A stretch of 64,000 nt of DNA from Auanema rhodensis (taxonomy: Eukaryota; Animalia; Nematoda). The DNA is taken from contig OZ059896.1 in NCBI GenBank assembly GCA_964057225.1, positions 11,718,001 to 11,782,000 on the forward strand, in the 5' to 3' direction. The translations under genes and the position numbers were made by a program. Position 1 is the stretch's first letter. The number at the start of each line of letters is the position of its first letter. Positions 1-64,000 of the stretch are shown in pieces. The notes beneath the pieces were generated by a model. It was given only the letters and a program-made list of their open reading frames with translations. It was not told the DNA's origin and ran no database searches.

Positions 1-244
1 TACCTATCACTTCCGGGGACCTAGTATATAAACCCGCAATAATTCTTCTAAATCATGTCTCAATATTATTCTGCCACCGCTATCATCTTCCCGTCAATTT
101 ATTTCATTTTACTCGTATTGTATTCGTATCGCCGATAATAAACTCTTCTCTTGTACTCGCGTCTATTGCCTATTACTTGGACTAATATTCCACTACCACT
201 GAACCACAAATGCCCGTTATTCGCTCTCCAACTAGAGGACAAAA
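1..244 (+). mobile_element. 3' part of a BEL/Pao LTR (same family as 1830-8548), missing the terminal CGACA
   Basis: Near-identical to about 2113-2356 and 8299-8543. It ends ...ggacaaaa and runs straight into satellite instead of ...ggacaaaacgaca. Confidence 0.95.
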
Positions 245-1829
245 ATTTTATTTAATTCCATATTTTAAACAATTTTATAATTCTACCACTATTTCATAAT
301 TTCATTTTTTAAATTTTTAATCATTAAAAAACATATAAATTTCAATATTGTGATGCTCAAAAACTGAAACATTTAAATATTTTGTATTTTCTTAACCATT
401 TCACCAAATCTATTTTATTTAATTCCATATTTTAAACAATTTCATAATTCTACCACTATTTCATAATTTCATTCTTTAAATTTTTAATCATTAAAAAACA
501 TATAAATTTCAATATTGTGATGCTCAAAAACTGAAACATTTAAATATTTTGTATTTTCTTAACCATTTCACTCCATCTCTTTTATTTAATCCCATATTTT
601 AAACAATTTTATAATTCTACCACTATTTCATAATGTCATTCTTTAAATTTTTAATCATTAAAAAACATATAAATTTCAATATTGTGATGCTCAAAAACTG
701 AAACATTTAAATATTTTGTATTTTCTTAACCATTTCACTAAATCTATTTTATTTAATTCCATATTTTAAACAATTTTATAATTCTACCACTATTTCATAA
801 TTTCATTCTTTAAATTTTTAATCATTAAAAAACATATAAATTTCAATATTGTGATGCTCAAAAACTGAAACATGTAAATATTTTGTATTTTCTTAACCAT
901 TTCACTAAATCTATTTTATTTAATTCCATATTTTAAACAATTTTATAATTCTACCACTATTTCATAATTTCATTGTTTAAATTTTTAATCATTAAAAAAC
1001 ATATAAATTTCAATATTGTGATGCTCAAAAACTGAAAAATTTAAATATTTTGTATTTTCTTAACCATTTCACCAAATCTATTTTATTTAATTCCATATTT
1101 TAAACAATTTTATAATTCTACCACTATTTCATAATTTCATTTTTTAAATTTTTAATCATTAAAAAACATATAAATTTCAATATTGTGATGCTCAAAAACT
1201 GAAACATTTAAATATTTTGTATTTTCTTAACCATTTCACTAAATCTATTTTAATTAATTCCATATTTTAAACAATTTTATAATTCTACCCTTATTTCATA
1301 ATTTCATTCTTTAAATTTTTAATCATTAAAAAACATATAAATTTCAATATTGTGATGCTCAAAAACTGAAACATTTAAATATTTTGTATTTTCTTAACCA
1401 TTTCACTAAATCTATTTTAATTAATTCCATATTTTAAACAATTTTATAATTCTACCACTATTTCATAATTTCATTCTTTAAATTTTTAATCATTAAAAAA
1501 CATATAAATTTCAATATTGTGATGCTCAAAAACTGAAACATTTAAATATTTTGTATTTTCTAAACCATTTCACTAAATCTATTTTATTTAATTCCATATT
1601 TTAAACAATTTTATAATTCTACCACTATTTCATAATTTCATTTTTTAAATTTTTAATCATTAAAAAACATATAAATTTCAATATTGTGATGATCAAAAAC
1701 TGAAACATTTAAATATTTTATATTTTCTAAACCATTTCACTCCATCTCTTTTATTTAATTCCATATTTTAAACAATTTCATAATTCTACCACTATTTCAT
1801 AATTTCATTTTTTAAATTTTTAATCATTA
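245..1829 (-). repeat. 167-bp AT-rich satellite, sub-family A, about 9.5 monomers, reverse orientation
   Basis: Tandem units that are the reverse complement of the main array. Diagnostic variants are aaacatataaa, aattctaccac and cttaacc. Confidence 0.97.
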
Positions 1830-2361
1830 TGTGCTGAAGCACTCTCATCCCGTGATAATAGTGTTCCTCCTTAGTTTAAGTTCAATTGTACTTCTTTATT
1901 GTCCTCTCTTTGTACTATCGATTATCCTCAACTATCTAATCGATAATCCTGTAAGTTGTCACCAACGGCCGATTTGCCGATGAATCACCTATCGCCCTTT
2001 GCCATTTGATCCATTAGGCAAGATCTTAGGCGCGATAGCCGTCGCCCACTTGCAAGGGGGACGAATCACGTAGGATTTAGACCCCTCCTCTCGCTTTCTA
2101 CAATTAATACATTATCTATCACTTCCGGGGACCTAGTATATAAACCCGCAATAATTCTTCTAAATCATGTCTCAATGTTATTCTGCCACCGCTATCATCT
2201 TCCCGTCAATTTATTTCATTTTACTCGTATTGTATTCGTATCGCCGATAATAAACTCTTCTCTTGTACTCGCGTCTATTGCCTATTACTTGTACTAATAT
2301 TCCACTACCACTGAACCACAAATGCCCCTTATTCGCTCTCCAACTAGAGGACAAAACGACA
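1830..2361 (+). repeat. BEL 5' LTR (532 bp)
   Basis: tgtgctgaag...aaaacgaca, with TATA (tatataaa, about 2137) and AATAAA (about 2248). Direct repeat of 8016-8548. Confidence 0.96.
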
Positions 2362-5300
2362 TGGTGCATCAAGCCGAGTCCAACGAAGAAACTCGCGCCG
2401 AACAATGGAACAGCAGCTGCTCATTATTACTCGCTAAGCTCAAGGACAACGACGGTACGTCAAGTTACTAATACCTCCAACAAAACCCAAAGCATGATTG
2501 ACACCCGTGAAAGGGAGATTTCAAACATCAATGGGGACATCCTCGCCATCAACAAACTGATGGACGAGATGAAACACATCCCAACCGACCTATGCCCCGA
2601 GGACCAAAGTCGGATCACGAAGAACGAAGAAACTCTGCGGAAACACATCTCTACCCTACTGTCATACAGTAACGACATACAAGAACAAGTCAACTACCTG
2701 AAGGGTCTCAACCACACTGAGAACAGCCCTGACCCAACACACACAGACAGTTCACAGCCCTCTGAGCACCACCTCATTGGAACTGCTGAACTCACACACG
2801 CCACACAACCTCGAAGCTGGGAAACATATCGATCACGGCCAACACTCAAACCTGTCGATATCCCACGCTTCGATGGCAACGTGAAAAGCTGGAAAAACTT
2901 TTGGTGCTTGTTCCACACACTCATACACTCATCGAACATGCCCACCATAGAAAAGTTTAACTACCTTCGCCAGTCATTAACAGGAGAAGCAGCTTCACAA
3001 ATAGCTTCATTCCCAACGGATGAAGACTACTACTTCAGCGCAGTACATCACCTGCAGGATCTATATGATGATAACGACAACATCACACAACATCTCATGC
3101 TGGAATTTCTCCAGATACAAGCGAGAACATCCAACCAGCATGACCTCCTCACCATGATGGACAAGATCGCAGGCATTTTTCGCCAAACTGAAGGAAACAG
3201 GAACGCCGAACTCAACTCCCTCGCTGTAGTCATCTTACACAAGAAACTACCAGGGAACCTTCTCCAAGAGATCTACAAATCATTCCCCTCGGGAAAAACA
3301 CCTGACATCAGAGACCTCGTAGACATCACAAGGCGACATATCCGATGCCAAAACAAGGTGAAAATTTTCGCAGCAGATCGGTTCGAGAAACCAATCACAC
3401 GAGTCTACAACTCACCACCAGGGAACACCTACAATTCCCAACGCAACAAACCAGAAGCTAAAAAACTAGCAAAAACATCCAGTTGCATCTTCTGCCAGAA
3501 ACCTCACGCCCCATGGGACTGTGACACAACAAAGTCGAGGAAGGAGCGTCTAACCATTCTCAACCAGGAGAAGAGATGCATCAACTGTCTCCGCAAAACA
3601 CACAACACGGAGTCATGTCCAAGCAAACGAACATGCTCCAAATGCGGAGGAAAACACATCGACATCTTATGCGCTAATAAAAAGAAGACGACCAAAGTCA
3701 ACTTAATTGAGAGCACACCCTACAATGACGAGGAAACCGAAGAACACACGGTTCAATTCTCCTCCCAGTTCTCTACCAATCAATTCAAAAGCGCCCTCCT
3801 TCCAATAGGAGAAATCAAGATAATGACGAATGGAAAATTTTCCACAATCCCAGCCATCTTGGACTCTGGATCGGACACATCTTTCATCGAAGAAGAACTT
3901 GCCAAAGAACTTCAACTACCCGTTATAGAATCTAAACGCGTAAAAATCAAGACTTTCGGCAACACAAAAAGCGTTGAACACCTCACAAAGGTGAAAGCAA
4001 CAATCAAAGGAACAGTCTCCAACATCACTGCACAACTTTGGACAAAAAAGACCTTGACGGGTCCCATCAAAACAGTCCGAATTCCAAAATCAGACAACTC
4101 CACCTTCAAATCAAATCAAGGAACCTACGTCAATCCACGCATACTCATAGGCTCCGATTTAATGTGGCAAGCTCTGACAGCCATTATACCAATCTCTGAC
4201 GACCACATACAAGTCAAGACACAATTTGGAGACTTCATAACAGGAAAAGCAAGCGACCAACCATCCATCAACGCCTTCTCAGTTATAACTGGAAACACCT
4301 CTATCCCGATAGACACATGGAACAAAAACTTCATCGAGGAGCAGCAAGAATTTACGGGAACCGAACAAGAAGAAAAACAAGCACGAGACAAACTAGTATT
4401 GGAACAATTCCAATCCACCATCCAAAAAAGAGACGATGGTTATTACGTCTCCTTCCCATGGAAAGACAACATCAATCTTCTCCCCGACAACAAATCACTT
4501 GCTCACAGACGCCTCATAAGTCTAGTCGTAAAATTATCTCAACAACCAGATTCACTAGCAGCATACGACAAAATCATTCAAGAACAACTAGACAATGGAA
4601 TAATCGAACCAGCAGAAGAACCATACCCTGACGCTCAAACGATACACTACATTGCTCATCAAGCAGTTCTGACCCCACAAAAGGAAACAACCAAACTAAG
4701 GATAGTATACAACGCTTCCGGACACTACCAGAACAGACCCAGTCTCAACGACGTCATCCATCAAGGACCACTAATCCTACCATCACTAGTAGGTATGATT
4801 TTACGCTTCCGCTGCGGGAAAATGGCACTGATAGCAGACGTAAAGAAAGCATTTCTTCAAATAAGACTCCACGAGTCAGAACGTGACGCTACAAGATTTT
4901 TTTGGCTGAGAGATATCTCCAAACCAATGAGCACCGAAAATACAAGAACCCTACGCTTCTGTAGAGTTCCCTTTGGAATCAATGCCTCGCCATTTCTCCT
5001 CGCAGCCACAATTCGTCATCATCTGGAACAAAGAAGCAACGAAAACTTCCTAGCCCACCAAATTAAAGAGAACCTTTACGTGGACAACCTATTATTTGCC
5101 ACAAACTCAGAAGAAGACCTCAAACTGGGATACCAAGAAACAAAGGACATATTCGCAGAAATGAACATGTCACTACAAGAATTCATAACGAACAGTCCGG
5201 ACTTCAACAAAAACCTACTACTAGAGGAGAAAAATACCTCATCAAAACCAAAAGTTCTTGGATTACCATGGGACACAAAAACGGACCAATGGATCATCCA

Positions 5301-7194
5301 AACCAAGCTTCCAGAAACAAAACTGACCAAACGTGGTATTACACAAGCCATTGCATCGATATTTGACCCCATGGGTTTGATAAGTCCATGCCTACACCCA
5401 CTACGACTCTTCCTACAGAATCTATGGACAGAGAATTACGACTGGGACACTACGTTGCCTGAAGAACACCAAAAAACATGGCATACACTAGCCGAAAACT
5501 TCAACTTCAACAAAACTCAGCAACGAGCCCTACCAGAAGATCCGAATCAGCAGTACCACTTAGTTACCTGCACAGATTCTAGCGGATCAGCCCTAGGATT
5601 CTGCACATACCTCCTGGCAGCCACATCACGCATACCTACCTTGATCTTCGCTAAATCCAAGCTACACTCAAAGAACTCCAACATCACCATCCCGAAAGCA
5701 GAAATATCAGCTCTCACAGTAGGTGTCACAAACACCAACAAAATCATCGAAGAAATGAAAGACAACATCAAAATCTTGTCTACAACATTTTTATCGGACT
5801 CAGAAATAACGTTAGCATGGATAAGACGAAAACCTGATCAGAAGACAACAGGAGTCTTAGTACAAAACAGAATCAAGGAAATCTACGACCACATCGACCA
5901 AATCGAAGATATGGATATCAAGACATACTTTGGTTACATCAACACCAAAGACAACCCAGCCGACATTGCCACAAGAGGTTGCACAACAGACGAGCTACTA
6001 AATCATTTCTGGTGGAATCCCAAAGCACAAATTGACAAAGCCATTAATGGTCCCCTCTTCTCATTACCTCAACCAGAAATCACAGTGAATACAGCTAGGA
6101 CATCTGAAGAATACGAAGAATCCTGGCTAGAACACTGCAACACATGGATCCAAGCACAAGAAAAATGGATCGCAGAGAATTATTCGCTGTTAGAGAAACG
6201 ACTACCGACACATTACGAAGAAGCCGAACTGAACCTTCTCCATCTGCATCAACACAACCTACTCGTACGTCTTACAGCAGCACAACGAAACGACTTAAGA
6301 CCACTGTTGAAAGATCATCTTTGGCACAGCCGCGGACGAATGCAGAATAGTGAACTAGATGAGAGTGCAAAACTTCCTATCATCGTCTTACCCAAAACAA
6401 GGACAGCCACCTTAATTATCGAACACGTCCACAACCGATTTCACAAAAGCACGTCACACACCATGGCCGAAGTTCGACAGAAATTCTGGATACCACAACT
6501 TCGCTCACAAACCATCTCAGTCATACGAAGATGCGTAGAGTGCCAACGAATGAACAACCGACCATTCACGTACCCCCCATCTGGCGACATACCCAGCAGA
6601 AGACTCAACCGAAGCCGACCATTCCAACACATAGGCCTCGACTACTTCGGACCGCTGACGGTAAAGGACAAACCTCACAAAGTATGGGGTTGCATCTATA
6701 CCTGCACAGTCACACGCCTACTACACTTAGAAGTTATAGAAGACCTTACCACAAAAGCATTTCTTAACTGTCTAAGGAAGATATGGGCACGTAGAGGATA
6801 TCCGGAAAGCATCACTTGCGATAACGCCACCACATTCGAACTAGGACAGAAAGTGGCGAACAGACTGTTCAGCATCGCCAACACGACACAAACAGGTGAC
6901 AGCCATAAGATAAAATGGCACAACATAACACCTTACGCCCCCTGGCAAGGAGGATTCTACGAACGCCTTATCCGATCAGTAAAAGACTCTCTTCACAAAA
7001 CCATGAAGAACATACCAACAAGCGAAGAACTGTCAATCACCTTAGCTGAATGTGAAGCAACACTCAACACTCGCCCACTCACATACATCGGATCCGACAC
7101 AGGAACAGATGAAATAATCAGACCATGTGACTTTACATCTTCCTCATTCCCCTCCGCGTCTTTATCATTTTTCGGCGCCAGCTCCTTCTCCTAA
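2263..7194 (+). CDS. BEL/Pao Gag-Pol polyprotein (Gag, 3 zinc knuckles, protease, RT, RNase H, integrase); C-terminus truncated by deletion
   Basis: DUF1759-like IPRFDGNVKSWKNFW. Knuckles CIFC..H..C, CINC..H..C and CSKC..H..C. Protease ILDSGS. RT ADVKKAFLQI and YVDN. RNase H TDSS, LSDSE and NPADIATRG. Integrase H-H-CVEC, GLDYFGP, TCDNA and GGFYERL. The listed start lies inside the LTR; the real start is likely about 2405-2494. Confidence 0.96.
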   Translation: MYSRLLPITCTNIPLPLNHKCPLFALQLEDKTTWCIKPSPTKKLAPNNGTAAAHYYSLSSRTTTVRQVTNTSNKTQSMIDTREREISNINGDILAINKLMDEMKHIPTDLCPEDQSRITKNEETLRKHISTLLSYSNDIQEQVNYLKGLNHTENSPDPTHTDSSQPSEHHLIGTAELTHATQPRSWETYRSRPTLKPVDIPRFDGNVKSWKNFWCLFHTLIHSSNMPTIEKFNYLRQSLTGEAASQIASFPTDEDYYFSAVHHLQDLYDDNDNITQHLMLEFLQIQARTSNQHDLLTMMDKIAGIFRQTEGNRNAELNSLAVVILHKKLPGNLLQEIYKSFPSGKTPDIRDLVDITRRHIRCQNKVKIFAADRFEKPITRVYNSPPGNTYNSQRNKPEAKKLAKTSSCIFCQKPHAPWDCDTTKSRKERLTILNQEKRCINCLRKTHNTESCPSKRTCSKCGGKHIDILCANKKKTTKVNLIESTPYNDEETEEHTVQFSSQFSTNQFKSALLPIGEIKIMTNGKFSTIPAILDSGSDTSFIEEELAKELQLPVIESKRVKIKTFGNTKSVEHLTKVKATIKGTVSNITAQLWTKKTLTGPIKTVRIPKSDNSTFKSNQGTYVNPRILIGSDLMWQALTAIIPISDDHIQVKTQFGDFITGKASDQPSINAFSVITGNTSIPIDTWNKNFIEEQQEFTGTEQEEKQARDKLVLEQFQSTIQKRDDGYYVSFPWKDNINLLPDNKSLAHRRLISLVVKLSQQPDSLAAYDKIIQEQLDNGIIEPAEEPYPDAQTIHYIAHQAVLTPQKETTKLRIVYNASGHYQNRPSLNDVIHQGPLILPSLVGMILRFRCGKMALIADVKKAFLQIRLHESERDATRFFWLRDISKPMSTENTRTLRFCRVPFGINASPFLLAATIRHHLEQRSNENFLAHQIKENLYVDNLLFATNSEEDLKLGYQETKDIFAEMNMSLQEFITNSPDFNKNLLLEEKNTSSKPKVLGLPWDTKTDQWIIQTKLPETKLTKRGITQAIASIFDPMGLISPCLHPLRLFLQNLWTENYDWDTTLPEEHQKTWHTLAENFNFNKTQQRALPEDPNQQYHLVTCTDSSGSALGFCTYLLAATSRIPTLIFAKSKLHSKNSNITIPKAEISALTVGVTNTNKIIEEMKDNIKILSTTFLSDSEITLAWIRRKPDQKTTGVLVQNRIKEIYDHIDQIEDMDIKTYFGYINTKDNPADIATRGCTTDELLNHFWWNPKAQIDKAINGPLFSLPQPEITVNTARTSEEYEESWLEHCNTWIQAQEKWIAENYSLLEKRLPTHYEEAELNLLHLHQHNLLVRLTAAQRNDLRPLLKDHLWHSRGRMQNSELDESAKLPIIVLPKTRTATLIIEHVHNRFHKSTSHTMAEVRQKFWIPQLRSQTISVIRRCVECQRMNNRPFTYPPSGDIPSRRLNRSRPFQHIGLDYFGPLTVKDKPHKVWGCIYTCTVTRLLHLEVIEDLTTKAFLNCLRKIWARRGYPESITCDNATTFELGQKVANRLFSIANTTQTGDSHKIKWHNITPYAPWQGGFYERLIRSVKDSLHKTMKNIPTSEELSITLAECEATLNTRPLTYIGSDTGTDEIIRPCDFTSSSFPSASLSFFGASSFS
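2362..2377 (+). promoter_or_regulatory. Primer-binding site, probably tRNA-Gly
   Basis: TGGTGCATC immediately follows the LTR and is complementary to a tRNA-Gly 3' end (...GATGCACCA). Confidence 0.75.
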
Positions 7195-7991
7195 AGTCAA
7201 GGAAAACTCACATCCTAGTAGTATTCATTCTATTCACTATGTCACTCGCCAACACTAGAGCCTGCGAAATCAACATGGTCTTGCAAAGATCACAAGAAAG
7301 ATGCGACTCGTTTCTGAAGCTCACAAAAGAGAAACGTATTGAATGCTTGAAGGAACTCACACAGCACATGGACCAATCACTTAGGGATTTTTACAAAACT
7401 GAGGCAAGTGAACTCTCTGACAAATCCAATCTCATCAACAGCGCCGCCACTGCCTTAAAAAACTTCATAAGACTCAAAGATTTCCTTAACACCGCAAGAA
7501 CACACCACGTGTTCCAAAATGAGCAAGACAAGCTCAAACCTTTTGGAAACGAGAGAAGACTAAACGAGTTGATGAAGAGTATCCAAAGGGAACACATCCC
7601 AGCGATAAACGGAGACAAAATGCCGTACAACTCCTCTACCATCAAAAGGGACGGAGAAGCGCCAGGATGTCCTCAACCCAAGGGAAACATCATCGTCGTA
7701 GAAGCGCAGCCGGAGCTCAAAGAAATATTGGAAGAACTAAAACAGATGAGATCGGAGAACAAAAGGATGACCTCAGTGCTAATCGAACAGCTCGACCAAC
7801 AAAAGAAAATCGACTCGCTAAAGAAAGAACTGAAAGAGATCAAGGAACTACTAGCGAAAGGGATCCAAGCCAAGCCTAGAGTGTCTAAGGAAACGCAGAC
7901 TACCGGTAGGATCAAGACTAGAAAAGAAATGGAACAAGAAATTCTACCCACTAAGAGGAACAAGACTCAGGCGGCGATCATCACCATATAG
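7131..7991 (+). CDS. BEL 3' ORF: env (Gn/Gc junction)-like remnant fused to a coiled-coil accessory protein
   Basis: The 7239 frame is open back to 7131: LYIFLIPLRVFIIFRRQLLLLKSRKTHILVVFILFTMSLANTRA-CEINMVLQRSQERC, followed by K/E-rich heptads. Confidence 0.6.
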   Translation, partial: LYIFLIPLRVFIIFRRQLLLLKSRKTHILVVFILFTMSLANTRACEINMVLQRSQERCDSFLKLTKEKRIECLKELTQHMDQSLRDFYKTEASELSDKSNLINSAATALKNFIRLKDFLNTARTHHVFQNEQDKLKPFGNERRLNELMKSIQREHIPAINGDKMPYNSSTIKRDGEAPGCPQPKGNIIVVEAQPELKEILEELKQMRSENKRMTSVLIEQLDQQKKIDSLKKELKEIKELLAKGIQAKPRVSKETQTTGRIKTRKEMEQEILPTKRNKTQAAIITI

Positions 7992-8015
7992 ATGTTCTCT
8001 TCTCGACGGCCGGAG

Positions 8016-8548
8016 TGTGCTGAAGCACTCTCATCCCGTGATAATAGTGTTCCTCCTTAGTTTAAGTTCAATTGTACTTCTTTATTGTCCTCTCTTTGTG
8101 CTATCCATTATCCTCAACTATCTAATCGATAATCCTGTAAGTTGTCACCAACGGCCGATTTGCCGATGAATCACCTATCGCCCTTTGCCATCTGATCCAT
8201 TAGGCAAGATCTTAGGCGCGATAGCCGTCGCCCACTTGCAAGGGGGATGAATCACATAGGATTTAGACCCCTCCTCTCGCTTTCTACAATTAATACATTA
8301 TCTATCACTTCCGGGGACCTAGTATATAAACCCGCAATAATTCTTCTAAATCATGTCTCAATATTATTCTGCCACCGCTATCATCTTCCCGTCAATTTAT
8401 TTCTGTTTTACTCGTATTGTATTCGTATCACCGATAATAAACTCTTCTCTTGTACTTGCGTCTATTGCCTATTACTTGGACTAATATTCCACTACCACTG
8501 AACCACAAATGCCCGTTATTCGCTCTCCAACTAGAGGACAAAACGACA
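8016..8548 (+). repeat. BEL 3' LTR (533 bp), preceded by PPT-like gacggccggag
   Basis: Direct repeat of 1830-2361, with TG...CA ends. Confidence 0.96.
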
Positions 8549-10768
8549 GAAGTTATGAATTCGTGGTAGAAATATAAAATTGTTTAAAATATGGAATTAA
8601 ATAAAAAAGATGGAGTGAAATGGTTTAGAAAATACAAAATATTTAAATGTTTCAGTTTTTGATCATCACAATATTGAAATTTAAATGTTTTTTAATGATT
8701 AAAAATTTAAAAAATGAAATTATGAAATCGTGGTAGAAATATAAAATTGTTTAAAATATGGAATTAAATAAAAGAGATGGAGTGAAATGGTTTAGAAAAT
8801 ACAAAATATTTAAATGTTTCAGTTTTTGATCATCACAATATTGAAATTTAAATGTTTCTCAATGATTAAAAATTTAAAAAATGAAATTATGAAATAGTGG
8901 TAGAAATATAAAATTGTTCAAAATATGGAATTAAATAAAAGAGATGGAATGAAATGGTTTAGAAAATACAAAATATTTAAATGTTTCAGTTTTTGATCAT
9001 CACAATATTGAAATTTAAATGTTTTTTAATGATTAAAAATTTAAAAAATGAAATTATGAAATCGTGGTAGAAATATAAAATTGTTTAAAATATGGAATTA
9101 AATAAAAGAGATGGAGTGAAATGGTTTAGAAAATACAAAATATTTAAATGTTTCAGTTTTTGAGCATCACAATATTGAAATTTAAATGTTTCTCAATGAT
9201 TAAAAATTTAAAAAATGAAATTATGAAATCGTGGTAGAAATATGAAATTGTTTAAAATATGGAATTAAATAAAAGAGATGGAGTGAAATGGTTTCGAAAA
9301 TACAAAATATTTAAATGTTTCAGTTTTTGATCATCACAATATTGAAATTTAAATGTTTTTTAAAGATTAAAAATTTAAAAAATGAAATTATGAAATCGTG
9401 GTAGAAATATGAAATTGTTTAAAATATGGAATTAAATAAAAGAGATGGAGTGAAATGGTTTCGAAAATACAAAATATTTAAATGTTTCAGTTTTTGATCA
9501 TCACAATATTGAAATTTAAATGTTTCTCAATGATTAAAAATTTAAAAAATGAAATTATGAAATAGTGGTAGAAATATAAAATTGTTCAAAATATGGAATT
9601 AAATAAAAGAGATGGAATGAAATGGTTTAGAAAATACAAAATATTTAAATGTTTCAGTTTTTGATCATCACAATATTGAAATTTAAATGTTTTTTAAAGA
9701 TTAAAAATTTAAAAAATGAAATTATGAAATCGTGGTAGAAATATAAAATTGTTTAAAATATGGAATTAAATAAAAGAGATGGAGTGAAATGGTTTAGAAA
9801 ATACAAAATATTTAAATGTTTCAGTTTTTGAGCATCACAATATTGAAATTTAAATGTTTCTCAATGATTAAAAATTTAAAAAATGAAATTATGAAATAGT
9901 GGTAGAAATATAAAATTGTTCAAAATATGGAATTAAATAAAAGAGATGGAATGAAATGGTTTAGAAAATACAAAATATTTAAATGTTTCAGTTTTTGATC
10001 ATCACAATATTGAAATTTAAATGTTTTTTAATGATTAAAAATTTAAAAAATGAAATTATGAAATCGTGGTAGAAATATAAAATTGTTTAAAATATGGAAT
10101 TAAATAAAAGAGATGGAGTGAAATGGTTTAGAAAATACAAAATATTTAAATGTTTCAGTTTTTGAGCATCACAATATTGAAATTTAAATGTTTCTCAATG
10201 ATTAAAAATTTAAAAAATGAAATTATGAAATCGTGGTAGAAATATGAAATTGTTTAAAATATGGAATTAAATAAAAGAGATGGAGTGAAATGGTTTCGAA
10301 AATACAAAATATTTAAATGTTTCAGTTTTTGATCATCACAATATTGAAATTTAAATGTTTTTTAAAGATTAAAAATTTAAAAAATGAAATTATGAAATCG
10401 TGGTAGAAATATGAAATTGTTTAAAATATGGAATTAAATAAAAGAGATGGAGTGAAATGGTTTCGAAAATACAAAATATTTAAATGTTTCAGTTTTTGAT
10501 CATCACAATATTGAAATTTAAATGTTTCTCAATGATTAAAAATTTAAAAAATGAAATTATGAAATAGTGGTAGAAATATAAAATTGTTCAAAATATGGAA
10601 TTAAATAAAAGAGATGGAATGAAATGGTTTAGAAAATACAAAATATTTAAATGTTTCAGTTTTTGATCATCACAATATTGAAATTTAAATGTTTTTTAAT
10701 GATTAAAAATTTAAAAAATGAAATTATGAAATCGTGGTAGAAATATAAAATTGTTTAAAATATGGAAT
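8549..10768 (+). repeat. 167-bp satellite, sub-family B, about 13 monomers
   Basis: gtggtag recurs at 8563, 8730 and 8897 (period 167). Variants ggtttcgaa and aatcgtgg. Confidence 0.98.
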
Positions 10769-11158
10769 TGTTGTAGTTAAATATACGACTAGTATATCGA
10801 TTCCACTTTTTATATATATTTGATCTCGTTGACCAGGTGTTTTCCCGCTCTTTCTATACTATATAAGGGATGCCTGTAGCTTTATAGTCAGTTATCTAGA
10901 CTGTGACTGCTCTCTGAAGGTCCGAATCGTCGTTGCTTTAAAGGAAACCTATTCTTTTTTGTTCCTTTTCTTTTTTTTTATTATTTTACAAGTTATAACT
11001 AGGGGTCGTAATACACACACACTTTTTGTTCTTATAATAGCTCATTATTGAGTTACAGCATTTAGTTTTAATATTTGTATTGGTTCTGTTTAATTTTTTG
11101 AGTTTCTTCTTTTAATAAAGGGCTCTTCTAAAGTCAAACTTCATGCACCACAGAGCTA

Positions 11159-13135
11159 GTGACTGCATCGCAAGAGCGTATGAAAGTAGTGGTCCAGATA
11201 GATGCTCATATTACGCTCAGGAAAAACGGGCGCAGCACGGATGCAAGAGTAATAATAGTCCAACATCTAGGGTGTAAGATGCTGTTAGGTCGCAACATCT
11301 GGGAACCCTTAGGTTTGAGTATACAGGTTGAGCCACCTAGTGAAAACGCTGTGAAATTGATTCATAGAACACTGGTGTTGCCAGGGGAGACTAAACTGAT
11401 TGAAATCAGCAAACCTAGGCATAGTCAAGTAGTATTGTGGGCTTCTAACCCATATATACCATCAGTGACAGAATTTGAACAGGACAGTTGGACTGTCCCA
11501 GTTACAAACAGAACCCCAGTACCATTAGTTTGGCTACGGGGAACCCAAGTAGGTACTTGGATTGATAAAGATAGCGTAGCTGTAGGGACAATAGCAAACG
11601 TTACAGCATATAAGGCGTTATTGGAATCAGGAGGTATTAGTGAAACACCAGTGCATGAAAGACTTGGAATGTTGAAAAACATGATAACAGAGTCTAAGGT
11701 AGAAAGCCAACAAGAGGAGGAATTGAGCTCCCTTGTTGAGGAATTTTCGGACGCGTTTGCAGTATCCGAAGCAGAGCTTAAGCCAAGTGCAGAAGGGTGT
11801 GCATTTATAGACACCGGTAGTGCGAAACCCGTAAAACAACGAATGCGTACGGTACCATTAGGGTTACGTAAAGAGCTAGATGAGTTGATCACAGGACTTG
11901 AGAAGCATGGGGTAATTGAAAGATCATCCTCTGCTTGGAGCAGTCCATTAGTGTTAGTGAAAAAGAAAGATGGCACCATTCGCATGTGTGTTGATTTTCG
12001 TGAGTTGAACAAGCTTACAAAGGTAGACGCTTACCCCTTGCCCAGCATGGAGCAAGCCTTACAGGCTTTAGCAGGGAAAAAGATATTTTCGTCGCTAGAT
12101 CTCGCGAGCGGATTTTATCAAATAGCCTTAAATCAGAAAGATAGAGAAAAAACGGCATTTTCCACGAGCAAGGGCGCTTATCAATTTTGCGTATTTCCGT
12201 TTGGCATGATTAATTCCCCGGCTATATTTCAGCGGGTTATGGACGCGGTCTTAGAACCGATAGGTTTGGTGGGTTCAGAGATACAAGTATATCTAGATGA
12301 CATACTGATCGCCACTGAAAGCGCAGAAAGACATATAGAAGTCTTGCGTTGTGTACTGGAGGTACTTAAAAAAGCAGGATTGCGATTAAAACCGCAAAAA
12401 TGCAGATTGCTGCAACCTAGTGTAGAATACTTAGGTTATATAGTTGATGGAGAGGGACTTCGAGTGAACCCCGAGAAAACTAGAGCAGTCACCGATTTCC
12501 CAGTGCCAAAAAATAGAGATGAGCTGCGCACATTTATAGGTATGTGCACGTTCTATAGAAAGTTTGTAGCAGGTTTTGCCAGTAAGGCTAGACCACTATA
12601 CGAATTAACGAAAGAAACAGTACCATGGGTATGGGAAATAAAAGAAAAAGAGGCTTTTCAATTTTTGAGAGATAGCATAGCCAAATCGCCAGTACTAGCA
12701 CAGCCTGATATAGAAAAGGCGAAGAATGGTGAAGCACCATTCATAATTTATAGCGATGCTTCCAGAATAGGAACAGGCGCTGTGTTAACGCAAAAAGCAA
12801 AGGACGGTTTCCTACATCCGATTGCATTTGCATCGAAAAGTTTATCGAAACATGAGCGAAATTACACAGTAACAGACCTGGAAGGTCTAGGAGTAATACA
12901 CGCGGTCAAAAGATTACATCCTATTATATACGGGTGTGAATGTGTGGTAAGGACTGACCACCAGCCCTTGTTAGCACTATTCTCAGGGACAAATACGTCC
13001 GCCAGAGTAATGAGGTGGGCCATCGAACTGCGAGGGTATAGAATACGCATAGAATATGTTAAAGGTACCACTAACAAGATAGCAGACGCTTTATCGAGAG
13101 GGCCAGTGCAAGATGCTGATGGCATAGAACTATAA
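11159..13135 (+). pseudogene. Gypsy pol: protease C-terminal half, RT, RNase H
   Basis: MLLGRN, WSSPLVLVKKKDG..RMCVDFR, LDLASGFYQI, YLDD, YSDAS, TDHQPL, ADALSR. The catalytic DSG is deleted and the ORF ends at an in-frame TAA. Confidence 0.95.
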
Positions 13136-15208
13136 CATATTATAAATGAAACCGTAATAGCACAGATCATAGAAAAAGAGAAATGGTTACAAGAGCTTGA
13201 AACGGACAGTGAAATAAAAGAAATAATCAATGACATTCGTAGTGGTAGGAATATTCCTAATTATGAAATTGTCAACGAGTTTTTGTACCGTATTGATGAT
13301 TACGGTAATACGCGTAAAGTGGCGCCAACCACCGTAAGACCCAAACTCGTAGAACAATATCACGGGGGGAAGTGGGCAGGACATTTCGGTATTCCACGTA
13401 CTGTAAAAAGATTGAAAGAACACTATTGGTGGAAAGGGTTAGAGAAAGATCTAAGAGAGTATCACAAAAAATGCATAGAAAGCAAGCTAACAAATATGAA
13501 AGGTAGTCAAGTTCCGCCACTAAAGCCAATTTTAACAAGTTCGCCATTTGAATTAATAGCGATAGACCTGTTAGAGTTAGGAAAGACCACGAGAGGACAT
13601 GAGTATGTTCTAACGATAGTAGATCACTTTTCCAAGTGGATGGGTGCATATGCGCTAAAGACTAAATCCGCAAGAGAAGTATGCGACGTTATAGCATATA
13701 AATGGGTAGCCAGGTGTGGATGGTGGCCTAGGAAAATCTTGTCAGATCAAGGTACGGAATTTGACAACTCGCTATTGGAAGAGTTAAGTAGGCAGTTCGA
13801 TATTGAACTAGCCAAGACCAAGGAGTATAACTCGCGCATGAACGGAAGTGTTGAAAGAGCGCAACAAACACTACAGAGGATGTTAAAAAAACAGACAGTC
13901 ACCCCAGCAGAGTGGGATAGGCTTCTGCCTTTCGTTGTATTCGCATACAATACATCCAGTCATGAAAGTACTGGGTTTACACCTTATGAGTTAGTGTACG
14001 GTAGAGCTCCACCCGAGATTATGGGAAAATATGAGCCTATGTCACATTTGACACAGTATGAAGATTATATAAGTGAGTTAAGAGAAGTACTCGCTTATGC
14101 ACAAGGTTTAGCTAAGGATAACCTTGCAAAGCAAGCAGAAAGAATGAAAAAGAGATATGACACGGTAAAAAAAGTCAATATGGACAAACTACCAAAAACG
14201 GGAGATACGGTGTATCTGAAGTTAGGAAATAATGCAGATCCCCATCGTAAATTAATACATAATATGAAAGGTCCATGTACCGTCGTAGATGCGGGGGCTA
14301 CTTCGGCTACAATACAAGAGAGTCGAAATAGGAATGAGATGCGCGTGCAACATGACCTATTAATACCTGTAGATAAGAGTATGGGTGAGCCTAAGTGTAT
14401 AGGGAAAGGCAGACGTACGAGAGGAAGGCCTCGTAAAGACGCAAATGCGGTTGTGTCACAAGTATACGTTAACTCAACTCATTTCAGTGCAACTGAAAGT
14501 ATGCTACAAGAACGGTTGTTAAACAGGATACGAGGAAATGTAAAGTCGGTTGAGAAGTTGTCGGCAAAGAAGGATAATTTACTTATCCTGCCTCCTTCAA
14601 TGATGATAGTAAAGGAGCCTGGAGTTTTCCACATCAAAGGTGGAGCGGTACGGATAGGAAATGTACGTAGAGGTGTCTCAGACGCTTTAGGAGAAAATTG
14701 GGGAGATGTCCCAAACCTAGTTATCGCCTTACCAAAGATGGTTCGAGCCGATATCAAAAATTGGCTACCGGTTAAGATGTTACGAGAGTTTCCTGAAAAA
14801 CATCACACCAGAAGGATAGTGGTGGTATACCCGCCCGTTACAACGGTGGGCTACGAGGAAGTCGTAGAGGAGATCGAACAGGAGGTTCGGGTTCTAAAAA
14901 TGTGGCTTGAAGCCGATATCGTTAAGGCTAAGATCGACACCATCGGGGATCTAGACTTGGGAGCGATTCGTTTACTCGATGTGCAGGGATGCCTGGGGCT
15001 GGTAAAGAAGACCTATTTGAACGCAGAAGAAGCTGAGATTTTCCTATGGACACTATCTATACACCTCGTGAAGCTGGTGGACAGTTCTTACCATATCACA
15101 ATCGAAAGGAAGTCAGCTGAGGAACCGTCTCCGAAGACTCGAAAACGCAATTTTTCATCACGTCAAGAAATGTCCAAAACGAGAAGACAGGGACGCCTTC
15201 ATATGTAA
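13136..15208 (+). pseudogene. Gypsy integrase plus long C-terminal extension (same frame as RT, after a single stop)
   Basis: Frame open from 13136. H..GHFG..CIES (last zinc-finger Cys lost), AIDL, LSDQG, SVER, TPYELVYGR, then RGRPRK and about 250 further residues. Confidence 0.93.
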
Positions 15209-16132
15209 ACCCCCCCCCATGTTGTAGTTAAATATACGACTAGTATATCGATTCCACTTTTTATATATATTTGATCTCGTTGACCAGGTGTTTTCCCGCT
15301 CTTTCTATACTATATAAGGGATGCCTGTAGCTCTATAGTCAGTTATCTAGACTGTGACTGCTCTCTGAAGGTCCGAATCGTCGTTGCTTTAAAGGAAACC
15401 TATTCTTTTTTGTTCCTTTTCTTTTTTTTATTATTTTACAAGTTATAACTAGGGGTCGTAATACACACACACTTTTTGTTCTTATAATAGCTCATTATTG
15501 AGTTACAGCATTTAGTTTTAATATTTGTATTGGTTCTGTTTAATTTTTTGAGTTTCTTCTTTTAATAAAGGGCTTTTCTAAAGTCAAACTTTCAAAATTA
15601 CATTCGCAGTACGCCAAAACCATCACAGAATTAAATAAAAGAGATGGAGTGAAATGGTTTCGAAAATACAAAATATTTAAATGTTTCAGTTTTTGATCAT
15701 CACAATATTGAAATTTAAATGTTTTTTAATGATTAAAAATTTAAAAAATGAAATTATGAAATTGTGGTAGAAATATAAAATTGTTTAAAATATGGAATTA
15801 AATAAAAGAGATGGAGTGAAATGATTTCGAAAATACAAAATATTCAAATGTTTCAGTTTTTGAGCATCACAATATTGAAATTTAAATGTTTCTCAATGAT
15901 TAAAAATTTAAAAAATGAAATTATGAAATAGTGGTAGAAATATAAAATTGTTCAAAATATGGAATTAAATAAAAGAGATGGAATGAAATGGTTTAGAAAA
16001 TACAAAATATTTAAATGTTTCAGTTTTTGATCATCACAATATTGAAATTTAAATGTTTTTTAATGATTAAAAATTTAAAAAATGAAATTATGAAATCGTG
16101 GTAGAAATATAAAATTGTTTAAAATATGGAAT

Positions 16133-16541
16133 TGTTGTAGTTAAATATACGACTAGTATATCGATTCCACTTTTTATATATATTTGATCTTGTTGACCAG
16201 GTGTTTTCCCGCTCTTTCTATACTATATAAGGGATGCCTGTAGCTCTATAGTCAGTTATCTAGACTGTGACTGCTCTCTGAAGGTCCGAATCGTCGTTGC
16301 TTTAAAGGAAACCTATTCTTTTTTGTTCCTTTTCTTTTTTTTTATTATTTTACAAGTTATAACTAGGGGTCGTAATACACACACACTTTTTGTTCTTATA
16401 ATAGCTCATTATTGAGTTACAGCATTTAGTTTTAATATTTGTATTGGTTCTGTTTAATTTTTTGAGTTTCTTCTTTTAATAAAGGGCTTTTCTAAAGTCA
16501 AACTTTCAAAATTACATTCGCAGTACGCCAAAACCATCACA
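16133..16541 (+). mobile_element. Gypsy-A solo LTR 1 (T variant)
   Basis: 409 bp, TG..CA, GAAT TSD, tcttgttgac. Confidence 0.97.
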
Positions 16542-17545
16542 GAATTAAATAAAAGAGATGGAGTGAAATGGTTTCGAAAATACAAAATATTTAAATGTTT
16601 CAGTTTTTGATCATCACAATATTGAAATTTAAATGTTTTTTAATGATTAAAAATTTGAAAAATGAAATTATGAAATAGTGGTAGAAATATAAAATCGTTC
16701 AAAATATGGAATTAAATAAAAGAGATGGAGTGAAATGGTTTAGAAAATACAAAATATTTAAATGTTTCAGTTTTTGAGCATCACAATATTGAAATTTAAA
16801 TGTTTTTCAATGATTAAAAATTTAAAAAATGAAATTATGAAATCGTGGTAGAAATATAAAATTGTTTAAAATATGGAATTAAATAAAAGAGATGGAGTGA
16901 AATGGTTTCGAAAATACAAAATTTTTAAATGTTTCAGTTTTTGATCATCACAATATTGAAATTTAAATGTTTTTTAATGATTAAAAATTCAAAAAATTAA
17001 GTTATGAATTCGTGGTAGAAATATAAAATGTTTAAAATATGGAATTTAATGAAAGAGATGGAGTGAAATGGTTTCGAAAATACAAAATATTTAAATGTTT
17101 CAGTTTTTGAGCATCACAATATTGAAATTTAAATGTTTTTTAATGATTAAAAATTTGAAAAATGAAATTATGAAATAGTGGTAGAAATATAAAATTGTTT
17201 AAAATATGGAATTAAATAAAAGAGATGGAGTGAAATGGTTTAGAAAATACAAAATATTTAAATGTTTCTGTTTTTGATCATCACAATATTGAAATTTAAA
17301 TGTTTTTTAATGATTAAAAATTTAAAAAATTAAGTTATGAATTCGTGGTAGAAATATAAAATGTTTAAAATATGGAATTTAATGAAAGAGATGGAGTGAA
17401 ATGGTTTCGAAAATACAAAATATTTAAATGTTTCAGTTTTTGAGCATCACAATATTGAAATTTAAATGTTTTTTAATGATTAAAAATTTAAAAAATGAAA
17501 TTATGAAATAGTGGTAGAAATATAAAATTGTTTAAAATATGGAAT

Positions 17546-17954
17546 TGTTGTAGTTAAATATACGACTAGTATATCGATTCCACTTTTTATATATATTTGA
17601 TCTCGTTGACCAGGTGTTTTCCCGCTCTTTCTATACTATATAAGGGATGCCTGTAGCTCTATAGTCAGTTATCTAGACTGTGACTGCTCTCTGAAGGTCC
17701 GAATCGTCGTTGCTTTAAAGGAAACCTATTCTTTTTTGTTCCTTTTCTTTTTTTTTATTATTTTACAAGTTATAACTAGGGGTCGTAATACACACACACT
17801 TTTTGTTCTTATAATAGCTCATTATTGAGTTACAGCATTTAGTTTTAATATTTGTATTGGTTCTGTTTAATTTTTTGAGTTTCTTCTTTTAATAAAGGGC
17901 TTTTCTAAAGTCAAACTTTCAAAATTACATTCGCAGTACGCCAAAACCATCACA
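17546..17954 (+). mobile_element. Gypsy-A solo LTR 2 (C variant)
   Basis: 409 bp, GAAT TSD, tctcgttgac. Confidence 0.97.
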
Positions 17955-18125
17955 GAATTAAATAAAAGAGATGGAGTGAAATGGTTTCGAAAATACAAAA
18001 TATTTAAATGTTTCAGTTTTTGATCATCACAATATTGAAATTTAAATGTTTTTTAATGATTAAAAATTTAAAAAATGAAATTATGAAATAGTGGTAGAAA
18101 TATAAAATTGTTTAAAATATGGAAT

Positions 18126-18534
18126 TGTTGTAGTTAAATATACGACTAGTATATCGATTCCACTTTTTATATATATTTGATCTTGTTGACCAGGTGTTTT
18201 CCCGCTCTTTCTATACTATATAAGGGATGCCTGTAGCTCTATAGTCAGTTATCTAGACTGTGACTGCTCTCTGAAGGTCCGAATCGTCGTTGCTTTAAAG
18301 GAAACCTATTCTTTTTTGTTCCTTTTCTTTTTTTTTATTATTTTACAAGTTATAACTAGGGGTCGTAATACACACACACTTTTTGTTCTTATAATAGCTC
18401 ATTATTGAGTTACAGCATTTAGTTTTAATATTTGTATTGGTTCTGTTTAATTTTTTGAGTTTCTTCTTTTAATAAAGGGCTTTTCTAAAGTCAAACTTTC
18501 AAAATTACATTCGCAGTACGCCAAAACCATCACA
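18126..18534 (+). mobile_element. Gypsy-A solo LTR 3 (T variant)
   Basis: 409 bp, GAAT TSD. Confidence 0.97.
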
Positions 18535-19539
18535 GAATTAAATAAAAGAGATGGAGTGAAATGGTTTCGAAAATACAAAATATTTAAATGTTTCAGTTTT
18601 TGATCATCACAATATTGAAATTTAAATGTTTTTTAATGATTAAAAATTTGAAAAATGAAATTATGAAATAGTGGTAGAAATATAAAATCGTTCAAAATAT
18701 GGAATTAAATAAAAGAGATGGAGTGAAATGGTTTAGAAAATACAAAATATTTAAATGTTTCAGTTTTTGAGCATCACAATATTGAAATTTAAATGTTTTT
18801 CAATGATTAAAAATTTAAAAAATGAAATTATGAAATCGTGGTAGAAATATAAAATTGTTTAAAATATGGAATTAAATAAAAGAGATGGAGTGAAATGGTT
18901 TCGAAAATACAAAATATTTAAATGTTTCAGTTTTTGATCATCACAATATTGAAATTTAAATGTTTTTTAATGATTAAAAATTTGAAAAATGAAATTATGA
19001 AATAGTGGTAGAAATATAAAATTGTTCAAAATATGGAATTAAATAAAAGAGATGGAGTGAAATGGTTTAGAAAATACAAAATATTTAAATGTTTCAGTTT
19101 TTGAGCATCACAATATTGAAATTTAAATGTTTTTCAATGATTAAAAATTTAAAAAATGAAATTATGAAATAGTGGTAGAAATATAAAATTGTTTAAAATA
19201 TGGAATTAAATAAAAGAGATGGAGTGAAATGGTTTCGAAAATACAAAATTTTTAAATGTTTCAGTTTTTGATCATCACAATATTGAAATTTAAATGTTTT
19301 TTAATGATTAAAAATTTAAAAAATTAAGTTATGAATTCGTGGTAGAAATATAAAATGTTTAAAATATGGAATTTAATGAAAGAGATGGAGTGAAATGGTT
19401 TCGAAAATACAAAATATTTAAATGTTTCAGTTTTTGAGCATCACAATATTGAAATTTAAATGTTTTTTAATGATTAAAAATTTAAAAAATGAAATTATGA
19501 AATAGTGGTAGAAATATAAAATTGTTTAAAATATGGAAT

Positions 19540-19948
19540 TGTTGTAGTTAAATATACGACTAGTATATCGATTCCACTTTTTATATATATTTGATCTCGT
19601 TGACCAGGTGTTTTCCCGCTCTTTCTATACTATATAAGGGATGCCTGTAGCTCTATAGTCAGTTATCTAGACTGTGACTGCTCTCTGAAGGTCCGAATCG
19701 TCGTTGCTTTAAAGGAAACCTATTCTTTTTTGTTCCTTTTCTTTTTTTTTATTATTTTACAAGTTATAACTAGGGGTCGTAATACACACACACTTTTTGT
19801 TCTTATAATAGCTCATTATTGAGTTACAGCATTTAGTTTTAATATTTGTATTGGTTCTGTTTAATTTTTTGAGTTTCTTCTTTTAATAAAGGGCTTTTCT
19901 AAAGTCAAACTTTCAAAATTACATTCGCAGTACGCCAAAACCATCACA
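19540..19948 (+). mobile_element. Gypsy-A solo LTR 4 (C variant)
   Basis: 409 bp, GAAT TSD. Confidence 0.97.
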
Positions 19949-20119
19949 GAATTAAATAAAAGAGATGGAGTGAAATGGTTTCGAAAATACAAAATATTTA
20001 AATGTTTCAGTTTTTGATCATCACAATATTGAAATTTAAATGTTTTTTAATGATTAAAAATTTAAAAAATGAAATTATGAAATAGTGGTAGAAATATAAA
20101 ATTGTTTAAAATATGGAAT

Positions 20120-20528
20120 TGTTGTAGTTAAATATACGACTAGTATATCGATTCCACTTTTTATATATATTTGATCTTGTTGACCAGGTGTTTTCCCGCT
20201 CTTTCTATACTATATAAGGGATGCCTGTAGCTCTATAGTCAGTTATCTAGACTGTGACTGCTCTCTGAAGGTCCGAATCGTCGTTGCTTTAAAGGAAACC
20301 TATTCTTTTTTGTTCCTTTTCTTTTTTTTTATTATTTTACAAGTTATAACTAGGGGTCGTAATACACACACACTTTTTGTTCTTATAATAGCTCATTATT
20401 GAGTTACAGCATTTAGTTTTAATATTTGTATTGGTTCTGTTTAATTTTTTGAGTTTCTTCTTTTAATAAAGGGCTTTTCTAAAGTCAAACTTTCAAAATT
20501 ACATTCGCAGTACGCCAAAACCATCACA
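20120..20528 (+). mobile_element. Gypsy-A solo LTR 5 (T variant)
   Basis: 409 bp, GAAT TSD. Confidence 0.97.
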
Positions 20529-21866
20529 GAATTAAATAAAAGAGATGGAGTGAAATGGTTTCGAAAATACAAAATATTTAAATGTTTCAGTTTTTGATCA
20601 TCACAATATTGAAATTTAAATGTTTTTTAATGATTAAAAATTTGAAAAATGAAATTATGAAATAGTGGTAGAAATATAAAATCGTTCAAAATATGGAATT
20701 AAATAAAAGAGATGGAGTGAAATGGTTTAGAAAATACAAAATATTTAAATGTTTCAGTTTTTGAGCATCACAATATTGAAATTTAAATGTTTTTCAATGA
20801 TTAAAAATTTAAAAAATGAAATTATGAAATCGTGGTAGAAATATAAAATTGTTTAAAATATGGAATTAAATAAAAGAGATGGAGTGAAATGGTTTCGAAA
20901 ATACAAAATATTTAAATGTTTCAGTTTTTGATCATCACAATATTGAAATTTAAATGTTTTTTAATGATTAAAAATTTGAAAAATGAAATTATGAAATAGT
21001 GGTAGAAATATAAAATTGTTCAAAATATGGAATTAAATAAAAGAGATGGAGTGAAATGGTTTAGAAAATACAAAATATTTAAATGTTTCAGTTTTTGAGC
21101 ATCACAATATTGAAATTTAAATGTTTTTCAATGATTAAAAATTTAAAAAATGAAATTATGAAATAGTGGTAGAAATATAAAATTGTTTAAAATATGGAAT
21201 TAAATAAAAGAGATGGAGTGAAATGGTTTCGAAAATACAAAATTTTTAAATGTTTCAGTTTTTGATCATCACAATATTGAAATTTAAATGTTTTTTAATG
21301 ATTAAAAATTCAAAAAATTAAGTTATGAATTCGTGGTAGAAATATAAAATGTTTAAAATATGGAATTTAATGAAAGAGATGGAGTGAAATGGTTTCGAAA
21401 ATACAAAATATTTAAATGTTTCAGTTTTTGAGCATCACAATATTGAAATTTAAATGTTTTTTAATGATTAAAAATTTGAAAAATGAAATTATGAAATAGT
21501 GGTAGAAATATAAAATTGTTTAAAATATGGAATTAAATAAAAGAGATGGAGTGAAATGGTTTAGAAAATACAAAATATTTAAATGTTTCTGTTTTTGATC
21601 ATCACAATATTGAAATTTAAATGTTTTTTAATGATTAAAAATTTAAAAAATTAAGTTATGAATTCGTGGTAGAAATATAAAATGTTTAAAATATGGAATT
21701 TAATGAAAGAGATGGAGTGAAATGGTTTCGAAAATACAAAATATTTAAATGTTTCAGTTTTTGAGCATCACAATATTGAAATTTAAATGTTTTTTAATGA
21801 TTAAAAATTTAAAAAATGAAATTATGAAATAGTGGTAGAAATATAAAATTGTTTAAAATATGGAAT

Positions 21867-22275
21867 TGTTGTAGTTAAATATACGACTAGTATATCGATT
21901 CCACTTTTTATATATATTTGATCTCGTCGACCAGGTGTTTTCCCGCTCTTTCTATACTATATAAGGGATGCCTGTAGCTCTATAGTCAGTTATCTAGACT
22001 GTGACTGCTCTCTGAAGGTCCGAATCGTCGTTGCTTTAAAGGAAACCTATTCTTTTTTGTTCCTTTTCTTTTTTTTTATTATTTTACAAGTTATAACTAG
22101 GGGTCGTAATACACACACACTTTTTGTTCTTATAATAGCTCATTATTGAGTTACAGCATTTAGTTTTAATATTTGTATTGGTTCTGTTTAATTTTTTGAG
22201 TTTCTTCTTTTAATAAAGGGCTTTTCTAAAGTCAAACTTTCAAAATTACATTCGCAGTACGCCAAAAACATCACA
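21867..22275 (+). mobile_element. Gypsy-A solo LTR 6 (C variant)
   Basis: 409 bp, GAAT TSD, two private SNPs. Confidence 0.97.
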
Positions 22276-23112
22276 GAATTAAATAAAAGAGATGGAGTGA
22301 AATGGTTTCGAAAATACAAAATATTTAAATGTTTCAGTTTTTGATCATCACAATATTGAAATTTGAATGTTTTTTAATGATTAAAAATTTAAAAAATTAA
22401 GTTATGAATTCGTGGTAGAAATATAAAATGTTTAAAATATGGAATTAAATAAAAGAGATGGAATGAAATGGTTTAGAAAATACAAAATATTCAAATGTTT
22501 CAGTTTTTGAGCATCACAATATTGAAATTTAAATGTTTTTTAAAGATTAAAAATTTGAAAAATGAAATTATGAAATAGTGGTAGAAATATAAAATTGTTC
22601 AAAATATGGAATTAAATAAAAGAGATGGAATGAAATGGTTTAGAAAATACAAAATATTCAAATGTTTCAGTTTTTGAGCATCACAATATTGAAATTTAAA
22701 TGTTTTTTAATGATTAAAAATTTAAAAAATGAAATTATGAAATTGTGGTAGAAATATAAAATTGTTTAAAATATGGAATTAAATAAAAGAGATGGAGTGA
22801 AATGGTTTCGAAAATACAAAATATTCAAATGTTTCAGTTTTTGAGCATCACAATATTGAAATTTAAATGTTTTTTAATGATTAAAAATTTGAAAAATGAA
22901 ATTATGAAATAGTGGTAGAAATATAAAATGTTTAAAATATGGAATTAAATAAAAGAGATGGAATGAAATGGTTTAGAAAATACAAAATATTTAAATGTTT
23001 CAGTTTTTGATCATCACAATATTGAAATTTAAATGTTTTTTAATGATTAAAAATTTAAAAAATGAAATTATGAAATCGTGGTAGAAATATAAAATTGTTT
23101 AAAATATGGAAT

Positions 23113-23521
23113 TGTTGTAGTTAAATATACGACTAGTATATCGATTCCACTTTTTATATATATTTGATCTTGTTGACCAGGTGTTTTCCCGCTCTTTCTA
23201 TACTATATAAGGGATGGCTGTAGCTCTATAGTCAGTTATCTAGACTGTGACTGCTCTCTGAAGGTCCGAATCGTCGTTGCTTTAAAGGAAACCTATTCTT
23301 TTTTGTTCCTTTTCTTTTTTTTTATTATTTTACAAGTTATAACTAGGGGTCGTAATACACACACACTTTTTGTTCTTATAATAGCTCATTATTGAGTTAC
23401 AGCATTTAGTTTTAATATTTGTATTGGTTCTGTTTAATTTTTTGAGTTTCTTCTTTTAATAAAGGGCTTTTCTAAAGTCAAACTTTCAAAATTACATTCG
23501 CAGTACGCCAAAACCATCACA
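23113..23521 (+). mobile_element. Gypsy-A solo LTR 7 (T variant)
   Basis: 409 bp, GAAT TSD. Confidence 0.97.
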
Positions 23522-24693
23522 GAATTAAATAAAAGAGATGGAGTGAAATGGTTTCGAAAATACAAAATATTTAAATGTTTCAGTTTTTGATCATCACAAT
23601 ATTGAAATTTAAATGTTTTTTAATGATTAAAAATTTGAAAAATGAAATTATGAAATAGTGGTAGAAATATAAAATCGTTCAAAATATGGAATTAAATAAA
23701 ATAGATGGAGTAAAATGGTTTAGAAAATACAAAATATTCAACTGTTTCAGTTTTTGAGCATCACAATATTGAAATTTAAATGTTTTTCAATGATTAAAAA
23801 TTTAAAAAATGAAATTGTGAAATAGTGGTAGAAATATAAAATTGTTTAAAATATGGAATTAAATAAAAGAGATGGAGTGAAATGGTTTCGAAAATACAAA
23901 ATATTTAAATGTTTCAGTTTTTGATCATCACAATATTGAAATTTAAATGTTTCTCAATGATTAAAAATTTAAAAAATGAAATTATGAAATAGTGGTAGAA
24001 ATATAAAATTGTTTAAAATATGGAATTAAATAAAAGAGATGGAGTGAAATGGTTTCGAAAATACAAAATATTTAAATGTTTCAGTTTTTGATCATCACAA
24101 TATTGAAATTTAAATGTTTTTTAATGATTAAAAATTTGAAAAATGAAATTATGAAATAGTGGTAGAAATATAAAATCGTTCAAAATATGGAATTAAATAA
24201 AATAGATGGAGTAAAATGGTTTCGAAAATACAAAATATTTAAATGTTTCAGTTTTTGATCATCACAATATTGAAATTTAAATGTTTTTCAATGATTAAAA
24301 ATTTAAAAAATGAAATTATGAAATAGTGGTAGAAATATAAAATTGTTTAAAATATGGAATTAAATAAAAGAGATGGAGTGAAATGGTTTCGAAAATACAA
24401 AATTTTTAAATGTTTCAGTTTTTGATCATCACAATATTGAAATTTAAATGTTTTTTAATGATTAAAAATTCAAAAAATTAAGTTATGAATTCGTGGTAAA
24501 AATATAAAATGTTTAAAATATGGAATTTAATGAAAGAGATGGAGTGAAATGGTTTCGAAAATACAAAATATTTAAATGTTTCAGTTTTTGAGCATCACAA
24601 TATTGAAAATTAAATGTTTTTTAATGATTAAAAATTTGAAAAATGAAATTATGAAATAGTGGTAGAAATATAAAATTGTTTAAAATATGGAAT

Positions 24694-25102
24694 TGTTGTA
24701 GTTAAATATACGACTAGTATATCGATTCCACTTTTTATATATATTTGATCTCGTTGACCAGGTGTTTTCCCGCTCTTTCTATACTATATAAGGGATGCCT
24801 GTAGCTCTATAGTCAGTTATCTAGACTGTGACTGCTCTCTGAAGGTCCGAATCGTCGTTGCTTTAAAGGAAACCTATTCTTTTTTGTTCCTTTTCTTTTT
24901 TTTTATTATTTTACAAGTTATAACTAGGGGTCGTAATACACACACACTTTTTGTTCTTATAATAGCTCATTATTGAGTTACAGCATTTAGTTTTAATATT
25001 TGTATTGGTTCTGTTTAATTTTTTGAGTTTCTTCTTTTAATAAAGGGCTTTTCTAAAGTCAAACTTTCAAAATTACATTCGCAGTACGCCAAAACCATCA
25101 CA
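24694..25102 (+). mobile_element. Gypsy-A solo LTR 8 (C variant)
   Basis: 409 bp, GAAT TSD. Confidence 0.97.
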
Positions 25103-27607
25103 GAATTAAATAAAAGAGATGGAGTGAAATGGTTTCGAAAATACAAAATATTTAAATGTTTCAGTTTTTGATCATCACAATATTGAAATTTAAATGTTTT
25201 TTAAAGATTAAAAATTTAAAAAATGAAATTATGAAATAGTGGTAGAAATATAAAATTGTTTAAAATATGGAATTAAATAAAAGAGATGGAATGAAATGGT
25301 TTAGAAAATACAAAATATTCAAATGTTTCAGTTTTTGAGCATCACAATATTGAAATTTAAATGTTTCTCAATGATTAAAAATTTAAAAAATGAAATTATG
25401 AAATAGTGGTAGAAATATAAAATTGTTCAAAATATGGAATTAAATAAAAGAGATGGAATGAAATGGTTTAGAAAATACAAAATATTTAAATGTTTCAGTT
25501 TTTGATCATCACAATATTGAAATTTAAATGTTTTTTAATGATTAAAAATTAAAAAAATTAAGTTATGAATTCGTGGTAGAAATATAAAATGTTTAAAATA
25601 TGGAATTAAATAAAAGAGATGGAATGAAATGGTTTAGAAAATACAAAATATTCAAATGTTTCAGTTTTTGAGCATCACAATATTGAAATTTAAATGTTTT
25701 TTAAAGATTAAAAATTTAAAAAATGAAATTATGAAATAGTGGTAGAAATATAAAATTGTTCAAAATAGGGAATTAAATAAAAGAGATGGAATGAAATGGT
25801 TTAGAAAATACAAAATATTCAAATGTTTCAGTTTTTGAGCATCACAATATTGAAATTTAAATGTTTTTTAAAGATTAAAAATTTAAAAAATGAAATTATG
25901 AAATAGTGGTAGAAATATAAAATTGTTCAAAATAGGGAATTAAATAAAAGAGATGGAATGAAATGGTTTAGAAAATACAAAATATTCAAATGTTTCAGTT
26001 TTTGAGCATCACAATATTGAAATTTAAATGTTTCTCAATGATTAAAAATTTAAAAAATGAAATTATGAAATAGTGGTAGAAATATAAAATTGTTCAAAAT
26101 ATGGAATTAAATAAAAGAGATGGAATGAAATGGTTTAGAAAATACAAAATATTTAAATGTTTCAGTTTTTGATCATCACAATATTGAAATTTAAATGTTT
26201 TTTAATGATTAAAAATTTAAAAAATGAAATTATGAAATCGTGGTAGAAATATAAAATTGTTTAAAATATGGAATTAAATAAAAGAGATGGAGTGAAATGG
26301 TTTCGAAAATACAAAATTTTTAAATGTTTCAGTTTTTGATCATCACAATATTGAAATTTAAATGTTTTTTAATGATTAAAAATTTAAAAAATTAAGTTAT
26401 GAATTCGTGGTAGAAATATAAAATGTTTAAAATATGGAATTTAATGAAAAAGATGGAGTGAAATGGTTTCGAAAATACAAAATATTTAAATGTTTCAGTT
26501 TTTGATCATCACAATATTGAAATTTAAATGTTTTTTAAAAATTAAAAATTTAAAAAATGAATTTATGAAATAGTGGTAGAAATATAAAATTGTTCAAAAT
26601 ATGGAATTAAATAAAAGAGATGGAATGAAATGGTTTAGAAAATACAAAATATTCAAATGTTTCAGTTTTTGAGCATCACAATATTGAAATTTAAATGTTT
26701 CTCAATGATTAAAAATTTAAAAAATGAAATTATGAAATAGTGGTAGTAATATAAAATTGTTTAAAATATGGAATTAAATAAAAGAGATGGAGTGAAATGG
26801 TTTCGAAAATACAAAATTTTTAAATGTTTCAGTTTTTGATCATCACAATATTGAAATTTAAATGTTTTTTAATGATTAAAAATTTGAAAAATTAAGTTAT
26901 GAATTCGTGGTAGAAATATAAAATGTTTAAAATATGGAATTAAATAAAAGAGATGGAATGAAATGGTTTAGAAAATACAAAATATTCAAATGTTTCAGTT
27001 TTTGAGCATCACAATATTGAAATTTAAATGTTTTTTAAAGATTAAAAATTTAAAAAATGAAATTATGAAATAGTGGTAGAAATATAAAATTGTTTAAAAT
27101 ATGGAATTAAATAAAAGAGATGGAATGAAATGGTTTAGAAAATACAAAATATTCAAATGTTTCAGTTTTTGAGCATCACAATATTGAAATTTAAATGTTT
27201 CTCAATGATTAAAAATTTAAAAAATGAAATTATGAAATAGTGGTAGAAATATAAAATTGTTTAAAATATGGAATTAAATAAAAGAGATGGAGTGAAATGG
27301 TTTCGAAAATACAAAATATTTAAATGTTTCAGTTTTTGAGCATCACAATATTGAAATTTAAATGTTTTTTAATGATTAAAAATTTGAAAAATGAAATTAG
27401 GAAATAGTGGTAGAAATATAAAATTGTTTTAAATATGGAATTAAATAAAAGAGATGGAGTGAAATGGTTTAGAAAATACAAAATATTTAAATGTTTCAGT
27501 TTTTGAGCATCACAATATTGAAATTTAAATGTTTTTTAATGATTAAAAATTTGAAAGTGAAATTATGAAATAGTGGTAGAAATATAAAATTGTTTAAAAT
27601 ATGGAAT

Positions 27608-28016
27608 TGTTGTAGTTAAATATACGACTAGTATATCGATTCCACTTTTTATATATATTTGATCTCGTTGACCAGGTGTTTTCCCGCTCTTTCTATACTA
27701 TATAAGGGATGCCTGTAGCTCTATAGTCAGTTATCTAGACTGTGACTGCTCTCTGAAGGTCCGAATCGTCGTTGCTTTAAAGGAAACCTATTCTTTTTTG
27801 TTCCTATTCTTTTTTTTTATTATTTTACAAGTTATAACTAGGGGTCGTAATACACACACACTTTTTGTTCTTATAATAGCTCATTATTGAGTTACAGCAT
27901 TTAGTTTTAATATTTGTATTGGTTCTGTTTAATTTTTTGAGTTTCTTCTTTTAATAAAGGGCTTTTCTAAAGTCAAACTTTCAAAATTACATTCGCAGTA
28001 CGCCAAAACCATCACA
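27608..28016 (+). mobile_element. Gypsy-A solo LTR 9 (C variant)
   Basis: 409 bp, GAAT TSD. Confidence 0.97.
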
Positions 28017-29491
28017 GAATTAAATAAAAGAGATGGAGTGAAATGGTTTCGAAAATACAAAATATTTAAATGTTTCAGTTTTTGATCATCACAATATTGA
28101 AATTTAAATGTTTTTTAATGATTAAAAATTTGAAAAATGAAATTATGAAATAGTGGTAGAAATATAAAATTGTTCAAAATATGGAATTAAATAAAAGAGA
28201 TGGAGTGAAATGGTTTAGAAAATACAAAATATTTAAATGTTTCAGTTTTTGATCATCACAATATTGAAATTTAAATGTTTTTTAATGATTAAAAATTTAA
28301 AAAATTAAGTTATGAATTCGTGGTAGAAATATAAAATGTTTAAAATATGGAATTTAATGAAAGAGATGGAGTGAAATGGTTTCGAAAATACAAAATATTT
28401 AAATGTTTCAGTTTTTGATCATCACAATATTGAAATTTAAATGTTTTTTAATGATTAAAAATTTGAAAAATTAAGTTATGAATTCGTGGTAGAAATATAA
28501 AATGTTTAAAATATGGAATTTAATGAAAGAGATGGAGTGAAATGGTTTCGAAAATACAAAATATTTAAATGTTTCAGTTTTTGATCATCACAATATTGAA
28601 ATTTAAATGTTTTTTAATGATTAAAAATTTGAAAAATGAAATTATGAAATAGTGGTAGAAATATAAAATTGTTTAAAATATGGAATTTAATGAAAGAGAT
28701 GGAGTGAAATGGTTTCGAAAATACAAAATTTTTAAATGTTTCAGTTTTTGATCATCACAATATTGAAATTTAAATGTTTTTTAATGATTAAAAATTTAAA
28801 AAATTAAGTTATGAATTCGTGGTAGAAATATAAAATGTTTAAAATATGGAATTTAATGAAAGAGATGGAGTGAAATGGTTTCGAAAATACAAAATATTTA
28901 AATGTTTCAGTTTTTGATCATCACAATATTGAAATTTAAATGTTTTTTAATGATTAAAAATTTGAAAAATGAAATTATGAAATAGTGGTAGAAATATAAA
29001 ATTGTTTAAAATATGGAATTTAATGAAAGAGATGGAGTGAAATGGTTTCGAAAATACAAAATTTTTAAATGTTTCAGTTTTTGAGCATCACAATATTGAA
29101 ATTTATATGTTTTTTAATGATTAAAAATTTAAAGAATGAAATTATGAAATAGTGGTAGAATTATAAAATTGTTTAAAATATGGAATTAAATAAAAGAGAT
29201 GGAGTGAAATGGTTTAGAAAATACAAAATATTTAAATGTTTCAGTTTTTGAGCATCACAATATTGAAATTTAAATGTTTTTTAATGATTAAAAATTTGAA
29301 AGTGAAATTATGAAATAGTGGTAGAAATATAAAATTGTTCAAAATATGGAATTAAATAAAAGATATGAAGTGGAATGGTTTAGAAAATACAAAATATTTA
29401 AATGTTTCAGTTTTTGAGCATCACAATATTGAAATTTAAATGTTTTTCAATGATTAAAAATTTAAAAAATGAAATTATGAAATAGTGGTAG

Positions 29492-31533
29492 GTATGGTGT
29501 ACAACAGGGACAAGCCACCTTAGTACAAATACAGCCCAATGCACATAAAACTTTACTGATAAGTTCACATGAGCAGATACCGAATCTAATAGTTATGCCG
29601 GATGAGGTTAAGGTCTCTCTGATCTGATCTGATAATAGTGAACGGTACACTCACTCTCTTCTTAGTTCTCGAAAAAAATATCTCGAACATAATACATTTA
29701 ACAGCTTCTACTGAGGAATGACCAACTACCGAGAGTGATATATTGTCAATAGGGATAGCGTCTATCATAAATGACTGTACATCAATTCCTTTGATTATAA
29801 GATCCTCTAGTATTCTTGTTGATAAAACAGATACTTGTGCACCACTATCAACTAGCGCACGGAACTCTTGTCCACACAGTTCTATTGTTTCCCACGGCAA
29901 TTGTTGAAGTACTGGTGTCTTGGGTGCTAGGTGGCTCTGTGGTACCTGCTGTAACAGAATGTCTACTTCCTTCTTAACATTCCTTCCGTATTCTTTTGCT
30001 TGAACATGCCGTACTGCTGCAGTTCGTTTTGGACAATCTTTCTTCAGATGTGAAGTTTCTTGACAAATGTAACATTTGAATTGACGCGGTGTGGCCAACA
30101 CATCTGTATTTGGTTTGGTTATCCGATCATGTGCTGAACCTTCCTTTTTCTTATCACGATATGACTTATCACGACCATACCTGTGACTTGGCTGTTTCTT
30201 TCTGAGATGTCACAGGAGCTCTCATGGTGGCCCACAGTTTCAGTTCTCCATACAGTCCCGTTGGGTCTGGTCGTGCAATCCAACTCTTTATCACTGCTGT
30301 TTGTGGCCAATCTTCTATCTGTTGATATAATCTCATTGCTAAGTCATGAGATGAAGATATGTCTTGTGTCTCCGGATGTATTTTAAGAAACAATTCTTCC
30401 AGCTTGGCACAATATCCTGTGACATTATTATTCCTCATAGTTAGCTTTTCTAACGCTTTAGTAGCATTATACCTATCTATACCTTGCCTTTCAGCCATAG
30501 CTTGCACGAACTTTGTAATCTGTTCGTCGAGATTGTCAGCCCTTGAAGCTTTATACACTTGCAACGCTATTCCTTGGAGCGATTCCTGAAGAAACTTTGA
30601 GAAACTATGTAGGTCATTCCACTTATCTGTTGGATATTGCTCATTAAAGTACTGCAAATGTCTTTGTACCGTACCGTGTTCACCCGAAAACTTTTCCAAA
30701 CTTGGCAACATTTTCAACCTAGTCCAATAATCGTCAAAATGTTTACCTTGTGTGCAGACCGTATCCTTGATTTCCTGCAGCAACAGTCTCAGTTCTTCTG
30801 CTGGACTGGATGAGGTTGTCAACGTTGGTGGAGGTGGCGTGCTCTGTCTAAGAATACTAGATATACCTTTATCTATACTTAGGGACGCGCTTCTCACTCC
30901 GCGAGCGTTCAACTCATCAAGCTCTTTTTTCAAGTTGTTTAACTTTTCCTGATCTGCTTGCCTTCTAGCAGTGTAACTATCAATCTGCTTTTGTGCGGCG
31001 ACTAACTCTCTAGTTAAGGTTTTAACTTGTTCAAAGGCTTTCTCCTTTTCACTACGTAAATCTTTTAGATTCTGTGTAGCCTCTATGAGTAAAATTTCGT
31101 GGCTCTCTTTCTCAGCCATCTCTAGCTGACCTTCTGGGTCTGCTCGTTTCTTTTCACTATCTTTCTGTGAAAGATACAATTCCAGGGTTCTGGGATCTTC
31201 TAATCCTCTCGCCTTTAGTATGAAATCAATTTCCGCTACTCTAGCTTGATTTTCTTCCAGCAGGGAAATATTTTCTCCGCTGCCTAACTACACAGAGAGT
31301 TCTCTCTCTATGTGTGTTAAATGATCCGTCATAGTGTCATACATTCTCATGAACGGTACCCCGCTCATAACTGTAGGTACGGATAGTTTATTAGGGTTAG
31401 CTACTTCCGCTATTAATCCCTCTGCGCTCAGCAGAATACTCTCTTTACAGCGCGATATCGCTTTCGATATAAATTCTATTACCTGGTTTTGTTCGTCATG
31501 GTCCTCCCTTCCCTCACTCATTTCATCGTCCAT
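29492..31533 (-). pseudogene. Gypsy-B gag-protease pseudogene
   Basis: ORFs 31288-31533 and 30169-31179 share a frame across one TAG. Coiled coil, LPSLEKFSG capsid-like start, frameshifts near 30180-30240, CYICQETSHLKKDC knuckle and ALVDSGAQVS protease. Confidence 0.9.
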
Positions 31534-31665
31534 GGTGATAGTAGTAACCTTTCGAACCTCAAACTTGGGTAATTAAACCGGCGATACAATTTAAAACAGT
31601 ATATAAGATTGAAGTAGACAAAAGAAATCACTTTTAAATCAACTTTTCTAAGACCCACTCAGTTA

Positions 31666-31677
31666 GTTCGGCCCCCA
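31666..31677 (-). promoter_or_regulatory. Primer-binding site, tRNA-Pro
   Basis: The minus strand reads LTR-end ...ttaca then TGGGGGCCGAAC, complementary to a nematode-type tRNA-Pro 3' end. Confidence 0.8.
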
Positions 31678-31938
31678 TGTAACGGATGTCTATCCGGTTC
31701 TTTTCTGAGTGTACGTATTAACAAAAATACGAGGTGGCCAAAAGAAAAGAATTTATTTAGTAACTTCAAAAAAAAAAATAGTAATAACTTCAAAAATAAA
31801 ACTGTGAACAAAAAGATTTGAACTCCTTAGTTCAAAGATACAACACAAAAAAAATATAACCAAGAGACAACAATCAAACTAAAAGTAAAACTTAAATTTT
31901 CCGCAGTCCGGATATACAGCCTCTCTCTATCCCCGTTT

Positions 31939-33036
31939 AAACTGAAACATTTAAATATTTTGTATTTTCTAAACCATTTCACTCCATCTCTTTTATTTAA
32001 TTCCATATTTTAAACAGTTTTATATTTTTACCACTATTTCATAATTTCATTTTTAAAATTTTTAATCATTAAAAAACATTTAAATTTCAATATTGTGATG
32101 CTCAAAAACTGAAACATTTAAATATTTTGTATTTTCTAAACCATTTCATTCCATCTGTTTTATTTAATTCCATATTTTAAACAATTTTATATTTCTACCA
32201 CTATTTCATAATTTCATTTTTCAAATTTTTAATCATTAAAAAACATTTAACTTTCAATATTGTGATGCTCAAAAACTGAAACATTTAAATATTTTGTATT
32301 TTCTAAATCATTTCACTCCATCTAGTTTATTTAATCCCATATTTTAAACAATTTTATATTTCTACCACTATTTCATAATTCCATTTTTTAAATTTTTAAT
32401 CTTTAAAAAACATTTAAATTTCAATATTGTGATGCTCAAAAACTGAAACATTTAAATATTTTTGTAACGGATGTCTATCCGGTTCTTTTCTGAGTGTACG
32501 TATTAACAAAAATACGAGGTGGCCAAAAGAAAAGAATTTATTTAGTAACTTCAAAAAAAAATAGTAATAACTTCAAAAATAAAACTGTGAACAAAAAGAT
32601 TTGAACTCCTTAGTTCAAAGATACAACACAAAAAAAATATAACCAAGAGACAACAATCAAACTAAAAGTAAAACTTAAATTTTCCGCAGTCCGAATATAC
32701 AGCCTCTCTCTATCCCCTCTACTAGTGAGTATGCCTCTATTTCATAAAAGTGCGCGAAAAGAGGAGTTATCGTGTGATTTCGCCATAATTGATAAGTTAA
32801 CTTAAAAGCTGCCGCGTTTACGACTATCTGGGTGTTTACGATATGATAATTTGTCACGTGATGACTTAAACCCTTTTTTATATTTCCTCTCAGAACTAAA
32901 TCTATTTCTATATCCTTTACATTTTGTACTTTCTAAACCATTTCACTCCATCTATTTTATGCAATTCCATATTTTAAACAATTTTATATTTCTACCACGA
33001 ATTCATAACTTCATTTTTTAAATTTTTAATCATTAA
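31939..33036 (-). repeat. Short inverted block of 167-bp satellite, interrupted by the Gypsy-B solo LTR
   Basis: Reverse-complement monomers at 31939-32462 and 32922-33036, more diverged than the neighbouring arrays. Confidence 0.95.
32463..32921 (-). mobile_element. Gypsy-B complete solo LTR (459 bp), 4-bp TSD TTTT
   Basis: tgtaacgg...tttaca, flanked by atatttt| and |ttttgta. The satellite resumes in register. Confidence 0.93.
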
Positions 33037-35101
33037 GGAAGCAGGAAGCTGAAAGGGTGTTATTCCAAACATGTAGAAGCTGGAACTGCTGAAGAATTCA
33101 AAAGTTTCATGAACAGGTAGTTTATTTTTATCTTTATCTTTTTCTTGACATCAACTTATTCTGACTTCTGTATAGGTCGCGAATTAACAACAAAACTGGA
33201 TCGGCTCTTGATTTACTAGAGGAGTTTACAAATATGAAGATGCTGCCTGCTGAAAATCTGGTGAATTCATGTGAACTGGAGAACGAGGATTAGCTTTCCG
33301 ATGATAAGCTACCGCATTTTGTGAGTATACATTCCGTTTCGTTTTGTTATCCTTTTTTGCAGAATGGCGTGAAATATTCCTGCCGAATGACTCAATGCAA
33401 GCTGATAGATGAGTTGCTTTACTACGTGAGTGATGTTGAAGAGCATTCTCTCCTTGCAGCCCTGGCGCAAAAAAATGATGGGTTTCCCATATCCAGTTTG
33501 AAAAAGCAGAGATATAGAAGCAACGACACCAGGGTGAGCCATTGTACATATTGTATATAACAGTTATTATCATCAGAGGCAAGGTGCAACAACGGTTAAG
33601 TCCGGAACGTTTACAAGCTTTGCTTCTCTTCTCTACTACACAATGCGTGTAGCACAGAAGAAGGATGTTTCTTTGAAGGATATGATAGGCTGAGGTGAAG
33701 TTTTCTCGATATTTTTTTATTTTCTCCATTTGCAGTGCATCAAAAAGATTGAAGTGAAAGTTGACATGATGACGAACGAGACATCGATGAACTCAATATT
33801 GCAGTTTGCTTATGAGACAAACAGAGCTTTTCGGATTCTGGAAACTTCTAATAATTTCAACAAGGAAGATCTATATATGTGTGCGAAGTCAATCTGCAAA
33901 TTGAAGAACATAGTTGAGTCAGTTAAGTATTCTTTGAAATAAAACTATATGATTTAAAATTACAGAGGTTGATTCAAGAGCGTATGCTACGAAAAATGCT
34001 CACGAAGATCCCAACGTTCTATTCCCTTTACCGGAAATTCAAAGATTTTGCAACATCTAGGTTGCAAAATATGATTGATTACTGCCCTCTATTGAAGGAC
34101 GAAAAGGTAAGTTATTTACATAATTTTTTTAAAGAAACATGTTGAAGGATAAAAGAAAATTTGTCGAAAGATGTCCGTGCTGTTATGTTATTTTCTGTTA
34201 TTCAACTTGGGGTTGAGAAGTGAAATTTTTTATAAAATTAAGTTGAAAGATGTAACGGATGCCCTCGATAGAGAATCTCTTGGTCCGCCCTTGATCAAGT
34301 TTGATTCAAAAAACGGTTATTACCTTTATGTGGTGATGAACCCCGAACTTAAAGAAACTTTTGAATTTTACATTGAGATGAGGTGTGAAAGGTTTGACAT
34401 GTACGTATAACAATTGATGTTTAAGACGGGAACTGTATCCGGAGATTCCTTATCTGTTTAGCCTTTCAAGTCACGACAATTTGAACAAGGCGATGGATTC
34501 TTTACCAGAAATGGAGGAAGAGATGAAAAGATCAATGGATATTCGAAGATCATATGTATTCGCTATAGATGCTTTCCAATCAGAAGAGGAAACCGTGAGA
34601 AAACTTTTAGCACAATGTCATGCCCAGGTCCAAGGGCATTCGATGCAGGTAACTTTTTAATGACAAAAATAATTGTAACAAGTTCAATAGACTAGGAAAA
34701 ACCACTACTCCTATTTGACCGAAGAGGCCGCTCTTTTATCCTTGGTAGGAGACACTGGTAGGAGCAGTGGAAATAGATCAGGTTTGCGTTACTTCAGCTC
34801 GGGGTTGCTTGGGAGGTTACCTCCTCATTAAGGGAGGACAATTGTTCGCGGACCAAGCGAGAAAGATCCTAAAAACATACAAGACCGATTTAATTTCTAA
34901 TGGGATTCATCCATCCTGGGGAGAATTCCCAAAATTAGTTAACTTCCCTCAAACAGACGCGCTACGTCGGGATGCCTCATTTCAACCCCCGGTGTGTAAA
35001 GGATATAGAAATAGATTTAGTTCTGAGAGGAAATATAAAAAGGGGTTTAAGTCATCAGGTGACAAATTATCATATCGTAAACACCCAGATAGTCGTAAAA
35101 A
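33037..35101 (+). pseudogene. Intron-containing tyrosine recombinase gene (Crypton-like), decayed and end-truncated
   Basis: GT-AG introns at about 33117-33175, 33321-33362, 33534-33576, 33695-33735, 33922-33965, 34107-34147/34155, 34383-34425 and 34649-34690. The spliced protein has LLFNLGLRSEIFYKIKLKDV, DSKNG, FYIEMRRELYPEIPYLF, SMDIRRSY and QGHSMQTRKNHY. Confidence 0.82.
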
Positions 35102-38100
35102 AGTGAAATGGTTTAGAAAATACAAAATATTTAAATGTTTCAGTTTTGATCATCACAATATTAAAATTTAAATGTTTTTTAATAATTAAAAATTTAAAAA
35201 ATAAAATTATGAAATGGTGATAAAAATATAAAATTGTTTAAAATATGGGATTAAATAAAATAGATGGAGTGAAATGGTTTAGAAAATACAAAATATTTAA
35301 ATGTTTCAGTTTTTGCTCATCACAATATTGAAATTTAAATGTTTTTTAATGATTGAAAATTTAAAAAATGAAATTATGAAATTGTGGTAGAAATATAAAA
35401 TTGTTTAAAATATGGAATTAAATAAAAGAGATGGAGTGAAATGGTTTAGAAAATACAAAATATTTAAATGTTTCAGTTTTTGATCATCACAATATTGAAA
35501 TTTAAATGTTTTTTAATGATTAAAAAATTAAAAAATGAAGTTATGAATTCGTGGTAGAAATATAAAATTGTTTAAAATATGGAATTAAATGAAAGAAATG
35601 GAGTGAAATGGTTTAGAAAATACAAAATATTTAAATGTTTCAGTTTTTGAGCATCACAATATTGAAATTTAAATGTTTTTTAATGATTAAAATTTAAAAA
35701 ATGAAATTATGGAATTGTGGTAGAAATATAAAATTGTTTAAAATATGGAATTAAATGAAAGAGATGGAGTGAAATGGTTTAGAAAATACAAAATATTTAA
35801 ATGTTTCAGTTTTTGAGCATCACAATATTGAAATTTAAATGTTTTTTAATGATTGAAAATTTAAAAAATGAAATTATGAAATTGTGGTAGAAATATAAAA
35901 TTGTTTATAATATGGAATTAAATAAAAGAGATGGAGTGAAATGGTTTAGAAAATACAAAATATTTAAATGTTTCAGTTTTTGATCATCACAATATTGAAA
36001 TTTAAATGTTTTTTAATGATTGAAAATTTAAAAAATGAAATTATGAAATTGTGGTAGAAATATAAAATTGTTTAAAATATGGAATTAAATAAAAGAGATG
36101 GAGTGAAATGGTTTAGAAAATACAAAATATTTAAATGTTTCAGTTTTTGATCATCACAATATTAAAATTTAAATGTTTTTTAATAATTAAAAATTTAAAA
36201 AATAAAATTATGAAATAGTGGTAAAAATATAAAATTGTTTAAAAAATGGAATTAAATAAAAGAGATGGAGTGAAATGGTTTAGAAAATATAAAATATTTA
36301 AATGTTTCAGTTTTTGAGCATCACAATATTGAAATTTAAATGTTTTTTAATGATTAAAAAATTAAAAAATGAAGTTATGAATTCGTGGTAGAAATATAAA
36401 ATTGTTTAAAATATGGAATTAAATAAAAGAGATGGAGTGAAATGGTTTAGAAAATACAAAATATTTAAATGTTTCAGTTTTTGAGCATCACAATATTGAA
36501 ATTTAAATGTTTTTTAATGATTGAAAATTTAAAAAATGAAATTATGAAATTGTGGTAGAATTAAAAAATTGTATAAAATATGAGATTAAATAAAATAGAT
36601 GGAGTTAAATGGTTTAGAAAATACAAAATATTTAAATGTTTCAGTTTTTGAGCATCACAATACTGAAATTTAAATGTTTTTCAATGATTGAAAATTCAAA
36701 AAATGAAATTATGAAATTGTGGTAGAATTAAAAAATTGTATAAAATATGGGATTAAATAAAAGAGATGGAGTGAAATGGTTTAGAAAATATAAAATATTT
36801 AAATGTTTCAGTTTTTGAGCATCACAATATTGAAATTTAAATGTTTTTTAATGATTAAAATTTGAAAAATGAAATTATGAAATTGTGGTAGAAATATAAA
36901 ATTGTTTAAAATATGGAATTAAATAAAAGAGATGGAGTGAAATGGTTTAGAAAATACAAAATATTTAAATGTTTCAGTTTTGATCATCACAATATTAAAA
37001 TTTAAATGTTTTTTAATAATTAAAAATTTAAAAAATAAAATTATGAAATAGTGGTAAAAATATAAAATTGTTTAAAATATGGGATTAAATAAAATAGATG
37101 GAGTGAAATGGTTTAGAAAATACAAAATATTTAAATGTTTCAGTTTTTGAGCATCACAATACTGAAATTTAAATGTTTTTCAATGATTAAAATATTAAAA
37201 AATGAAATTATGAAATAGTGGTAAAAATATAAAATTGTTTAAAATATGGGATTAAATAAAAGAGATGGAGTGAAATGGTTTAGAAAATACAAAATATTTA
37301 AATGTTTCAGTTTTGATCATCACAATATTAAAATTTATATGTTTTTTAATAATTAAAAAGTTAAAAAATAAGATTATGAAATAGTGGTAAAAATATAAAA
37401 TTGTTTAAAATATGGGATTAAATAAAATAGATGGAGTGAAATGGTTTAGAAAATACAAAATATTTAAATGTTTCAGTTTTTGAGCATCACAATATTGAAA
37501 TTTAAATGTTTTTTAATGATTAAAATTTAAAAAATGAAATTATGGAATTGTGGTAGAAATATAAAATGTTTAAAATATGGGATTAAATAAAATAGATGGA
37601 GTGAAATGGTTTAGAAAATACAAAATATTTAAATGTTTCAGTTTTTGAGCATCACAATACTGAAATTTAAATGTTTTTCAATGATTAAAATATTAAAAAA
37701 TGAAATTATGAAATTGTGGTAGAAATATAAAATTGTTTAAAATATGGAATTAAATAAAAGAGATAGAGTGAAATGGTTTAGAAAATACAAAATATTTAAA
37801 TGTTTCAGTTTTTGAGCATCACAATATTAAAATTTAAATGTTTTTTAATGATTAAAATTTGAAAAATGAAATTATGAAATTGTGGTAGAAATATAAAATT
37901 GTTTAAAATATGGAATTAAATAAAAGAGATGGAGTGAAATGGTTTAGAAAATACAAAATATTTAAATGTTTCAGTTTTGATCATCACAATATTAAAATTT
38001 AAATGTTTTTTAATAATTAAAAATTTAAAAAATAAAATTATGAAATAGTGGTAAAAATATAAAATTGTTTAAAATATGGGATTAAATAAAATAGATGGAG

Positions 38101-41100
38101 TGAAATGGTTTAGAAAATACAAAATATTTAAATGTTTCAGTTTTTGAGCATCACAATACTGAAATTTAAATGTTTTTCAATGATTAAAATATTAAAAAAT
38201 GAAATTATGAAATAGTGGTAAAAATATAAAATTGTTTAAAATATGGGATTAAATAAAAGAGATGGAGTGAAATGGTTTAGAAAATACAAAATATTTAAAT
38301 GTTTCAGTTTTGATCATCACAATATTAAAATTTATATGTTTTTTAATAATTAAAAAGTTAAAAAATAAGATTATGAAATAGTGGTAAAAATATAAAATTG
38401 TTTAAAATATGGGATTAAATAAAATAGATGGAGTGAAATGGTTTAGAAAATACAAAATATTTAAATGTTTCAGTTTTTGAGCATCACAATATTGAAATTT
38501 AAATGTTTTTTAATGATTAAAATTTAAAAAATGAAATTATGGAATTGTGGTAGAAATATAAAATGTTTAAAATATGGGATTAAATAAAATAGATGGAGTG
38601 AAATGGTTTAGAAAATACAAAATATTTAAATGTTTCAGTTTTTGAGCATCACAATACTGAAATTTAAATGTTTTTCAAAGATTAAAATATTAAAAAATGA
38701 AATTATGAAATTGTGGTAGAAATATAAAATTGTTTAAAATATGGAATTAAATAAAAGAGATAGAGTGAAATGGTTTAGAAAATACAAAATATTTAAATGT
38801 TTCAGTTTTTGAGCATCACAATATTAAAATTTAAATGTTTTTTAATGATTAAAAATTTGAAAAATGAAATTATGAAATTGTGGTAGAAATATAAAATTGT
38901 TTAAAATATGGAATTAAATAAAAGAGATGGAGTGAAATGGTTTAGAAAATATAAAATATTTAAATGTTTCAGTTTTTGATCATCACAATATTGAAATTTA
39001 AATGTTTTTTAATAATTAAAAATTTAAAAATTTAAAAAATAAAATTATGAAATAGTGGTAAAAATATAAAATTGTTTAAAATATGGGATTAAATAAAAGA
39101 GATGGAGTGAAATGGTTTAGAAAATACAAAATATTTAAATGTTTCAGTTTTTGAGCATCACAATATTGAAATTTAAATGTTTTTTAATGTTTAAAAATTT
39201 TAAGAATGAAATTATGAAATAGTGGTAAAAATATGAAATTGTTTAAAATATGAGATTAAATAAAATAGATGGAGTGAAATGGTTTAGAAAATACAAAATA
39301 TTTGAATGTTTCAGTTTTTGAGCATCACAATACTGAAATTTAAATGTTTTTCAATGATTAAAATATTAAAAAATGAAATTATGAAATAGTGGTAGAAATA
39401 TAAAATTGTTTAAAGAATAGAATTAAATGAAATCGATGTAGTGAAATGGTTTAGAAAATACAAAATATTTAAATGTTTCAGTTTTTGAGCATCACAATAT
39501 TGAAATTTAAATGTTTTTTAATGATTAAAAATTTGAAAAATGAAATTATGAAATAGTGGTAAAAATATAAAATTGTTTAAAAAATGGAATTAAATAAAAT
39601 AGATGTAGTGAAATGGTTTAGAAAATACAAAATATTTAAATGTTTCAGTTTTTGAGCATCACAATATTGAAATTTAAATGTTTTTTAATGATTAAAAATT
39701 TGAAAATTTAAAAAATGAAATTATGAAATAGTGGTAAAAATATAAAATTGTTTAAAATATGGGATTAAATAAAAGAGATGGAGTGAAATGGTTTAGAAAA
39801 TACAAAATATTTAAATGTTTCAGTTTTTGATCATCACAATATTGAAATTTAAATGTTTTTTAATAATTAAAAATTTAAGAATTTAAAAAATGAAATTATG
39901 AAATAGTGGTGAAAATATAAAATTGTTTAAAATATGGGATTAAATAAAAGAGATGGAGTGAAATGGTTTAGAAAAAGCAAAATATTTAAATGTTTCAGTT
40001 TTTGAGCATCACAGTATTCAAAATTTAAATGTTTTTTAATAATTAAAAAGTTAAAAAATAAGATTATGAAATAGTGGTAAAAATATAAAATTGTTTAAAA
40101 TATGGGATTAAATAAAATAGATGGAGTGAAATGGTTTAGAAAATACAAAATATTTAAATGTTTCAGTTTTTGAGCATCACAATATTGAAATTTAAATGTT
40201 TTTTAATGATTAAAAATTTGAAAACTTAAAAAATGAAATTATGAAATAGTGGTAAAAATATAAAATTGTTTAAAATATGGGATTAAATAAAAGAGATGGA
40301 GTGAAATGGTTTAGAAAATACAAAATATTTAAATGTTTCAGTTTTGATCATCACAATATTAAAATTTAAATGTTTTTTAATAATTAAAAAGTTAAAAAAT
40401 AAGATTATGAAATAGTGGTAAAAATATAAAATTGTTTAAAATATGGGATTAAATAAAATAGATGGAGTGAAATGGTTTAGAAAATACAAAATATTTAAAT
40501 GTTTCAGTTTTTGAGCATCACAATATTGAAATTTAAATGTTTTTTAATGATTAAAATTTAAAAAATGAAATTATGGAATTGTGGTAGAAATATAAAATGT
40601 TTAAAATATGGGATTAAATAAAATAGATGGAGTGAAATGGTTTAGAAAATACAAAATATTTAAATGTTTCAGTTTTTGAGCATCACAATACTGAAATTTA
40701 AATGTTTTTCAATGATTAAAATATTAAAAAATGAAATTATGAAATAGTGGTAAAAATATAAAATTGTTTAAAATATGGGATTAAATAAGATAGATGTAGT
40801 GAAATGGTTTAGAAAATACAAAATATTTAAATGTTTCAGTTTTTGAGCATCACAATATTGAAATTTAAATGTTTTTTAATGATTAAAAATTTGAAAACTT
40901 AAAAAATGAAATTATGAAATAGTGGTAAAAATATAAAATTGTTTAAAATATGGGATTAAATAAAAGAGATGGAGTGAAATGGTTTAGAAAATACAAAATA
41001 TTTAAATGTTTCAGTTTTGATCAACACAATATTAAAATTTATATGTTTTTTAATAATTAAAAAGTTAAAAAATAAGATTATGAAATAGTGGTAAAAATAT

Positions 41101-44100
41101 AAAATTGTTTAAAATATGGGATTAAATAAAATAGATGGAGTGAAATGGTTTAGAAAATACAAAATATTTAAATGTTTCAGTTTTTGAGCATCACAATATT
41201 GAAATTTAAATGTTTTTTAATGATTAAAATTTAAAAAATGAAATTATGGAATTGTGCTAGAAATATAAAATGTTTAAAATATGGGATTAAATAAAATAGA
41301 TGGAGTGAAATGGTTTAGAAAATACAAAATATTTAAATGTTTCAGTTTTTGAGCATCACAATACTGAAATTTAAATGTTTTTCAATGATTAAAATATTAA
41401 AAAATGAAATTATGAAATTGTGGTAGAAATATAAAATTGTTTAAAATATGGAATTAAATAAAAGAGATAGAGTGAAATGGTTTAGAAAATACAAAATATT
41501 TAAATGTTTCAGTTTTTGAGCATCACAATATTGAAATTTAAATGTTTTTTAATAATTAAAAATTTAAAAATTTAAAAAATAAAATTATGAAATAGTGGTA
41601 AAAATATAAAATTGTTTAAAATATGGGATTAAATAAAAGAGATGGAGTGAAATGGTTTAGAAAATACAAAATATTTAAATGTTTCAGTTTTTGAGCATCA
41701 CAATATTGAAATTTAAATGTTTTTTAATGTTTAAAAATTTTAAGAATGAAATTATGAAATAGTGGTAAAAATATAAAATTGTTTAAAATATGAGATTAAA
41801 TAAAAGAGATGGAGTGAAATGGTTTAGAAAATACAAAATATTTGAATGTTTCAGTTTTTGATCATCACAATATTGAAATTTAAATGTTTTTTAATAATTA
41901 AAAATTTAAAAATTTAAAAAATGAAATTATGAAATAGTGGTAAAAATATAAAATTGTTCAAAATATGGGATTAAATAAAAGAGATGGAGTGAAATGGTTT
42001 AGAAAATACAAAATATTTATATGTTTCAGTTCTTGAGCATCACAATATTGAAATTTAAATGTTTTTTAATGATTAAAAATTTGAAAAATGAAATTATGAA
42101 ATTGTGGTAGAAATATAAAATTGTTTAAAATATGGAATTAAATAAAAGAGATGGAGTGAAATGGTTTAGAAGATATAAAATATTTAAATGTTTCAGTTTT
42201 TGGTCATCACAATATTGAAATTTAAATGTTTTTTAATAATTAAAAATTTAAAAATTTAAAAAATAAAATTATGAAATAGTGGTAAAAATATAAAATTGTT
42301 TAAAATATGGGATTAAATAAAAGAGATGGAGTGAAATGGTTTAGAAAATACAAAATATTTAAATGTTTCAGTTTTTGAGCATCACAATATTGAAATTTAA
42401 ATGTTTTTTAATGTTTAAAAATTTTAAGAATGAAATTATGAAATAGTGGTAAAAATATAAAATTGTTTAAAATATGAGATTAAATAAAAGAGATGGAGTG
42501 AAATGGTTTAGAAAATACAAAATATTTGAATGTTTCAGTTTTTGATCATCACAATATTGAAATTTAAATGTTTTTTAATAATTAAAAATTTAAAAATTTA
42601 AAAAATGAAATTATGAAATAGTGGTAAAAATATAAAATTGTTCAAAATATGGGATTAAATAAAAGAGATGGAGTGAAATGGTTTAGAAAATACAAAATAT
42701 TTATATGTTTCAGTTCTTGAGCATCACAATATTGAAATTTAAATGTTTTTTAATGATTAAAAATTTGAAAAATGAAATTATGAAATTGTGGTAGAAATAT
42801 AAAATTGTTTAAAATATGGAATTAAATAAAAGAGATGGAGTGAAATGGTTTAGAAGATATAAAATATTTAAATGTTTCAGTTTTTGATCATCACAATATT
42901 GAAATTTAAATGTTTTTTAATAATTAAAAATTTAAAAATTTAAAAAATAAAATTATGAAATAGTGGTAAAAATATAAAATTGTTTAAAATATGGGATTAA
43001 ATAAAAGAGATGGAGTGAAATGGTTTAGAAAATACAAAATATTTAAATGTTTCAGTTTTTGAGCATCACAATATTGAAATTTAAATGTTTTTTAATGTTT
43101 AAAAATTTTAAGAATGAAATTATGAAATAGTGGTAAAAATATAAAATTGTTTAAAATATGAGATTAAATAAAAGAGATGGAGTGAAATGGTTTAGAAAAT
43201 ACAAAATATTTGAATGTTTCAGTTTTTGATCATCACAATATTGAAATTTAAATGTTTTTTAATAATTAAAAATTTAAAAATTTAAAAAATAAAATTATGA
43301 AATAGTGGTAAAAATATAAAATTGTTTAAAATATGGGATTAAATAAAAGAGATGGAGTGAAATGGTTTAGAAAATACAAAATATTTAAATGTTTCAGTTT
43401 TTGAGCATCACAATATTGAAATTTAAATGTTTTTTAATGTTTAAAAATTTTAAGAATGAAATTATGAAATAGTGGTAAAAATATAAAATTGTTCAAAATA
43501 TGGGATTAAATAAAAGAGATGGAGTGAAATGGTTTAGAAAATACAAAATATTTATATGTTTCAGTTCTTGAGCATCACAATATTGAAATTTAAATGTTTT
43601 TTAATGATTAAAATTTAAAAAATGAAATTATGGAATTGTGGTAGAAGTATAAAATTGTTTAAAATATGGAATTAAATGAAAGAGATGGAGTGAAATGGTT
43701 TAGAAAATACAAAATATTTAAATGTTTCAGTTTTTGAGCATCACAATATTGAAATTTAAATGTTTTTTAATGATTGAAAATTTAAAAAATGAAATTATGA
43801 AATTGTGGTAGAATTAAAAAATTGTATAAAATATGGGATTAAATAAAATAGATGGAGTTAAATGGTTTAGAAAATACAAAATATTTAAATGTTTCAGTTT
43901 TTGAGCATCACAATACTGAAATTTAAACGTTTTTCAATGATTAAAATATTAAAAAATGAAATTATGAAATAGTGGTAGAAATATAAAATTGTTTAAAAAA
44001 TGGAATTAAATGAAAGAGATGGAGTGAAAAAATGGTTTAGAAAATATAAAATATTTAAATGTTTCAGTTTTTGAGCATCACAATATTGAAATTTAAATGT

Positions 44101-47100
44101 TTTTTAATGATTAAAAATTTGAAAAATGAAATTATGAAATTGTGGTAGAAATATAAAATTGTTTAAAATATGGAATTAAATAAAAGAGATGGAGTGAAAT
44201 GGTTTAGAAAATACAAAATATTTAAATGTTTCAGTTTTGATCATCACAATATTAAAATTTAAATGTTTTTTAATGATTAAAAATTTGAAAAATGAAATTA
44301 TGAAATTGTGGTAGAAATATAAAATTGTTTAAAATATGGAATTAAATGAAAGAGATGGAGTGAAATGGTTTAGAAAATACAAAATATTTGAATGTTTCAG
44401 TTTTTGATCATCACAATATTGAAATTTAAATGTTTTTTAATAATTAAAAATTTAAAAAATAAAATTATGAAATAGTGGTAAAAATATAAAATTGTTTAAA
44501 ATATGGGATTAAATAAAATAGATGGAGTGAAATGGTTTAGAAAATACAAAATATTTGAATGTTTCAGTTTTTGATCATCACAATATTGAAATTTAAATGT
44601 TTTTTAATGATTGAAAATTTAAAAAATGAAATTATGAAATTGTGGTAGAATTAAAAAATTGTATAAAATATGGGATTAAATAAAATAGATAGAGTGAAAT
44701 GGTTTAGAAAATACAAAATATTTAAATGTTTCAGTTTTTGAGCATCACAATATTGAAATTTAAATGTTTTTTAATGATTAAAAATTTGAAAAATGAAATT
44801 ATGAAATTGTGGTAGAAATATAAAATTGTTTAAAATATGGAATTAAATAAAAGAGATGGAGTGAAATGGTTTAGAAAATACAAAATATTTAAATGTTTCA
44901 GTTTTGATCATCACAATATTAAAATTTAAATGTTTTTTAATGATTAAAAATTTGAAAAATGAAATTATGAAATTGTGGTAAAAATATAAAATTGTTTAAA
45001 ATATGGGATTAAATAAAATAGATGGAGTGAAATGGTTTAGAAAATACAAAATATTTGAATGTTTCAGTTTTTGATCATCACAATATTGAAATTTAAATGT
45101 TTTTTAATGATTGAAAATTTAAAAAATGAAATTATGAAATTGTGGTAGAATTAAAAAATTGTATAAAATATGGGATTAAATAAAATAGATAGAGTGAAAT
45201 GGTTTAGAAAATACAAAATATTTAAATGTTTCAGTTTTTGAGCATCACAATATTGAAATTTAAATGTTTTTTAATGATTAAAAATTTGAAAAATGAAATT
45301 ATGAAATTGTGGTAGAAATATAAAATTGTTTAAAATATGGAATTAAATAAAAGAGATGGAGTGAAATGGTTTAGAAAATACAAAATATTTAAATGTTTCA
45401 GTTTTGATCATCACAATATTAAAATTTAAATGTTTTTTAATAATTAAAAATTTAAAAAATAAAATTATGAAATAGTGGTAAAAATATAAAATTGTTTAAA
45501 ATATGGGATTAAATAAAATAGATGGAGTGAAATGGTTTAGAAAATACAAAATATTTAAATGTTTCAGTTTTTGAGCATCACAATATTGAAATTTAAATGT
45601 TTTTTAATGATTAAAAATTTGAAAAATGAAATTATGAAATTGTGGTAGAAATATAAAATTGTTTAAAATATGGAATTAAATAAAAGAGATGGAGTGAAAT
45701 GGTTTAGAAAATACAAAATATTTAAATGTTTCAGTTTTGATCATCACAATATTAAAATTTAAATGTTTTTTAATGATTAAAAATTTGAAAAATGAAATTA
45801 TGAAATTGTGGTAGAAATATAAAATTGTTTAAAATATGGAATTAAATGAAAGAGATGGAGTGAAATGGTTTAGAAAATACAAAATATTTGAATGTTTCAG
45901 TTTTTGATCATCACAATATTGAAATTTAAATGTTTTTTAATAATTAAAAATTTAAAAAATAAAATTATGAAATAGTGGTAAAAATATAAAATTGTTTAAA
46001 ATATGGGATTAAATAAAATAGATGGAGTGAAATGGTTTAGAAAATACAAAATATTTGAATGTTTCAGTTTTTGATCATCACAATATTGAAATTTAAATGT
46101 TTTTTAATGATTGAAAATTTAAAAAATGAAATTATGAAATTGTGGTAGAATTAAAAAATTGTATAAAATATGGGATTAAATAAAATAGATAGAGTGAAAT
46201 GGTTTAGAAAATACAAAATATTTAAATGTTTCAGTTTTTGAGCATCACAATATTGAAATTTAAATGTTTTTTAATGATTAAAAATTTGAAAAATGAAATT
46301 ATGAAATTGTGGTAGAAATATAAAATTGTTTAAAATATGGAATTAAATAAAAGAGATGGAGTGAAATGGTTTAGAAAATACAAAATATTTAAATGTTTCA
46401 GTTTTGATCATCACAATATTAAAATTTAAATGTTTTTTAATAATTAAAAATTTTAAAAATAAAATTATGAAATAGTGGTAAAAATATAAAATTGTTTAAA
46501 ATATGGGATTAAATAAAATAGATGGAGTGAAATGGTTTAGAAAATACAAAATATTTGAATGTTTCAGTTTTTGATCATCACAATATTGAAATTTAAATGT
46601 TTTTTAATGATTAAAAATTTGAAAAATGAAATTATGAAATTGTGGTAGAAATATAAAATTGTTTAAAATATGGAATTAAATAAAAGAGATGGAGTGAAAT
46701 GGTTTAGAAGATATAAAATATTTAAATGTTTCAGTTTTTGATCATCACAATATTGAAATTTAAATGTTTTTTAATAATTAAAAATTTAAAAATTTAAAAA
46801 ATAAAATTATGAAATAGTGGTAAAAATATAAAATTGTTTAAAATATGGGATTAAATAAAAGAGATGGAGTGAAATGGTTTAGAAAATACAAAATATTTAA
46901 ATGTTTCAGTTTTTGAGCATCACAATATTGAAATTTAAATGTTTTTTAATGTTTAAAAATTTTAAGAATGAAATTATGAAATAGTGGTAAAAATATAAAA
47001 TTGTTTAAAATATGAGATTAAATAAAAGAGATGGAGTGAAATGGTTTAGAAAATACAAAATATTTGAATGTTTCAGTTTTTGATCATCACAATATTGAAA

Positions 47101-50100
47101 TTTAAATGTTTTTTAATAATTAAAAATTTAAAAATTTAAAAATGAAATTATGAAATAGTGGTAAAAATATAAAATTGTTCAAAATATGGGATTAAATAAA
47201 AGAGATGGAGTGAAATGGTTTAGAAAATACAAAATATTCATATGTTTCAGTTCTTGAGCATCACAATATTGAAATTTAAATGTTTTTTAATGATTAAAAG
47301 TTTGAAAAATGAAATTATGAAATAGTGGTAAAAATATAAAATTGTTTAAAATATGAGATTAAATAAAAGAGATGGAGTGAAATGGTTTAGAAAATACAAA
47401 ATATTTGAATGTTTCAGTTTTTGATCATCACAATATTGAAATTTAAATGTTTTTTAATAATTAAAAATTTAAAAATTTAAAAAATGAAATTATGAAATAG
47501 TGGTAAAAATATAAAATTGTTCAAAATATGGGATTAAATAAAAGAGATGGAGTGAAATGGTTTAGAAAATACAAAATATTTATATGTTTCAGTTCTTGAG
47601 CATCACAATATTGAAATTTAAATGTTTTTTAATGATTAAAAGTTTGAAAAATGAAATTATGAAATTGTGGTAGAAATATAAAATTGTTTAAAATATGGAA
47701 TTAAATAAAAGAGATGGAGTGAAATGGTTTAGAAGATATAAAATATTTAAATGTTTCAGTTTTTGATCATCACAATATTGAAATTTAAATGTTTTTTAAT
47801 AATTAAAAATTTAAAAATTTAAAAAATAAAATTATGAAATAGTGGTAAAAATATAAAATTGTTTAAAATATGGGATTAAATAAAAGAGATGGAGTGAAAT
47901 GGTTTAGAAAATACAAAATATTTAAATGTTTCAGTTTTTGAGCATCACAATATTGAAATTTAAATGTTTTTTAATGTTTAAAAGTTTTAAGAATGAAATT
48001 ATGAAATAGTGGTAAAAATATAAAATTGTTTAAAATATGAGATTAAATAAAAGAGATGGAGTGAAATGGTTTAGAAAATACAAAATATTTGAATGTTTCA
48101 GTTTTTGATCATCACAATATTGAAATTTAAATGTTTTTTAATAATTAAAAATTTAAAAATTTAAAAAATAAAATTATGAAATAGTGGTAAAAATATAAAA
48201 TTGTTTGAAATATGGGATTAAATAAAAGAGATGGAGTGAAATGGTTTAGAAAATACAAAATATTTAAATGTTTCAGTTCTTGAGCATCACAATATTGAAA
48301 TTTAAATGTTTTTTAATGATTAAAATTTAAAAAATGAAATTATGGAATTGTGGTAGAAGTATAAAATTGTTTAAAATATGGAATTAAATGAAAGAGATGG
48401 AGTGAAATGGTTTAGAAAATACAAAATATTTAAATGTTTCAGTTTTTGAGCATCACAATATTGAAATTTAAATGTTTTTTAATGATTGAAAATTTAAAAA
48501 ATGAAATTATGAAATTGTGGTAGAATTAAAAAATTGTATAAAATATGGGATTAAATAAAATAGATGGAGTTAAATGGTTTAGAAAATACAAAATATTTAA
48601 ATGTTTCAGTTTTTGAGCATCACAATACTGAAATTTAAACGTTTTTCAATGATTAAAATATTAAAAAATGAAATTATGAAATAGTGGTAGAAATATAAAA
48701 TTGTTTAAAAAATGGAATTAAATAAAAGAGATGGAGTGAAAAAATGGTTTAGAAAATATAAAATATTTAAATGTTTCAGTTTTTGAGCATCACAATATTG
48801 AAATTTAAATGTTTTTTAATGATTAAAAATTTGAAAAATGAAATTATGAAATTGTGGTAGAAATATAAAATTGTTTAAAATATGGAATTAAATAAAAGAG
48901 ATGGAGTGAAATGGTTTAGAAAATACAAAATATTTAAATGTTTCAGTTTTGATCATCACAATATTAAAATTTAAATGTTTTTTAATGATTAAAAATTTGA
49001 AAAATGAAATTATGAAATTGTGGTAGAAATATAAAATTGTTTAAAATATGGAATTAAATGAAAGAGATGGAGTGAAATGGTTTAGAAAATACAAAATATT
49101 TGAATGTTTCAGTTTTTGATCATCACAATATTGAAATTTAAATGTTTTTTAATAATTAAAAATTTAAAAATTTAAAAAATAAAATTATGAAATAGTGGTA
49201 AAAATATAAAATTGTTTAAAATATGGGATTAAATAAAAGAGATGGAGTGAAATGGTTTAGAAAATACAAAATATTTAAATGTTTCAGTTCTTGAGCATCA
49301 CAATATTGAAATTTAAATGTTTTTTAATGATTAAAATTTAAAAAATGAAATTATGGAATTGTGGTAGAAGTATAAAATTGTTTAAAATATGGAATTAAAT
49401 GAAAGAGATGGAGTGAAATGGTTTAGAAAATACAAAATATTTAAATGTTTCAGTTTTTGAGCATCACAATATTGAAATTTAAATGTTTTTTAATGATTGA
49501 AAATTTAAAAAATGAAATTATGAAATTGTGGTAGAATTAAAAAATTGTATAAAATATGGGATTAAATAAAAGAGATGGAGTGAAATGGTTTAGAAAATAC
49601 AAAATATTTAAATGTTTCAGTTTTTGAGCATCACAATATTGAAATTTAAATGTTTTTTAATGTTTAAAAGTTTTAAGAATGAAATTATGAAATAGTGGTA
49701 AAAATATAAAATTGTTTAAAATATGAGATTAAATAAAAGAGATGGAGTGAAATGGTTTAGAAAATACAAAATATTTGAATGTTTCAGTTTTTGATCATCA
49801 CAATATTGAAATTTAAATGTTTTTTAATGATTGAAAATTTAAAAAATGAAATTATGAAATTGTGGTAGAATTAAAAAATTGTATAAAATATGGGATTAAA
49901 TAAAATAGATGGAGTTAAATGGTTTAGAAAATACAAAATATTTAAATGTTTCAGTTTTTGAGCATCACAATACTGAAATTTAAACGTTTTTCAATGATTA
50001 AAATATTAAAAAATGAAATTATGAAATAGTGGTAGAAATATAAAATTGTTTAAAAAATGGAATTAAATAAAAGAGATGGAGTGAAAAAATGGTTTAGAAA

Positions 50101-53100
50101 ATATAAAATATTTAAATGTTTCAGTTTTTGAGCATCACAATATTGAAATTTAAATGTTTTTTAATGATTAAAAATTTGAAAAATGAAATTATGAAATTGT
50201 GGTAGAATTAAAAAATTGTATAAAATATGGGATTAAATAAAATAGATGGAGTTAAATGGTTTAGAAAATACAAAATATTTAAATGTTTCAGTTTTTGAGC
50301 ATCACAATACTGAAATTTAAACGTTTTTCAATGATTAAAATATTAAAAAATGAAATTATGAAATAGTGGTAGAAATATAAAATTGTTTAAAAAATGGAAT
50401 TAAATAAAAGAGATGGAGTGAAAAAATGGTTTAGAAAATATAAAATATTTAAATGTTTCAGTTTTTGAGCATCACAATATTGAAATTTAAATGTTTTTTA
50501 ATGATTAAAAATTTGAAAAATGAAATTATGAAATTGTGGTAGAAATATAAAATTGTTTAAAATATGGAATTAAATAAAAGAGATGGAGTGAAATGGTTTA
50601 GAAAATACAAAATATTTAAATGTTTCAGTTTTGATCATCACAATATTAAAATTTAAATGTTTTTTAATGATTAAAAATTTGAAAAATGAAATTATGAAAT
50701 TGTGGTAGAAATATAAAATTGTTTAAAATATGGAATTAAATGAAAGAGATGGAGTGAAATGGTTTAGAAAATACAAAATATTTGAATGTTTCAGTTTTTG
50801 ATCATCACAATATTGAAATTTAAATGTTTTTTAATAATTAAAAATTTAAAAAATAAAATTATGAAATAGTGGTAAAAATATAAAATTGTTTAAAATATGG
50901 GATTAAATAAAATAGATGGAGTGAAATGGTTTAGAAAATACAAAATATTTGAATGTTTCAGTTTTTGATCATCACAATATTGAAATTTAAATGTTTTTTA
51001 ATGATTGAAAATTTAAAAAATGAAATTATGAAATTGTGGTAGAATTAAAAAATTGTATAAAATATGGGATTAAATAAAATAGATAGAGTGAAATGGTTTA
51101 GAAAATACAAAATATTTAAATGTTTCAGTTTTTGAGCATCACAATATTGAAATTTAAATGTTTTTTAATGATTAAAAATTTGAAAAATGAAATTATGAAA
51201 TTGTGGTAGAAATATAAAATTGTTTAAAATATGGAATTAAATAAAAGAGATGGAGTGAAATGGTTTAGAAAATACAAAATATTTAAATGTTTCAGTTTTG
51301 ATCATCACAATATTAAAATTTAAATGTTTTTTAATAATTAAAAATTTAAAAAATAAAATTATGAAATAGTGGTAAAAATATAAAATTGTTTGAAATATGG
51401 GATTAAATAAAATAGATGGAGTGAAATGGTTTAGAAAATACAAAATATTTGAATGTTTCAGTTTTTGATCATCACAATATTGAAATTTAAATGTTTTTTA
51501 ATGATTAAAAATTTGAAAAATGAAATTATGAAATTGTGGTAGAAATATAAAATTGTTTAAAATATGGAATTAAATGAAAGAGATGGAGTGAAATGGTTTA
51601 GAAAATACAAAATATTTAAATGTTTCAGTTTTGATCATCACAATATTAAAATTTAAATGTTTTTTAATAATTAAAAATTTAAAAAATAAGATTATGAAAT
51701 AGTGGTAAAAATATAAAATTGTTTAAAATATGGGATTAAATAAAATAGATGGAGTGAAATGGTTTAGAAAATACAAAATATTTGAATGTTTCAGTTTTTG
51801 AGCATCACAATATTAAAATTTAAATGTTTTTTAATGATTGAAAATTTAAAAAATAAAATTATGAAATTGTGGTAGAATTAAAAAATTGTATAAAATATGG
51901 GATTAAATAAAATAGATGGAGTGAAATGGTTTAGAAAATACAAAATATTTAAATGTTTCAGTTTTTGAGCATCACAATACTGAAATTTAAATGTTTTTCA
52001 ATGATTAAAATATTAAAAAATGAAATTATGAAATAGTGGTAGAAATATAAAATTGTTTAAAATATGGAATTAAATAAAAGAGATGGAGTGAAATGGTTTA
52101 GAAAAAACAAAATATTTGAATGTTTCAGTTTTTGATCATCACAATATTGAAATTTAAATGTTTTTTAATGATTGAAAATTTAAAAAATGAAATTATGAAA
52201 TTGTGGTAGAATTAAAAAATTGTATAAAATATGGGATTAAATAAAATAGATAGAGTGAAATGGTTTAGAAAATACAAAATATTTAAATGTTTCAGTTTTT
52301 GATCATCACAATATTGAAATTTAAATGTTTTTTAATGATTAAAAATTTGAAAAATGAAATTATGAAATTGTGGTAGAAATATAAAATTGTTTAAAATATG
52401 GAATTAAATGAAAGAGATGGAGTGAAATGGTTTAGAAAATACAAAATATTTAAATGTTTCAGTTTTGATCATCACAATATTAAAATTTAAATGTTTTTTA
52501 ATAATTAAAAATTTAAAAAATAAGATTATGAAATAGTGGTAAAAATATAAAATTGTTTAAAATATGGGATTAAATAAAATAGATGGAGTGAAATGGTTTA
52601 GAAAATACAAAATATTTGAATGTTTCAGTTTTTGAGCATCACAATATTAAAATTTAAATGTTTTTTAATGATTGAAAATTTAAAAAATGAAATTATGAAA
52701 TTGTGGTAGAATTAAAAAATTGTATAAAATATGGGATTAAATAAAATAGATGGAGTGAAATGGTTTAGAAAATACAAAATATTTAAATGTTTCAGTTTTT
52801 GAGCATCACAATACTGAAATTTAAATGTTTTTCAATGATTGAAATATTAAAAAATGAAATTATGAAATAGTGGTAAAAATATAAAATTGTTTAAAATATG
52901 GGATTAAATAAAAGAGATGGAGTGAAATGGTTTAGAAAATACAAAATATTTGAATGTTTCAGTTTTTGATCATCACAATATTGAAATTTAAATGTTTTTT
53001 AATAATTAAAAATTTAAAAATTTAAAAAATGAAATTATGAAATAGTGGTAAAAATATAAAATTGTTCAAAATATGGGATTAAATAAAAGAGATGGAGTGA

Positions 53101-56100
53101 AATGGTTTAGAAAATACAAAATATTTATATGTTTCAGTTCTTGAGCATCACAATATTGAAATTTAAATGTTTTTTAATGATTAAAATTTAAAAAATGAAA
53201 TTATGGAATTGTGGTAGAAGTATAAAATTGTTTAAAATATGGAATTAAATGAAAGAGATGGAGTGAAATGGTTTAGAAAATACAAAATATTTAAATGTTT
53301 CAGTTTTTGAGCATCACAATATTGAAATTTAAATGTTTTTTAATGATTGAAAATTTAAAAAATGAAATTATGAAATTGTGGTAGAATTAAAAAATTGTAT
53401 AAAATATGGGATTAAATAAAATAGATGGAGTTAAATGGTTTAGAAAATACAAAATATTTAAATGTTTCAGTTTTTGAGCATCACAATACTGAAATTTAAA
53501 CGTTTTTCAATGATTAAAATATTAAAAAATGAAATTATGAAATAGTGGTAGAAATATAAAATTGTTTAAAAAATGGAATTAAATAAAAGAGATGGAGTGA
53601 AAAAATGGTTTAGAAAATATAAAATATTTAAATGTTTCAGTTTTTGAGCATCACAATATTGAAATTTAAATGTTTTTTAATGATTAAAAATTTGAAAAAT
53701 GAAATTATGAAATTGTGGTAGAAATATAAAATTGTTTAAAATATGGGATTAAATAAAATAGATGGAGTGAAATGGTTTAGAAAATACAAAATATTTAAAT
53801 GTTTCAGTTTTGATCATCACAATATTAAAATTTAAATGTTTTTTAATGATTAAAAATTTGAAAAATGAAATTATGAAATTGTGGTAGAATTAAAAAATTG
53901 TTTAAAATATGGAATTAAATAAAAGAGATGGAGTGAAATGGTTTAGAAAATACAAAATATTTAAATGTTTCAGTTTTGATCATCACAATATTAAAATTTA
54001 AATGTTTTTTAATAATTAAAAATTTAAAAAATAAAATTATGAAATAGTGGTAAAAATATAAAATTGTTTAAAATATGGGATTAAATAAAATAGATGGAGT
54101 GAAATGGTTTAGAAAATACAAAATATTTGAATGTTTCAGTTTTTGATCATCACAATATTGAAATTTAAATGTTTTTTAATGATTGAAAATTTAAAAAATG
54201 AAATTATGAAATTGTGGTAGAATTAAAAAATTGTATAAAATATGGGATTAAATAAAATAGATAGAGTGAAATGGTTTAGAAAATACAAAATATTTAAATG
54301 TTTCAGTTTTTGAGCATCACAATACTGAAATTTAAATGTTTTTCAATGATTAAAATATTAAAAAATGAAATTATGAAATAGTGGTAGAAATATAAAATTG
54401 TTTAAAATATGGAATTAAATAAAAGAGATGGAGTGAAATGGTTTAGAAAAAACAAAATATTTGAATGTTTCAGTTTTTGATCATCACAATATTGAAATTT
54501 AAATGTTTTTTAATGATTGAAAATTTAAAAAATGAAATTATGAAATTGTGGTAGAATTAAAAAATTGTATAAAATATGGGATTAAATAAAATAGATAGAG
54601 TGAAATGGTTTAGAAAATACAAAATATTTAAATGTTTCAGTTTTTGAGCATCACAATATTGAAATTTAAATGTTTTTTAATGATTAAAAATTTGAAAAAT
54701 GAAATTATGAAATTGTGGTAGGAATATAAAATTGTTTAAAATATGGGATTAAATAAAATAGATGGAGAGAAATGGTTTAGAAAATACAAAATATTTGAAT
54801 GTTTCAGTTTTTGATCATCACAATATTGAAATTTAAATGTTTTTTAATGATTAAAAATTTGAAAAATGAAATTATGAAATTGTGGTAGAAATATAAAATT
54901 GTTTAAAATATGGAATTAAATGAAAGAGATGGAGTGAAATGGTTTAGAAAATACAAAATATTTAAATGTTTCAGTTTTGATCATCACAATATTAAAATTT
55001 AAATGTTTTTTAATAATTAAAAATTTAAAAAATAAGATTATGAAATAGTGGTAAAAATATAAAATTGTTTAAAATATGGGATTAAATAAAATAGATGGAG
55101 TGAAATGGTTTAGAAAATACAAAATATTTGAATGTTTCAGTTTTTGAGCATCACAATATTAAAATTTAAATGTTTTTTAATGATTGAAAATTTAAAAAAT
55201 GAAATTATGAAATTGTGGTAGAATTAAAAAATTGTATAAAATATGGGATTAAATAAAATAGATGGAGTGAAATGGTTTAGAAAATACAAAATATTTAAAT
55301 GTTTCAGTTTTTGAGCATCACAATACTGAAATTTAAATGTTTTTCAATGATTAAAATATTAAAAAATGAAATTATGAAATAGTGGTAAAAATATAAAATT
55401 GTTTAAAATATGGGATTAAATAAAAGAGATGGAGTGAAATGGTTTAGAAAATATAAAATATTTAAATGTTCCAGTTTTTGAGCATCACAATATTGAAATT
55501 TAAGTGTTTTTTAATGATTAAAAATTTTAAGAATGAAATTATGAAATAGTGGTAAAAATATAAAATTGTTTAAAATATGGGATTAAATAAAAGAGATGGA
55601 GTGAAATGGTTTAGAAAATATAAAATATTTAAATGTTTCAGTTTTTGATCATCACAATATTGAAATTTAAATGTTTTTTAATGATTAAAAATTTGAAAAC
55701 TTAAAAAATGAAATTATGAAATAGTGGTAAAAATATAAAATTGTTTAAAATATGGGATTAAATAAAATAGATGTAGTGAAATGGTTTAGAAAATACAAAA
55801 TATTTAAATGTTTCAGTTTTTGAGCATCACAATATTGAAATTTAAATGTTTTTTAATGATTAAAAATTTGAAAACTTAAAAAATGAAATTATGAAATAGT
55901 GGTAAAAATATAAAATTGTTTAAAATATGGGATTAAATAAAAGAGATGGAGTGAAATGGTTTAGAAAATACAAAATATTTAAATGTTTCAGTTTTTGAGC
56001 ATCACAATATTAAAATTTAAATGTTTTTTAATGATTAAAAATTTGAAAAATGAAATTATGAAATTGTGGTAGAAATATAAAATTGTTTAAAATATGGAAT

Positions 56101-59100
56101 TAAATAAAAGAGATGGAGTGAAATGGTTTAGAAAATATAAAATATTTAAATGTTTCAGTTTTTGATCATCACAATATTGAAATTTAAATGTTTTTTAATA
56201 ATTAAAAATTTAAAAATTTAAAAAATAAAATTATGAAATAGTGGTAAAAATATAAAATTGTTTAAAATATGGGATTAAATAAAAGAGATAGAGTGAAATG
56301 GTTTAGAAAATACAAAATATTTAAATGTTTCAGTTTTTGAGCATCACAATATTGAAATTTAAATGTTTTTTAATGTTTAAAAATTTTAAGAATGAAATTA
56401 TGAAATAGTGGTAAAAATATAAAATTGTTTAAAATATGAGATTAAATAAAATAGATGGAGTGAAATGGTTTAGAAAATACAAAATATTTGAATGTTTCAG
56501 TTTTTGAGCATCACAATACTGAAATTTAAATGTTTTTCAATGATTAAAATATTAAAAAATGAAATTATGAAATAGTGGTAGAAATATAAAATTGTTTAAA
56601 AAATAGAATTAAATAAAATAGATGTAGTGAAATGGTTTAGAAAATACAAAATATTTAAATGTTTCAGTTTTTGAGCATCACAATATTGAAATTTAAATGT
56701 TTTTTAATGATTAAAAATTTGAAAAATGAAATTATGAAATAGTGGTAAAAATATAAAATTGTTTAAAAAATGGAATTAAATAAAATAGATGTAGTGAAAT
56801 GGTTTAGAAAATACAAAATATTTAAATGTTTCAGTTTTTGAGCATCACAATATTGAAATTTAAATGTTTTTTAATGATTAAAAATTTGAAAATTTAAAAA
56901 ATGAAATTATGAAATAGTGGTAAAAATATAAAATTGTTTAAAATATGGGATTAAATAAAAGAGATGGAGTGAAATGGTTTAGAAAATACAAAATATTTAA
57001 ATGTTTCAGTTTTTGATCATCACAATATTGAAATTTAAATGTTTTTTAATAATTAAAAATTTAAGAATTTAAAAAATGAAATTATGAAATAGTGGTGAAA
57101 ATATAAAATTGTTTAAAATATGGGATTAAATAAAAGAGATGGAGTGAAATGGTTTAGAAAAAACAAAATATTTAAATGTTTCAGTTTTTGAGCATCACAG
57201 TATTCAAAATTTAAATGTTTTTTAATAATTAAAAAGTTAAAAAATAAGATTATGAAATAGTGGTAAAAATATAAAATTGTTTAAAATATGGGATTAAATA
57301 AAATAGATGGAGTGAAATGGTTTAGAAAATACAAAATATTTAAATGTTTCAGTTTTTGAGCATCACAATATTGAAATTTAAATGTTTTTTAATGATTAAA
57401 AATTTGAAAACTTAAAAAATGAAATTATGAAATAGTGGTAAAAATATAAAATTGTTTAAAATATCTGATTAAATAAAATAGATGGAGTGAAATGGTTTAG
57501 AAAATACAAAATATTTAAATGTTTCAGTTTTGATCATCACAATATTAAAATTTAAATGTTTTTTAATAATTAAAAAGTTAAAAAATAAGATTATGAAATA
57601 GTGGTAAAAATATAAAATTGTTTAAAATATGGGATTAAATAAAATAGATGGAGTGAAATGGTTTAGAAAATACAAAATATTTAAATGTTTCAGTTTTTTA
57701 GCATCACAATATTGAAATTTAAATGTTTTTTAATGATTAAAATTTAAAAAATGAAATTATGGAATTGTGGTAGAAATATAAAATGTTTAAAATATGGGAT
57801 TAAATAAAATAGATGGAGTGAAATGGTTTAGAAAATACAAAATATTTAAATGTTTCAGTTTTTGAGCATCACAATACTGAAATTTAAATGTTTTTCAATG
57901 ATTAAAATATTAAAAAATGAAATTATGAAATTGTGGTAGAAATATAAAATTGTTTAAAATATGGAATTAAATAAAAGAGATAGAGTGAAATGGTTTAGAA
58001 AATACAAAATATTTAAATGTTTCAGTTTTTGAGCATCACAATATTAAAATTTAAATGTTTTTTAATGATTAAAAATTTGAAAAATGAAATTATGAAATTG
58101 TGGTAGAAATATAAAATTGTTTAAAATATGGAATTAAATAAAAGAGATGGAGTGAAATGGTTTAGAAAATATAAAATATTTAAATGTTTCAATTTTTGAT
58201 CATCACAATATTGAAATTTAAATGTTTTTTAATGATTAAAAATTTGAAAACTTAAAAAATGAAATTATGAAATAGTGGTAAAAATATAAAATTGTTTAAA
58301 ATATGGGATTAAATAAAATAGATGTAGTGAAATGGTTTAGAAAATACAAAATATTTAAATGTTTCAGTTTTTGAGCATCACAATATTGAAATTTAAATGT
58401 TTTTTAATGATTAAAAATTTGAAAACTTAAAAAATGAAATTATGAAATAGTGGTAAAAATATAAAATTGTTTAAAATATGGGATTAAATAAAATAGATGG
58501 AGTGAAATGGTTTAGAAAATACAAAATATTTAAATGTTTCAGTTTTTGAGCATCACAATACTGAAATTTAAATGTTTTTCAATGATTAAAATATTAAAAA
58601 ATGAAATTATGAAATAGTGGTATATAAAATTGTTTAAAAAATAGAATTAAATAAAATAGATGTAGTGAAATGGTTTAGAAAATACAAAATATTTAAATGT
58701 TTCAGTTCTTGAGCATCACAATATTGAAATTTAAATGTTTTTTAATAATTAAAAATTTAAGAATTTAAAAAATGAAATTATGAAATAGTGGTGAAAATAT
58801 AAAATTGTTTAAAATATGGGATTAAATAAAAGAGATGGAGTGAAATGGTTTAGAAAAAACAAAATATTTAAATGTTTCAGTTTTGATCATCACAATATTA
58901 AAATTTAAATGTTTTTTAATAATTAAAAAGTTAAAAAATAAGATTATGAAATAGTGGTAAAAATATAAAATTGTTTAAAATATGGGATTAAATAAAATAG
59001 ATGGAGTGAAATGGTTTAGAAAATACAAAATATTTAAATGTTTCAGTTTTTGAGCATCACAATACTGAAATTTAAATGTTTTTCAATGATTAAAATATTA

Positions 59101-62100
59101 AAAAATGAAATTATGAAATTGTGGTAGAAATATAAAATTATTTAAAATATGGGATTAAATAAAATAGATGGAGTGAAATGGTTTAGAAAATACAAAATAT
59201 TTGAATGTTTCAGTTTTTGATCATCACAATATTGAAATTTAAATGTTTTTTAATGATTAAAAATTTTAAAAATGAAATTATGAAATTGTGGTAGAATTGA
59301 AAAATTGTATAAAATATGGGATTAAATAAAATAGATAGAGTGAAATGGTTTAGAAAAAACAAAATATTTAAATGTTTCAGTTTTGATCATCACAATATTG
59401 AAATTTAAATGTTTTTTAATAATTAAAAAGTTAAAAAATAAGATTATGAAATAGTGGTAAAAATATAAAATTGTTTAAAATATGGGATTAAATAAAATAG
59501 ATGGAGTGAAATGGTTTAGAAAATACAAAATATTTAAATGTTTCAGTTTTTGAGCATCACAATACTGAAATTTAAATGTTTTTCAATGATTAAAATATTA
59601 AAAAATGAAATTATGAAATTGTGGTAGAAATATAAAATTGTTTAAAATATGGGATTAAATAAAATAGATGGAGTGAAATGGTTTAGAAAATACAAAATAT
59701 TTGAATGTTTCAGTTTTTGATCATCACAATAATGAAATTTAAATGTTTTTTAATGATTAAAAATTTTAAAAATGAAATTATGAAATTGTGGTAGAATTGA
59801 AAAATTGTATAAAATATGGGATTAAATAAAATAGATAGAGTGAAATGGTTTAGAAAATACAAAATATTTAAATGTTTCAGTTTTTGAGCATCACAATATT
59901 GAAATTTAAATGTTTTTTAATGATTAAAAATTTGAAAACTTAAAAAATGAAATTATGAAATTGTGGTAGAAATATAAAATTGTTTAAAATATGGGATTAA
60001 ATAAAATAGATGTAGTGAAATGGTTTAGAAAATACAAAATATTTAAATGTTTCAGTTTTGATCATCACAATATTAAAATTTAAATGTTTTTTAATAATTA
60101 AAAATTTAAAAAATAAGATCATGAAATAGTGGTAAAAATATAAAATTGTTTAAAATATGGGATTAAATAAAATAGATGGAGTGAAATGGTTTAGAAAATA
60201 CAAAATATTTGAATGTTCCAGTTTTTGAGCATCACAATATTGAAATTTAAGTGTTTTTTAATGATTAAAAATTTTAAGAATGAAATTATGAAATAGTGGT
60301 AAAAATATAAAATTGTTTAAAATATGGGATTAAATAAAAGAGATGGAGTGAAATGGTTTAGAAAATACAAAATATTTAAATGTTTCAGTTTTTGATCATC
60401 ACAATATTGAAATTTAAATGTTTTTTAATAATTAAAAATTTAAGAATTTAAAAAATGAAATTATGAAATAGTGGTGAAAATATAAAATTGTTTAAAATAT
60501 GGGATTAAATAAAAGAGATGGAGTGAAATGGTTTAGAAAAAACAAAATATTTAAATGTTTCAGTTTTTGAGCATCACAGTATTCAAAATTTAAATGTTTT
60601 TTAATGATGAAAAATTTAAGAATAAAATTATGAAATAGTGGTAGAATTATGAAATTGTTTGAAATATGGAATTAAATAAAATAGATGTAGTGAAATGGTT
60701 TAGAAAATACAAAATATTTAAATGTTTCAGTTTTTGAGCATCACAATATTGAAATTTAAATGTTTTTTAATGATTAAAAATTTGAAAAATGAAATTATGA
60801 AATAGTGGTAAAAATATAAAATTGTATAAAATATGGGATTAAATAAAATAGATGGAGTGAAATGGTTTAGAAAATACAAAATATTTAAATGTTTCAGTTT
60901 TTGAGCATCACAATACTGAAATTTAAATGTTTTTCAATGATTAAAATAATAAAAAATGAAATTATGAAATTGTGGTAGAAATATAAAATTGTTTAAAATA
61001 TGGGATTAAATAAAATAGATGGAGTGAAATGGTTTAGAAAATACAAAATATTTGAATGTTTCAGTTTTTGATCATCACAATATTGAAATTTAAATGTTTT
61101 TTAATGATTAAAAATTTAAAAAATGAAATTATGAAATTGTGGTAGAATTGAAAAATTGTATAAAATATGGGATTAAATAAAATAGATAGAGTGAAATGGT
61201 TTAGAAAATACAAAATATTTAAATGTTTCAGTTCTTGAGCATCACAATATTGAAATTTAAATGTTTTTTAATGATTGAAAATTTAAAAAATGAAATTATG
61301 AAATTGTGGTAGAATTAAAAAATTGTATAAAATATGGGATTAAATAAAATAGATAGAGTGAAATGGTTTAGAAAATACAAAATATTTAAATGTTTCAGTT
61401 TTTGAGCATCACAATATTGAAATTTAAATGTTTTTTAATGATTAAAAATTTGAAAAATGAAATTATGAAATTGTGGTAGAAATATAAAATTGTTTAAAAT
61501 ATGGGATTAAATAAAATAGATGGAGTGAAATGGTTTAGAAAATACAAAATATTTGAATGTTTCAGTTTTTGATCATCACAATATTGAAATTTAAATGTTT
61601 TTTAATGATTAAAAATTTGAAAAATGAAATTATGAAATTGTGGTAGAAATATAAAATTGTTTAAAATATGGGATTAAATAAAATAGATAGAGTGAAATGG
61701 TTTAGAAAATACAAAATATTTAAATGTTTCAGTTTTTGAGCATCACAATATTGAAATTTAAATGTTTTTTAATGATTAAAAATTTGAAAAATGAAATTAT
61801 GAAATTGTGGTAGAAATATAAAATTGTTTAAAATATGGGATTAAATAAAATAGATGGAGTGAAATGGTTTAGAAAATACAAAATATTTGAATGTTTCAGT
61901 TTTTGATCATCACAATATTGAAATTTAAATGTTTTTTAATGATTAAAAATTTGAAAAATGAAATTATGAAATTGTGGTAGAAATATAAAATTGTTTAAAA
62001 TATGGAATTAAATGAAAGAGATGGAGTGAAATGGTTTAGAAAATACAAAATATTTAAATGTTTCAGTTTTGATCATCACAATATTGAAATTCAAGTGTTT

Positions 62101-64000
62101 TTTAATGATTAAAAATTTTAAGAATGAAATTATGAAATAGTGGTAAAAATATAAAATTGTTTAAAATATGGGATTAAATAAAAGAGATGGAGTGAAATGG
62201 TTTAGAAAATATAAAATATTTAAATGTTCCAGTTTTTGAGCATCACAATATTGAAATTCAAGTGTTTTTTAATGATTAAAAATTTTAAGAATGAAATTAT
62301 GAAATAGTGGTAAAAATATAAAATTGTTTAAAATATGGGATTAAATAAAAGAGATGGAGTGAAATGGTTTAGAAAATACAAAATATTTAAATGTTTCAGT
62401 TTTTGAGCATCACAATACTGAAATTTAAATGTTTTTTAATGATTAAAAATTTGAAAAATGAAATTATGAAATAGTGGTAAAAATATAAAATTGTATAAAA
62501 TATGGGATTAAATAAAATAGATGGAGTGAAATGGTTTAGAAAATACAAAATATTTAAATGTTTCAGTTTTTGAGCATCACAATATTAAAATTTAAGTGTT
62601 TTTTAATGATTAAAAATTTGAAAAATGAAATTATGAAATAGTGGTAAAAATATAAAATTGTTTAAAATATGGGATTAAATAAAAGAGATGGAGTGAAATG
62701 GTTTAGAAAATACAAAATATTTAAATGTTTCAGTTTTTGAGCATCACAATACTGAAATTTAAATGTTTTTCAATGATTAAAATAATAAAAAATGAAATTA
62801 TGAAATTGTGGTAGAAATATAAAATTGTTTAAAATATGGGATTAAATAAAATAGATGGAGTGAAATGGTTTAGAAAATACAAAATATTTGAATGTTTCAG
62901 TTTTTGATCATCACAATATTGAAATTTAAATGTTTTTTAATGATTAAAAATTTGAAAAATGAAATTATGAAATTGTGGTAGAAATATAAAATTGTTTAAA
63001 ATATGGAATTAAATGAAAGAGATGGAGTGAAATGGTTTAGAAAATACAAAATATTTAAATGTTTCAGTTTTGATCATCACAATATTAAAATTTAAATGTT
63101 TTTTAATAATTAAAAATTTAAAAAATAAGATTATGAAATAGTGGTAAAAATATAAAATTGTTTAAAATATGGGATTAAATAAAATAGATGGAGTGAAATG
63201 GTTTAGAAAATACAAAATATTTGAATGTTTCAGTTTTTGAGCATCACAATATTAAAATTTAAATGTTTTTTAATGATTGAAAATTTAAAAAATGAAATTA
63301 TGAAATTGTGGTAGAATTAAAAAATTGTATAAAATATGGGATTAAATAAAATAGATGGAGTGAAATGGTTTAGAAAATACAAAAAATTTAAATGTTTCAG
63401 TTTTTGAGCATCACAATACTGAAATTTAAATGTTTTTCAATGATTAAAATATTAAAAAATGAAATTATGAAATAGTGGTAAAAATATAAAATTGTTTAAA
63501 ATATGGGATTAAATAAAAGAGATGGAGTGAAATGGTTTAGAAAATATAAAATATTTAAATGTTCCAGTTTTTGAGCATCACAATATTGAAATTTAAGTGT
63601 TTTTTAATGATTAAAAATTTTAAGAATGAAATTATGAAATAGTGGTAAAAATATAAAATTGTTTAAAATATGGGATTAAATAAAAGAGATGGAGTGAAAT
63701 GGTTTAGAAAATACAAAATATTTAAATGTTTCAGTTTTTGATCATCACAATATTGAAATTTAAATGTTTTTTAATAATTAAAAATTTAAGAATTTAAAAA
63801 ATGAAATTATGAAATAGTGGTGAAAATATAAAATTGTTTAAAATATGGGATTAAATAAAAGAGATGGAGTGAAATGGTTTAGAAAAAACAAAATATTTAA
63901 ATGTTTCAGTTTTTGAGCATCACAGTATTCAAAATTTAAATGTTTTTTAATGATGAAAAATTTAAGAATGAAATTATGAAATAGTGGTAGAATTAAAAAA
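35102..64000 (+). repeat. 167-bp satellite sub-family C, about 170 monomers, uninterrupted, with 166- and 175-bp variants and local higher-order repeats
   Basis: Consensus gaaattatgaaatagtggtagaaatataaaattgtttaaaatatggaattaaataaaagagatggagtgaaatggtttagaaaatacaaaatatttaaatgtttcagtttttgatcatcacaatattgaaatttaaatgttttttaatgattaaaaatttaaaaaat. Variants gggatt, gtaaaaa and an 8-bp duplication. Confidence 0.99.

Follow-up and report, generated by a model that had tools for sequence, protein, structure and literature searches.

A dead, doubly truncated copy of an intron-rich SET–RING gene family with a probable tyrosine-recombinase-like domain in satellite DNA of Auanema rhodensis

The window, by which we mean the whole stretch of 64,000 nucleotides of A. 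rhodensis DNA that we analysed, contains a genuine intron-bearing gene in the form of a 5′- and 3′-truncated, dead pseudogene that presumably has no activity of its own. The explanation that we rate best, and which we hold tentatively and with slightly less than even confidence, is that positions 33037-34744 are a doubly truncated copy of a low-copy, intron-rich unit that is, or was until recently, mobile and has a middle domain derived from a Crypton-type recombinase.

Enumeration of GT..AG junctions that keep the reading frame gave eight GT-AG introns of 41-59 nt joining nine exons on the + strand, independently bearing out the introns proposed by the first-pass annotation. Introns 1-4 lie at 33117-33175 (59 nt), 33321-33362 (42 nt), 33534-33576 (43 nt) and 33695-33735 (41 nt), and introns 5-8 at 33922-33965 (44 nt), 34107-34155 (49 nt), 34383-34425 (43 nt) and 34649-34690 (42 nt). 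The remnant of exon 0 (33037-33116), cut at 33037, is the second half of a CPxC...C...H zinc-finger-like exon and is homologous to the exon with KEKRLCPLC...RNH in the C8, C3, C7 and C6 copies of the family. It is followed by exon 1 (33176-33320), exon 2 (33363-33533; 41-48% identical to the paralogue exons, with a common junction between ...R and RQG), exon 3 (33577-33694), exon 4 (33736-33921; donor GTTAAG at 33922) and exon 5 (33966-34106). Exon 6 (34156-34382), the most conserved exon in the alignment, carries the candidate box I GLRSE and a candidate beta-hairpin lysine in SKNG. Family alignments place a YLF patch, MDIRR and GHS in exon 7 (34426-34648), and the exon 8 remnant (34691-34831) contains the candidate nucleophile tyrosine and ends in a stop codon (34829-34831) without a RING finger. 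Codon counting in the translations located the arginine of GLRSE at 34216-34218, the lysine of SKNG (DSKNG) at 34309-34311, the arginine of MDIRR at 34544-34546, the histidine of GHS at 34637-34639 and the tyrosine of KNHY at 34706-34708, in agreement with the codons named earlier.

This gene is real beyond chance, because its exon order and junctions recur in divergent paralogues of 40-57% protein identity (C3, C6, C7 and C8) between which the introns cannot be aligned. Six to seven related loci, plus fragments, share the intron positions, as does contig L037 of a second organism, where the junctions are the same and the introns themselves are again not alignable. DNA copies of exons 6-7 with 91-93% identity lie on C8.

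The window copy carries two lesions. An in-frame TAG (33291-33293) interrupts exon 1, and exon 3 ends in a stop and a frameshift, GGC TGA G (TGA at 33691-33693); in a comparison of this junction across six copies, the relatives show a sense codon ahead of the donor, and the window version is best read as a 1-nt insertion. Open reading is confined to exons 4-5 and to the motif-bearing exons 6-8. DNA contigs of runs X1, X4 and X7, which come from three studies, cover both lesions without differences, and because they show them identically, the lesions are not assembly errors. The copy is also incomplete at both ends. It lacks the upstream half of the zinc-finger exon and all of the SET exons, and its similarity to the paralogues stops at about 34744, within exon 8, which in the paralogues continues into a C3HC4 RING.

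In fuller copies of the family, a SET domain precedes this part of the gene and a C3HC4 RING finger follows it, and Cys-rich and zinc-finger motifs are present as well. The SET domain matched PF00856 in the C8, C7 and C6 copies (32.9, 29.1 and 26.5 bits; cut-off 22.4) and carries the NH...N and ELxFDY motifs in the fuller paralogues. The RING finger scored 23.3 bits with PF00097 (cut-off 21) in the C8 copy, where the complete C3HC4 pattern appears once the exons are joined. The predicted family product therefore comprises a SET lysine methyltransferase, a Cys-rich/zinc-finger segment, a helical region of ~230 aa, the middle domain of ~170 aa and the C3HC4 RING. The long N-terminal region and C-terminal extension that had been proposed for the recombinase do exist, with a changed identity: in the fuller paralogues they are the SET, Cys-rich/zinc-finger and RING parts. 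This architecture looks as much like that of a chromatin protein as that of a transposase.

The middle domain is probably, though not provenly, tyrosine-recombinase-like. No positions in the family are better conserved than the five signature residues of this domain, which stand in the expected order: the arginine, lysine, second arginine, histidine and tyrosine are kept in every aligned member, down to 37% identity, except in the broken C3 copy, in which the first arginine has become glutamine. The usual histidine of box II is replaced by methionine in exon 7 of the window copy and in every other family member aligned. The histidine and tyrosine are 9 residues apart, as in XerD. Protein language-model comparisons point the same way. 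The neighbours of exon 6 of the C8 copy were protelomerase, DUF3435, PF00589, NDC10_II, DUF3504 (0.88) and Integrase_2, with a first match at 0.96, and 38 of the 100 neighbours of the database protein P0003, which runs from exon 6 to the arginine of box II, were PF00589 clusters. Although these two sequences are only 41% identical, the neighbours of both were almost exclusively members of the recombinase clan. Exon 7 alone gave no match with the language model. In a search of 38,880 PHROG families with exon 6 of the window, the sole match was an integrase, and it was weak (E 0.23). On these grounds we infer that the domain may have a recombinase fold and an active site that is nearly complete (Arg, Lys, Arg, His and Tyr).

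Profile and structure comparisons gave no significant match. Pfam searches with single exons and P0003 found no recombinase, the only significant matches being SET and RING in paralogues; PHROGs and NCBIfam gave nothing significant for single exons or P0003; and a sequence search of the PDB with exon 6 and exon 7 profiles returned no recombinase. Six-frame scans of the genome with PF00589 matched only DIRS-type ORFs and none of the family, and scans with PF12012 also left the family unmatched, with one unrelated weak match (E 1.5). AlphaFold produced a poor model of P0003, the longest contiguous piece (124 aa; 8-row alignment; pLDDT 45), in which two helices are followed by a beta-hairpin, with its turn formed by SKN, and then by a further helix; Foldseek found no meaningful match to this model in the PDB. 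Against a 31-sequence alignment of DIRS recombinases, the spliced family profile scored no better than 150 column-shuffled controls (z about -0.9), and comparisons of exon profiles by hhalign and hmmsearch stayed at noise level, the top local hhalign alignment, itself scoring as noise, setting box I on box I. The earlier identification as a tyrosine-recombinase gene therefore stands in part: the conserved residue set, the recombinase-clan neighbours, the weak PHROG integrase match, the modelled order of secondary-structure elements and the placing of box I on box I of the DIRS recombinases favour it, whereas none of Pfam, the PDB sequence search, hhalign and hmmsearch supplied the integrase-fold match that had been anticipated, or any significant sequence or profile match to recombinases.

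Crypton DNA transposons are eukaryotic elements that have a tyrosine recombinase only (Goodwin 2003; Kojima & Jurka 2011, PMC3212892), and a 2014 survey found none in Nematoda (PMC4157794). By description, the family resembles them in having an intron-bearing gene with a tyrosine-recombinase-like residue set and no reverse transcriptase, in its low copy number with mostly defective copies, and in lacking terminal inverted repeats; the Crypton-related DUF3435 and DUF3504 were both among the language-model neighbours of C8 exon 6. It departs from Cryptons in lacking a significant sequence match to recombinases, in having SET and RING in the same gene (the literature that we searched describes neither domain in Cryptons), and in having about 16 introns, with neither defined termini nor short direct repeats. 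A second comparison is with the DUF3504 genes (WOC/ZMYM2-4, QRICH1, KCTD1 and KIAA1958), which are domesticated Crypton recombinases (PMC3212892). Like the family, they set a recombinase-derived domain in a long, intron-rich, multi-domain protein with zinc fingers and a flavour of chromatin regulation. [quoted passage not shown] A further parallel is the union, in one protein, of a SET methyltransferase domain with a transposon-derived domain for processing DNA, as in SETMAR. SETMAR is a primate SET domain fused to a mariner transposase, of the DDE type, and is a single host gene, whereas the family pairs SET with a recombinase-like partner, has a RING finger in addition and is present as several dispersed copies.

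Could the motifs be mere coincidence, in a middle domain unrelated to tyrosine recombinases, so that the window holds a pseudogene fragment of a lineage-specific SET-RING family? The profile, HMM and structure tests, all negative or uninformative, would suit that idea, but we consider it rather improbable, given that two members of 41% identity both draw near-exclusively recombinase-clan neighbours, that the one weak match among the PHROG families is an integrase, and that the positions conserved best in the family are five signature residues, correctly ordered and spaced. Far less probable is a fragment of a DIRS/PAT-type retroelement recombinase, which we regard as barely conceivable. Such elements do follow the same R...K...HxxR...H/W...Y logic and occur in this genome, with at least 31 DIRS/PAT-type recombinase ORFs. 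These ORFs, however, are intronless, match PF00589 strongly (E 1e-12), lie behind RNase H-like ORFs, and in DIRS/PAT elements are coupled to reverse transcriptase (RT), RNase H and a methyltransferase-like ORF; the family has eight or more introns, no PF00589 match and no detectable similarity to them. The gene is not a DIRS/PAT element because no RT or RNase H adjoins it. None was seen beside any copy inspected, and the retroelements of the window are separate from the recombinase-like gene, being of BEL/Pao and Gypsy types with DDE integrases; on both points, the absence of an RT/RNase H partner and the distinction from DIRS/PAT recombinases, the first-pass annotation proved right. Nor is the window likely to hold a working Crypton-like recombinase gene or element copy. 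Exons 6-8 are open and their splice signals intact, but the TAG of exon 1 and the frameshift and TGA of exon 3 are present in the DNA of three studies, the copy lacks the 5′ exons and the 3′ RING, and the window stretch is absent from every listed run on record as RNA. These lesions and losses contradict a functional copy, which we judge highly improbable.

The more serious choice is between a mobile element and a host gene. Copies of the family lie on five chromosomes, in or beside the 167-bp satellite and tRNA-Gly/231-bp, 197-bp and 409-bp arrays, and tend to sit inside tandem DNA arrays, an association seen at 4 of 7 loci. This spread over unrelated arrays and chromosomes may point to mobility, as may the lesions in all near-full-length copies examined but one and the sharp limits of similarity between the C3 and C8 copies, which begins at the SET exon and ends at the stop codon. 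The C6 copy reads open over 771 aa and has about 16 introns. It sits within a tRNA-Gly array as a self-contained insert of 3.7 kb that holds little besides the gene; the same ~65-nt segment of the array unit, and no short repeat, flanks it at both ends. In the mobile reading, the unit would be, now or until recently, a single-gene mobile element whose recombinase-like domain inserts a circular copy into tandem arrays, while SET and RING may act on local chromatin at the insertion. We further entertain, as a doubtful proposition, that the family is an undescribed eukaryotic mobile element consisting of one heavily spliced gene for SET methyltransferase, zinc finger, Crypton-type tyrosine recombinase and RING ligase that integrates into tRNA arrays and satellites. 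Against mobility, about 16 introns with SET and RING give the look of a host chromatin gene. We found no transposon termini, terminal repeats or short target duplications among the family copies, and no near-identical full-length copies in the genome, which has the 6-7 loci only.

These features would fit a domesticated host gene family, with the same recombinase-derived middle domain and with a pseudogene fragment in the window, an account that we think unlikely, if by no means negligible. Segmental duplication within repeat-rich DNA would have dispersed its copies, and the middle domain would be a module for binding DNA or chromatin, comparable to DUF3504 in ZMYM/QRICH1. The chromatin-type architecture, the many conserved introns and the lack of transposon termini speak for this account. 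Between C3 and C8, divergence at third codon positions proceeds at about double the rate of that at first and second positions, local duplications are frequent at the C8 cluster, and there is precedent in Crypton-derived domains fused into host regulators (PMC3212892). But of the near-full-length copies examined, only one is undamaged; the C6 copy stands as a discrete insert within its tRNA array, holding little but the gene; different chromosomes carry copies in arrays that are unrelated to one another; the family has kept the catalytic residues that the DUF3504 genes lost; and it is missing from annotated nematode proteomes, as searched with the exon 6 profile. We tentatively prefer the mobile element with a recombinase-derived domain. 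The recombinase claim is testable because there is one apparently intact copy, on C6.

Should the middle domain prove to be a true recombinase whose active site is nearly intact, nematodes would have their first reported Crypton-like lineage, and the family would be the first example that we could find in which a tyrosine recombinase is fused to both a RING finger and a histone-methyltransferase domain. The family would then also hint at how an element, or a host, might link strand exchange in DNA to the marking of chromatin at tandem repeats. A search of 1.84 billion representative proteins with the exon 6 profile yielded only two real relatives, P0001 and P0003, both from one other Logan run; the two other proteins listed, P0002 and P0004, are repetitive, and we rejected them as spurious. 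The exon 7 profile found no relative among 5.8 billion proteins.

The surroundings of the window copy may record a rearrangement of the satellite. A 105-bp inverted repeat has its left arm at 32817-32921 and its right arm at 34995-35099, the two being 98% reverse-complementary; it occurs in only these two copies in the whole genome, and the window flanks are unique. Between the left arm and the gene, abutting the cut 5′ end, is a piece of the 167-bp satellite (32922-33036, - strand) inverted relative to the right-hand array and 90-96% complementary to its monomers at 35179-36462. Neither the satellite monomer nor the inverted repeat was found near other family copies when we looked for them there. 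A contig of run X4 (33007-34224) spans the junction at 33037 with zero differences and has only 30 letters to the left of it, one short of the 31 required for a bridge. Unique sequence, present as a single copy in the genome, lies between the gene remnant and the right arm (34745-34994); its ORF at 34767-35168 had no match in Pfam. From 35102 to 64000 runs the satellite array itself (+ strand), with about 172 copies according to Tandem Repeats Finder. The window copy may have reached the 167-bp satellite by insertion of a circular copy and may later have been broken at 33037 by an inversion or a fold-back rearrangement before decaying. In itself it is an ordinary pseudogene fragment, useful because it marks the family and a breakpoint of satellite rearrangement.

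Enumeration of frame-keeping GT..AG junctions resolved the gene under study into nine exons and eight introns over window 33037-34831. The introns measure, in order, 59, 42, 43, 41, 44, 49, 43 and 42 nt (introns in the source genome are 40-60 nt), with introns 1 and 7 in phase 2 and the others in phase 0. The eight GT-AG introns proposed in the first-pass annotation were borne out by this enumeration, and the catalytic-type residues that it had named were found where it had placed them. Searching with tblastn, we observed matches to the window exons on chromosomes C3, C6, C7 and C8 (twice on C8), in the same order and separated by short introns, with identities per exon of 26-59%, most of them within 35-57%. 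The exon junctions fall at identical codons in these paralogues, and a 1.25-kb contig of another organism (L037, from Logan run ERR11476990) carries exons 2-7 with junctions as in the window gene. Because the paralogue exons are colinear, the junction codons are shared and L037 agrees, the exon structure is not a chance reading, and the spliced gene is confirmed.

The window copy itself is dead. Exon 1 contains a TAG (window 33291-33293), and exon 3 ends in GGC TGA G, whereas a sense codon precedes the donor in every relative; one inserted T would explain both this stop and the accompanying frame shift. The reading frame starts abruptly at 33037, mid-exon, in an exon whose counterpart in relatives carries a CPxC...C...H motif. 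At the other end, likeness to relatives stops after 18 codons of exon 8 (approximately 34744), an exon that in the relatives extends into a RING finger. Across three studies, the contigs of DNA runs covered the lesions with zero differences. Because of the TAG, the exon 3 insertion, the two cut ends and the confirmation of the lesions in DNA runs, we conclude that the window copy is a fixed, truncated pseudogene. In runs guessed as RNA, the stretch had no contigs from one run and word shares of 0.00 in all three. The gene family read by the first-pass annotation is real, its copy in the window is a dead fragment, and the interpretation offered there is partly supported, with the recombinase fold still a candidate.

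The window (G000:C4:11,718,001-11,782,000, in a genome of 181 Mb) is nearly all 167-bp satellite. Inside the satellite lie a BEL/Pao element whose 1643-aa ORF is intact (2263-7194), a Gypsy-type ORF pair encoding RT/RNase H and a DDE integrase (11159-15208) and a minus-strand gag-protease remnant (29586-31179). On either side of the gene remnant lies one arm of a 105-bp inverted repeat (32817-32921; 34995-35099). The arms are 98% identical, and on the left flank an inverted 116-nt piece of satellite separates the repeat arm from the gene. Window 32718-32816 and 34745-34994 each occur once in the genome. Short-read contigs from two of the DNA run sets (X1 and X4) connect 32816 to the 105-bp repeat and then to the reverse complement of 34994. 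These joins, at 32816/32817 and 34994/34995, represent either a flipped isomer (inversion) of the repeat-bracketed segment or an assembly-graph artefact in which the repeat exceeds the assembler's word length.

Whether the query was exon 2, 6, 7 or 8 or the SET exon, genome protein searches returned one small set of loci: the window copy on C4, C3:10.65 Mb, C6:9.96 Mb, C7:10.70 Mb, C8:26.634 Mb and C8:26.706 Mb. A partial copy lies at C3:10.897 Mb, and exon 6-7 fragments on C8, 91-93% identical to the window at the DNA level, lie within a duplicated unit of approximately 10.6 kb. Stop codons interrupt the C3 copy (10.65 Mb), as do two insertions, one of about 1.8 kb (L027 1907-3753) and one of about 1.4 kb (4959-6401), the second of which divides exon 7 immediately ahead of the box II Arg. 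In the C7 copy, part of exon 6 is deleted and GHS is lost. Exon 4 of the C8:26.706 copy is frameshifted, and in the C8:26.634 copy the exon 4|5 acceptor reads AA in place of AG, the AG being kept in a nearby 98% fragment. Only the C6 copy, which is apparently intact, has clean GT-AG junctions throughout; its splice model stays open over 771 aa, starting in the SET exon and including the RING. Between the C3 copy and the C8:26.706 copy, codon positions 1, 2 and 3 are 87, 90 and 77% identical, respectively, which indicates that the two were under purifying selection for some time after their split. Two diverged family members occur in the other organism (L036 537-911 and L037). One of its protein pieces, P0003, which spans exon 6 to the box II Arg, comes from a member that has lost the exon 6|7 intron; an additional intron is found within exon 7 in P0003 and the C8 and C3 copies, and within exon 6 in the C6 copy.

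In the C8, C3, C7 and C6 copies, a SET domain (PF00856; 32.9, 29.1 and 26.5 bits for the C8, C7 and C6 copies, cut-off 22.4) and a Cys-rich, post-SET-like exon lie upstream of the zinc-finger exon. Downstream, the candidate-Tyr exon runs into a C3HC4 RING finger (PF00097, 23.3 bits versus 21 for the C8 copy), and the complete C3HC4 pattern is seen in the spliced C8 copy. The middle part is quite probably a recombinase-derived fold. In family alignments, conservation is highest at the signature positions: GLRSE-I/V...D-V; SKNG with a beta-strand-like YVV after it; YLF; M-D/N-I/V-R-R-x-Y; and GHS, with a Tyr nine residues on. A language-model feature search with P0003 returned PF00589 clusters as 38 of 100 neighbours, together with Integrase_1 and protelomerase. 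The same type of search with exon 6 of the C8 copy, which is 41-44% identical to P0003, gave a first match at 0.96 and, one outlier apart, the named neighbour sets protelomerase, DUF3435, PF00589, NDC10_II, DUF3504 and Integrase_2, all of which are recombinase-clan folds; exon 7 alone gave no match. Against 38,880 PHROG families, the sole listed match of window exon 6 was an integrase (E 0.23, not significant alone), and the top local hhalign alignment of the exon 6 profile with DIRS recombinases brought their box I motifs into register (E 0.38, likewise not significant alone). None of the supporting results is significant taken singly. Pfam and PDB profile searches with family exons or P0003 gave no recombinase match, the spliced family profile scored no higher against the DIRS recombinase profile than its own column-shuffled versions, and P0003, the sole foldable contiguous piece, was predicted with a pLDDT of 45.

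The family has features of a mobile element and features of a host gene family. Mobility is suggested by the C6 copy, a 3.7-kb insert with little content beyond the gene (L028 3753-7497; G000:C6 about 9,960,250-9,964,000). It sits within an array that combines tRNA-Gly(GCC) genes with 231-bp repeats, the same segment of the repeat unit, about 65 nt long, flanks it on both sides, and its 3' edge carries a 144-nt duplicate of exon 7 (L028 3759-3902). Placement next to tandem arrays may point the same way: 167-bp satellite surrounds the window copy, a 409-bp array comes after the C7 copy and a 197-bp array comes before the C8:26.706 copy. The arrays in or beside copies (L029 6078-10000, L033 1359-9427, L034 1-3285 and 6863-10000, and window 35102-64000) are unrelated, with periods of 409, 197, 176, 167/334 and 167 bp. 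Moreover, the likeness between the C3 and C8 copies runs from the acceptor of the SET exon to the stop codon, divergence between copies is deep, and all but one of the copies examined are damaged. A host gene family, by contrast, is suggested by the approximately 16 introns, by the chromatin-type SET and RING domains and by the family loci themselves, at which termini, short target duplications and near-identical full copies were all not found.

Cryptons and their domesticated DUF3504 derivatives have been described, with no nematode case among them (PMC3212892), and a 2014 survey did not find Crypton in Nematoda (PMC4157794). We found nothing relevant in the literature on a recombinase fused to RING or SET domains. 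We read the family as a new variation on the Crypton or domesticated-recombinase theme, with a candidate recombinase fold. The genome also contains tyrosine recombinase ORFs of the DIRS/PAT type, at least 31 in number, which lack introns and are 300-438 aa long (PF00589 E-values as low as 3e-12). Such ORFs (L038-L047, on C1, C3, C4, C6 and C8) are situated behind RNase H-like ORFs, and the best matches of the DIRS-type recombinases are in the strongylid nematodes Ancylostoma, Cooperia and Oesophagostomum and in Plectus. These matches, the 40-60-nt introns and a (GGCTTA)n telomere-type repeat towards the C8 end make the source organism very probably a nematode. Separately, the nematode telomere repeat occurs interstitially as (GGCTTA)x21 at L034 4173-4301 (G000:C8 about 26.78 Mb), approximately 150 kb from the C8 end, among satellite arrays and family fragments.
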